Assembly (NCBI GenBank): GCA_001179505.1 | Contig: CDMY01000396.1 | Coordinates: 24,416-88,415 of the forward strand | DNA length: 64,000 nucleotides | DNA from: Vitrella brassicaformis CCMP3155 | Taxonomy: Eukaryota; Protista; Chromerida | Direction of reading: 5' to 3' | Part shown: in pieces, positions 1-64,000 of the stretch | How positions within the stretch are numbered: the stretch's first letter is position 1 | Layout of the letters: the number at the start of each line of letters is the position of its first letter | The notes under the pieces: model-generated | Told to the model about the DNA's origin: nothing | The model's database searches: none | Seen by the model: the letters and a program-made list of their open reading frames with translations, nothing else | Translations under genes and position numbers: made by a program

Positions 1-1146
1 ATCGTGTGTGTATGTCGCGTGGGGTGCATGCGATGCCTGCAGGACTTGGGAGGCTTGTTGAATGACTTCCGCGAGTGGAAGGTACGTATGCATCAGTGGC
101 CATGCAGGACGACAATCAAATTACCATCCCCCATCCATCCATCCATCCATCCATGTGGATGGATGGAACACTGTGCCGGCCGTGCCGTGTATGTGTGTCT
201 GTCTTTCTTTCTTCAGGCGGTGATAGAGAGCAACCACGAGGCGCTCCATCGCAGTGTCGTGGGACTCGACGCAAGACAACAACCGCAACACCAGACATCA
301 TACAGAAAAGAAGACGGGCACGTACCCCACACAGACAACACAGACAAAGACGTACGTACGCTCTCACACATGGGCACTCACACACGAATAGATAGATGCA
401 CAGATCCTGCAGGCAGGGTACCCTTTCAATTGTCTGTCTTTGCGCGTCTGTCTGTCTGTCTGTGTGTTCAGTCGTCCCGGGGCCTAGCCGCTAATGATAG
501 CATAGAGGTGCTGGGGGGCACGGTTGCACAGAGGACCACCAAGGTGGGCGGGGCGGGGCGGGGCACAAACCAAAGCCGCACACCAACCCGCACGGCACGA
601 TGAGTGTTGGTGTTGTGTGTTGTGTGTCTCAGGGTGGTGGTTTCGGTGTGCACCCATCCGTCGTGGCGCCGCTGCCATCCCCGGCCAATGTCGCCAGTGA
701 GAGCCCCCGAGGGCCCACACCAACACCCACAGGCGAACAGGTCAACCAACCGACACATATATACGATAAAGAACAAAGTGGCAGCCAACCAATCCATTCG
801 TTTGTTCGCTATATACAGGGATACAGCAAGGGCGTTCCCACTCCGCCCGCTGCCGTGCCCACTGCATTCAACGGCGTGCAGCACCAGCACCATCAGCAGC
901 ATCAGCATGGCCCACACGCCCCTCCTGGCGCCCTGCTGCCCACACAGAACCGGGCCACACTGCACCAGCACCAACAGGTGGATGGATGATGAATCAATCA
1001 ATCGGTGGATGGATGGATGGATGCCTTATGGATGGATGGCATGCTGGCCTTGCACTGTGTGTGTGTATGTGATGCGTGTGTCAGGTGGCCGGGCGTCAGT
1101 TTACATACGGTCCGTATGCGGGGCCTTTCTTCAGATAAACAAATAG
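1..1146 (+). CDS. 3' end of a multi-exon hypothetical protein with a low-complexity P/Q/H-rich tail
   Basis: Short open exons (DLGGLLNDFREWK; AVIESNHEALHR; GYSKGVPTPPAAVP...HQHHQQHQH) separated by GT..AG introns containing (CATC)n/(GT)n. No recognisable domain. Confidence 0.5.
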
Positions 1147-1842
1147 CACACACACCTGTCTGTCTGTCCGCCCCGTCCGTCCACACGTGTGTGCTATGGC
1201 CGCACACAGCACAGTGGCCGATCGATTTTGACCGGTTATGCATTCTATGCAGCTGTAGCTGTAGCTGTCCCTGGACGTCTCCTTTCCTACACGCATGATT
1301 CAATTCTGTCCACACAACTTGTCACTTAATTGCCGCCCACCGGCCCTGACAAACACAACACATCAAACTCAGGCTGTTTGTCTGTTTGCTTCCCCGCCCA
1401 TCTGATGGGCAGCGCCGCTCAGATGAGATGACGGTGATCAGCCCATCGCCCCGCACAATGATTCCATTCCACTGGCACCCTCCTTTTACGCCTTTTTACG
1501 CCGCGCTTGGGACATGAGGACACGTGTTGCGTACAACACGTCTCACACCTCTTCAGTGACGCACACAGAGTTGATGTCAGCGTCACGTTGCAGACAACAG
1601 CTCGTGTCACGGACAGTTCAAGTGGCCAGATCTGGGAACAGCCACTGGCCCTGCGCATCAGAGACTCTTGTCGGAAGTGCTGTACAGGCTCCCAACATGA
1701 GCTCACGGATGCGCCGAGATTGGCGGTCGTACACAGATTCCATCCACCTCTCGCGCTCTCTCTCCCCCCAGCCCGCCCATCACAATGCTACCTCTACCCA
1801 CAGCAGCCAACCAGGAACCCACGTATCTACACACCGCACCCC

Positions 1843-2965
1843 TCAGAGCCAGCCGAGCCCCAGGCCCTTGGTGGTCGGCTTGAATTTGACTTTGGATCGC
1901 ACACTTGGGCGGTAGGCCAGCTGCGGGCCGTGCAGAAAGTACTTGACGCCCATCACGACCACACTCAGCACCACCTGGCCCTTGACCACCGTGCGAAGGC
2001 GGCTGTCCTGGCACATCAGCCGAATCGTCTGCTCGGTCTCCTGCACGATAATGCCGTCAAGACCGATGTAACTCGGCACCCTGGCCTTGTCCACCCTCAC
2101 AAATGCGCCATGCAGGTCGGCCGCCGCCNNNNNNNNNNNNNNNNNNNNNNNNNNNNNNNNNNNNNNNNNNNNNNNNNNNNNNNNNNNNNNNNNNNNNNNN
2201 NNNNNNNNNNNNNNNNNNNNNNNNNNNNNNNNNNNNNNNNNNNNNNNNNNNNNNNNNNNNNNNNNNNNNNNNNNNNNNNNNNNNNNNNNNNNNNNNNNNN
2301 NNNNNNNNNNNNNNNNNNNNNNNNNNNNNNNNNNNNNNNNNNNNNNNNNNNNNNNNNNNNNNNNNNNNNNNNNNNNNNNNNNNNNNNNNNNNNNNNNNNN
2401 NNNNNNNNNNNNNNNNNNNNNNNNNNNNAGTCCACCCTCACAAATGCGCCATGCAGGTCGGCCGCCGCCAGCCGGCTGCCCCTCTCGGTGATGGGCAGCC
2501 GCTCGTGCATCAGCTGCTCGGCGTACTGGCTCCACAACTCATTCAGGGGGAGGCAGTCGGCATAACTCAGTGTGCCGTCTTGCAAGTCGTAGAGGCCCCG
2601 TCTCCTGGCCTCGTTGTTGCTCATCTTGGTGAGCCGCCGTGGTGGCTTCTGCTTGGCCTTGGGCTCTCCCTGCTGCTGCTTCTTGCTGGGCTGGTTGTCC
2701 AGCCGCATCACTCGCCCCTTGACCTTGCCCTCGTACACAGCGGCCGGGTCATCCCGCATCGACGGCACCGCGTCCGTCAGGAAGTCGAGAGCTTCCTGAC
2801 AAGAGCAGCATCGTCCGCCGTGGACGAAGGGGGATGGGGATGCTCTGCCGAAGGCCCTGGCGCGTAGAGAGGGTGGCTTGGGCGTGACCCATCCACATTT
2901 TGCCGATCCAGATATCGCTCAGCGGCAGCCCGCGCATTCTTGCGGGACACGTTGTGACGACTCAT
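1843..2965 (-). pseudogene. POP4: RNase P/MRP subunit p29 (POP4/Rpp29), copy 1, frameshifted near the 5' end
   Basis: Rpp29-type C-terminus (ADLHGAFVRVDKARVPSYIGLDGIIVQETEQT...YRPSVRSKVKFK). A 14-nt insertion at 2788-2801 relative to the 23676 copy stops the ATG-2965 frame after 62 aa. Spans an N gap. Confidence 0.8.
2129..2428. other. Assembly gap (300 N) with overlapping flanks
   Basis: TCCACCCTCACAAATGCGCCATGCAGGTCGGCCGCCGCC occurs on both sides (2090-2128 and 2431-2469), so the contigs really overlap. Confidence 0.9.
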
Positions 2966-3501
2966 TCCCTTTCTTTGCCCTTTTTGCCATGGCGAGCTCA
3001 GTCCCGGGCTCGCATAATTGCAAGCTCAGCCCTCAGCTCGCAAAATATTCCCTGCTTTTTCCTTCGTCAGACGTTGAGAGCTCATCGAAGGGAAGCGACC
3101 TATGCGACAAAATCGCTAAACGAATGTGCCACTTTCGCGAGAAACGGGGTGATCGAGTGAGGATCGAATTCCTCTTTTTCTCGAACCTGGCAAATTCGTT
3201 TGCGATTTTGTCGCGGGAGGCGCTGCTCTCTGTGGCTACCAGTATACTCAGTCAAAGAAAATTCGCAAAAATGGGGAAATGCCAAAAGGGGCACCGGGAA
3301 GCTGAGCTCGCACGCTGACTCGTGCTCTAAGAAGCTCAGCAGACGGCAGCTGATGTGCTCGTTGATGTGCTTGGATGGAAGATCTGCCAAAATCGACGCC
3401 AATGCTGCTCGTGGGATCTGTCAAGACGAATGCAGTTCTATCTCTGGGTGATCAACATGCTCGCCCACTCTGTCAGCACAGCCTTCGTCCCCCTCCTGCT
3501 G
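2966..3501. repeat. Bidirectional promoter module, copy A (POP4 <- -> RAP gene)
   Basis: High-identity reverse-complement matches to ~13575-14105 and ~23158-23675, also visible as near-identical spurious ORFs (2878..3318 vs 23323..23763). Confidence 0.9.
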
Positions 3502-6500
3502 CCCCCCAAGGCTCCATCTATCGCTCATCATCCTTCCGTCAACCGGAGGGAGAGGTGGGCCGTCATCAAGGGTGCATCCACACCAGCAAGCGCCACGAAA
3601 CAGCAGGGACCATCACGGCCAGCGGCTTCTCGCCGCCGCCCCAGCAGCAGCGAGCAGATACGACAAGCTGCGACGTCGGATGAGCTGTTAGGCGTCTGCC
3701 ATCGCTACCGGGGCTCCCTTCGTCCCTTCACGTGCAGCGTGGCGCTGCTGCAGCTTTCCAAGGTTGCGCGAGGGGCTGAGCAGCTGCGGACCATGAGAGA
3801 GGACAGTCGGTTCCAGCAGCTGGTGGAGGAGACCCTGGCGGGCATCGACAAGATGGAGCCAAGGTCACTGGCTACTTGTCTTTGGGCTCTGACAAGGTCA
3901 ACATGATAAGACAATAGGCAGGCGAGCCGGCCCACCCATCATGGCTGCAAGCCCCCATTCACGCGTTCGCTTGTATCGCAGACTGGGCGCCGATGTTCCT
4001 CGTGAATCCCTCGATCGCTTCAGTGCCGCCATCCTGGCGTACGCAGCGACGCCGGGTGCGTTTGAGGAGGCTGACATGGGATTCTTGTGGCATGCCGTGG
4101 CCGAGGGAGGGATCAGGCACGATGCGGCGGTGAGGGCGCTGATGCGGATGACGAAGGAGAGCTTCGTCCGCGTGACGCCCCGTACTTTGGCTGCCATGAT
4201 CAAGGCCATAAGCAGAGGCCAGTGGAGGGACGATGAAATGCTAGAGGTTAGCGCTGACTGGGCACGCGATGGACGTGTCTTCCATATCCTTTGTCTCTTC
4301 TGTCAGCTGTCCACCTCGCGGCTATTGCGTGACCTCGCGGGTCGCCCTGATACCGTCCCCAACAGTCTTGTGGCCACGGCTTTACCTGCGTTAGGGGACC
4401 TTGGCCACCACCCGCCCTCTCTGCTGCCCCTCACTGCGCAATATCTGATGTCAGCATCACCTCACGCCGACCTCGCTACCAAGTGGAGAAGGGGAAGCAT
4501 CGCGCCGTTCATGAGAGGACTGTGTCAGCATCTCGCCGCAGTGTATCCCGACGGAAGCAACCCACCTCAGACGCTGATCGACCTGGCAACGCATTGGTCT
4601 CGGAGTCTGTTGCCGCTTCTTGATGGCACCCCATCATCTCTTCTTGATGCGATCACCATGGTTATGGTGCGGCTGACCTATGGAGGGCCTTTCAGGTGCC
4701 ATTATCTGGATGAAGAGACCCATTTTGGGCGTGCTGCCGTGGAGGGCTTCTTTGTTGCGCTCAAGAGCGCGTGGCTGGCTAGAATCGAGACGGCCGAGGG
4801 ACGAAAGGACATCGAAAGTGCAGAATGCTCCAACGCCATCGCCTTCCTCAAAGCTCGAGGCGAGCACGAGGCCGCAGACGAGCTGGCTATCATGCACTCT
4901 GGCGACAGGATGGGCCAGGCAGCTTTCAGCCGGACGCTCTCGCGAGATATCGAGACTCTCTCGTGGGACGACCTGCTCAGCCGATGCTGTTCCTTTCGCC
5001 TCGACGATCACCGCGCGGGCATCCCCTTCCTCGATGCAACCAATCTCGCTCTCGCCATTGCAGGCATTTCCGTTACGGCCGTGGACATGGAAAGGCGGAG
5101 AGACCTCTTTACCGACCATAGATTCCTGGCCCTCGTCGCACGTGCCGTCGACAAGATGCGCACGGCCGATTTGATGCTACAGGCCAACGCCGTGAGCAGC
5201 CTCGCGAAGCTTGGCTGGTGGGAAGGCGTGGCGGAGGGCGACCTGGGGCTAGAGTGGCGGTCATATGAGACGCTGGTTTGCAATGCACTGGCCGCAGCGG
5301 AGAGGGAAGCGGGTGAGGGAAGGGTGGACTGGCAGGCAGTGGCCACGTTGGTATGGGCGGTTGGTCACGTGGGGGTCGCCACTGATGGCATCCGCCAGGT
5401 GAGCAGCGCCAGGCAAAAGGCAGGCAGAGACATCCAATCATCTCATTGATTTCCCTTTCCTTCCAGCGCCTGTCATCTCTCCTGTCTCGCTGCTCGCCCG
5501 ACGGCGACGCGCTTCGCGAAATCGGGGCCATCGCAACCATGTTATTCGGATTGGGGTCACTCCAGTGGACGGCAGGGGATAATTTCACACGGCTCGTCCA
5601 GCACTATGTGGTCCGTGTTAACGGCAGGCGGCCTGAGAAGACGTCACAGGGCCTCGCGAACGTAGTCTGGGCAATGGGGAAGCTGAAATGGAGGGATGAC
5701 AAGACGCTCAAGGTCAGCAACGCTGGGGGTCTCCTCACTTGCTTACCCCTACACTATGGCGTTTTCGCAGGCTCTCGAGCCCATAGTGATCCACCACCTG
5801 AACCATACCCAGCCCGAAGGCATGTCGCAGATTCTGTGGGCCATGGGTCGACTGAAATGGTCGTCGTCTCGTCTGCTCGACGCCGTGGCCACAGCCATCT
5901 GCAGCCGCGAGGATAGTCTTGCAGCCGCGAGCATAAGAGATGCTGACTTGATGCTGCTGACGATGGCCAGCTTGGGATGGCGAGACGAAAGGCTGCTGTC
6001 AAGGGTGGAGAGGTGCGTGCGGGAGGAAGCGTCGGAGGCAACACCTGAGGTCAGGGGATGGATGGATGAATGGATGTGTGGACAGACACACGTCTGCCTC
6101 CCTGTGTTGTGTGTGTGTCAGGAGTGTGGGTCGCTGATATGGGCTGCGGGTGAGCTGCAGTGGGACTCCCCTCCCCTACTGACCAAACTCACCGACACCC
6201 TGCAACGGCACATCAGGTACCACTCACTACCCACACACATGCATTGCATTGCATTGCATTCACGCACACATGAATGAATACACTCGCGTGTGTATTGCAT
6301 TGCTGTCCTCCAAAGTGTATGTGGCGGTGGTGCGACCTCCCTCTCGCCCAAGACAATTTACCTCACCCTGCACGGCCTTCGCATGCTACAGCACAGCGAC
6401 CATCTGCTCGTGGGGCAGATGGTGGCCCTGGTCCCCTCTCTGCTGCAGAGCATGACGGCAGAGAGTGAGATGGACCCGGCCATCGAGCGGCTGCTGAATG

Positions 6501-9500
6501 AGTTGAGCCAGCTTCCACCGATTGATGCCTCACTCGACAGTCTCATGCTCGACAGCGTTGCTGCGGTGAGTGGGGCGAGAGGGTGAGTGCACAGAGGGCG
6601 GCGGCGGTAGTGATCCTTCCCTGTACTTTTCTGTCAGTACGTGTCCGGCCACATATCGCATGCTGACGAGGGCACACTCCGTGCGGCTGTGAGGTTGTTC
6701 GCAGCGCGTGGCGACGTCATGGAGCTGATCAGGTCTATCACCGAAGCCGCAACAACAGCTCAATACGACGATGCAGCCAAGAGAAAGGTATTTATTACAC
6801 AGGTCTCCCCTCAACCCTCACACAACACAACCGTGTCTGTGTCCTCGTTCCTGTCTGTCATCAGGCAGCCCGGCGGGCTCTTCTCGTGTACCATCGCACC
6901 GGCATGGCCCCTGACGACCCCCGCACGCTGTCATGGCTGCTCGACGCATCCCTCCAGGAATTGCATGAAGAGGACACGTCTTCTCTGGTCAGCCTCCTCT
7001 CAACTCACAGAAGCATCGGGGGGCTTGGCAACAGGCGGATGGAGCCGTTGCTGACGGAGCTGGGGGGTAGACTGAATGAGGGTAACATGACCCTACATGA
7101 GGTGACGGGACTCCTGGATGGCCTGGTGGACCGCTATCCGTCGTTCGTGGAGGACCACCGTGACGCCATCGCCAAACAGGTGCGTCTTCATGTGCAGCAC
7201 ACACGTCCATGCGATATGGAATGTCTGTTGCCTGCCGGATCAGGTGACGGCCGCAGTGGAGCGATCGCGACCTTCTCACAGTGTTCCCGACCCACGAGAG
7301 CCATCCAAGCGACTCGCCGACCTGTGGAGGCTTGCCCGGATCACCCCACGGGTGTTCGACGGTGTCCCTGAGGCCGTCGTGGTGGCCCTTGCATCGGCAA
7401 ACGTGGAGGGCGTGCAATGGGAGCGGAAACGACGCGTGCACTTGCTGCTGACGCTGTGCAAGCTCTTGCGTGACCAGCAAATGAAGAAGAAAACGGAGAG
7501 GCTGCTCGTTAAGGCGATTGAGGAACGGATCGCGGATGTCGTACTCCCTGCCAAGGACACATCCTCTCTCGAGGCCGACGAGACGGCGGCACTCGGGCTG
7601 GCCTTGGCCTACATGCACCAGCATCAGCACGGCAAACGGCTGGCTGACGCGTATCCGGCCTTCTACACATCGCTGATGGACACCATCCTCACAGTTCTAT
7701 TGTACCACCGCACAGCCCTCGACCCTTCATCCATCGCCAGCCTCATTTTCGCCGTCGTACATCTCCCGGGTGTGTTGCCACAGTCGGCGGTCGACATGGT
7801 CATCTCTCGCGCGCTGAGGGAGGAACCATCTGCGCGCGTGGCGGCCATCTTGTGTCGTTATGTGGCGATCGGAGGCGCGGCTGCCAGCTGGCGACCTGTG
7901 AATATGATGGTTGACCGGTTGGCGGCGGATCATGACGCGGGAGAGGTCCGACGAGCCTTGAGGGTGTTCGAACGCGCTGAGCTGGGGCGGGCTGATGCAC
8001 AAGTGGGCTGGGCTAAATGGGGGGAGAGAGTGAAGAGGGACGTGGTCAGGTCACTTCACTCACGTGTCTGTGCTGTGTGTGTGTGTATGGTATGGGTGGG
8101 GTGGATGCAGCGCCTGGTCGACGTCATTCTTGAGCGCGGTCTGTCACGTCATTATGGGCCCCCTGACGTCGTCATGGCTGTGCTGGATATTGCCGTGGAA
8201 GTTGCGAGGAGGGCTGACGTGGCCGAAGGGGTGAGGGAGCGGGTGGAGCAGTACCTGGCGGGCCCTCTCACAGACACGAAATCGCTCAGCAGGTGAATGG
8301 AATTTGAAAGGCATTCATTCATTCATGTTCGAGCTGCTTCCATCGACTGGGCGGTCCATTCCATGTGTGTGCTGTGCTGTGCTGTTGTGTCAGGATGGAC
8401 ATGAGGGCTCTGCGTCGATTGATTGGGCTAATGGCGTTCGCAGAGGACGGCAAAAGGATGACCGCCGAGGCAGACCTCACCACATGGAGGGTAACTAACA
8501 CAACCCAAGAAGCACGCAACCTTCTTTGCTGTACTCCCCTGGTGCCTGGTTGTGGCTGTCTCTCATTTTAGGCCATTTGCGAGCGATACATAAGCCTCTT
8601 GGCGTCAGCCGACCTCCCGGCCACCCTGCTCACGTTCGAGCATCTCGCCAATGCCCGAGTGCATCACCCCGCCCTCATGGAGGCACTCGCCACTGCCATC
8701 GAGTATCGTGGTTCCCTGGACACGATAAGTCCAGCTCTGGTGTGTCGATGCGCATCGGCTCTGACGCTCTGTGCTCCGACGGATGGGTTGAGGAGATGTG
8801 CTGCTCTCATCGCAGATACCGCTGGTGTGTGAGCTGCGCACACAACACTTGCCATGCCATGGGTCAGCCATTTGGTGTAGGGTAGGCATGACTAACTGGT
8901 GTGCAAATGTCTGTCAGATCGGCGGCAGCTGGACCTTGACTTGGTCGTCGCGTCGATTATTGGCCGTGCGCTCGCCGTATGTGGGGTGTTTGAGCCGGCT
9001 GGGCTGTTCAAGCGCATCTTCTCACACGCTGCGGTGCTCACGGCCGACAAGGCAATGGACGAGGCGACACAGATTGTGGCATCCCGGCTGCAGCAGGCTC
9101 GCCTTGCGTGGGAGGTTGAGTGCGGTTCCCTTCCAACATCACCGACAGAGCCACAGCCGCCGCCGGCCACTCGTCCACAAGCGTCATCCTGGGTCGACCA
9201 ATGCGCCGACGATCTGCAAGACACCGACGCGGCCATCGATGAGCAGGGGTCTGAATGGAGCAGCGATGGGGGAGAGGACAACAAGTGGGTCGTTCCGGGG
9301 GCTGTGGGTGGGGGAGGGGTGCGGGCACTGGCAAGGTGGCAGAGGGCGCTCACGGTGGTCGGGGAGGAGGTGGCCACCAAGTCATCTCGCCTGCACACAC
9401 TCGTGTCGGACCAGCTCGATGCTCTCGGCGTCCTACATGAGAACGAGGCCGTCACAAAGGAGGGCGTCTCGATCGATGTCCGAATCACACTGGTAAGGTG

Positions 9501-10182
9501 AACCGACCCACGCACATATCCATGGCCGGCCACCTGTGCTGTCGTTGTGTGGTGGCTTGGCTGTGCTGTGCTGTGCAGCGGGGTCATGAGAAAGTTGCCA
9601 TCGAGGTTGACGGCCCGAAGCACTTTGTCCGAGACGTCACTACGGTCAGTCAGTCAGCCAACCAGACAGTCGGTCGGCACGTAGCCACCCACTCCATGTA
9701 TGTGTGAATATGTCGACCGCTCTGTTGTCTGTGTGTCAATGACTCCTCCGGTCACTCATGTATGTCAGGGTGCCTTCATCGCCCACGCCACCGCCGTCCA
9801 CAAGCGACGAACGCTGGCCAGCAGAGGCTGGAAAGTCATCTCGCTCGACTTCCTCTCCATCGACCAGCGAGGCATTTCCTATGTGCAAGATGAGCTCACA
9901 CGTGCGGGAGTCCTGGCAAGTGCCGCTGGGTGTGATGATGACGACCCCATTGACCTGCTCAAGAAGCTGCGGGTTAGAAACAACAAAGGTCGGGGGCTGG
10001 GCATCGCGTGGAGCGAGAAGGATCGGTGTTTTCGCGTCCGTCTGCAGCACGGAGGAAGGAGGCATGACCTGGGCAAGTTCGCGGCCAGGCGGGGAGGGGT
10101 GGGGGTGGCTCTCGACAAGGCCCTGGCAGCGAGGAATGGATTGGCTGCGCAGCTGGGGCTGCCACTAGTGGAGGGCGTGTGA
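3430..10182 (+). CDS. Multi-exon helical-repeat (OPR/HPR-like) RAP-domain protein with a bipartite plastid leader and a C-terminal AP2-like domain
   Basis: Leader MQFYLWVINMLAHSVSTA-F. Repeats RSLATCLWAL, QGLANVVWAMGKLKW, EGMSQILWAMGRLKW, ECGSLIWAAGELQW. RAP motif KVAIEVDGPKHF...KRRTLASRGWKVISL. Tail GIAWSEKDRCFRVRLQHGGRRHDLGKF...ALAAR. Confidence 0.8.
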
Positions 10183-10307
10183 CGGGATGAGTGTGGGCTT
10201 ATGCATGCGAGCGCTTTTTCTGTTGATACGACCGTCTTGTAGCGCAGAACTCCTCTGTGGCCCCGAGATTTACACATGTAAACAACAGAGCTTTTTGCGG
10301 AAAGAGA

Positions 10308-11258
10308 ATGGCTTCTCTGAAGCGAAGTAGCGACACCGTGCCCACCAGCCTGTCGGCACCGGACCTGCCGGAGCGTTTCACCCTCAACGTCGGCGGCAAG
10401 CACGTGCAGATCCAGACGAAAACGCTTCTCTCGCGACCCGACGATGGCAGATCTCTCATCGGCCACATCACGGCGGAGATGCGCAAGCAGGAAGTGACCA
10501 TGGGCGACAGCACGGTGATTTCCAACCGCAACGTGTTTCTCGACCGCAACTCGGAGCTCATGGACCTCTTGCTGATGTGGTTCCGCCAGGGTGAGGCCTG
10601 CCAGGTCCGCCGCTGGCCGACGGAGGTCCTCCACTACCTCATCCCCGAAGCCGACCACTTCGGTGAGAAATCAGACAGAGCGGTGGGATCGGATGGCCGC
10701 AGGGTGCGGTGCGCAGATCAGATCTCTCCATCACATGCTCTCTCTTCCCTGGTTGCGTATGTATTGTGTGTGTGGCAGGTTTGTTGTCGTTGCGTCAGGA
10801 GATAGAGGAGGCGCTGCAGGGCCGGGGCGGCATGGCCATGGCCGCATCGGCTGGCGAGGAGGTGGACGTAGAGGGCGAGGGTGAGGGAGAGGGCATGGAC
10901 GGCGGCGAGTGCGAGGGCACGGAGGATGACACGGACGAGGAGGGCACAGAGACCCCTCCGATGCCCAATGACGAACAAGTCGGCGACCCCATCTTCTACA
11001 AGGAGGATGGCAAACCGGTAAGTGAGCATACCTAGATGGATGGATGGATGGATGGATGGGTGTGTGTGTCAGGCCGACGGTGTGGTTCGTCGCAACATGG
11101 AGTTGGGTGTGTTGGCGAGTGTGGCGTCTGCCGGCCCCAACGTGCTGCGGCGCCACGCCACTGTGTCGGCGGCGCAGACGGCGGCCCGCGAGAAGCAGCA
11201 CCTCAACCTCAAGCCAGAGATAGACTTCAAGGTGTTCACACCAGACTGGGACAAGTAG
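10308..11258 (+). CDS. BTB/POZ (KCTD/T1-type) domain protein, 3 exons
   Basis: FTLNVGGKHVQIQTKTLLSRPD...VFLDRNSELMDLLLMWFR...EADHF|GLLSL, followed by an acidic linker. Confidence 0.8.
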
Positions 11259-11757
11259 GGAGGATGGAGGGTGAGGGGTTCGCTGATAGATGCAGCACAG
11301 GTAGATGGGCGCCACGTAGAGGGAGGGGGAGCGGGGATGTGTGTGTGAGGATGGAAACGGTCCGTGTGTGGCTGCCGGGTTACCTTAGCGAACGCCTGTC
11401 TGCCTGTCTGTCTGACTGCCTTCCAACCGGCGGCGGACGGCTCGGCTCAATGTAGATGTCGCTACTGCGTGCGGGGCTCGTATGTATGTGTTGGTGGATG
11501 GATGGATGGATGGAATGGCGGGTGGTGCTAGCAGTGCTGCTTAGAGAGATAGATAGAACGATAGACGCACAATGGACGGACGGACGGACGGATGGATGGA
11601 TGGACAAGAAAGACCAACACATTCTCAAATGAACCGCGGTTACTTAAACGGCGCACGCAAGCAAACAATATACACGCTGTAAAATCTGGTCCGCCATCGA
11701 TATCGGCCGACGTCAACGAAAGACGGAACACGAAACACGCCAAAGGGTCATCGCCAT

Positions 11758-13565
11758 CTATCCGATGAGCGATGCCCGCTCCTCAGGCCGCTCGACAGCG
11801 TCTTGTGTCACACCACCGGCAGCTGCCTTCCTCCTCTTTCTCATGAACCTCTGATGCTGTGGGAGGTCACTGATGGCCGCCACGTGGTACTCGTGCGGCC
11901 AGTGCGTGAGCGTCGTCCCCTCAGCCACAGCGCGGCGACGCTGCGCAAGCACCTGCAGCCACCATGTCATCAGACACAGACACTGCAAAGGTGCCGTGAT
12001 GGCGGCGTCAGCCAGCCACGGACCTGCGGCGTCGCCCTGCTCTTGGCCGTCATGCATACGTATGCCACCGCACGCAGCAGCCGATCTGTCGGGGAGGTCG
12101 GCTCCTTCAATGCGGGCGTATTGCAGTGAACCGTCCTGACACACACACCGCCCCCATTCCCCACCCCGTATTAACATGTGTGTGTGTGCGCCTCTATCCT
12201 CGCGGACTTGTGTGTGTGTTTACTTACCGAGAGTCCCACAAGACCAGGTCGCCAGCCTGACAGCTGACGAGACGCGGCGGGAGGGGGCGGGGGAGTGAGT
12301 CGTCCAACAGAGAGGAGGACGACGGATTGCCATTCGCCACAGAACGGATGAGCGGATCAGATGGAGGGATAGGAAGAAAATCGCCCGTAAGCAGACTGAC
12401 ACAGACAGAACAAAAGGAAGGGCAACAAATCAATCACCGACACTCCTGGTGCGCAGCGCACAATGTGTGTGGTATTTTCTCATATATGTGGGTATGTCCT
12501 GACTGACCCGATGGCGCCGGCCCGTTGGCTGAGGTGGCGATGGTGATTGTGGGAGCGGGGGATGACACACAAACCTCCCGTTGTCGCATCGCTCGCGTAC
12601 AGTGACACGAAACCCTGAAAGACACAAACAAAAGGCAGGCCACACACAACACAACACAAGACACATGTCTGTCTGCCCTGATCCCTGATGCATTCATTGA
12701 CCGGTGTGTATGTGTGTGTGGATATCCTATCCCCCAGCTGATCTGACCTGCACACACTCGAAGCCCGGCTTCTTCCGGGCGTCCTGGTCGATGTGCCACC
12801 AGCCCCCTTTGGTCTTCCAGTGCCCTGCACCCTCCCTGTGCCACGGCCGATACAGACCCAGCCCATCAAATGACGTCAGCAACTCGCCGCCTTCGACGCC
12901 CCAAACGCTCTGGAAGGCCTTTTGCGTGAGGTGGTGTGTGCGGACGGCCCACATGACCTCCGAGTGGCCCACAGCCATCGAGTGGATAGCACCGGTGGCG
13001 AGGTCGCCAAGCCAACCGATGTCGTCCCATGTGGATGGATCATGCCTGCAAGAAAAGGATGGATGGCAGACACGGCACATGAATGGGATGCATTTTTCCA
13101 TCTATCTATCTCAATGCACGTGACCTGCTGTTAGCTGACTGACCTGGTCAGGTTTTGGTTGGTGCTCTCGAGCCAATCCCAAACGCCCTCACGGCACCTC
13201 TCCAGCATCGCTGCATCCATCACGTCCCCGATGACGCAGTAGCCCTCCTGCCTCAAGTAACCCATTGCCTCACCCATCTGCCGCTCGTCCAGCACAGAAA
13301 ACCGCTTGATTGCCGGACACTCCAGCTGCAATGGACCATTGCCGCCCTCTCCCTCCCCCTCTCCCCAGAAGACCCGCCGCACACAGCGCGAGATGTCGGT
13401 CTCGCATTGCTTCTTCGTGGCCTCGTCGAAGGTGAGGCACTGCCGCATGAACAGGGGGCCCGCGTGAAGCGCCAGACCGGCCAGATCCCACAGGGACACG
13501 TTGGGACGCGAGAGAGGACGACGATGGGCAGCGGTGGGCTGATGCTGTGCGACGCTCACTTTCAT
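11758..13565 (-). CDS. Phytanoyl-CoA dioxygenase (PhyH)-family Fe(II)/2OG oxygenase, multi-exon
   Basis: YLRQEGYCVIGDV; LLTSFDG; HxD motif WWHIDQD; GDLVLWDSR|TVHCN (distal His); RAVAYVCM; TTLTHWPHE. Confidence 0.85.
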
Positions 13566-14190
13566 TGCCTTCACAGCAGGAGGGGGACGAAGGCGGCGCT
13601 GACAGAGTGGCCGAGCATGTTGATCACCAGAGATAGAACTGCTTCTTCTTTACAGATCCCACGAGCAGCATTGGCTTCGGTTTGGCAGATCTTCCATCCA
13701 AGCACATCAACGAGTGTCAGCTGCCGTCTGCTGAGCTTTTTAGAGCCTGTAAGGCACCAATTGCGCAGTCGGTGTGCGATCAGCTTCCCGGTGCCCCTTT
13801 TTGCATTTCGCAATTTTGGCGATGTTTCTTAAACAGAGTATGCTGGTAGCCACAGAGAGCAGCGCCTCCCGCGACAAAATCGCAAACGAATTTGCCAGGT
13901 TCGAGAAAAAGAGGAATTCGATCCTCACTCGATCACCCCGTTTCTCGCAAAAGTGGCACATTCGTTTAGCGATTTTGTCACATAGGTCGCTTCCCTTTGA
14001 TGGTCTGACGAAGGAATGAGGTGAACATTCTGCGAGCTCGGGATTGAGCTCGCTTTTGCGTGCTCGGGACTGAGCTCGCCATGCCAAAAAGGACAAAGAC
14101 AGGGAACGAGTCGTCGCAACGTCTCCCGCAAGAATGCGCGGGCTGCCGCTGAGCGATATCTGGATCGGCGGGACGTTGATGCGTTACGCC
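13100..14190. repeat. ~1.1-kb direct repeat, left copy (PhyH intron 1/exon 1 + promoter copy B + POP4 5' remnant)
   Basis: Aligns in the same orientation with 22686-23760. Confidence 0.9.
14106..14190 (+). pseudogene. 5' remnant of POP4 with the start codon mutated (ATG to ACG)
   Basis: GGGAACGAGTCGTCGCAACGTCTCCCGCAAGAATGCGCGGGCTGCCGCTGAGCGATATCTGGATCGGC matches the POP4 start at 23676 (GGGAATGAGTCGTCAC...). Similarity ends at ~14190. Confidence 0.85.
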
Positions 14191-14530
14191 CGCTCAAAGG
14201 AGCGGAGCCGCAGTTTTTTCTTGTCCACTTCAGGCAGACGATGCCATCGCTCAGAGGACTCTCGCTCTGTCCGGCAGGACAGCGATCCTGTGATCATCTC
14301 TCAAAATTGCATCTCTGCTTGCGCGTCGTGCCTTCCCTTCTAGTGGCGTCATTGTTTGGCTTATCGACTCATCGGTGGAGTGATTTGCTTGTCGACAGTC
14401 GCTGCCTTTCCACCGGTAAGCACATGCACGAGAGATGACACGTGCGAACGACACACTCACTCAGTGCGCATTGTGTGTGTGGTGGTTTTGAGGCGCTGTG
14501 TGGGCTGCCGTGAGGACAGCGGGTGGCACT

Positions 14531-17480
14531 ATGAGCAGCACATCGGCATCAGCTGCTGCAAGTGGGCTGACCTACTGGCTTAAGAGAGAGGGAGGGGAGG
14601 ATCCACTTATGTGGTGTGGTGTTCGTTGGTCAGGCCGCGAACATATTGGAGTCGGCAATCGCAGCGGTGCTCTCGTAGACCAGTCGATGAGTGCGGCAGG
14701 CAGCACGTCTGTCGCCGGCAGCCTGCTCAACGCCCTCAGGAACCTCTGTGTGCTGCAGTCGCGGGTATGCAGAACAGAACAGAGAAGAGCCACAGCTACA
14801 TCATCCCTATCCGTCGCGCGCACGTGTGCGCGCGTGTGTGTGTGATCAGGGTCAAGCGGTTCTCGAATCGCTTTATGCAGTAAGGCACACAGGCAGCTGG
14901 CTGGCCCTATGTGGCTCATTCTGGTGTGACGTGTGTCATTCACAGGGGTCGCCCATTAGCGCGGAGATGGCCAGCGGAGCCCTCTCGGATCTCGCATCTC
15001 ACACAGAAGGCTGCGGCTCGGCCATCGCACGGCTGGATAGCCTAGTGCAGGTCGGAATGATGCCGATAGCCTCTCTGTGTGTATGCCTTCTCTCTCTGCA
15101 TATAATGCTCTGTGTGTGTTCTTGTTTTCGGTTCAGGGCAGCAGTGGTGCGCGGGAGACGACTGAGGAGGCCTCCGACGCTGCACATGAGGGGGTACGTC
15201 TGTTTCGCTCTAATACTGACATGACGGCCTGTGAATTGCGTGGTGTAGTTTCTGTCGTGCCCCAAGGGGGACTTGGCCGGCAAGAAACTCCACAACACCG
15301 GGGGCCAAAAGGTCAGTCAGGGAGGGAGGGGCCACCTGTGCTGTGTACAGGTGTTTGGGCGGTGTCTTGTGCCTTGGTGTGTGCAGTCTAGCAAGAAGAG
15401 CGGCAAGACCTCGTCCAAGCCATCGTCAGCCAAATCGGTAGGTAAACCACACTAAACCACACTCACGCACCGCACCAAACGCAGATCTGATCTCCACTCC
15501 ACTCATACGACCCTCCTGTCGTATGCTTGCCGTCTTCTCTCTCCAAATCAGGAGGGCGGCAGTGGTGTCAAGCGTCCGCCCGGCAAGTTCATCCTGTTTT
15601 GCAACGAGCGCCGCGCGGCCCTGAAGCAGGAGATGGAGGCCGAGGGCGTCGATGCCGCACCCAAGGGCGTCAACAAACGGCTCGGGGAGGAGTGGAACAC
15701 CATGGACGAAGACGAAAAGAAGGTCAACTCGGACGGGGAGAGACGTTCACATGGATGGACGCTCAGCTCACATGGTGCACCGCACCGTGTCCTGTGTATG
15801 TGTTGTGGCTGTCAGCCGTACAAGGACAAGGCTGAGGAGCTGCTCGCTGCCTGGAAGCAGAGTCAGTGAGCCGACAGACCGTCCGACAACGCACAACCAC
15901 ACACATGTGTCCATTTGTGTGTGTCGTGTCGTGTCATGTTTGTCAGGCACTGGCGGCGATTCCTCGTCCAAGAAGGGCAAGAAGGGCAAGGGCGACGAAG
16001 ACGATGAGGACGAGGGGGAGGAAGACGAAAACGTAACACAACAAACACGACCACCCCATCGGCTATTCGTCTGTGTGTCCATGGATGTCGCTATCAGGAA
16101 GCCGTGCAGGGCCAGGGTGGTGCGAAGCGTTGCCGAGTCGATGGCCTTCCCGAGTCGTCTGGTGCTGCCCAGCCCGTCTTCCTGCCTGGGCTGTCCCTGC
16201 CCACCGACGTCATGCGCGACGTATTCCTACCTCTCATCACCCCCAACGACTCCACTGCCCTCTGCCGCACATCCGAGGCGGTCAGCAGCGCACTCGAGGC
16301 CGGCGTGGCCGCCGACATCGACAGCATCATCCGACACGACGGCCTCACCGGCGTCATCGGCTACCGCCAGGTGCGCCAGTCGACCGGCGTCCGTCGTCTG
16401 GTGCGCCGACTGCGACTGATCCGCCTCCACTACCTGATGGTGGCGGGGGGCGACTGGCGCGGCAGCGTGCCGCTGCTGCGGCTGGCCAAGAGCTGCGGAC
16501 GGGTGAAGCAGCTGCCCATCGAGCTGACGAAGAACGACCTGCAGCACGTGGGCAGCAAGGCCGTCATCGACAGCCGGCCGCCCAGCATGAGGCAATACGC
16601 CCTCTTCAGCCACCGACTGAGCCAGAGGATGCGGCTGACGCGTGATGCCGGCGGGGGGGACGAGATGGGCGGGGATGAGGTGACGGTGTACACCGACCAG
16701 ACGGTGCCGGCCAGATATCGAGATCGATTCGATCCAGACGATCCTGTGTGCGAATGTAAGAGAGGGAGGGCAAAGCCCACAAGAAAGGCAACTCGACCTA
16801 GATGGTCTTCTCCCTCCCTGTTTCCGTGTCTGCAGACGGTGGTGTCGTGTACGATGGCTTCAGAGGAATGATCATCAAGAGGTGCGATGCGGCACCGCTC
16901 AAAGTGGAAGGCACACACAAGACGGCAACCTGCTGTTTGCTCTTGCCTTCCCAGCATGGCCTTCGGGTCATCGCGTTTGGTGTCAAACCGCTTCTACAAC
17001 GGGCGTCCGCCCTCTGCTGAGTGTCACCGCATCAATGTCCTGCTCGACCAGCAGCCGCCCCTGTGGGACTGTCGCACCATCGGCTACCACCTCCACACAC
17101 CCCGCCGATTCGTCATACTCTGTGGCGACGAGGAGGGCGATGACTTCCTGGCCTTCATCGAGATGACCAAGTACACAGGACACATGTACCCTGATGGGGC
17201 GGCAGACATGTACCTGTACACCACCGAGGCGCCCCAGAGCGGCGTAGGCGCTGCTGGCTCCCCCCTGACAGTGTCCATCGCGCGCAACAAGATGGGCGAC
17301 GACATCAGAGCCCTCCCAGACGTCGACGAGGCCTCCAATACAGGTACACGCGACTGCAAAGTGAGACCCACACAGGGGCAAGACTTTCTCTTCATGTGTG
17401 TGCACAGCTGTCGCGGCGGTGTTAGTGTAGCTGATGTGGAGTGACGTACACATCTGACGGGTGGACGACTCTGAGATGAG
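14531..17480 (+). CDS. Lineage-specific F-box-like family protein with an upstream HMG-box (paralogue 1)
   Basis: Starts MSSTSASAAA. HMG box VKRPPGKFILFCNERRAALK...KRLGEEWNTMDEDEKK|PYKDKAEEL. Splices in frame via an acidic exon to LPTDVMRDVFLPL...WRGSVPLLRLAKSCG. The 3' end is uncertain. Confidence 0.65.
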
Positions 17481-18323
17481 CATGTGACCTGGCAATGGGC
17501 GTGGCGTGGCTGGTGGGGGGATGCAATGGATGCTTCTGTAGCCGTCCACTTTTTCTATGCGTGTTTTTTCTCACACAAATCCAATCCCTACACGCGATCA
17601 TCAATGCATGGATCCCGAGCCGTTCTTCAGCATGTATGGCATGTATCCACCGCATCCAGTTTTGTGTACACACACTGGTTGTCGTCGGATTCATATTCGT
17701 GCAGGCCAGGCGGTGCGTGGTGAACTCCTTGATCTGACTGACGGGCTGGTTGAGTGCTTTACCATTCAGATGTCATGTGGTCACATGCCTGCCAGTCATA
17801 TGGATCAGGAGTCACATGCGCAGTAGCATCACGCAAACTATACAGACAGACACGCACACACACACGCATCAACCAGACAGGCAGCCAGGCGCATGTTTGT
17901 CATCCATCAGACATACACAAACCCTCACTGCACCAACCCACTCACACAATCACGTCAGCGGCATGGTTTCGATCTCGCGCGCTGAAAGGAGGAGTTCGGC
18001 AGTTGTTGGTTTTTGCGCGCGTCCAGACGAAACCATCAGCTCAGAGGGCTCCCTCTGTCCCGCACGACAGAGATCTCATCGCATTCTCTGCCGTGTTCGC
18101 AATTGCGTGTTCGTCGTGAGCCCTCCCGTCTGGCGGAGTGCTGCGCGGCGCTGTGATTGATTGGCTTATCGACTCATCGTTTGACTGATTTGCTCGTCGA
18201 CAGTCGCTGTTCTCTCGCCGGTGAGCACATGCGCGTGGGAGCGACGCACTCACTGCGCCATTGTGCGTGTGCGGTGGTCTTCAGGCGTTGTGTGGGCTGC
18301 CGTGAGGCCAGTGGGCGGCAGCT

Positions 18324-20593
18324 ATGAGCAGCACATCGGCATCAGCTGCTGCTGCAGGTGGGCTGACTGGTTGGAAGAGGGAGAAAAGGGTTAGTTGTGT
18401 GGTGTGGTGTTTGTGTCGGTCAGGTAGTGTCTTCTATAGCAGTGGCAGTAGTTCGATCGGCACACAAGGAGATGAGCAGTCGGTAAGCCAAGATGCGGCC
18501 ACACAAACAGGCAGAGACCGTCATGCATTCGTCTGTTTCTCATGACAACGTCGCGTGTGCTGTGCAGAAGTCGTCTGATCCCGTGGCGCGTCTGGTGAAG
18601 TTACACCACCAGGTAGGTAGGTGGCTTGGCTCCAGACACAGACGAGAGGACATGTGGGCAGACAGGGAGATGGATGGCGGGTGTGACATGTCGTGTGTGT
18701 TGTGCGTGCAGGCAATGGGGATCTCTCTGACCACTCATCCAACACAGTCGCCTCGCAGACAGAGATGGTGGCACAGGTACGATGCCACGTATGCCGTGTG
18801 TGTGTGTGGATATCTTCCTTCGTGACGTATTGCTGCTTTTGCTTCAGGGCCCTGGCAGCCGATTTGCCAACAAGGCCGTCACTGATGAGACCACTAAGGC
18901 CACAAAGACACAGAAGAAGGTACGACAGCTGCTGCACCGTGCTGCTGACATCATTACGGCCAACGTATGCTGTGCTGCGCGTGTCAGGTTGACGCCATGG
19001 GGCTCTTGCGGCAGCTATACGCCCTGCCCGAGGCCCTCATGCACGGCACACTCCTCCCCCTCATGGACCAGCAGCACCTGCACACCGCACTCGCCAAGGT
19101 CAGCAGTGCCCTCTGCTGCACCTCACCGGCAGTCGGCAGCGCCGTCGCGGCCGCCCTCATCCCCCAAATCGACAGCATCATCGAACGCGACGGCCTCACA
19201 GGCGTCATCGGCTACACCCAGATCCGTTGGCACCTGCAGCGGCAGCCGGGTCGGGCGATGGACGTGTGTCGTCCATTCCGGCTGATCCGCCTCCACTATG
19301 TGGTGGTGACAGGGGGCGACTGGCGGGGCAACGTGCCGCTGCTGCGGCTGGCCAAGAGCTGCGGGCAGATCCAGTCGCTGCCGATTCAGCTGACGAAGCA
19401 CGACCTGCACCGTGTGGGCAGCAAGGCCGTCATCGACAGCCGGCCGCCCAGCATCCGCCAGTACAGCCTCTTCAGCCACCGACTGGGCGAGGGGATGCGG
19501 CTGACGCGCAACGCCAACGGGCGGGAGATGCTGGGTGGGTATGAGGTGACGGTGCACACCGACCAGACGGTGCCGAGGAGGTATCGAAATCGCTTCGATG
19601 CGGCCGATCCCCCGTGCCGATGTGAGAGAGGGGAGGGGAAAGCACCACAGGAAAGGCAACTTGACATGGATGGTGTCTGCCGCTGTGTCTGTGTGTCTGC
19701 AGACAATGGTCTCGAGCTCAGCAGCTTCAGAGGACTGGTCATCAGGAGGTACGCAGCGACTGAAATGAGAGAAGAAACAGTACAGCAAGGTGTCGTGTTG
19801 TCTGTCTTTCCGCTCCTTGCTCTTTCAGGTTGACAGAGTGGTCGTTGCGTTGTGTGTCGTATCAGAACTGGCATCTGCCCTCTGCTGAGTGTCGTGACAT
19901 CGGTGCCCTGGTCGACCAGCAGTCGCCCCTGTGGGACGGCTGCCGCACCATCGACTACAGCACCATCGGCGGCTCATACCGACTCGTCATACTGTGTGGC
20001 GAGGAGGAGGGCGACAAGCGGCGTACATCGAGATGGCCAAGGGGTCTTATCGGCCGGCATCCATCTCCCTCTTCACTACCGAGGCGCCCCAGCAGGCCGG
20101 CGATGGCCCTGCTGCCTCCACGCAGGCAGTGGGCATCGCCCGCAACAAGATGGGCGACGCCATCACTCTACTCCCACAGGTCAACGAGGCCATCAACACA
20201 GGTACACACGAATGAAAAGGGGCGGGGGACGCAGCCACGCACACACATTTCATGGAGTGCGCCTTCGTGTCGCTCTGATGTTCAGGTGTGTTTGCGTGTT
20301 CGGCCACAGAGCGGCGACCGACCTTCCAGATCTTCTACAGAAGCATCCCAGGTCAGACACATAGACTCTCACGAACCAGTCTCCACATTGTGACTATTTT
20401 ACATGCAGGCAGGACCGGAGTACTGGACGTCCACCCCAGCGACACCATCAGGACTGTCAAGGCCAAGATTCAGGCCAAGGAGGGCATCCGCATCAGCTGG
20501 CAGCGACTCAATTATGGTGGCAAGCCGCTCGAGGACGGCCGCACCCTGTCGGACTACAACATCCAGAAGGAGAGCACACTGTTCCTGCTGTAG
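18324..20593 (+). pseudogene. Paralogue 2 of the same family: no HMG box, C-terminal ubiquitin domain, frameshift at ~20016-20023
   Basis: Same MSSTSASAAA start, same core (WRGNVPLLRLAKSCG; KAVIDSRPPS) and a similar upstream region (17975-18380 vs 14186-14580). The frame switches between GEEEGD and AYIEMAK. Last exon [22 protein letters not shown]...[17 protein letters not shown]. Confidence 0.7.
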
Positions 20594-21384
20594 CCTGGGG
20601 GGCGGCATGCAGATCTTCGTCTAGACACTCTCTCACTGGTGGGTCAGGCAACACACACGACCTCACCAGCGGGACTCTGCAAACGTGTGACTTAGTCGGC
20701 GTGGTGGGCGTGGCACGCATCGATCGAGAGAGACAGGGATGGATAGATGAGTAGATGCGTGTGTGTGTGTGTAGGTATGCGCATTGGACCGACCTTGGCT
20801 CCCTCCGTTGAATGTTCATTCGAGGTGTGTGTGATGTATGTATACGCAGCATCGCTTTTCAACACTTCTTGTCTTTGCATGTGTGTACTTGACGGATTCA
20901 ATCCGTGTGTTGGTCGGTCACATCATCCTTCACCCTTTACAGACCCCAGACACGCCAACTAGACAGACAGACAGACAGATCAACCAGCCAGACAACCAGG
21001 CGCATGTTTGTCATCCGTCATTCACACACACACATGCACACACCCTCACCACACCAATGAAAACTATGAAATGACACTAACTGGTGTGGGGGGACGGTAT
21101 GGATGGTAATGCGTGAATCCATCTGTCTGTTTGACTGTTCCGCGTCGATAGAGTACACCAGACCAGATACATGGGCGGTGGAAAATCACTCACTAACCGA
21201 ATGCACCGCACCAATCGGCCGCTCCTCTCCCATCTCCCACCTGCCGTAACTAGCGTACACGCCGATACAGTGAGTGCACTGCCCGGACACGCAATACGAT
21301 ACACTGCAGCAGAAATACAACACACAACTCCCCCAACCCCCACATGAGGGAAAAACCCTCCCTCCCTCTCTCCCCTCTGTCATG

Positions 21385-22681
21385 TCAGCTCTTCTTGTAC
21401 GCCTGCATGAGGTCGTCAGCGATAGAGTAGGCAATCATGGCCGCCAGCGCCAGCATCAGCCCCACCGTGGCCCAGAAGGGCCGCCGCTCGATACACGAGC
21501 ACCCCCACACACTTAATGCGCTCATGCCAGTCCACATACTGCCGCAGCAGCTGCTCCAGCCGCTCCGCTTCAGACGCCGAGTGCAGCGTCGACGCGTGTG
21601 AGCGGGGCGACTCCTCTTCCCCAGCCGCTTCATGCTCGTCTTTTGCCGGCGACGTGTCGTCGGGTAGGTAGGGCGCCAGTTTGTGCCTCATCCGCCGCTT
21701 GCTGCCTTGGTGCCGCTCCTCCCTGCCACCCTCCTCAGCGCCGTTCATCTCAGCTGGTGGCCGACGACACGCGGGAGTTTTCCTGGGTGTCGTCCGCGAC
21801 CGTCACGGCGTCGGACTGCCTGCCCGCATCGTTGTGGCAGCCGCACCCGAGCCGCCCTCCTCGTGTGCGTGTGGGAGTGGCTGTGTCCTGGTCTTGCGGG
21901 CGATAGCCAGCAGATACACCACAGCGGGCAGGAAGTAGTTGGCCAACACACCTGCCGTGATAGAACTGCACACACAGAGAGAAAGAGAGACACACACACA
22001 CTGCCGAAGAGCCGCCGATTGGACAGGGCCCACGCGACCAGCCAGGGGGCACAGCAGCCGCAGAAGAACGCCCCCTGCTGACCGCACAGACCACTGTTAT
22101 AGAGGTTGTAACGACTCGCAATGGCCATGACAGGAATGCCGGGCAGCACGGTGGTGAACGAAAACGTGAGCATCCCCGTCGACGGCTCGTTGGTCATGTA
22201 CACGAACGCGTTGCTGCTGTTGAGAGCGGGGTACGCCACACACCACCAAGGCGAAGCTGAAGTAGAGAAACGCGGAGAGGATGGCCGACATCCACACGAC
22301 GGGCATGACTCGAGTGGACGGGAGGACCTCGTTGCACCAGGAGGGGATCAGCACCACGTAGGAGTAGGAGGCGACCATGATGCCGAAGACGGCGCCGTAG
22401 CCAGTGTCGCCGACTAGAGGGGGGAAGGTCACTGGGGAGTGGGTGCGCTCCTCCTGCTGGAATGACCGAATGATCGACGAGATGATGATCAGGCCGATGG
22501 CGCCGAACTGCAGAAAAAACGTGACGATCTGAATGTACATGTTCTCATTCAGACTGACACACACATCGACACCGACACACACTCCCACAACCGCCGCTCT
22601 TTCGCCCGGTGTGCTGTCATTTCTCTCATACTTACACACTTACTTGAGGTAGCTCATGGGCAGGCACAGCAGCGCCGTCAG
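21385..22681 (-). CDS. C-terminal half of an amino-acid/polyamine permease (Aa_trans-like), probably spliced to the PhyH exon-1 copy upstream
   Basis: LPMSYL(N)LNENMYIQIVTFFLQF; VFGIMVASYSYVVLIPSWCNE; LPGIPVMAIASRYNLYNSGLC; several hydrophobic helices. No N-terminal half in the window. Confidence 0.75.
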
Positions 22682-22685
22682 TCTG

Positions 22686-23760
22686 TCTATCTCATGCAAT
22701 GCACGTGACGTGACCTGCTGTTAGCTGACTGACCTGCTCAGGTTTTGGTTGGTGCTCTCGAGCCAATCCCAGACGCCCTCACGGCATCTCTCCAGCATCG
22801 CTGCGGCCATCACGTCCCCGATGACGCAGTAACCCTCCTGCCTCAAGTAGCCCATTGCCTCACCCATCTGCCGCTCGTCCAGCACAGAAAACCGCTTGAT
22901 TGCCGGACACTCCAGCTCCAATGGACCATTGCCGCCCTCTCCCTCCCCCGCTCCCCAGAAGACCCGCCGCACACAGCGCGAGATGCCGGTCTCGCACTGC
23001 TTCTTCGTGGCCTCGTCGAAGGTGAGGCACTGCCGCAGGAACAGGGGGCCCGCGTGAAGCGCGAGACCGGCCAGATCCCACAGGAACACGTTGGGAGGTG
23101 AGAGAGAACGACGATGGGCCGCGGTGGGCTGTGGGACGCTCACTTTCATTGCCTTCACAGCGGGAGGGGGACGAAGGCGGCGTTGACAGAGTGGGCGAGC
23201 ATGTTGATCACCAGGGATAGAACTGCATCTAAGAGCAGCATTGGCGTCGGTGTCGGCAGATCTTCCATCCAAGCACATCAACGAGTGTCAGCTGCCGTCT
23301 GCTGAGCTTTTTAGAGCACGAGTCAGCGTGCGAGCTCAGCTTCCCGGTGCCCCTTTTTGCATTTCGCCATTTTGGCGATGTTTCTTTGACTGAGTATGCT
23401 GATAGCCACGCGGGGCAGCGCCTCCCGTGACAAAATCGCAAACGAATTTCCCAGGTTCGAGAAAAAGAGGAATTCGATCCTCACTCGATCACCCCGTTTC
23501 TCGCGAAAGTGGCACATTCGTTTAGCGATTTTGTCGCATAGGTCGCTTCCCTTTGATGAGCTCTCAACGTCTGACGAAGGAAAAAGCAGGGAATATTTTG
23601 CGAGCTGAGGGCTGAGCTTGCAATTATGCGAGCCCGGGTCTGAGCTCGCCATGGCAAAAAGGGCAAAGAAAGGGAATGAGTCGTCACAACGTGTCCCGCA
23701 AGAATGCGCGGGCTGCCGCTGAGCGATATCTGGATCGGCAAAATGTGGATGGGTCACGCC
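22686..23760. repeat. ~1.1-kb direct repeat, right copy (PhyH exon 1 copy + promoter copy C + POP4 start)
   Basis: Near-identical PhyH exon-1 translation (22721..23281 vs 13131..13574) and promoter sequence. Confidence 0.9.
22733..23149 (-). CDS. Duplicated PhyH exon 1, the first exon of a putative chimeric gene
   Basis: MKVSVPQP...YLRQEGYCVIG...WLESTNQNLSR. The donor GTCAGT is retained; no further PhyH exons follow. Confidence 0.7.
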
Positions 23761-24443
23761 CAAGCCACCCTCTCTACGCGCCAGGGGCTTCGGCAGAGCA
23801 TCCCCATCCCCCTTCGTCCACGGCGGACGATGCTGCTCTCGACTTCCTGACGGACGCGGTGCCGTCGATGCGAGATGACCCGGCCGCCGTGTACGAGGGC
23901 AAGGTCAAGGGGCGAGTGATGCGGCTGGACAACCAGCCCAGCAAGAAGCAGCAGCAGGGAGAGGCCAAGACCAAGCAGAAGCCGCCACGGCGGCTCACCA
24001 AGATGAGCAACAACGAGGCGCGGAGGCGGGGCCTCTACGACTTGCAAGACGGCACACTGAGCTATGCCGACTGCCTCCCCCTGAATGAGTTGTGGAGCCA
24101 GTACGCCGAGCAGCTGATGCACGAGCGGCTGCCCATCACCGAGAGGGGCAGCCGGCTGGCGGCGGCCGACCTGCATGGCGCATTTGTGAGAGTGGACAAG
24201 GCCAGGGTGCCGAGTTACATCGGTCTTGACGGCATTATCGTGCAGGAGACCGAGCAGACGATTCGGCTGATGTGCCAGGACAGCCGCCTTCGCACGGTGG
24301 TCAAGGGCCAGGTGGTGCTGAGTGTGGTCGTGCTGGGCGTCAAGTACTTTCTGCATGGCCCGCAGCTGGCCTACCGGCCTAGTGTCCGCTCCAAAGTCAA
24401 ATTCAAGCCGACCACCAAGGGCCTGGGGCTCGGCTGGCTCTGA
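23676..24443 (+). CDS. POP4: RNase P/MRP subunit p29 (POP4/Rpp29), intact intronless copy 2, 255 aa
   Basis: Complete ORF containing LNELWSQY, ADLHGAFVRV, GLDGIIVQETEQT and LHGPQLAYRPSVRSKVKFK. Confidence 0.85.
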   Translation: MSRHNVSRKNARAAAERYLDRQNVDGSRPSHPLYAPGASAEHPHPPSSTADDAALDFLTDAVPSMRDDPAAVYEGKVKGRVMRLDNQPSKKQQQGEAKTKQKPPRRLTKMSNNEARRRGLYDLQDGTLSYADCLPLNELWSQYAEQLMHERLPITERGSRLAAADLHGAFVRVDKARVPSYIGLDGIIVQETEQTIRLMCQDSRLRTVVKGQVVLSVVVLGVKYFLHGPQLAYRPSVRSKVKFKPTTKGLGLGWL

Positions 24444-24900
24444 ATGAATGGATGGATGAATGAAGGGAGGGAGGGAGGGAGGGAGGTGTGATATCCTTCG
24501 TGTCTACGCTACCGCTATGCTTGGCTGCACTGAAATGTACTGTATAGCTAAGAGATTCTCAAGTGTCTTGCTGGAGTGGAGTGGTGTATGAAAGAAAGGC
24601 GCTGGACACGGCGGAGGTGTGGCGTTCATTCCGTGTGTGTGTGTGTGTGTGTGAACCACGGTTGTGCTTTCCTATCACACCATGAATCGATTGGAGTCGA
24701 ATACCTCACGACACCTACATACATATATCCAGTACAGACAGACAGACAGACACGGACACCGCGTCAAGTACTCTTATTTGTTTTTTCCTGCATGGATCAC
24801 GAGCACGGGTGCTTGACCACCAACCAACTGAATGTATGTGTGTGTGTGTGTGTACACACCTACTCGATCTGTGCAGGTATGGATGCGTATACTGTGTACT

Positions 24901-25200
24901 NNNNNNNNNNNNNNNNNNNNNNNNNNNNNNNNNNNNNNNNNNNNNNNNNNNNNNNNNNNNNNNNNNNNNNNNNNNNNNNNNNNNNNNNNNNNNNNNNNNN
25001 NNNNNNNNNNNNNNNNNNNNNNNNNNNNNNNNNNNNNNNNNNNNNNNNNNNNNNNNNNNNNNNNNNNNNNNNNNNNNNNNNNNNNNNNNNNNNNNNNNNN
25101 NNNNNNNNNNNNNNNNNNNNNNNNNNNNNNNNNNNNNNNNNNNNNNNNNNNNNNNNNNNNNNNNNNNNNNNNNNNNNNNNNNNNNNNNNNNNNNNNNNNN
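24901..25200. other. Assembly gap (300 N) between two near-identical ~1.1-kb segments
   Basis: 23779-24900 is repeated at 25201-26311. Confidence 0.9.
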
Positions 25201-25856
25201 CTTCGGCAGAGCATCCCCATCCCCCTTCGTCCACGGCGGACGATGCTGCTCTCGACTTCCTGACGGACGCGGTGCCGTCGATGCGAGATGACCCGGCCGC
25301 CGTGTACGAGGGCAAGGTCAAGGGGCGAGTGATGCGGCTGGACAACCAGCCCAGCAAGAAGCAGCAGCAGGGAGAGCCCAAGGCCAAGCAGAAGCCACCA
25401 CGGCGGCTCACCAAGATGAGCAACAACGAGGCCAGGAGACGGGGCCTCTACGACTTGCAAGACGGCACACTGAGTTATGCCGACTGCCTCCCCCTGAATG
25501 AGTTGTGGAGCCAGTACGCCGAGCAGCTGATGCACGAGCGGCTGCCCATCACCGAGAGGGGCAGCCGGCTGGCGGCGGCCGACCTGCATGGCGCATTTGT
25601 GAGAGTGGACAAGGCCAGGGTGCCGAGTTACATCGGTCTTGACGGCATTATCGTGCAGGAGACCGAGCAGACGATTCGGCTGATGTGCCAGGACAGCCGC
25701 CTTCGCACGGTGGTCAAGGGCCAGGTGGTGCTGAGTGTGGTCGTGCTGGGCGTCAAGTACTTTCTGCATGGCCCGCAGCTGGCCTACCGGCCTAGTGTCC
25801 GCTCCAAAGTCAAATTCAAGCCGACCACCAAGGGCCTGGGGCTCGGCTGGCTCTGA
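25201..25856 (+). CDS. POP4: POP4/Rpp29 copy 3 (5' end in the gap); may be an allele or uncollapsed haplotype of copy 2
   Basis: Same ORF and same 3' flank as copy 2, but 7 diagnostic sites match copy 1. Confidence 0.6.
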
Positions 25857-26458
25857 ATGAATGGATGGATGAATGAAGGGAGGGAGGGAGGGAGGGAGGT
25901 GTGATATCCTTCGTGTCTACGCTACCGCTATGCTTGGCTGCACTGAAATGTACTGTATAGCTAAGAGATTCTCAAGTGTCTTGCTGGAGTGGAGTGGTGT
26001 ATGAAAGAAAGGCGCTGGACACGGCGGAGGTGTGGCGTTCATTCCGTGTGTGTGTGTGTGTGTGTGAACCACGGTTGTGCTTTCCTATCACACCATGAAT
26101 CGATTGGAGTCGAATACCTCACGACACCTACATACATATATCCAGTACAGACAGACAGACAGACACGGACACCGCGTCAAGTACTCTTATTTGTTTTTTC
26201 CTGCATGGATCACGAGCACGGGTGCTTGACCACCAACCAACTGAATGTATGTGTGTGTGTGTGTGTACACACCTACTCGATCTGTGCAGGTATGGATGCG
26301 TATACTGTGTACTTGCTCGCCTCAGCTCTAGTGCGTGACACAACTCAGCACCGATTTCAGGGTTTGACAAACCCTGCACCCGACCTGCACCCCTTAACCC
26401 ATCTCGCCGACCGGGCGGTTGGCCTTCATCTCTCGCGAATGCCGCCGTCTCTTTCATC

Positions 26459-27396
26459 ATGAATATGTCCGGCGCGAAGAGGAAAAGAGAGACAACACCT
26501 CCATCAGATGGAGCCCAGGTGCATGCCCAGCGACCAGATCCAGCCACTCCATGTCGCATGTTTTGTTTGGTGTGGTTGGCTGATTGGATTGGTTGCGTCA
26601 TGCAGCTACGGGCGGACGCGAAGGCCATGTTGGACAGCCTCGCGAAGCTCGAGGGCATCCACTCAGAAGTGAGCGCATGTGAAGGCTGACACTCACAAGC
26701 CAACCAACTCGTTAATTCATTTTCATTGTTCGTCAGATCTACGAGAGGCTTCAACGGGTGGACGAGCATGCATTCAACATCGCCGCCGAGCATGTGAGTG
26801 ACACAGTAAGTGATAGGGCCTGGAGTGATTTCTTTCTATCAGCTTAATTACCATTGTCGGTCGATTGTGTCGTTCCTTGCAGTCATCCACCGTCAATGAG
26901 TTGATGCGGCATCAGCTTCGCGTGCAGATGTCGTTTCTGTCTGCGTTCCTGGCCGCCGCCACGGGGCAGCTGACCCAGCTTGAGCCACAGCTGAGTACAG
27001 CGGTGGAGGCACTCATTGCACCAGCTGTCGAGGCACGTGCCAACCAAAGGAAGGAGTTTAGGGCCTAAACCCTTGTGTTGCACATTGGTGTGTTTTGCTT
27101 GTTTGTTTGTTTGTTTGTCTTGTCAGGCCACGTTTAGTTTGATTCACACTTCCCAGCAGCCAGTGGCCGACGACGCGCCGGTAAGACAAACACACATAGC
27201 CACCGAACAGCCCGCCCGTCGCTCACTCTCATTTATTACGCCTGCCTGCCTGCCTGCGTGTGGTGTTCATCTCATCCAGGCTGGTCATCGCTCGTCTGTG
27301 GAGGAGCTCTCCCATGTTTTCGGGTTCGTCCACCCGTGGCAGCAGGCCCTCCTCGCCCCCTCAGTGCCGATCTTCCTCCAGGCGGCCGCACTTTGA
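26459..27396 (+). CDS. Multi-exon hypothetical protein
   Basis: Exons MSGAKRKRETTPPSDGAQ | LRADAKAMLDSLAKLEGIHSE | SSTVNELMRHQL... | AGHRSSVEELSHVFGFVHPW with canonical splice sites. NLS-like KRKR. Confidence 0.55.
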
Positions 27397-27601
27397 TGAC
27401 AAGCAGCGAGATTTGACTCTTTGATGACAAGATTTGCTCTTTGATGACACAACATGATCCCATCAATGCGATATGATTGTCAGGCCATGTAAAACACGTT
27501 GAGGTCTGGCATTGGGGCAGTGTGCAGCCGGATGTCGTTGTCAAGTGGTGTATGGGTTTGTGTGGGTCTGTGCGACTCGTGACTTGACGCGCGACGATGA
27601 C

Positions 27602-29178
27602 TCATGTGCCCATGTGGTAGTGTAGCTGCACCTGATGATTAAACAGACAGCGACACACATCTGCACCCTCACCCGCCACCACACACCATCACTCACCATC
27701 TCTGCCCGCAATGCAGCACACGCCTGTTTTGCGCCATCGCTCCCGCCGTAGTCACAGGGGTGGAATGGGCTGGATTGCTTCTGCTGCTTGTTCTGTTGCC
27801 ACTGAGCGTACCAGAACTTGCCCTGCTTATGCCAGTGCACGCCCGTGATTCCACTCTTGGGTGGTGCCCACCCGCCGCCCCTCTCCGTCCTGTCCCCCCA
27901 CACCTGCTTGGCCAGTGCCTCGGCTGCTTCCTGAACCATGGATGCGTCGATTCGTTCATCAGACTCGGCTGGCGGATGGTTCTCTCCCACCCACCTGTGC
28001 CTCCTTCATCCCCATCTTCAGGACGCAGAATTCCTTGATGTAACGATTCTCATCACCGGGCGCCTGCACTTTCCACTGGTTGTTAGTCGAGTCGAAGGTC
28101 ACACCGGGCTGGCGGGACTTGTACACTCCAGACGGGATGATGGTCATGTTGTTGGGTCTGGTCGACGTCATGGGTTCGAGGGGGACGGATGGAGCGGGAT
28201 GCTTGTGGGGCATCATGTCGGACTCAGTGCGAGGGGGCATGACTGCACAGAAACCAGAGCAAGTAATGGGGACTTGTCATTCCGTGCACTGCACTGCCGT
28301 GGGCGACCTCACCGGCATTGATAGCGCGGCGCTCCCGTCTGTCCTTGAGGTCAACCCATCGACGACGCTTCTACACAGAAACGGACCATCACATCCATAC
28401 AAATGTGTGCGTCTGCCTCTCCTGAATGTCTTACCTCAGCACGACGGTCTGGATTGCCTTCTTCCTCGGCAGCGGCCGCACACTCAGACTCACCCTGCCA
28501 ACATATACACACACACACACACACACGCATGAGACATATGTTACACCAATCCATCCGCACCTCCCAGGTGAGTGCGGCCCTTTCCTCACCTTGTTGCTCG
28601 GTCCAGCTCCCTCCTCTTACGCCCTCCCGCCTCACGCCCTCCGGCCTTACGCCTTCCCGCCTTACGCCCTCCCACGCTCCTGCCCGCTGCCTTGTTTGCC
28701 GTTTTGCGGCTCTTCTTTGCCCTCCCTCGGCGGCCCGATGCCTTCTCCTCCTCCTCCTCCTCCTCCTCCTCGCTGGATGCCTCGTCAGCGCCGCCCTCCC
28801 ACTCCTCGTCATCCCCCACACCCGCTGTGCGGTGCCGCTTATTGACCTTCTTGTGGGCCAGCAGGGCACTCAATGGGTATTCGTCCTCGTCTGGACCGTC
28901 CAGCTCCATGCTCACTGAGATCTTCTCGCAGCGGTGTGTCGGGGGCTGATGCAGCGATGGCCAGCTGGGCGGCGGCGGCGGCGGCTCTGCGGGTAATCGG
29001 GGGGCCGGGAATGGCTGCGGCGTCAGGTATGTCGGACACATGGTGGTGCTGAACACCTTCTCCCCCCTTAATCACACTGCCACGTGCTCTGTCGACCGCC
29101 ATTTGGTGAATGTGACGGGCACTGGGCACCGCAGCGAAGACGGCCCCGTCCCAGAGGTCCATAGAAGCCTCATCCATG
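27602..29178 (-). CDS. ApiAP2 transcription factor with two AP2 domains
   Basis: YKSRQPGVTFDSTNNQWKVQ...KEFCVLKMGMKEAQ and PKSGITGVHWHKQGKFWYAQWQQ...FHPCDYGGSDGAKQACAALRAEM, plus a basic/acidic N-terminal region. Both ends approximate. Confidence 0.75.
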
Positions 29179-29258
29179 GTGAGGGAAAACAGCCGACAGA
29201 GCCATGCGTAAATACATTCCAACATATAAGCTCGCAGATCAGTGGCAACAGAGCAAGA

Positions 29259-32200
29259 ATGGCTGATGAGGAAGATGACCGACCCATCTATGCTGGCCTC
29301 CCGCCACCGGCGCCACAGAGCGAGGATTCCGACGTCTATCCGGCTGGCGCTCTTCGCACACTCGGGCAAGCACGGGCCGCGGTCGTCACGAAGCTTCGCT
29401 TTGTGATCGACCGCTGGTGCCCAGACGAGGTGCGGATCCCCATCTGGGCACATGTGCAGAAGCTGTGTCGACCGGGGATGGAAGTGACGGACTTCCTGGG
29501 CGGGATGTACCTCATGATCCTGTGAGCCGTGACACCACACACACGTAGATCATCCCGTCCTGTCCACACTGCTCTCTCTCGCCCCTATTGTGTGTGTGTG
29601 CAGAGGGGGTGTGGTGCCTCGGCTGCCGGACGACGCGCCGTACAAGTGGAGCCCGGACAAGCACGCCTTCGTCGAAAAGGGCGTCACGGAGCGGCGGCTT
29701 CCACCGGCGATGAAAGCCAGCAAGGTCCTTCCGGCCCAGGAATGGCACACCCATGCACTGGTAGGCTGCATTATGATGCCAACGGCTACATCGCTCGATC
29801 TCAAGGCCCATGTCCTGTGTGGCTGCAGGGCAAATTGGAACCTCTGTTCGAGGAGGCCTGCGGGAAGATGGCTCCTGATGCTAGGGACCGATGCATGGCC
29901 GGGTGGCGGCTCATGGCCGCAAGGCTCAGGGTCCCCGGTCTTCCCCCACTCGATGATCTCCTCAAGGATGCGTGTGAGAGCGAGGTCGAGCTCCTGTGGC
30001 CCCGCACACCCGAAGGTTCGATGTTCGTGCACTCTGAAGGCTGTACTCCATTGTTGATGTGTGTGCACATCAGAGTGCACGCGTGCCCGTGGCCGTGTGG
30101 GAGTGCTATGTGCAGTGGGTGCACTTGTCTTGGCCACCGGGCACCTTCCTGACGGCTTAGACAAGGACAAACTATCGCCATTGGTGCGGCTTACTGACTG
30201 ACACTAACACACACATTGATGGATGGATGGATGGACGGACTGACCGGGGTGTGTGTGTGTGTGTGTGTGTGTGTGGTATGTCAGGTGCATGATTTTCTCT
30301 GGGGCCTTGTATCTCTCCGTGAGAGCAGCGGCGGAAAGGATGCAGATGGTGACGTCAGGATGACTGCCGAGGTAGGGAGGGGCACAGAGCAGATGCACGT
30401 GCAAATGCATCATCACCATGCACACATGCTGTGTGTACGTGCAGGCAAGCTCGGCCGTGGTGGAGCCTGACGAGGACGCCCCCCTCACCACTCGGCTCAA
30501 CCGTACCTTATCAGGTGTCGTCAAGAGCACAGACTGACTTGGTTGCCAGTGTTACATCTGTGTGTGGGCATGTTCCCTAACAGCTTTGACAGTGATGGCC
30601 CAGCTTGCCGAGGTGGATCAGGTCCACAACCGATCTGTCGTCTACCGGTTGGAGAACACCATCGCGCTCAGCGCCACATCCCGTCGCGATCTTCTGCGCA
30701 ACATCAAGACAGGTCGGTGTGCATACGAACTGAGCCCATCGCCGCAAACCTATCCCCTCTCTCCGACAGGAATGGCCATGTTCACCGGCGCAACCATGCG
30801 TCAGCTGGGGCTCCTCACTGAGTCCAGCGCCGTCTTCATGTCGACACAGATCGCCATCAAGACGGAGGACGGGTCCGGACGCATCTCTGTCCCGGCTTGT
30901 GGGATGGAGGTTGCTGATTCGATGGCGACAGGCAAGCGGGACGAAATGGCTGGGACACTCTCCCTGTGGTCGTATTTCTGCTGCGTCTCTTTCAATGCCT
31001 TGTCAGGCGATGTGGGCCTCATCTGCTGGGCCAAGCCGGACGACTGGGGCGGAGGTCGTGTTTTGACAGTGGCGACGGTCGAACAGGAGGGCGTGGCCCG
31101 GCAGGTTTACAAGATGGACATCTTCCACGCCGTGTTGGCAAGTAGGCACGACGCAGAGGGAAAGAAAGCAGACATTTCAGCATGTCTCCATTTCGTCTGT
31201 TCTTGTCAGCAAAGGGCTATCCGTCCGATGCCGTCATGAAGCTGTTCATCCGCCTGTCCACAATCACTCATGTGGCGGTAGGCGACATCATATGGCCACG
31301 CACTCGGGCATTGTCATCTTTTCAGGTGTTTCACTTCGGCGATGGCGACGTCCATGGTCTCGAGATCGCACTCGCCATAGCCGCCCGGCTGGAGAGGCAT
31401 AAGGTCGACGTGCATTGGTGTGCTGTGACATGCCTGCAGGTCGAAATGTGGGCAGCGCAGGTGCGTCACAGGCTCACGTGCCTAGCCAGACAGCATGTGT
31501 GTGTCGGTGCCCTTCTTGATTGTCTTTTCGTCACCAGGCGAAGCTGGAACCCAAGGCGCTTAGCAAGAGCGACGAGAAGAAGGTGGATGCCATGCTGCGT
31601 GGGCCTACAGAGGGCCGCAAGAGTGCCGAGTATGCGGCGTACGAGGAGAAGCACGAGACGAAGGTAAGCACACACCGAGCTACACATGGCGCCCTCACAC
31701 ATCCCACCTGCGGTGCATGTCAGCTGTTCAAGAAGTGTGTCAAGGGCCAGCTGGAGACCATCCTAAAGACGCAGCAACAGATGAAGCTAGATGTGAGTGG
31801 ATCGGAGATGAACATACATGTGGGCACTGTTTCTCCTGCTCTGTAGATGGTATTTGACAAGGTGGACGAGGGGGTGTTGAAGAAGGCCTTTCAGCAGTTG
31901 AAGGACAAGAGGCTGGCTGAGGACGCCGCTGAGAACAATGAGAGGATGTAGGGGTGGTGTGAGACGGTCGTTTAGGTGTGACATCAGACGTCTATCTGCA
32001 TGAGAATGAAAGACTCGTCAAGGGCTGGAAGGGCGACTGGCCATCGCAGGTGCAGCGATACTGCACCCACCTGACCATCGACTGCCAAGACCCGCGCACA
32101 AGAGACCTGTGGACGGCCATGCCATTGGAGGGCGCGTACGAGTGGGGCAAGAGGGCGGTGCGGCTGAGGCATCTGAAGGTCCGCTATCCCTCCAGTCGGC

Positions 32201-33942
32201 CCAAGTGGTGTCTGGGCGTGTGGATGAGTATCTGTGAGGGTCACGCAAGCGGCCGGGCAGCACTGGTGGCCGAGAAGAAGAAGCAGCAGGAGAGCCACGG
32301 CAACGGTGCGGCAGCGGAGCTGGCCGACCAGGGCACACTGGAGGTGTTATCGTTCGAGAGCGTGGCGCTGCGGCAGAGAGCTGGCGTCATGTGTGAAGTG
32401 GTCCCCGTCCCCGCCTCCCTCGTCCATCTGCCAGCCCTCAAGACCGTCACTTCCCTGCCGAGTGAGTGTGCACCGGCGCGTGTCGACAGGCAGTGGTCCA
32501 CCCCCAACCTCGCCACACTCAGCATCACCGGCTGCCAGAAGCTCGACACAGAGGGTGGGCGGGCGTGGCTGGAGGGATGTCATCGGCTGGAGGATCTTGA
32601 CCTGAGTGGGATAGACGAGGAGGACGGCAAGGGCAAACGGCTGGTGGAGGTCCTCAGTGGTGCCTTCCCGCCCGACGGCAAGTGCCTCGCGAGTCTGCGG
32701 TCACTGCGTGGCGTTGACGTGTCCGCTGCAGAGAAGTCCGGCCATCATCCCTTTTTCCCGGAGATCGACAGTGTGCGGGAGACGCTGGTGCAGCGAGGGG
32801 TCAGGCGTACACTCAAGCATATTGACTTGAGTCGCCTGCTGCCGATGGAGCTGCTCAACAGTGACGAGTGTCGGGTGCGGGTCGGCACAGTGGCTGACCT
32901 GATGTAAGTCAGACACGCACACGCACAGCCAGCCAGCCAGCCAGCCATCTGTCTCTGCATGTTCGTCGCTGTAACGTAATCAGGGGTGCCATCATGCATG
33001 GTGATTTCCTTTCCGACGAGCCACGAGCTTTCCATACGGATCACGAAGTCGTCATCGCCGCCGAGGTATTCGTCCTCTGGGCCCGTGTGTACTACGTGGG
33101 CACTCACCGCTCGCAGTGCGTCAAGAAGATCATCGCCGACGTGGCCGCTCAGGCAGGGACGGTGGTCTACTCGGGGAATAGCGACCCGTCGGCGGCCACC
33201 TGCATCTCATTCGACACCTTCCCAAAGGCGCACACTTTCGAGATGGCTTGGAGTGCTCTGGCGTCGGAAGAGGAGCGCGCGACGGCCGTCGACATCGCCT
33301 GCTCCCTCCCGAACTTGTCTCGTGTCGAGGTGGGCTCTCAACATCGGCCCCTGACGTCAGGTGCCGGTGCCGGCGTCGTTGCTTTCCTGACGAAGATCAA
33401 GCCCCTCGGGAGCATCGACTTGACCATCCACACGACGAGCGCATCGGTCATGTCGACGGCTGGTGGCGGGCGAGAGTGGGAGCTGGGCAGACATGCGGCG
33501 TATATTTCGCCCATCGAGAACCTGCATCTCAAAGTCTACGGTACCTGAGATGGATCGATGGGTGGATGGATCAATGGATGGATGTGTGCATGCGCATGTG
33601 TGTGTTTCGCAGGCGTCACAGCTGCAGGCGTCAATGTTGATGCTGAAGACTTCTATGGCTGTGTGCTGGCGATGCTGGCATCCTCAACCGACCTGGAGGT
33701 ACGCCGACAAAGAGTGCAATTTCCCGCTGGCCAGCGGCCACAAGTTTTGTTGTGTCGTACTTGTTCAGTTCCACGTGAGCACCTCCATACGCATCGACGA
33801 CGCTGCCCTTCGCGCGTACCTCCACAAGCGCTTCCGAAGTCAGTACGGCCTGTTCAACCTTCAGCCGGGTCAAGAATACAAAGCGGAGTGTGCCGGCGAC
33901 GACCTGCTGCTTAAGCGCCGCAGAAGGCCGATGGATGGATAG
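29259..33942 (+). CDS. Large multi-exon lineage-specific protein with an LRR-like region (possibly two genes)
   Basis: Long GC3-rich exons; LPALKTVTSLP, PNLATLSITGCQKL, CHRLEDLDLSG, LASLRSLRGV. A plausible intron links 31947 to 31988. Confidence 0.55.
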
Positions 33943-34389
33943 GCACGCGGACTCACTGTTGACATATCGCATGCGACGAGATAAGGCGTGGGTGAGAGCG
34001 TCCAGCCAGCTGACGGCCTGTCCGCCGCCAGTGTCCGGTGATGGCGTTTTCCTGTTGCAATCGTTTTTCCCCTTCTTGCATTAGTGCATATTGTGTTTGT
34101 ATGTGTGAGTGTATATTTTGCAATAGCTGTGTGTTGGTATCGCACGACGTCTCGTGGCGGTGCCATGGGAATGATGCACGGTGCGGTGCAATCAGTTCTT
34201 TACTGTGCACGCACATCGACGAGTCCAGCACGAGACACACAGAGATCGGAGTAGCTAGAGCGACAAGCAGATGATCGCCAGTAGCACCAAATCAGCATCC
34301 AATTCACTTTGTTCACCAACCAACAGCTATCACAAGCCTCTCCTCCTCCCTCCTCCTTCCCCCCCCTCCATCCATCCATCACCATGACA

Positions 34390-34620
34390 TCACGCCTTGC
34401 ATGTTGCGAGTGTTCCCCTGGCGGCCGCCTCGTCCACCACTTGCTTGACGAAGTCGTTGGCCTCCAGCGTCCCTTTTGGCCTGTACTCCCGCATCAAATT
34501 GGCCTTGCGCATGATGCACCACAGAATCGGCACCAGGAACAGAAGGGCCGCACCAGCGACGAACACCACGCAGAAGAGCCACAAGTCGAGGCCGAACTCC
34601 TTCTCAACGGTTTTGGCCAT
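34390..34620 (-). CDS. Small single-pass membrane protein, ~76 aa
   Basis: MAKTVEKEFGLDLWLFCVVFVAGAALLFLVPILWCIMRKANLMREYRPK...; one TM helix followed by basic residues; GC3-rich codons; head-to-head with the amylase. Confidence 0.55.
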   Translation of the reverse strand: MAKTVEKEFGLDLWLFCVVFVAGAALLFLVPILWCIMRKANLMREYRPKGTLEANDFVKQVVDEAAARGTLATCKA

Positions 34621-34731
34621 CGGGGAAAACAGAACGACAGGAGGGAGGGAGAGGTGGGCGGGCCTGCCCCCCGCGGCCCCAATACGAAATAATAATACAA
34701 GGATTGAGGGCATCCTCCCAGAGAACGAGGT

Positions 34732-37700
34732 ATGCCGCCATGCCGCACAACGACGACAGGCAAAAGAAGCGACGCCATCTCCCCACCGTCTGCAAGCGAT
34801 GGCGGTGGCCGTGCCGACAGCTCAAGGCAACGTACAAGGACACAATCACGCCAACGACCACCATCATCCCGGCCATCCCCTTCCACCCCCTTCCGCCCCT
34901 CCCTCTTGCTGACGTCTTCCCTCCTGCTGCTGTCGTCATTTTGCCAAGCGAAGACTCGTGACGAGTGGGTGGATTCTCGCCGTGTGATTTATCAGGTGGT
35001 GACGGACCGCTTTGCCCTTGAGGGCGGGCAGCAGGGTACGAAGCAGGGGACGTGTTGGAAGGACGGCTGCGAGAACGGGGGCTACTGCGGCGGCACTTGG
35101 GCGGGGCTGCGGGAGCAGCTGGGGTACATCAAGGGCATGGGGTTCAACGCCATATGGATTTCCCCACACGTCCAAAACACCAAATGCGGCTACCATGGTG
35201 AGCGAGGGGGACGGACGGCCTGGTGAGCACAAAGTAGGGAGGCTGTGTGTGTGTGTGTGTTGTCGGCGTGTGTCAGGGTTTTGGCCGAAGAATTTCGCCG
35301 AGTTGAATGAGCATTTTGGGACGGAAGATGAACTGTACGCTCTGGTCAAGCGCGCCCACGACCTCGACATATGGATCGTCATGGACACAGGCAAGCGTGT
35401 GCATCAACGAGCCAACCAAAACATGATGGCCGACAGCGCGTGTGTCTATCATGACATGGCAGTGTTGAACCACATGAGCATGGAGGAGCCAATCGAGAAC
35501 TTGTGGCCCTTCAACGACACCGTCTACTACCGCGAGCACTGTCCCATGGACTACAACGACCGATACGCCGTCCGCCACTGCTGGCTCATGGGGCTCCCTG
35601 ACCTCAATGACGACATATACGCCGTCCGGTAGGCCTCTGTGCGCGCGTGAAAGTGACCGAAACTCACTCCTCCCGACCCACCCCTGTGTGTATTACCTCC
35701 CTGGCACGTGTGCAGGAAGTATCTGATAGACTGGGCGGAGCACCAGGTGCTCAAATACGAGTTTGACGGGTACCGGATGGACGCCATCGTGCACCTGCAG
35801 TACGACACGCTGGCCGAGGTGTGGGAGCGGCTGTCCAACCACACATTCACCATCGGGGAGGCCTTCATGCCGCTGGTCAAGGACATGGCCTGGTACCAAT
35901 TCAACAAGTGGAAGCAACGGCAGCTCATGGATGGGGTCAGTCAGTGAGTGAATGGCTGGTGTGGTGGATGGATCGCCGTCCATCCATCCACTGTGGGTGT
36001 GAGTTGGGTTGGGGTGGTCTTCAGGTGACGAACTACCCGATGGCCATTCAGCTGCGGAAGAGCTTCGGGCAGAAGGAGAGCCTCTATGGCGTCAAGTGGA
36101 TCTGGGGAGAGCTCATGAAGGAAGTCAGGTACGCACACACGCAGACCAGACCCACACACACCTGCACCGTCCACCCGCCCCACCCAGCGACCGCCATCCC
36201 TTCACCTATCGTCCGTCTCAGGGACGTCAGCGCGTTGGCCTTGTTTGTGGAGTCCCACGACATGAAGCGGTTCCTCAACATGCAGCCCGACTGGACCCTC
36301 TTCACCAATGCGCTCACATGGATACTCGCCGCCGACAACATTCCCATCGTCTACTACGGCTCCGAGCAGGCAATGACTAACGGTACGGTCAGCGGGAAAT
36401 GGGAAGGAGACGCACATTTCGGGGGGAAGGATGTGTAGGTGTGGGTGTGGGTGTGTGTTGCTATCAGGTCATCGAGAGCCGCTGTGGTACAAGGGCTATG
36501 ACCAGGAGGCCGTCTACTACGAGCTAATCAGGCGGATGATCACACACAGGGTCGCAGGGGTGTTCGACGGACCACAGCAAGAGAGACACGTACGCAGGAC
36601 ATCCATGAACACCCCAAACACACCTTGCCCACTTCGCCGTCTCTGCAGGTAGAGGATTGGCTGTACGTGTATTCCCGCAACAACACCCTAGTCGTCACGT
36701 CCAACCTCGGCTCCGGCAAGGGTAACCAGCGGTTCATCCCCACGGCCGAGCTGCCCCCCTCCTACACCAAAGACACCGTCCTCTGCAATGTCCTCACCGA
36801 CACGTGCGACACGACCGTGCAGGCCGGCGGGCTAGAGGTGGTCATCCACAATGGGCAGCCACTCGTGCTGGTGCCGCAGGAGCAGTTGATCCCCTACACC
36901 GAGCCGGAGATATTCGGGGAGGCGCCGATTGACGACGACAGTGAGGAGAGTGAGGAGAGTGAGGAGAGTGAGGAGGGTGTGGGTGTGGATGAGGGCGGAG
37001 ATGACGGTGGGTACGAGTACTACGGCGATGGGGCGTATGGAGACTACTATGGCGCCTCGCAGGCCCCGCTGGTCGACGAGTACTACGGCGACCTGCAGAA
37101 GGAGATCGACGAGGTCCTGCAGGAGCAGGAGGGAGACATCACCACCACCATTTCCAGCACCCCTCTCCCCACCAGCAGCAGCAGCAGCACCACACCCATT
37201 CCAACCGATGGCATCATGGCCACCCAACGGACAGCCGATGACATCCCAACATTAGCGCCCATCGACATGGAGGAGGAGGAACAACAAGAAGACGAGGAGG
37301 ACGGCAGCAGCACCGACACAGCAACAGAGACCGACGGAGACGGAGACGGATGGGCCACCCGCGGGTTAGAGGAGCACTGCTTCGAGTATGCTGACTACCT
37401 GGGCAACGACGTAGGCGGCGTGAAGGTGTCATCGCCCAAGGGGTGTCAGCTGGCGTGTCAGGAGGACGACCGTTGTCTGTTCTTCACCTATTTGCCGCGG
37501 TTCACGGAGATGTCGAGTGTCAACTGCTGGCTCAAGGCCACCGACCAAGGGAGGGTAATCAGGTGGGGCGGCGACACCCCATCCGTCTCGGGGCCCAAGA
37601 CATGCCGTATGCCCTGCACACACACACACACACACAGACACACAGACAGAGAGACAGACCGAGAGGGAGGGCGGCAGGGATGGATGAATGGATGTGTGTG

Positions 37701-37928
37701 TGTGTGTGGTGTGTGCAGCCACGAGCAGTGTGGTTGGTGTGGAGATGTCAGTGGAGGACGACAACGGCCCCAGCATTCCCAGGGAGATACCCCCTGACCC
37801 TGGTTAGTCGAGCAAAGAGACACCACTGGTTGACTCATCGATGAGTGTTGTGTTGTGTTGTGTGTGGTGTGGGTGCAGCGTACATGGCATCTTTGCGGAA
37901 GAGGCAACAGCAGGGCGGCAGCACGTGA
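34732..37928 (+). CDS. GH13 alpha-amylase (fungal Taka-amylase-like) with an acidic/Thr linker and a C-terminal PAN/apple domain
   Basis: IYQVVTDRFA; YCGGTW; GFNAIWISP; VLNHM; catalytic GYRMDAIVH (D), TIGEAF (E), FVESHD (D); IPIVYYGSEQ. PAN domain CFEYADYLGND...CQLACQEDDRCLFFTY...CWLK...SGPKTC. Confidence 0.9.
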
Positions 37929-38964
37929 AGGAGTGAGAAGGAAGGGACGGCTGGAGGGATTCAATCATTGCCCTCCCTGCCCCGAGAGAGACATCATGTC
38001 ATTGTCATGAGGTGTGCGGCGAACGTTTTTTGCAAACTGTCTGTCTGTCTGTCTGTCTGTGTGTGTTCATGTGATGAGCTGTGTGTACCTCTCCACACAC
38101 ACATGTCTATGAGTGCGCGTGTGTGTGAATGCATGGCGGTGCCCTTCGTCCCGTCCCGCCCTTTGTATGTATGTCTTCATATTTGTTTGTCTGTGCACAC
38201 CACACACATGTGGGTAAGTATCTACATATCATGCATTGTGTTGGCTGGTTGGTTGGTTCGTCAGCATTGGTATTGACATTGGTGTCGGTGTCAGCATTGG
38301 TATTGCTAGGTAGAGTGTTTAATCTAATCTGCTGCGGAGCACGACAGACACGACCTGCGCAGGTACCTATCTCTCTATCTCTTTACTTGTGTGGCTCCTG
38401 AGTGCACTGCACTCACTGCACATGTTCTGTACGTCGTGTGCGTGTCCATCCATCCATCCACCACAGACATCCATTTTAATTCATGCGTGTGCTCGTCTCG
38501 CCTGCGTCCATGACACACATCCCTGGCATATGCACTCACTGCCACACACCTGACTGACGTGCATGACTCAAGGTTCCATCCCCCCCTCCCTCCCAGTGGG
38601 TGCCACGATCGATCACGGCAGGAGAGCGCTTCACGCACACCACTCAGGCACTCACGCACACAACACAGACAGGCACTGACTGACCAACTAAATATATGCT
38701 GCATTGCCTGCTCGGGTGGCGATTTGCATCTGCAGGGGCCACCAAAGCAATGCAAAGCAGCACCGAAGCAGCAAGCTAAGAAGCTAGCTGCCGAGGGAGG
38801 GAAAAAAGCAGCGACAGAGAAAAAGAGGAGGAACACCACACCACATCTGCTTCGCAGTCACCACACGTATAACACGCATACACATACAGTCAGTAGGTAG
38901 TCTACAGGTGGGTGGATGGCCGGACGGACGGACTGCAGCAAGCAAGAGCTATCGATGAGCTATC

Positions 38965-38995
<31 letters not shown>

Positions 38996-39048
38996 CAGAG
39001 AAAGGGATCTACACACACAGCCAGCCAGCCAGCCACCACATCAGTCAG

Positions 39049-41408
39049 TCACGCGCCCACCCTCCTCCCCCTCGCCCCTCCCGCTAATGCTGCTGCTGCT
39101 GCTGCTGGTGATGGTGGCTGCTCTTGTCGACAGCGGTGCTCACTGTCGATCCGCTTGTCGGAGCACCAGGACATCCACACCGACGCACCCACCAGGTAGT
39201 GCGCGGCGAACAAGGCAAACACCGCCCCCCATCTGTGGGCGTCGGACAGGCCGTACTCGTGGGCCTTCTCCAGCACGAAGCCCACGGCAGGCACCGCCAC
39301 CAGACCCCCGACCATCCCGCATGTGTTGCCGGCAGAGAACAGCAGGCCGGCCTTGCTGGGTGCCAGGTCCAGGTGATTCGCGCACATCGCACCTGCACAC
39401 GTGTGACACACACACACAGTGAGTGAGACAGACAAAGGCGGCCTGGGCTGTCTGTGCTTTGTCACATGGGTCCATCCATCCATCCATGGCACCGACCATA
39501 GGCGAAAGCGTGGCACCCGGCAGCCAGCGAGAGGAAGAGTGTCGCCTCGAGTGGTGTGGAGGCCACGAAGCCCACACCCAGCAGCCCCGTGGCGGCACCC
39601 ACCATGGCGAACACCTGCAGCACACGGCGGACCGTCCGCACGCGCCACCTGCACCACGAGGGATGCAATCAATAGGAAAGCAGGGACAGACGACAGACAG
39701 GCAAATTGGCGCTGACTGGCCGTCGGTCTGTCTGTCTGTGACTCTTCCTTCGGTGCTCCTTCCTGCACCGCACCTGGCGACGTTGATAAGGTGGTCGGCC
39801 AGTGTGCCGGCTGCGAAGCCGGTGCATGACTGCACGATGTAGGGCACACACGTGTAGTACCCAAGGCCGCTCATCGCAACGTGATACCTACACACACACA
39901 CACACACACACACAATCGAGACAACGATGGACTGACTGACACTTCTGCACGCACAGCTAGCACTCAGTCTCTCCCTTCTCACCGGTCGCTGACAAAAACC
40001 GGCAGCCAGTTGAGCAGCCCGATCAGCGGCCAGCAGTGGCAGTATTGCGCTATCAGCAGCGCCCACACAGACCTGTGCTGCAGGAAGTCCACCAGCACCC
40101 CCATCTCCCCATGCAGAGCCCCCCCTCGCCGCCGCCTGCCGTCCTCAGGCTTGCTGGTCCTTCGCGCGAGGCAGGGCATTGTCGGGCTGATGTCGCCCGC
40201 TGCTGCTGCTGACGCTGAGATCCCCTGTTCTTCATCTCGCCATGGGGTGGTTGCCTCCTCGTCGTAGAGGGACCCACCTAATGGTGGATGGGCTGCTGCC
40301 GCCTTTGTGCCGTTTGTATGGTCCTGGTGGTGGTCCTGGTGGGACAGCAGTGGTGAGGATGAGGGGGATGAGTCGTCTTGACGGTGATGGTTCTTGGTGG
40401 TGTTGTGGGGGAGTCTCCGTCTTGGGGATGTCGCCAGCCTGCCACCATCAGCCACAGAAGAAGATTGAGAAGGAGAAGAAGAAGAAGCCACGTGACCATC
40501 ACCACTGATGCCCTCATCGCCACTCATGGTTTTGTCTGGCTGCTTGACTGGTGCCAGCTCTCTGGCATCTCCCTGTCCCTCGTCTACACCCAATTCTGTG
40601 CCCATCCCGCACCATAAAGGTATCCACGGCACCGCCATCACAGCGTACACGTAAAACACCAAAGGCCACCCGCCCAGCAGCTGACTCTCGACCAACAGCG
40701 GCGTGATGAAGAAGGCAAGAACCACACCGGGATAAGCAGCAGCGGTCGTGGAGGCGGCCGCGATGGAGTGGAGGTTGGAGGGGACGTACTTGCCGATCAT
40801 GGCGTTGATGGCCGGAAAGGCAACGCCTTGAGAAGCGCCGACCACAAGCCGGACCAGAAAGATGAGCGGCAGGCCGCCGATTTTCACCTGATCATGACGA
40901 GAGGGGAGGGAGTCCGCAGGCAGTGAACTGCACTGGCGGTCATCTCATCATGCCCCTCTTCCTCTCTGCTCTGTCTGTGTGCCCCTCCCCTTACCGATAA
41001 AGGTGTGAGTGCGGTGGCGGCCGACCACACAATGATGCCCGCCAACAGCACCATCTGCCCCCCCATCGCGTCGGCAAGCCACCCTCCCAGCAGCTGGGCC
41101 GGCGCATACCCCCAGTAGAAGGCCTGCAGGACGAAGCCCTGCGTGGACTTGTCCCATGAGAACTCCCTCGCCATCGGCACCATCACGCTCGCAAGACACT
41201 GCCTGCAGGCCACCACACAGACACACAGACACACAGACAGACAGAAAGACGGTGAGGGACTCACTGGCCAGCCACACATGCATTGCATTGGCATGAGAAG
41301 CAGTCACCACTCAACTCACCGGCATAAGAAGTTGAGGAGCATACAGACTGAGCAGAGGGTGAGGAAGAGCGTCACGCGCCTCGTCCGTCGCCTCTCCTCT
41401 TGCCGCAT
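39049..41408 (-). CDS. MFS anion:cation symporter (SLC17/PHT4-like)
   Basis: FSWDKSTQGFVLQAFYWGYAPAQLLGGWLAD; GASQGVAFPAINAM; VWALLIAQYCHCW; NHLDLAPSKAGLLFSAGNT. Long central loop. Confidence 0.9.
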
Positions 41409-41742
41409 GGCAGCGGCGGGGCAAGTGGAAATGCTGTCGCGCGCTGACGCTGACCGGCCTCTAGTGAGCGGCTTCAGACAATCAAGCACCATCGTGGCCA
41501 CTCGAACAGAGCGTTGGAGAGAGTGTGTGGAAGCGATTTTTGAGCTAGCACCATGTCCTGGCACTGGACATCTCTGCAGTGGGGCTCAATGGGCTTGCTC
41601 TTTCGTTGCTTTCGCCTGATGCAAGGCTGCGCTTTGCTTGCAGCACCATGGCCATGCACTCACTTGGCGGCAAAACCGCCGCTCGTCATTCATCGATACA
41701 TCAGATGCTATCCACACACCGTCGTGTTGGATGTATCATATG

Positions 41743-43680
41743 TCAGTTGCTGCTGGTTCTCTCCTTGTCGGTGCCATGATTCTTTGTCTCAGCTATGGGT
41801 AAGAGGTAGTGAGTGGAGTGTTCCTCAGGCAGCAGCCTCTCTAGCTGTGGGGCCTTCTCGTACATCCCCAGCAGCCCACCCGTGTGGACGAACAGAATGC
41901 GCGAGCCCCTGAACCGACGCGGCTCCTCGCGCAGACACCGCAGCAACGCGTGGACAGCCTTGCCAGAATACACCTTTACACACACCACACACCACACACG
42001 GTGTCACACACAGGGTAGCGAGTGAGTGTTGCTGGCAGCTGTGTGTGCGTGTGTGGATTGGTCACTTACTGGGTCCAGGATGACTCCAGTGGCCTTTGCC
42101 ACTGTGGCGATGGTGTCGAGCTCCTCTGGTCGACTGATGCCGTACCCGAGGCCAGCGGCCTCCACCAGCGACACCAGGGACCGGCTCATCGGTCCATCGA
42201 CATGGCCCATCCCTACACACACACACATACACACAGGCATCTACTTCAGAAGCTCTCCTGAGCTCAGCTCCCATACTGCGTACCAGGGTAGATCTTGGTG
42301 TCGATGTGGTTGAAGAAGTAGCCCTCATTGTCGCACACACATATCCCGTGCACCCTGACGTCGCCCATCTGAGGGCTGAGGTGACACCCGAGTGCGGTGC
42401 CGGCCAGGCTGCCGCCGCTGCCGCATGCTATCACGATGTCAGTGATGCCCAGCGGGTCGGCCGCCAGCTGCTGCTCCAGCTCGCGGACCATCTCGATGTA
42501 CCCCCACGTGCCCAGTGCGTTTGAGCCGCCCACAGGTATCCTGAGTGAAGGGATAGACACACACAACATCATGTGGGGGAGGTGTTGTTGGTTGGTTCGG
42601 TGTGGTGATTGATCGGCTGATTGATTGCCTGACTGCTTACTTATAAGGGTTCTTGCCCTGTTGCCTTAGCTGGGACACCACCATGTCGAGCAGCTTCTCG
42701 CTGCACACACACACAGACATCCAATCATCCAGCCAGCCAGCAAGCCATCAATGGTCGTGATGGCCTCCATCCATCTCTTTTTGTGAGTGTGTGCGCGTCT
42801 GTATCTGTGTGTGATGGCCTGTGGGTTGTCTGTCCACGCCACGCACCTGCCATGGTGTCTGTATTCGGCCTTTGACACGAGCCACAGCCTCGAGTCCATC
42901 AAACGGTCGACCAACAGATTGCCCGTCAACCCCGCTGACTGCACGACCAAACACACAACACAACACAGCTTCCCTCCCTCCCTCCCTGTGTCCTCCGCGT
43001 CTGTCTGTCTGTATGTGGTCTGGCTCACCCACCGACCGGTTTGTCGGTGTCAGTGTGTGTCTTCTCGGGTATCCTCAGAATCAAATGTGGCTCCAGGCCA
43101 AACATCCGTGCGGCCACTGCCGTGGCGCGGCAATGATTCGACTGAATGCCGCCAATCTGACAAACAGAACAGACACACAGATCCTGTTAGTTAGGCTTGA
43201 CCACCATTGTGGCGTGTTTGCGGTGCGGTTGCTGACCGTGACGACACTGTCATGCCCCCTGTCCACCGCATCAGCCATCAGAAACTCCAGCTTCCGCACC
43301 TGAACCAACGAACGAACGAACGAACGAACGAACGAACGAACCAACGAACGAACGAACGAACGAACGAACGAAGCGGCGAGTGGAATGATCGTGTATGAGT
43401 GACTGGTTGGCTAGTCAGTACATACTGACTTTGTTCCCGCTGAGCTCCACGCCTGTGAAGTCGTCTCTCTTGATCCACAGCTCCACACCGGCAGGCAGAC
43501 CAGGCACTGACCAGGGCCTGCACCACACGTCCATCCATCCATCCAACCTTGGTACCCATTCATGGGTCGTTGGTACGTGATGGGTGTGGGTGCGCCTATT
43601 GCGAGTGCTGTCCGCAGCTTGGGCGGCGTCAGATGTGCGGCCCATGATGGCGGCTTGTAAGGGTGAAGGGCAGGAGGCAT
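41743..43680 (-). CDS. D-cysteine desulfhydrase (PLP-dependent, ACC deaminase family)
   Basis: WIKRDDFTGVELSGNK|VRKLEFL; SNHCRATA; IPVGGSNALGTWGY; ACGSGGS; LDP|VYSGKA and HTGG (DCD-type S/T rather than ACC-deaminase E/L). Start uncertain. Confidence 0.9.
43303..43372. repeat. (AACG)n microsatellite in a D-cysteine desulfhydrase intron
   Basis: About 17 AACG/AACC units. Confidence 0.95.
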
Positions 43681-44104
43681 CACAATGGGCGGAGCGGACG
43701 ACACCCTCCAAGGACCAATGTGTGTATTTATGTATCTGCAAAGAGAAACAACGCGCAGACAGATGGTCATGCCCTTTGCCTGGGGACAGTGCATTGCTGG
43801 CGTGCCATTCCTTACCTTACTTACCGGGACGGGCCCTTTCAGATGAGATGTGGTGCGCCACCTCAGGGCGGAACAAGCTTTTCATTGACAAAACCTTCCA
43901 TCAAGTGACAAGATCTGCTTATTGCTGCAACCGTGCGACAAGATCTGTATGTTACTGCGCTGAGCCATGCTTCCGCGAAAGCCGCCCGGAGGGCTGCGAG
44001 CTTCGAGTGGATTGACAAAGCGGAGATCTGAGCTTCTCCAAAGGACGGTGCACTGACTGTTCGAGTAGCATCTTTGAATAGCGAAAGAAGCAGCAGAAAA
44101 GACG

Positions 44105-45041
44105 ATGATTCTCCGGTGCACGGCAGCGTCGTTTCTGCTCCTGCTGGGCACTGCGGATGTGGCCACGGGCGACAGCACAGCCAAGAGCGCCGTGCGCGTT
44201 CTGACAGATGCAAACTTCGAACACGACACACAGGTAAGGTAGGTAATGGGAGCGGAGCCCTGCCCTCTGGCAAACAAAACACTTGTGCATGCCTGTGCGG
44301 GTGTTTGTGTGTTGATGTTGGTCGATGAATGCCGTCAGGCGTCAAGCGGTGCGACAACAGGCGATTGGTTCATCGAGTTCTACGCTAATTGGTCTACCTA
44401 CGCAGAAAGAGAGAGACTCATCAGGGTGGATGGATGGACTCGTCACTTGTCACTCAGGTGTGGTCACTGCCAGCGGCTGCAGCCGACCTGGGAGGAGCTA
44501 GCAGCCAACCTTAAGGGCCGCGTGGTGGTGGCCAAGGTCGACTGCGACGCCAACACATCCACACGAAGCAGATTCAACATCCAGGTGAGTGAGGTGCCTG
44601 CCTGCCTGCCTGACGACAGACAAGATCGATCACCAGAGGGAGGGGGATGATATGTATGGCTCAATCCAATCCGCCGTCCGTTCCCCTCCCTTACTCTCTC
44701 AGGGCTTCCCGACGCTGCTGCTTCTGCGTCAGGGCCGCATGTATGAGTACAAGGGTGCCCGCGACCTGGCGGCCCTCGAGGCCTTCGCCACAGGGGGGTA
44801 CAAAAAGACGCCCGGCAAGCCCGTCCCGCCCCCCGAGTCGCTGCTGGACCAGCTCAAGAAGGAGGCCATGCTGCTGCTGGACATGAGCATGAGGTTCGCC
44901 AAGGAGCACCCGGTGCATGTGGGTGTGGCCGTGGGTGTGTCGGTGATGCTGGGGACGGTATTCTCGCTGCTGATGATGGTGCTGACGCGACGGAAGCGGA
45001 CGGGCGGTGAGGTGGCGCCGGAGGAGAAGAAGACTGAGTGA
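44105..45041 (+). CDS. TMX-like ER membrane thioredoxin/PDI-family protein, 4 exons
   Basis: Signal peptide [15 protein letters not shown]; [12 protein letters not shown]; active site W|CGHC (an intron splits the Trp codon); C-terminal TM; ends KKTE (KKxx ER-retrieval signal). Confidence 0.9.
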
Positions 45042-45757
45042 TTGGGGTGAGTGGTGTGTAGGGGGTTGTGTACAAAAGTAATGAAGGCAGCACTGACTGC
45101 AGGGTGTTTGTTTATTGTGTATGTCGCGCTTCGTCGTATCCATCGGCTTTCCACAGCCATGCATATGCATACGGTCGGACATCTGGTCGTTGTCATCGTG
45201 GGGTGCATGAGGCACAGCCCCTGTCACGTCACGAGGGCTGTCGTCATCTCATACACCTCACGACGACAAAGGTCAAGTGTCCAGGCGTGTGACGGCAGTG
45301 AGTGAGTTGTATAACTTTTGTGTCTTCGTATGTGTGGGCGATGGACAGTGCATCCACTCGCATGCGCGTGCACAATAGATTCCGATTCCGCGTGATATAA
45401 CGTATCAGATCCTTCTCTCTCTCATCAGCCAACTCACAAACTTCGCTGCACGCAGGTCGGCATCTGTTTGCCTATCTATCACGCCCTCGTGAGCACACAC
45501 CCCTTGGGTCAAAAGAGGCCGGCCAGTAGGAGGCAAAGAAGCAAACAGGTGGCAACCCATATCGCAGCAGAAGCGAAAAGAGAAAATGTCAGCAGCAACA
45601 ACGGCCTGCCCAAAAGACGGCAGGCGCTCATCCTGGTGCTACACCAAGCGACACCGCACGAAAAAGCGTCCCATCTCTCTCTCTCTCTCTCTCTCGTATA
45701 CGCCAAAAATCTCGATCTCGACTTTTCTCCCTCTGTCTGTCTCTGTGACCGACCGAA

Positions 45758-48700
45758 CTAAAGCGTGTCAAACAGGTGGGGGTGCTCTTCCTTCATCTCC
45801 TTCAGCGCCGCCATGTCCATGTGCTGATACCGATACGCCCCCCCGCCCTCCTCTGCCTCTATCCTCGGCAACGGAGGCGGCGCCACACTCACATGCATAT
45901 GGTGAGGGGGCGTCGAGCCGTCCCCATGGTGGCGATCCAGCAGACTCTCGGCCACACCCTGGTTCAGCAAGGCACCCCCCAAATCGCTCTGGTACCGCCG
46001 GAACCGCCACACGTGTATGCGGTGTCGGAGTGACCGCGCCACCCATCGCTTCCTCAGCCCCATGCCGCGCTTCAGCCGCAGGAGGGCGTGGAAGCGCGCG
46101 GCCCGTCTGGAGGCGGCGAACTTCTCGGGTCTAAAGAAGACGAATGAGACGGCCGCGAGGAGGCCGACGGCGATCCCGCAGACGCCCACCGCAGTCATGC
46201 CGGTGCGGACGGATAAGGCGGGAGCCACGCCCAGTATCACGGGACCTGAGAACCGAGATAGAAGGGAGAGATGCGCGTGCATGTGCATGTGCATGTGGGT
46301 GTGGGTGTGGGTGTGGGGAGAGGTGAGATAACCGACCTAGGAACATGCCGAGGTGTCCGGCGACCTCGAGGCAGCTCTGCATCTTGCCGAACGAGCTGGT
46401 CAGCCCGCGATCCATCGCATACTGACACACATGGCAGTACAGGACACACACACACCACTCCATCGCTCCCCCTCTCTCTCCCTCCCTCCCTCCCTCCCTC
46501 CCTCTCTCCCTCTCTACATCGCCCTCCCTTGTGTCTCCCTCCCCTGTGTGCCGTGACCGCCAACCACCCACACCCACCTGCATCGAGAAGGCCTGGGACA
46601 GAGGGTCATATATGCCATAGCTCACGCCAAACAGAGCCAGCCACGCCACTTCGCTGTCGGTGCCCTCCGTCCCCCTCAGAATGAGATATAGCGAGACACC
46701 TCCCACAAGCACCGACACCACACACAGAAGGTACAGCGGCCGGGACGTCTTGCGGGACAGAAAGGGGATGAAGATGGGCACCACCAGCCCCTCTATGACT
46801 TTGCAGGCCGTCAGGGGCAGCAGCAGGACGCCCGAGCGAGACGCGTCGAGGTTGTAGGCCTGCTTCCAGTGCACTGGGAGGACACTGAAGAGCGCGGCGA
46901 GGGCGCAGTAGACCCACAGCTCGCTCATGAGCAACACGCCGAAGTGCCACTCCATGAGCACACGGTAGCTGGTGGGCCCGGCTTCACTCGCCAAACTCGC
47001 CATCGAGTCAGCCAAACCCACCACAGCCGGCTGCTGGGAAGGGGCGGCGCCCACACTCACACCCACACCCACACCCTCCACAGCCACCCCCTGTTCGCTG
47101 TCCCTCGACCTTGGCCATGGTGGTGGTTCCGGTTTCCTCGTGTCGACTGCTTCTGTGGCTGTGGGCACCGCCACTGACGGCTCTGTCTTGGATCGTCTCT
47201 CCAGCGGCGCAGGGCGTGCCGCCTCTGCCTCAGGTGAGGAGGGGCTCTGTGAGGCCCTCGACGAGAGCCACATGGAGATGGGCGCGGCGGTGGAGTCGCG
47301 CCGACGGCCGCAGACCGACAGCTGGGACTCATCCAACAGCTGGTCGTTCTGGCCGTCTCCCTCTCCCTCTTGCTGCTGCTGCTCCTTTGCAAATTGCTTG
47401 TGGTTGTCTCGGTGGAGAGAGAGGTTCGGCTGTGGCTGTGGCTGTGGCTGTGGGTGGTGGTTGTTGCACTCGATGTCGTCGACCTCTGTCATGTGTGGCA
47501 CGTCCCATGGGGGAGATTGTGGCGGGAGTGCTGAGAAGGTGTCGACCGCGATGACGGCCCGGTGGTCGTTGGCGGCGAGGGAGCTCCACTGACGCTTCTG
47601 AGTGTGGTCGTCGGGCGGTTTCCTCTCGACAATGGCACCACCGCCGCCGACATCCACCCACTCTTCTGCAACACACACCCACACCCACACCCACACCCAC
47701 ACCCACCATCTCTATGTCACACAAACAACACTTCCTCGGCACACGCACCTTCTTGGCTTTTCCTCGGTTCCAGCTTGAGAGGTGACAGAAGAGAAGAACC
47801 GACTTTGCCGTCGGTGTCGCCTTCGCCGCTTCGATGGCTGGCGGTGAGGGGCGAGGGGAAGGACGGAGCCAGTGGGACGTAGTCGGCCGTGGGCGACTGC
47901 CTGTGCGGGTCCGCCACCTCGTCGCCAGCCCGCGATGGCGACCATAGCTGGAGCAGGTCGTCGAGGTCATCCTCCATGACGTCCTCCGTCGGAAACAGAG
48001 GCTGGAGCGCCGCTAAGATGAGACACACAAGCCAATGCGCGACATACTCATGTGCACATGATGAGTCCTCCCTCCTGACCTGCCAGGGCCCACACAGACA
48101 AGGTGAGCAACACGAGGCTACCAAAGGCGAGCCAAGAGCCCCCACCATCGTAGAGAAAACCCCCGAGAGCAGGGCCGATCACACTGCCGGCATCGGCAGT
48201 GAGCACCAGCGCCCCCAAGGCCGCGCTGTGCTCCCGCTTGTGGGTGCAGATGATGGCCGTCAGCCCGGCCGCCCACATGAATGAGTCGGCGATGCCCTGC
48301 AGGAACCTGCCGATGGCGAACACAGCTACCTTGGCATAGAAAGCGGCGGACAGGGGCTCGGTGGGCGGTGGGGCGGTGGACGGATGGTTGTAGAGAAAGG
48401 CAAAGGCACCCACCACAAAGAAGACATACTGATGGCACAGCGACACACACAGACGCCAGCCAAATGATCTATAGATAGCTGGCCGTTTGCCGTTCTCTGA
48501 GTGTTGTGTTTTGGCCCATCACATAGTATTACCGGTATGCCGATGGTGGATCTCCATCCCTTGACGTCTACCAGGTGACCCACAAAGGCGGCAGAGAGCA
48601 GCGACGCCGCAGGCCGCACCATATAGACCACAGCCAGCTCCAAATCGGCTTGAGGACCGAACAGGTGCGGCAGTACGGGGGTGATCATAGTATTTGCCAA

Positions 48701-48766
48701 CTGAGAAATGAAGATGGTCAGCCACACGCAGATCAGCAGCCCGTACTGAATTGACCCGCCAGGCAT
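45758..48766 (-). CDS. MFS transporter (DHA1/SLC18-like) with a very long central loop
   Basis: FISQLANTMITPVLP; VGHLVDVKG; GRFLQGIADSF; GSVIGPALGGFLYDGGG; VLPVHWKQAYNL. Confidence 0.8.
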
Positions 48767-48936
48767 CTTCGAGCCGGATGGATGAATCAGACACAGCGAC
48801 GACTCACATCGAAACATCCGGAGGGAAATCCGACGCGTGTGGCGAGACAAGCGCGCAACCGATCGCCAGCAGATCTCATCGTTTCTGCGCTTGTGGCTTA
48901 TCCCAGCAGAGGCAGTGTGACCTTGATCTTGCCGCC

Positions 48937-51900
48937 ATGGCACCGGTATCGTGGATGTTGGTGATATCCGCCCTTGCCCTGACCACGGAGGGCATCAATG
49001 GGTTCAGTGTGAGGCGAGAGCCTGCCTTCGTCATGCACTCGGGGAGGGTGACGAGCACGAACGGCAGGAGCAGCAGTGCGGTGCACCAGCCACGACAGCA
49101 CATCCGGCCGTCGACGACACGTCTTCGCATGAGCACTGCGGTGAGTGAGAGTAAGATGGAAGGATGCCATGAGGCACTGACGACGGCAGAGCGGACGGAC
49201 GGACGAAGATCTGCGCTTTACTTTGTTTCTTCGTGCATTCTGTGTGTGTGTGGCTGTGTTTGTGTGTGTCTGTTGGTGTGTGTGTGTGCAGGTTGCCGAG
49301 GCGCCTCAGGCAGAGGCTCCTGAGACCGAGGAGACGGAAACATACGCCTTTCAGGTCGGCAAGCCAAGCCACCTGCAGGCAGACGCGCACTCCACTCTCA
49401 ATCGCCAGTGAGTGCTGTTTGTTTCCCTTTTTGTGTGTCGATTGTCTGTCTATCAGGCTGAGGTGTCGCGTGTGATGGACATCATTGTGAATTCGCTCTA
49501 CACCGACAAGGACGTCTTCCTGCGGGAGCTGGTCTCCAACGCCGCAGATGCGTGTGACAAGAGGAAGCTCCTCATGATGAAGGAGGGCGTCTACAACGGA
49601 GAGGGCGGCGTCAAAATCAAGGTAGGTACGGAGGAGAGGACGGGCCCGCCTGTGTGGGTGGGGGTGCAGGATTCACATCTTACTCTCTCTCTCTCTCTCT
49701 GTCTGTCTGTGTGTGTGTGTGTGTGTGTGTGTGATAGGCCGACAAGGAGCAGAAGGTCTTGGTTGTGGAGGACGCGGGCATCGGTATGAACAAGACGGAG
49801 CTCGTCAACAACCTCGGCACCATCGCTCAGTCAGGCACGGCCAAGTTCCTACAACAGGTGGGCACGTACGTGGGACGGACGCTATGCGATGCCACCAACA
49901 CGCCCCCGCTCCTCTCCCCGGCACGCACTGTTCTGTCCTTGTGTGTGTATACGTGTGTGTATGTGCGTGTAGGTCGCCGAGGGCTCGGTTGAGAGCAGTC
50001 TGATCGGTCAGTTCGGTGTGGGCTTCTACTCGTCCTTCCTGGTGGCCGACAAAGTGGAGGTGGTGTCCAAGCGATTCGGGGACAAACAACATCGGTATGT
50101 AGTGAATGGATGGACACACACAGGCCTGGCCTGCAGAGCAGAGAGGCATCCAATCAATCCACATGAGATGTGTGTGTGTGTGTGAGTGCACTCACTGCAG
50201 GTGGTGTTCCGTGCCTGGTGGGACTTTCACTGTCGGACCTGACAACTCAGAGGAGATCGAAGGTGAGGTACACACACATAACCAATCCATCCAACTGCTG
50301 AGCTCTTCCTTCCTCGGTGCCTGTGCGTGTGGGGGGGCGGGGCGGGGCGGGGCTGGCAGGTTCTGGGACACGCATCATCTTGCATCTCAAGGAGGACTGC
50401 GACGAGTACCTGGAGGACTACAAGATCAAAGAACTGCTCAGGAAATACTCTGAGTTCATTCAGTTCCCAATCTCGGTGATTAAGGCAGCCAAGCTTGCCA
50501 AGCCAAGCCACCTATCAACACCATTAACACCATCAACACAACATCCACTCGGGCAGGCAGGCCACCGACACATTGTGTCGTTGGTGTAATGTGTTGTGTG
50601 CAGGTGTGGTCAGAGAAGGTCGACTATGAGCGCGTGCCCGACCCCGATGCACCCAGCAAGCCCGGCGAGACACCCAAGATGAAAACCGTTACAAAGCGGT
50701 GAGTGAGTAAATGCCAGCAGCCCTCCTCCCCCTCCCCCCGTCTCCCCGCCCCCATCTCTCTCTCTCTCCGTGTGTGTGTGTGTGGGTGTGTGTGTGTGTG
50801 GTAGTTACTTTGAGTGGGAGCGCGTCAACACGCAGCCGCCCATATGGCGTCGCAATCCGGCCGACCTTGTGGACGACGACTACAACGAGTTCTATAAGTC
50901 GACCTTCAAGGCCTACGACGACCCCCTCGGCTACATCCACTTCAAAGTGGAGGGGCAGGTGGAGTTCTCGAGTGTCCTGTTCATCCCCGGGAGCATCCCC
51001 TGGGAGCTGACAAGGAACATGTTCGATGACGACAGCAGGGGGATTCGGCTCTATGTCAAGCGCGTGTTCATCAACGACAAGTTCCAGGAGGCCATTCCTC
51101 GGTCGGTGAGGGATGGATCGCTTTGATGGATGGCTTCATGTCAGTCACCACCACACTCTCTCCCTCTCTCTCTGTGTGTGTATGTGTGTGCAGGTGGCTG
51201 ACCTTCATCCGAGGTGTGGTGGACAGCGAGGATCTGCCCTTGAACGTCGGCCGCGAGATCCTGCAGAAGAGCAAGATGCTGACGATCATCAACAAGCGCA
51301 TCACCAACAAGGCCATCGACATGATCCGCAAAATACGCGACAAGGGCGGCGACCAGTGGAACAAGTTCTGGGAAAACTTCGGAAAATACCTCAAGGTGCG
51401 CTGCGCTGCGCTCTCTGTGTGCCGAGACGCAGCCTAACCTGCAGAGAGAGATGGATGGATGGATGGACGGACGGATGGATGGAGACATGAATCACATGCC
51501 TCATCCTGTGTGTGTGTTTGTCAGGTGGGTGTGGTTGAGGACCGTGACAACCAGGAGATTATCGCCTCCCTCCTGCAATTCTGGTCGTCCTCATCAGGCA
51601 CCGAACGAATCGACCTCGGTGACACACCCACACCTACACCCACACCCACACACACATGCCTTTCCCTCTCTGTGTGTGTCTCCCTGGCTCAGATGGGTAC
51701 ATCGAGCGGATGAAGCCCAACCAAACGGCCATTTACTACATAGCTGCCGAGAGCCGCAAGGCCGCCGAGGAGTCGCCGGCTTTGGAGAAGCTGCGGAAGC
51801 TCAAGTACGAGGTGCTGTACCTGACGGAGCCGCTCGACGAGTTCTGCATGCAGTCCCTCGGCATCAACAAATTCAGGGGCAAGGAGGTCATCGATGTCAC

Positions 51901-52936
51901 CAAGGTCAGACAGAAAAAAGACAATAAGAGACAAAGGGAGGGGATTGACCGACCAGCGCGCAGCATGCGAGTGGCGTGTGTGTGTGTGTGTGTGTGTCTG
52001 TGTGTGTGTGGTGCAGGAGGACCTGAAGCTCGCTGAGCCTGAGGCGGAGACCCCCGATCAGATCGAAAAGAGGAAAACCAAACGCATCGAAATGGAAGGG
52101 TACCTGCCTGCCTGCGTGCTGCCTGGAGCATTCTCACTGATATCGTTCATTGCTATCTATCGTGTGGATGCGTCTAGGATGTGCACGTGGCTGCAAGACT
52201 TTTTCGGCAGCAAGAAGGTGCAGCGTGCCGTGGTGTCTGACCGGCTCACCGAGAGCCCGGCGGTGCTGGTGCAGGGTGAGTTCGGCATGTCGCCCACGAT
52301 GCAGCGATACATCCGGCAGCAGGCGGCCGCCCAGGGGCTGTCGGAGAACGAGATGTACGGTATGTCGATGAACCAGGCCGTCCTCGAGATCAATCCCGAC
52401 CACCCCATCATCGAGCAGCTCAACGACATGGTCAAAAAGGACAAAAATGCTAAGGCCAACAAGGAGGTCGCCACGCTCATCTATGACGTCGCATGCCTTC
52501 AGGGTGAGTGAGCAGACAGACAGAGAGGAAGAGGGGGAGGGAGGGGATTGATCTCTTTCTCTCTGTGTGTGTGTGTCGTGTGTGTTGTGTGTGTAGGTGG
52601 GTATAATGTGGAGGACCCCGGCAGCTTTGCCAAGCGGATCACCAGCATGATGGCCAGAGAAGCATCGGTAGCAATGCCAGCCAGCCAGCCACAGCCACCC
52701 AGCCACCCACATACACAGATTTCTCTCCCCTGTGTGCGTCTGCATGTGTGTGTGTGTGTATGCCATGGATGCCTGTCTGCCTGTAGGCCTACATGACCAC
52801 CGCCAGCTCACCACCAGCACCAGCAGCTGCACCCGAGCCATCTGCGTCAGCATCAGCCCAGCCACCATCGCCTGCATCGCCACCATCTCTGCCAGAGCAA
52901 TCCCAACCCATCAGCCCTGACGCACCACCATCATGA
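48937..52936 (+). CDS. HSP90: Plastid-targeted Hsp90 (Hsp90C-like)
   Basis: Bipartite leader [23 protein letters not shown] plus transit peptide; ETYAFQ|[15 protein letters not shown]; [12 protein letters not shown]; [11 protein letters not shown]; [10 protein letters not shown]; [20 protein letters not shown]. No MEEVD or KDEL; ends in a P/A/S tail. Confidence 0.93.
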
Positions 52937-53538
52937 TGCAATCAATGCATGGTGGACCCGAGTTAGTGCATCCGAGGAGTGATCTTTTATCGACCTGCGT
53001 GGCTGCTTGGTGCGTCCTCACCCATTCAATGCTCGACCGTAGGTGTACAGGGGAGGGAGGGAGGGAGGGAGTCGCCTGAGAATGAAGTGTGGCCAGGCCG
53101 GTCATTATTCTCTCTCGTCAACTAACAAGGAGGGAGGGATGGGGGATGTACATAGCTGTCGGCAATGTCTGTCTGTCTGGCACTCTTACCGAAGTGGCCG
53201 CCTACCTACCCGAGCTTCAGATTTTCAAATCCGTGTGTATGTGTGTCGTGTGGTGTCTGTGTGTGTGTGTGTGTGTGTGTGTCTTTTAAGGCCATTCCTG
53301 TGGATGGATGGGTGGATGGATGGATGCGGACATAATGGAATGGACGCGCGTGACCGCTGCCCTGTGTCCTGTCCACGAGTGGTGCATTCGTGTCAAAAGT
53401 CGTGCATGCAGTCGAGTCGTCGAGTCCAATCAAGCACGCCGGTCGGTGTCGATCGCTGCTTGGTTGGTTGGTTGGTCTCGGTGCTGACACCCTCGTCATG
53501 TCATGTATCGCTGCTTGGTCGGCTGGTCGGTTGGTTGA

Positions 53539-54117
53539 TTAGGCTCCTGTTGGGAACCAGCACAGGCAACGGTTGTCTGCGGGCTTGCACTCCCTCTTCA
53601 TCCAGATCCACTCGCCGTCGGTACTGTACCCCTGGTAAGACTCAAAGCAGCTTCCCTTCGTGCAGTCCCTGTCCGCCCTGCACTCTGTGTGTGGAGCCGC
53701 ATACAAATGTGTCCGTGTGAGAGTGACGGATGGGTTTGGTCCTTGAGGGGGCCTTACGTACCTTCGAGGGTCGTCTCGAAACCCCTGTATGTGGGGGCTG
53801 CACACATTCATCGGTCCGATAAGCACATCATGATGTTTGTATGGCCATGAGTCCACCACGAGTGCATTGCTTACCGTCCTGCGCGAGCGCCTGTGCCGCA
53901 GCTGACACGACTGCACACAACAATTGAGAACAGTGCCCATTCAATTCACGTTGACGCGTGAGCCGTCCGGTGTGTATGTCTCGCCCTACGACGCACCACC
54001 AGTCGTGAGCACCTCGAGGCCCGTTTTGGTCATGGCGCGGTGTCGCTCCTGAGCCATCCTGTTGGCGGCCGCCACCGTCATCATGATGAACGCCAAGATA
54101 GCCAAGACACGGGCCAT
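53539..54117 (-). CDS. Small secreted 6-Cys peptide precursor, 4 exons
   Basis: Signal MARVLAILAFIMMTVAAA. Three phase-1 GT-AG introns join in frame to ECRADRDCTKGSCFESYQGYSTDGEWIWMKRECKPADNRCLCWFPTGA*. Confidence 0.75.
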
Positions 54118-54203
54118 GATCAGATTCTCCCTCACGAACTGAATGGACCGGCAATTAAGGGGTGATGGGATGGAGTGAGATGTTTCTGCACACACACAAA
54201 GAA

Positions 54204-54301
54204 CAGCCCCGACAGGCGCAGGTCCCACAGTGTCACAGTTTTCGACGTCGGCCAGCCCCGACAGGCGCAGGTCCCACAGTGTCACAGTTTTCGACGTCGG
54301 C
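54204..54301. repeat. Perfect 49-bp tandem duplication
   Basis: CAGCCCCGACAGGCGCAGGTCCCACAGTGTCACAGTTTTCGACGTCGGC x2. Confidence 0.95.
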
Positions 54302-54643
54302 CTACCGTCCCAACACGGCGCCTGATCAGGGTATGTGCACAGGAGAAGACGCCCCCAGCCCCCATGTTGCGAGCTTGCATGCATCGCCTCCCATGATGAT
54401 CTTCCTTCCCTTGCGATTGATGACTTCCGTATACGAATGTACAGGGAGTGTGTGCAAATGTGCCGATGAATGGTAACCATTGGAAGGCAATTTGCACATA
54501 TCTCAGTTAGTACAGCATCATGAATTAAGTCCGCCTTCGCAATCACCCCACACTCCACCGCGTGCAGTGCACACACACTGTACACCAAACACACAGATCG
54601 ATGAGCCGTCACGGAAGGAAGCCAAGTCCCCTCACTAGCTAGC

Positions 54644-55435
54644 TCAGTAGAAGACGGTTAGAGTGCGGTGGTGGGGCCGCATCGTGTCGCGCATCCTCTC
54701 GCCCAGCTGAACGCACAGCGTCAACACACATACACACACACACATACACACACACAGCACTAAGTTACCTGGCCTGATATGGGTGTTCGGTTCGCTGTGT
54801 GACTGACTGACATGACATATATACTCACACACCGACCGGTGCGACCGACCCACCGACCTGCCAGAGCAGCCAGTCCACTTGGATGTCCATCCACTTGTGT
54901 GATTTCCCTCCGCGACTCGTGCCTCCATTGAGGCCGTCACGGACCATCCTTCACCACACAGACCCACACAGCAATCAGATCAGGAACTATCGATGAGATT
55001 GCCGTGATGCGTGGCCTGCCGACCTGCAGGCGACGATCGCCGCAGCTCTGATTTCGACTTCGCGAGGCGAGTCAGGGTGTATGGGTGACCGTGAAGCGAT
55101 GCACTGGTCCAGGTCATCAGAGTACTCCAGCACACCCAGCTCGCGGAACAGCTGCGGCACCCTGAGAGACGCACACAAACACGAGACGAGCAGACCAAGA
55201 CAAATAACTGGGTCGGTCCGGCGTCCGGCCAAAGGGGTCCGATCCACACACACGTACGTATGTACCGATTTACCGGTAGTCAGCGAAGAGCGTCAGCTGG
55301 TCGATGTCGTGGAAATCACACAGCCCGTCGCACTCGGCGGTGCCGAATGCGCCCCACAGGTCAGCCACCAGTATCTGAGCACGCTTGTAGAACACCACCT
55401 GATGCCCTCGATAAACTGCCTCGTCACGGAACCCT

Positions 55436-55470
<35 letters not shown>

Positions 55471-56268
55471 GATGGATGGCACCGTGTGTGCGTTGCGTCG
55501 ATGGGAGTTGAAGAGTTACCTACCGGGCAGGTGTGCCGTGATGAGCCTGACGAGCTCCACAGCGCTCCGGTCTGCCCTTCGCACCATGTTGACGGCCGAG
55601 CCGCCAAACCCCTCCAACAGCGCCGTCCCAAGCTGGCGCACAAGGCGCACCCTCTCGTCCATCAGACACAGATACAGCATACCCCTCTCGCCCACACCCA
55701 CACCGAGCCACTCACTCAGCTGCGCCTCTGTGATGCTTGCCAGCCTGTGGGGTGTGAGGTCGTGTGGCCGCTCCGTGGCCACTCTGCGCAGGCCTCTTGC
55801 CAGATGCTCGTACTCGAACGAGTTGTTGTTATTGGCGTTGCCATGGGTGGTGTGTGTGTGTGTTGGGTCGGTGGGCCAGAAGCAGAAGTTGAGGGCGTCC
55901 AACACTAACACGTACAGCGCCTGCAGCTCTCTGACGGATTGCAATGCAATGCAGAGAACCACACAGACCAGACAGACAGACACAGACAGAAGGCAAGCAA
56001 CTCAATCCGTATGTGTCGCATAACATCCATTCGGTGCGAACTTGATGTGGCTGACTGACCCGGGGTGCGATTCGACAAAGTGAAAAGGGCACTCCCGCCA
56101 GCCCAGGAAGGCCTGCGGTGCGTCCGCGTCGCCACCTGCTGCTGCCGACGAGCCGATGGGCTTCGTGTCGGCATGCCGCTCCACAAACTCCTGCAGCTTC
56201 GACGTGTTGATGCGCACCTCTGCTGCATTGTCCACCACCCATCGAGCACATTCGTATACCGAAGTCAT
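54644..56268 (-). CDS. QNG1: Queuosine salvage N-glycosylase (QNG1/C9orf64/DUF2419 family)
   Basis: YVLVLDALNFCFWP; YEHLARGL; ERVRLVRQLG; FYKRAQILVADLWGAFG; QLTLFADYR|VPQ; ends PHHRTLTVFY. Confidence 0.9.
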
Positions 56269-56441
56269 GTCATCAATCGCAAGGGAAGGATGATCTGCTA
56301 AGACCTCCACGGTGGAGATGCAGGGGAGCTCGCAACGTGGGGGCCTGAGACTGGGGCGTCTCGGCCTGCCGTAGTGGAAGGTTCTACCATTCATCGGCAC
56401 ATTTGCACACCCCAAAACCTTTCTTCCCCTCGCGCCAGCCC

Positions 56442-57126
56442 ATGATGGCCGTAGCTCTGGCGCTTCTGGTGGGCCTTTGTGACGCCATCCAGACCGCCAA
56501 CGGCAAGACCCCGACGGGGCGGATGCACCGGTAAGGTAAGAGAGGAACTCCCGGCGCGCTGGTACACACACGTGTTGATCTGGTGCATACCTGCTTTCTG
56601 TATGGATGGATGGATAAATATGTCGTTGGCTTGGGCGCGCATGTGTACATGTGTGTGAGCAGCTGGGGGTCCGACGCCTCATGCCGACTCTCGGGGGACG
56701 ATATCGATGGCGACGCCTTCATCCAGCAATCTGGTGGGAGAGAAGAAGATCTTTCCAAAGCCATGGATGGATGAATGGATGGATGGATGGATGGATGGAT
56801 GTGACGGCTGCAGGTGGGTCCGTGTCGGCTGCCTATCTGCAGACGGCACTCGGCAAGGCCCAGCGCATCACCGAGGCCGCAAACGCGGCGAGTACCGCCG
56901 CCCACGCGGTGGCCACCGCTGCACACACGGCAACGGGCTGGAATCTCATGGACGAAATGCACACACACCACCTGGCAACAAAGGTCAGTACGCATTCATG
57001 CAGTTAGTCATCAGTCGTGGGCGCCACAACGGTTGACCGACTGATTTCGCTTGTGTCTCTTTCTCTGGTTGCTGTGCTGTCTACCTGACAGACTACGTGC
57101 CGCCTAAGGAGAAGGGGAAGAAGTGA
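56442..57126 (+). CDS. Small putative secreted hypothetical protein
   Basis: Signal-like MMAVALALLVGLCDA; exons splice to an Ala-rich helix (AQRITEAANAASTAAHAVATAAH). The last exons are ambiguous. Confidence 0.45.
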
Positions 57127-57479
57127 ACGGCCCTGCATGTCACGCATCAACCGAGGATAACAACATCCATATATATGTATCTCTATGTCTGTCTTGCTTG
57201 TTGCTTTTGACTGACCCGCACGCATGAGTCCCACACCCACGACAGACAGAAAGACAGGCAGACAGGCACGAATAAAGCCACACCACAGCACCCGACACAT
57301 GTAGCTGCCGACGTGAGCACTAGACGACGCGACGCGTGAGTGGATGGGTGGGTATAGAGGTAAACCACGGGACCAAACCGTGTATTGAACACAAGAACGC
57401 ACTCGAGGGATGAAAACTTGACAGAAGGAGAATCTGCAGAGGGGGAGGGGGGGAAGGGGGGGACGAGGGCAGACAGAAA

Positions 57480-57770
57480 CCTGAACCACGCGCACCCCCA
57501 CACAACCTCACACACACACCCACACACACACACACACACACACAAGAGCACAACCAGTTTTTCAGCCGCCAGCCCGGGATAGAAATGTGGCCGGGCGCTT
57601 TTCCCCCGCGATTCTAAAATACGGGGCATGTGAAACCCAGAGAGTAGCCAAGGGAAACCTTGGTGAGCCGGACTCGCCGCCCTGGTCATTGCAGGGTGTC
57701 CTGCAGTGCTGCTCGCTTCGTCCGAATGAATGCCTTGTGTGCTCACGAGGACGCTCGAATGAATGAATGA
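57480..57770. repeat. ~290-bp dispersed direct repeat, copy 1 (copy 2 at ~60465-60750)
   Basis: ACAAGAGCACAACCAGTTTTTCAGCCG...GCTTCGTCCGAATGAATGCCTTGTGT is nearly identical in both places. Confidence 0.9.
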
Positions 57771-57777
57771 ATGAACT

Positions 57778-58227
57778 TCATGGGCCTCCTGTGGAAGATG
57801 GCCCGCATCGGAGAACGGCTGAGCCCTTGCGTGCTCGCCACTCCTTGACGGCCTGCTCGCCACCGTACTTGCGCAGTGTCGGCTCGAAGTTGCCCGGGCC
57901 GACGGTGTATCGCCATGTGCCCTCTGGTGTGTAGAGCGACCAGCCGTCGTAGCTGCACCACTCGATGGAGTCCTCCTCACCCACGGCATCAAGCACCTGT
58001 CAGCCAGTCACACACACACACAAAACCCATTATCGGGCACTGGGTGTGCCTGTCTGTCTGTCTGCTGTCTTGCCTGTCTGAGAGGGTTGATTGACGGCTG
58101 GCTCATGCCGGCCCAGAGGCTGGGCCCTGAGACATGTAGCCATCACGCTCAAATGAGTGCGCCGCACCAGCTGACACCCACACCCACAAAAGGAGAGATA
58201 GGGCAGCGGTGCGGTCAATACGCCCGA
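57778..58227 (-). pseudogene. Carotenoid isomerase (CRTISO)-like FAD oxidoreductase fragment, frameshifted and 3'-truncated
   Basis: GAAHSFERDGY // GPSLWAGMSQPSINPLRQ|VLDAVGEEDSIEWCSYDGWSLYTPEG...VGPGNF...GGEQAVKEW. Only 8 nt lie between the Y and G codons where KFDS would need 12. Confidence 0.75.
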
Positions 58228-58527
58228 NNNNNNNNNNNNNNNNNNNNNNNNNNNNNNNNNNNNNNNNNNNNNNNNNNNNNNNNNNNNNNNNNNNNNNNNN
58301 NNNNNNNNNNNNNNNNNNNNNNNNNNNNNNNNNNNNNNNNNNNNNNNNNNNNNNNNNNNNNNNNNNNNNNNNNNNNNNNNNNNNNNNNNNNNNNNNNNNN
58401 NNNNNNNNNNNNNNNNNNNNNNNNNNNNNNNNNNNNNNNNNNNNNNNNNNNNNNNNNNNNNNNNNNNNNNNNNNNNNNNNNNNNNNNNNNNNNNNNNNNN
58501 NNNNNNNNNNNNNNNNNNNNNNNNNNN
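58228..58527. other. Assembly gap (300 N)
   Basis: Run of N. Confidence 0.95.
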
Positions 58528-59444
58528 AGGGGTGGGTCTCGCTTGGGAAGGAAGCTTGCTGGTCACTCCTTGTCGCTCAAACGTGTGTGCGGCTGGGTAA
58601 ATGTCATCGGATGCATCGAATGACTCAATTGACTCGGTTGATTGTCACCGTGGCGCCGTCATTGCAGCGCGAGCGACAGAATGCTCTTCCGTTTACATTG
58701 TGATTCAAGCTCTCGAAGCAAAACCCGTCTCTCGTCGGAAATCACCATCGAGAATGGTTCATCTCGGTGGATGACCATTAAAATGTCTGTATTTCTCCGT
58801 TGATTCACGCTTTCATCGGTCCGCTCTTTCACAGAGGGGTGCTTCATTCTCTGGCGGTCATTTTGAGCCACGAGTGGTCGGCCCGAATGGCTGATTTGAG
58901 TCTCTTTGGGAGGGGATTGGTTTATGCGGTTCATTTTGACTATGTACAGAGTGATCGGGGCGGGGTGATTGCTTTACAGACATGATTGGTTTATACGGTG
59001 ATTGCTTTAAGCGATACTTACTGTACCCCTTTCTGATCACCCTGCAGCAATTTGCAAGTCAGCCCCGTCAGCGAGAGTTCCTCAGAGTCAGGCCCTCCCT
59101 GAGTAAGTGACTTCTTGGTCTCAGTGGGTGAGTATCCCGAGGGAGACACGTCATTGGTGAGTGAGTCTGACAATCGTCGTGTCCCTCCCTTCTGAAGAGG
59201 CACCTCTTGATCCTTATGTGTGATTTTCGAGGTTTCCCCGAGGCGACTGTGTTGTTCTCGAAGCAAATTCGTGCTCGCATGAGTGATATGCCGAGGGGGG
59301 GACCTGCCTTATCGCTGAAGGAGCCCGAAGCAGTGAGTTCATTCTCAAGGGTAACTGTGTTTCATTGAAGAATGAGTGAGTCCCAAACTAGTCCCAAACG
59401 CGATGTGTCCCTTTTCCCGAGACGAGACTCGGACCCCTTTCGCT

Positions 59445-59845
59445 GTCGGCATTCTGACATCTCTGCCGCTTCTTTGTTGGGCATTCTGCCCTGTCTGCCG
59501 CTTCTTTGTCGCGCGTTCTGCCATCCCTGCCGCTCCTTTGTCGAGCCTTTCACTGCCCATGTCGGGCGTTCTGCCCTTGCCTGCCCATGTCGGGCATTCT
59601 GCCTTGTGCCTGCCCATGTCAAGCAGTGTGCCCATGTCGAGTATCTATCTTTGCCTGCCCCTTTTTTGCGCAGCATTCTGTCGCTTGTGCCGCCTCTTGG
59701 TCGGGCATTCCGCCCTATTTGCCCCTGTCGTGTCCAGCATTCAGCCACCTCTGCCCGTTTCGGGTCGAGCATTCCGCCACCCAATTGCCGCCACCTCTGC
59801 GCCATCTCTGCCTCTTTCGTGTCGGGCATTCCGCCACTCTGCCCC
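59445..59845. repeat. Degenerate minisatellite built on a TGTCGGGCATTC(T/C)GCC core
   Basis: About 10 variants of the core at irregular 20-60-bp spacing. Confidence 0.75.
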
Positions 59846-60464
59846 TTCTTTGTTTCCCTTCTTTGTTTCGCAATGTTCCTGGTCGCGATGGCCTTTTGTA
59901 ACGGAGTGAAGTGCCCCTCCCGAAAAGTTCCACACCTGGGAGCGTCACTGTAGGAGCGTCCTAGGCGGCGGGTGGTGTTCCGTGTGCAGCGGTCGCTGCC
60001 TGCCCTATTGTTCTGTACGTCTGCACGGCGTATGTCAAGGCAGCCGCCCCGTTGGTGTGTCTTCCTTCCCTCACTGTGTCCTTCTGTTTGTTTTCCCCGT
60101 CAGTAGCCGCGATCCCCTGTGTGGTTGTGGCACTATGTCCTTGACTGGTCTGGGTTGCGCGACTGTGTCCCGTCCCCGTCGTCAACGGGAAGTGGAGGTT
60201 GGCGCCCTGTGACAAGACAGAACGCGAGACCCGGTGTCTGACTGCGTGAACCCTGTTTGTTCGGCCCGCTCCCTTGCATTGCCAAACAGCTTCCGGCTGC
60301 TTGTGTTCGGAGACGGTGTGTGTCGATCGGGTCGCTCCCGCCCACGGCGCGTATGTACGCGATCGCTGCGCTACGCACGCGTACGCTACCATGGACACGA
60401 CTGGACCCGCCGTCTCCGACGCCCTTGCTGCCGAAGGGGGGGGGAGGGGGGAAGGGGGTAGACA

Positions 60465-60750
60465 GGAACCTGAAGACCGCGCACACATCCCACGAACATG
60501 AAACTGACACACACCCACACAAGAGCACAACCAGTTTTTCAGCCGGCCGCCTGTCGGGATAGAAGTTGGGCCGGGCGCTTTTCCACCGCGCTTCTAGAAT
60601 ACGGGGCATGTGAAACCCAGGGGGTAGCCAAGGGAAACCTAGGTGAGCCGGACTCGCCGCCCTGGTCATTGCAGGGTGTCCTGCAGTGCTGCTCGCTTCG
60701 TCCGAATGAATGCCTTGTGTGTTCATGGGGACGCCGAATGAATGAATGAA
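60465..60750. repeat. ~290-bp dispersed direct repeat, copy 2
   Basis: Matches 57480-57770. Confidence 0.9.
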
Positions 60751-61290
60751 TGACCACCTTCTTGGTTCGTTCCACGTGCGTCGCGTTGTGTGTTCGCTGC
60801 CGCTGGTGTTTTCGTGTGTCTCTATGCCCCTGATGTCCCTGTTCATGGCTTTCTCTTCTTGGTGCATGTCGGCTCTAGGTCTCGAGAGCTCTGTTCCGTC
60901 TTCTACATGCTCCGCGCGCTTCAAAGAGTGCTCCCTGATAATGCTTTCTGATGCTTGATGCGTGTCCCCGAGCGATTTTACACTCTTCAGGAGTTTCTCC
61001 ACCACACTATATCTCGAGGCGACTAAAGAAGGAAGCACAGTAATGTACATCCTGAGACGGGAAACAAATATGCTCACGAATCACACAACGAATCTCTCTC
61101 TCTGTATCTCTGTTTGTGTGTGGATGGATGGCATGTACACCAGAACAAAGAGAGCCGTTGACAGATTTTAGCACTATTTCAACCTATGTGTCTCCCCCGC
61201 ATGTCTATACTATATAGCTATACAGAGCAATTTAAAAGTATAGCATAGTATAGACAGGATAGTAATGCCACACCTCGTTCCTCATTCAAT

Positions 61291-62040
61291 ATGAGGTGTG
61301 TCGTGCCGCAACTCCTCTTAGTCGTATGGGTGTGTTCCGCCCAGGAGCCAGGTCAGTGAAGACAGGAGGGTCTGCTCGAAAGCCTTGTTTCTTGCTCCTT
61401 CAGGATGCCTCTTCGAGGAGAACGTAGATTACGCAGCGAGTGCAGACATCGAGGCGGCAAGTAGTGGATTCCCTTCTCATCTGCACTGTGCCGACTGGTG
61501 CGCAGTCACGGATCGCTGTGAGTACTGGGTTCACGTGGGTTTTGGAGACGACGGGATGTGCTTTCTGAAGACTTCCAGAGAGCCAGTGATGCCCAGGGCA
61601 GCAAACCCTGACGAAGGCTTACAGGTGACGGCTGGCAACAAGGCATGCGGAGATCCTTCCAGCATGGTCGCGAAAGGTTCGTATGCTTGCACAAGATGGG
61701 GGGCTGCCTTGTGATCGGTCGCTCATAACACTGCAGATGCTTTTTGTCTGATTCTCTGCAGGTTGTATTTTGGAGGAAAACGCTGACCATGCCACAGATT
61801 CTGATACGGTCCTTAGGGCGGCAATCACTGGCTTCCCTGAGTATCTCAGTTGCGCCGACTGGTGCGCTGGCACAGAGGGCTGCGAATAATGGGCTCACTT
61901 GGGTAGTGGAGAGGATGGTTCGTGCTGGCTCAAGACAGCCAGAGACCCTGCTGTTCAACCTGCGCCGGATGAGGACGGCAGGAAGTTCACGGCTGGCAAC
62001 AAAGCATGCGGGGACCCGGAAAATATGTTGAAAATAGATG
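61291..62040 (+). pseudogene. Secreted tandem PAN/apple-domain protein with a premature stop in domain 2
   Basis: Signal exon MRCVVPQLLLVVWVCSAQEP. Two phase-1 exons: CLFEENVDY...CADWCAVTDRCEYW...CFLK...AGNKAC and CILEENADH...CADWCAGTEGCE*W...CWLK...AGNKAC. TAA at 61887-61889. Confidence 0.75.
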
Positions 62041-62518
62041 GTCAGGGTATGCAAGAAGGAGGTGCACAGGAGCGCATGATTGCACGGGACGACAGCTCCG
62101 ACTCAGATGACAGTGCTGGGTGTTTCTCTCCGAAGACAGCATCCAATGCGCCAGTAGTTGACCGTCGGCAGTGGGTGAATTCGTCTGCCGCAGGCGTTCG
62201 TTCGTAGGACATTCGTGCAAGTTCCTGCTTTGTTTTGAATTCGGATCCGGCGGGAAGTAGGCTCCGTTGACAGCGGGGCACAATCGCAATGAAAGCGGGC
62301 GAGAGTCATATGAATCCATTCACGTGTTGCCCTGCCGTCACGGCTTGTCCACCGCCGCCTTTCATAGAAGACTCGAATACATTCGGCCCTACAGTCTTCG
62401 TCAGTCATTTACCACGAAGGCGGGAATGGGTTTGGATCGTCCTGCCTTCCCCTCCTCCATCAATTGTCGATTGTGTGATACATTATGTGTCCTCATGTAC
62501 CCATAGCGACGTCTCATT

Positions 62519-63550
62519 CTATTTGCTGTGCTGTGCATCCGACGACTTCCTAGTTCTGTGAAAGTAGTTCTGACTATAATTGACCGGCGAACTACCTGTG
62601 GAAGCTGGATTTGTTACTTGTGGAAGCTGTCTTGCCAGTCCCTGTCTCGTCTCTGTAAATGCCGTCCTTCGTGTGGTTTCGGTAGATCTTTCCGTGGTAT
62701 GGGCTATTTCCGTGGTGTCTTTAGCGGGGAGTTCGCACAATGCAGGGAATTTGTGTGTGCACGCTTCATCACCCACGACGCCGTGGGGCAAGAGGGGCTC
62801 TAAGTTCTTATTGAGTTTCCCTCCCGGCCAAATCGAGCTGACATAGTAGGTGCACTTCTGACCCTCGCCATTGTGGTTGTCAGGCTGCTTCACGGGGTGG
62901 GGCCAATAACTCGTTCCTGGGGCACACATTAAAGGAACGATCTAAAGGAAGGAGCCATGGCAGGCTTGCTGACGTACCGAAAAACCATGGCGCAGCCCTT
63001 CCTTTTGGATTGCTCGCAAATGTCCAGCATCTGTGTTTGAGGCGCTGAGTGGCGGGATCGCATTTCTGTGAGCCATGACAACCAGTCGTGTAGTTCCGGC
63101 GGTGGTTTGCCTGTGCATACCTGTCTCATGACGATACCGATGAAAAGTATCATGTCGTCATGAGAAATTTTCTTCCTGACACCGACAACTCGCGTAGCAT
63201 TGAACATTGCCTCCAAATCAGCCTACGACAAAACGGTAAGCAAAATCTCGTAGGTTGTCGACTAGCCGTTTCCCTGCTCCTACGACGCTCGATGGTTCTG
63301 CAAGCTTGCCACCCCTCGCCCGGCACGTCTCCTGGTGGCCTAAGTAGTCATCATGCTCGGTCTGGATCTCATACCGGATATTGCGGCCTCTTGTGGTATT
63401 GTCGGACTGCGCGCGGCGGGCGGGGACGAAGCGAGAGATCGTGGGTGGTGACGGGTGCTTCTGAGCCCAAAAATTCCTCGCAGGATCTGTACCCTTAGTA
63501 ACGATAGTAACAAGTAGTAGAGTCAGTAAGCACAAACTTGGGAAGTCCAT
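62519..63550 (-). CDS. Secreted C-type lectin domain protein with a Thr-rich stalk
   Basis: Signal MDFPSLCLLTLLLVTIVTKG; ETCRARGGKLAEPSS|ADLEAM...LFIGIV|...YWPHPVKQPDNHNGEGQKC...GDEACTHKFPALCE. Three introns splice in frame. The 3' end may extend further. Confidence 0.8.
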
Positions 63551-64000
63551 CTTTGAAAGACCTCAAACGGTCACTCGTTGCCCTCCCGTGTATCCTAAAT
63601 CGAGGAGAAACGCATGGGGTTTCTCAATCTTTTGAGGGTTTTTTCACACACGAGCTTCTGTTTGTCTCAATCTTTCCCCTCCCCCCTCGTAATCACGAGC
63701 GAGAATGGTCTGCAAAAAAGACCTGCCACTTGGGACGTGCGCGACATCAAAATGAAAAGGCAGGCACAGGGCGGGGCAGGTAGGAAAAGGCGATTTCCGT
63801 CGAAATTCGTTCCCGAGTTTATATATAAGCCCCCATGATTGAGTTGGTGATTTCTCGGCTGTTTCTCCTCCTTTTCGGATGAGCGAGCGTGTATCGGACT
63901 ACGCCCAACCCCCTCCACCTACCCTCATCCCGCGAGACGGCGGCGGGCCCCCCTGTTGCGCATGCAACGAGAAAGGGACGTCTGCGCTGTCCACATGCAG

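Follow-up and report, generated by a model that had tools for sequence, protein, structure and literature searches.

What becomes of part of a gene when another gene's promoter and first exon come to stand in front of it? The question is raised by a locus on the minus strand of a 64,000-nt stretch of Vitrella brassicaformis CCMP3155 (scaffold C396:24416-88415, hereafter the window, in an assembly of 72,700,666 bp and 1064 scaffolds), where an earlier note had proposed that exon 1 of a PhyH gene splices in frame onto half of an amino-acid transporter, yielding a very young fusion gene with a single open frame down to position 21385. The letters quoted for that proposal were found at their places on the minus strand, the 51-nt size and phase 2 of the intron that would join the two parts are correct, and two unrelated genes are indeed merged at the locus, in a chimera already annotated publicly without having been recognised as such. 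Its age and present state turned out differently. The account we prefer, to which we give about an even chance, is that the chimera arose by a duplication-insertion, that its transporter fragment was translated and long kept, and that it is now eroding, probably as a recently dead gene.

A duplicated PhyH-like block and a truncated transporter-like gene

The locus has an A'-B-A layout, in which an 8.3-kb insert (B) is flanked by two copies of a 1.1-kb block (Table 1). In a BLAST self-comparison of the window, A' matches A at 88% over 1117 columns, and the promoter was copied together with exon 1 within A'. Aligned to its parent, the exon 1 copy shows differences at 19 of 416 sites and a single in-frame gap of 6 nt, and the protein that it encodes is 91-93% identical to the parent's first 141 residues. 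The duplication of PhyH exon 1 that the earlier note had read is therefore a true one, and the membership of the parent, CEM09860.1, is sound, as its residues 105-335 score 30.5 bits with the Pfam PhyH family (PF05721), above the cut-off of 22 bits. A plain tandem duplication was rejected as the origin of the two blocks, as the sequence from 23762 onward is not homologous to that from 14192 onward.

Table 1. Features of the chimeric locus and its parental PhyH-like gene, in window coordinates
Feature	Position	Strand	Basis
Parental PhyH-like gene CEM09860.1, 433 aa, six exons	11761-13565	-	mapped database protein, Pfam
A, parental copy of the duplicated block	13101-14191	-	BLAST, alignment
B, 8.3-kb segment collinear with C218:89004-97483; its right-hand end is the truncated transporter	14412-22678	.	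BLAST/alignment
Remains of C-terminal tail and helix 11; native stop TGA at 21387-21385	21385-21802	-	alignment
Start of last exon, helix 10, to premature TGA at 21805-21803	21803-21965	-	alignment
Former coding helices 8-9 and intron remnant; out of frame after the -2; TAA at 22099-22097	21966-22241	-	alignment
Transporter exon in native frame, helices 5-7, up to the loss of 2 nt from a GT run near 22243	22242-22553	-	alignment
Native transporter intron, GTAAGT...CAG, 90 nt here and 71 nt in the parent	22554-22643	-	alignment
39-nt exon: 4 junction bases and the last 35 nt of the parental helix-4 exon	22644-22682	-	alignment
Rearrangement junction: PhyH intron (..GACAGA), CTG (3 nt), transporter homology from ACGGCG (22678)	22679-22685	-	three-way comparison
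A', duplicated block: 612 nt upstream/promoter, exon 1 and the initial 51 nt of intron 1	22682-23761	-	BLAST
Hybrid intron, 51 nt; donor GTCAGT and body from PhyH intron 1	22683-22733	-	alignment
Exon 1 copy, 416 nt = 138 codons + 2 nt, open frame	22734-23149	-	ATG at 23149, ends in phase 2

Because the PF05721 match of the parent covers residues 105-335, only about the first 36 residues of the domain fall in exon 1. Further, parental exon 2 encodes the H-I-D motif and parental exon 5 the distal His (..RTVHC..); thus, as had been claimed, the exon 1 copy is without the HxD...H catalytic residues, and the chimera is without any iron-binding residues. Pfam recovered no PhyH match in the chimeric protein in the database, CEM09867.1, at E <= 1, nor in exon 1 alone. 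Given the missing iron-binding residues and the missing match, the chimera cannot be a dioxygenase: what ties it to the PhyH family is the similarity of its exon 1 to a parent that is a member, while the chimera itself differs from the family in showing no PhyH match. Exons 2-6 of the PhyH-like gene occur in one copy in the assembly, within CEM09860.1, and a representative search with exon 2 returned hundreds of relatives, of which those tested carry PF05721 at 40-50% identity. Exon-wise Pfam searches and a genome-wide PF05721 scan both missed CEM09860.1, and a PDB sequence search with its exon 2 gave no match.

The other partner derives from a gene whose full-length version sits on scaffold C218. 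The window copy is truncated at its 5' end relative to that parent, which extends upstream by three and a half more membrane helices and whose 5' half is single-copy in the assembly, on C218. By hydropathy, the C218 parent has 10-11 hydrophobic segments. For its exon 3, all 30 of the 30 nearest ESM Atlas clusters were Aa_trans (score 0.94, 189-190 shared features), and its N-terminal piece showed a weaker Aa_trans resemblance (score 0.85). Pfam searches for PF01490 (Aa_trans) gave no match at E <= 10, whichever exon of the copy or its C218 parent was searched, exon-wise searching being a weaker test than one with a whole protein, and none in the chimeric protein; a genome-wide PF01490 scan matched 47 places, with neither the window copy nor the C218 locus among them. 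A PDB sequence search with exon 3 found no match to solved structures, and a single-sequence AlphaFold model of the parental exon (pLDDT 46) was too poor for a fold search. For the name "amino-acid transporter" in the earlier note, support comes from the ESM Atlas only: the partner is polytopic and membrane-transporter-like, with Aa_trans neighbours there, but exon by exon it does not match the Pfam family. We regard an Aa_trans assignment as a good lead, based on language-model similarity and not on Pfam. The predicted helix number of the C218 parent and its ESM Atlas neighbours point toward the Aa_trans/AAAP family (PF01490; SLC32/36/38-like), from which it differs in lacking a PF01490 match in any exon, while the chimera further differs in retaining only half of helix 4 onward, and fewer helices after its frameshifts.

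The junction, the hybrid intron and the public gene model

At the junction, the chimera reads GAGATAGAcAGA, CTG, ACGGCG, where the first part matches the parental PhyH intron, GAGATAGAtAGA, and the last part matches the C218 exon. The three-way comparison shows a clean junction with just 3 bases (CTG) assigned to neither parent, and BLAST homology ends at 22682 for A' and at 22678 for B. In the C218 parent, the position of the break is midway through helix 4, 335 nt from the start of a coding exon of 371 nt. The intron across this junction had been described as joining a PhyH donor to a transporter acceptor. The donor is indeed that of PhyH, but the acceptor is not that of the transporter, as the break lies inside a transporter exon and the CAG of the acceptor aligns with a TAG of the parental PhyH intron; in the same alignment, the C218 parent has no AG at this position. 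From the GT at 22733 to the AG at 22683, phase 2 is joined to phase 2, and the downstream reading is the native frame of the transporter. The in-frame joining of PhyH exon 1 to a membrane-transporter part is thus upheld at the level of the DNA, by the phase and by an independent public gene model, which makes the same splice.

That model, CEM09867.1 (A0A0G4FA66; 271 aa, "uncharacterized"), was recovered by a word-based protein search with exon 1. Its exons map exactly to 23149-23144, 23029-22734, 22682-22644, 22553-22242, and 21965-21806, so that the hybrid intron is spliced identically in the model and in the earlier proposal; the model additionally splices 23143-23030 out of exon 1 (114 nt, in frame). 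Vitrella gene models were built using Augustus, which took RNA-seq junctions from TopHat2 as hints for introns (PMC4501334). Coming from an RNA-seq-hinted pipeline, the splice in CEM09867.1 is suggestive of, though not proof for, the hybrid intron being removed in transcripts. When exon 1 and the transporter exon were used in word-based protein searches, CEM09867.1 was the sole protein returned, with none derived from transcripts or from another strain. A JGI metagenome scan with CEM09867.1 found no relative, and a literature search on the accessions gave no paper in which CEM09867.1 or CEM09860.1 is named.

Judged from its sequence, the 51-nt stretch is possible but not typical as an intron. 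Its length is below the range of ten exactly mapped neighbouring introns (71-276 nt), and its 3' end is purine-rich. The Vitrella genome is intron-rich: its 22,817 genes have a median of 6 introns each, and their introns together amount to 16.4 Mb (PMC4501334), figures from which a mean intron of ~100-120 nt can be calculated.

Lesions, age and selection

The lesions of the transporter part were scored by aligning the copy to its open-frame C218 parent. Relative to that parent, the copy as assembled has lost 2 nt in a GT run near 22243, which shifts the frame, 18 nt at 22165/22164, in frame, and 70 nt at 22002/22001, a deletion that removed an exon end together with the native GT donor. Closer to the 3' end, a deletion of 40 nt near 21841 creates the premature TGA, which lies between it and a further deletion of 29 nt at 21761/21760, and these are followed by a loss of 3 nt at 21617/21616 and a gain of 1 nt in a T run near 21516. 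The transporter exons downstream, which had been taken to be intact, are thus disabled by the -2, -40, -29, and +1 changes and the lost donor. With the two introns of the earlier proposal, the frame closes at the TAA after ~303 aa, and in CEM09867.1 it closes at the TGA at 21805-21803; the frame therefore does not run to 21385, and the native stop is present but unreachable in frame. CEM09867.1 arrives at the TGA by treating 22241-21966 as a 276-nt intron that starts where the -2 frameshift lies, as would be expected of a gene predictor holding a frame open, and the donor of this annotated intron is GTGTGG, against local donors of GTCAGT and GTAAGT. At most, the predicted present-day product would be a protein of 271-309 aa, with a soluble N-terminal piece lacking catalytic residues followed by three or four membrane helices.

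Could the junction or the frameshifts have been manufactured by short-read assembly of 96%-identical paralogues? The assembly is Illumina-only, made with velvet at k = 75, followed by gap filling and automated base correction (PMC4501334), and both the -2 and the +1 lie in simple runs (of GT and of T), as such an origin would have it. The junction, however, lies outside repeats, such that a k-mer graph needs real reads spanning it, the deletions of 70, 40, 29, and 18 nt are atypical for base-calling errors, and mis-mapped reads from the paralogue would raise, not lower, the likeness of the copies. We therefore consider an artefact very improbable.

The age of the chimera can be read from both of its halves. 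Non-coding divergence between A and A' is 0.093 (52 of 595 sites, with 7 indels). A comparison of exon 1 with its parental copy, suggested along with the original proposal, gave a dS of 0.099 and a dN of 0.032. For the transporter copy in its native frame, pairwise comparison with the C218 parent, in which changes are not assignable to either lineage, gave a dS of 0.128, a dN of 0.017, and an omega of 0.14; the native transporter intron has diverged by 0.16, and the non-coding parts of B by 0.09-0.14. The values for A/A', exon 1, the transporter, and the intron agree within error and so fit a single event that created both A' and the insert. Further, a neutral divergence of ~0.09-0.13 per site means that the fusion is not very young. 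A newly made gene with a frame intact to its native stop at 21385 would be in keeping with the in-phase hybrid intron and with a stop codon still kept at 21387-21385, but the stretch between the junction and that stop contains a premature TGA, has lost a donor, and is shifted in frame by four indels, and the 9-13% neutral divergence from both parents contradicts the youth that had been claimed for it. We find that reading scarcely credible.

The substitutions in the transporter copy are distributed as in a coding sequence. Between copy and parent, there are 33 synonymous and 15 non-synonymous changes, and the differences fall on the native codon positions in the ratio 11:5:33 (chi-square p = 1.6e-6). 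Omega is 0.11 before the first frameshift, 0.09 just after it, and 0.30 in the tail, and the third-position bias persists downstream of the frameshifts. Within the 276 nt annotated as an intron, 9 of the 12 differences are at native third codon positions (binomial ~0.004), a coding-type pattern which implies that this stretch was exon until recently. Neutrality since the split of A and A' predicts 40-44 non-synonymous changes, against the 15 seen (p < 1e-5), and the data for the transporter copy are compatible with neutrality for about the last quarter of the time or less. As the third-position bias continues even past the frameshifts, the transporter fragment appears to have been constrained for most of its history. 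Gene conversion was considered as a source of the bias and rejected, on the reasoning that it erases synonymous and non-synonymous differences alike. For exon 1, constraint is not significant, with 10 non-synonymous and 9 synonymous changes at codon positions in the ratio 4:6:9 (p = 0.36). The indels are in mild tension with the substitutions: the neutral indel-to-substitution ratio of A/A' predicts ~2 frame-breaking indels over the most recent 30% of the time, and 4-5 are seen, an excess that a long neutral period fits better.

These patterns bear directly on whether the chimera still works. It may do so in the shortened form of CEM09867.1, as a protein of 271-309 aa with a PhyH stub as head on three or four helices, the frameshifts having merely trimmed dispensable 3' parts. 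An open frame runs from 23149 across both introns, the promoter was duplicated alongside exon 1, CEM09867.1 carries no pseudogene flag, and the strongest constraint, an omega of 0.11, is found in the retained core before the first frameshift. What speaks against a working gene is the annotated 276-nt intron, with its coding-type pattern at native third positions, its start at the frameshift, and a donor unlike the local ones. We consider a working gene unlikely, if worth keeping in mind. Equally tentative is a more specific proposal, in which a half-transporter (helices 4.5 to 11, later fewer) with a PhyH stub would have been kept by purifying selection over most of the ~0.1 substitutions per site and would still be a membrane protein of three or four helices, for example a partner or regulator of a full-length transporter. 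If true, it would document how a truncated piece of an APC-fold protein acquired its own function by capturing a promoter and an exon. On the evidence as a whole, we think it more likely that the gene died recently than that it still works.

Origin of the chimera and comparison with known fusions

The explanation that we prefer for the A'-B-A layout is a single rearrangement, most simply a duplication-insertion, that would have put ~8.3 kb from C218 beside the PhyH-like gene and, in the same step, doubled 1.1 kb of the target across the insert. A second promoter, exon 1, and a 51-nt stub of intron would thereby have been set before a transporter-like gene cut inside helix 4. Within the stub, an AG carried over with the PhyH intron (parental TAG, now CAG) would have come to lie 4 nt before the break and, by chance, in phase, so that GT(22733)...AG(22683) can join exon 1 to the transporter frame. 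After the event, purifying selection in the native frame would have kept the transporter fragment for most of the time since. From this constraint we infer a time in which the whole chimera, or the fragment if nothing more, was being translated and put to use, followed by erosion of the fragment through frameshifts, chiefly toward its 3' end. No function suggests itself for a half-transporter joined to a PhyH stub devoid of catalytic residues, which counts against such past use.

Alternatively, the chimera may have been dead from the moment that it formed, in two steps. A transporter paralogue and a second PhyH gene, both complete and once functional, would have stood head to tail, and a deletion from intron 1 of the second PhyH gene into the helix-4 exon of the transporter would then have fused them, such that the constraint is older than the junction and the decay came after it. 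Deletion between adjacent genes is a classic route to fusions, and this history would account for a low dN/dS together with several lesions without asking for a function of an odd half-protein. Yet it requires at least three events, and it leaves unexplained why A ends at 14191, ~43 nt from the B-type start at 14235, and why copies of A flank the insert. Further, the assembly shows no second trace of PhyH exons 2-6 or of the 5' half of the transporter. We regard it as improbable.

Under the duplication-insertion that we favour, the fusion would be a by-product of segmental duplication and not a fresh gene, given that it is old, already modelled, and frameshifted in its transporter part. Chimeric genes formed through duplication at the DNA level with fusion of exons and introns are known from Drosophila (Sdic and jingwei) and from fusions in primate segmental duplications. 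Like chimeras of the Sdic and jingwei type, the Vitrella locus has two identifiable parents that are retained elsewhere, it set one gene's promoter and first exon before part of another gene, and its break is intronic on one side, such that splicing can yield an in-frame message. It differs from them in that the 3' partner is cut within a membrane helix, that the acceptor is a chance AG in the intron of the very gene that donated exon 1, and that the product is now frame-broken.

The Vitrella chimera opens no new class of mechanism. It would offer a clean case, one that can be dated, of a fusion made in an intron-rich alveolate by segmental duplication-insertion and a chance in-phase AG, and its substitution pattern hints that an odd fusion product can persist for a long time before it decays, a matter of weight when "new genes" are counted in chromerid genomes. 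The locus also carries a warning for annotation, as CEM09867.1 merges two unrelated genes and, among its annotated introns, includes one that was formerly coding and is skipped to avoid a frameshift.

A third copy of the promoter-like upstream block

Beyond the parental PhyH-like block (A) and its duplicate, which supplies exon 1 of the chimera (A'), the window carries a third copy, in inverted orientation, of the chimera's upstream region; this copy stops 7-9 nt short of the expected position of the PhyH ATG and adjoins the start of the RAP-protein gene. It is 93% identical to 23158-24197 and 86% identical to 13574-14191; being nearer to A' than A is, it was copied from the A' side at a later time. 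Within 25 kb, the promoter-like block has been put to renewed use three times.

Repeated features (window coordinates)
Feature	Coordinates	Size	Identity between copies
Third upstream copy	2430-3501 (inverted) and 1843-2128		
Tandem duplication	23788-24900 and 25201-26313	1.1 kb	99.4%
Tandem-unit pairs of the inserted segment	16253-17361 vs 19104-20219; 14235-14634 vs 18142-18541		
In-frame stretch of exon 1	23030-23143 (chimera); 13446-13559 (parent)	114 nt; 120 nt	

Exon 1, the inserted segment and their flanks

The public model of the chimera splices out an in-frame GT..AG stretch of exon 1, and the equivalent sequence is retained as coding in the public model of the parent. Exon 1 is least conserved here, with an omega of 0.61 and one 6-nt indel.

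The inserted 8.3-kb segment is made up of two tandem units that have diverged to 73-77% identity, a layout also found on scaffold C218; a Pfam search with the units' plus-strand ORFs (255-288 aa) gave no match. On C218, a run of N (about 95660-95990) begins about 60 nt past the stop codon of the parental transporter, and the parent's 3' flank is therefore not comparable with the window. Beside the chimera lies the tandem duplication, at which ORF 24576-25856 (+) encodes an RNase P/MRP p29 domain (PF01868, E = 5e-19); either it arose very recently or the assembly has doubled the sequence.

A second Vitrella genotype

The database protein P0002 (121 aa) is an ORF call on unspliced DNA, from a 2494-nt contig of an ENA metagenome assembly. 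It matches PhyH exon 2 at 99% identity and the flanking intron differs, so public data contain a second, very close Vitrella genotype, one that could provide the outgroup otherwise missing for this locus.
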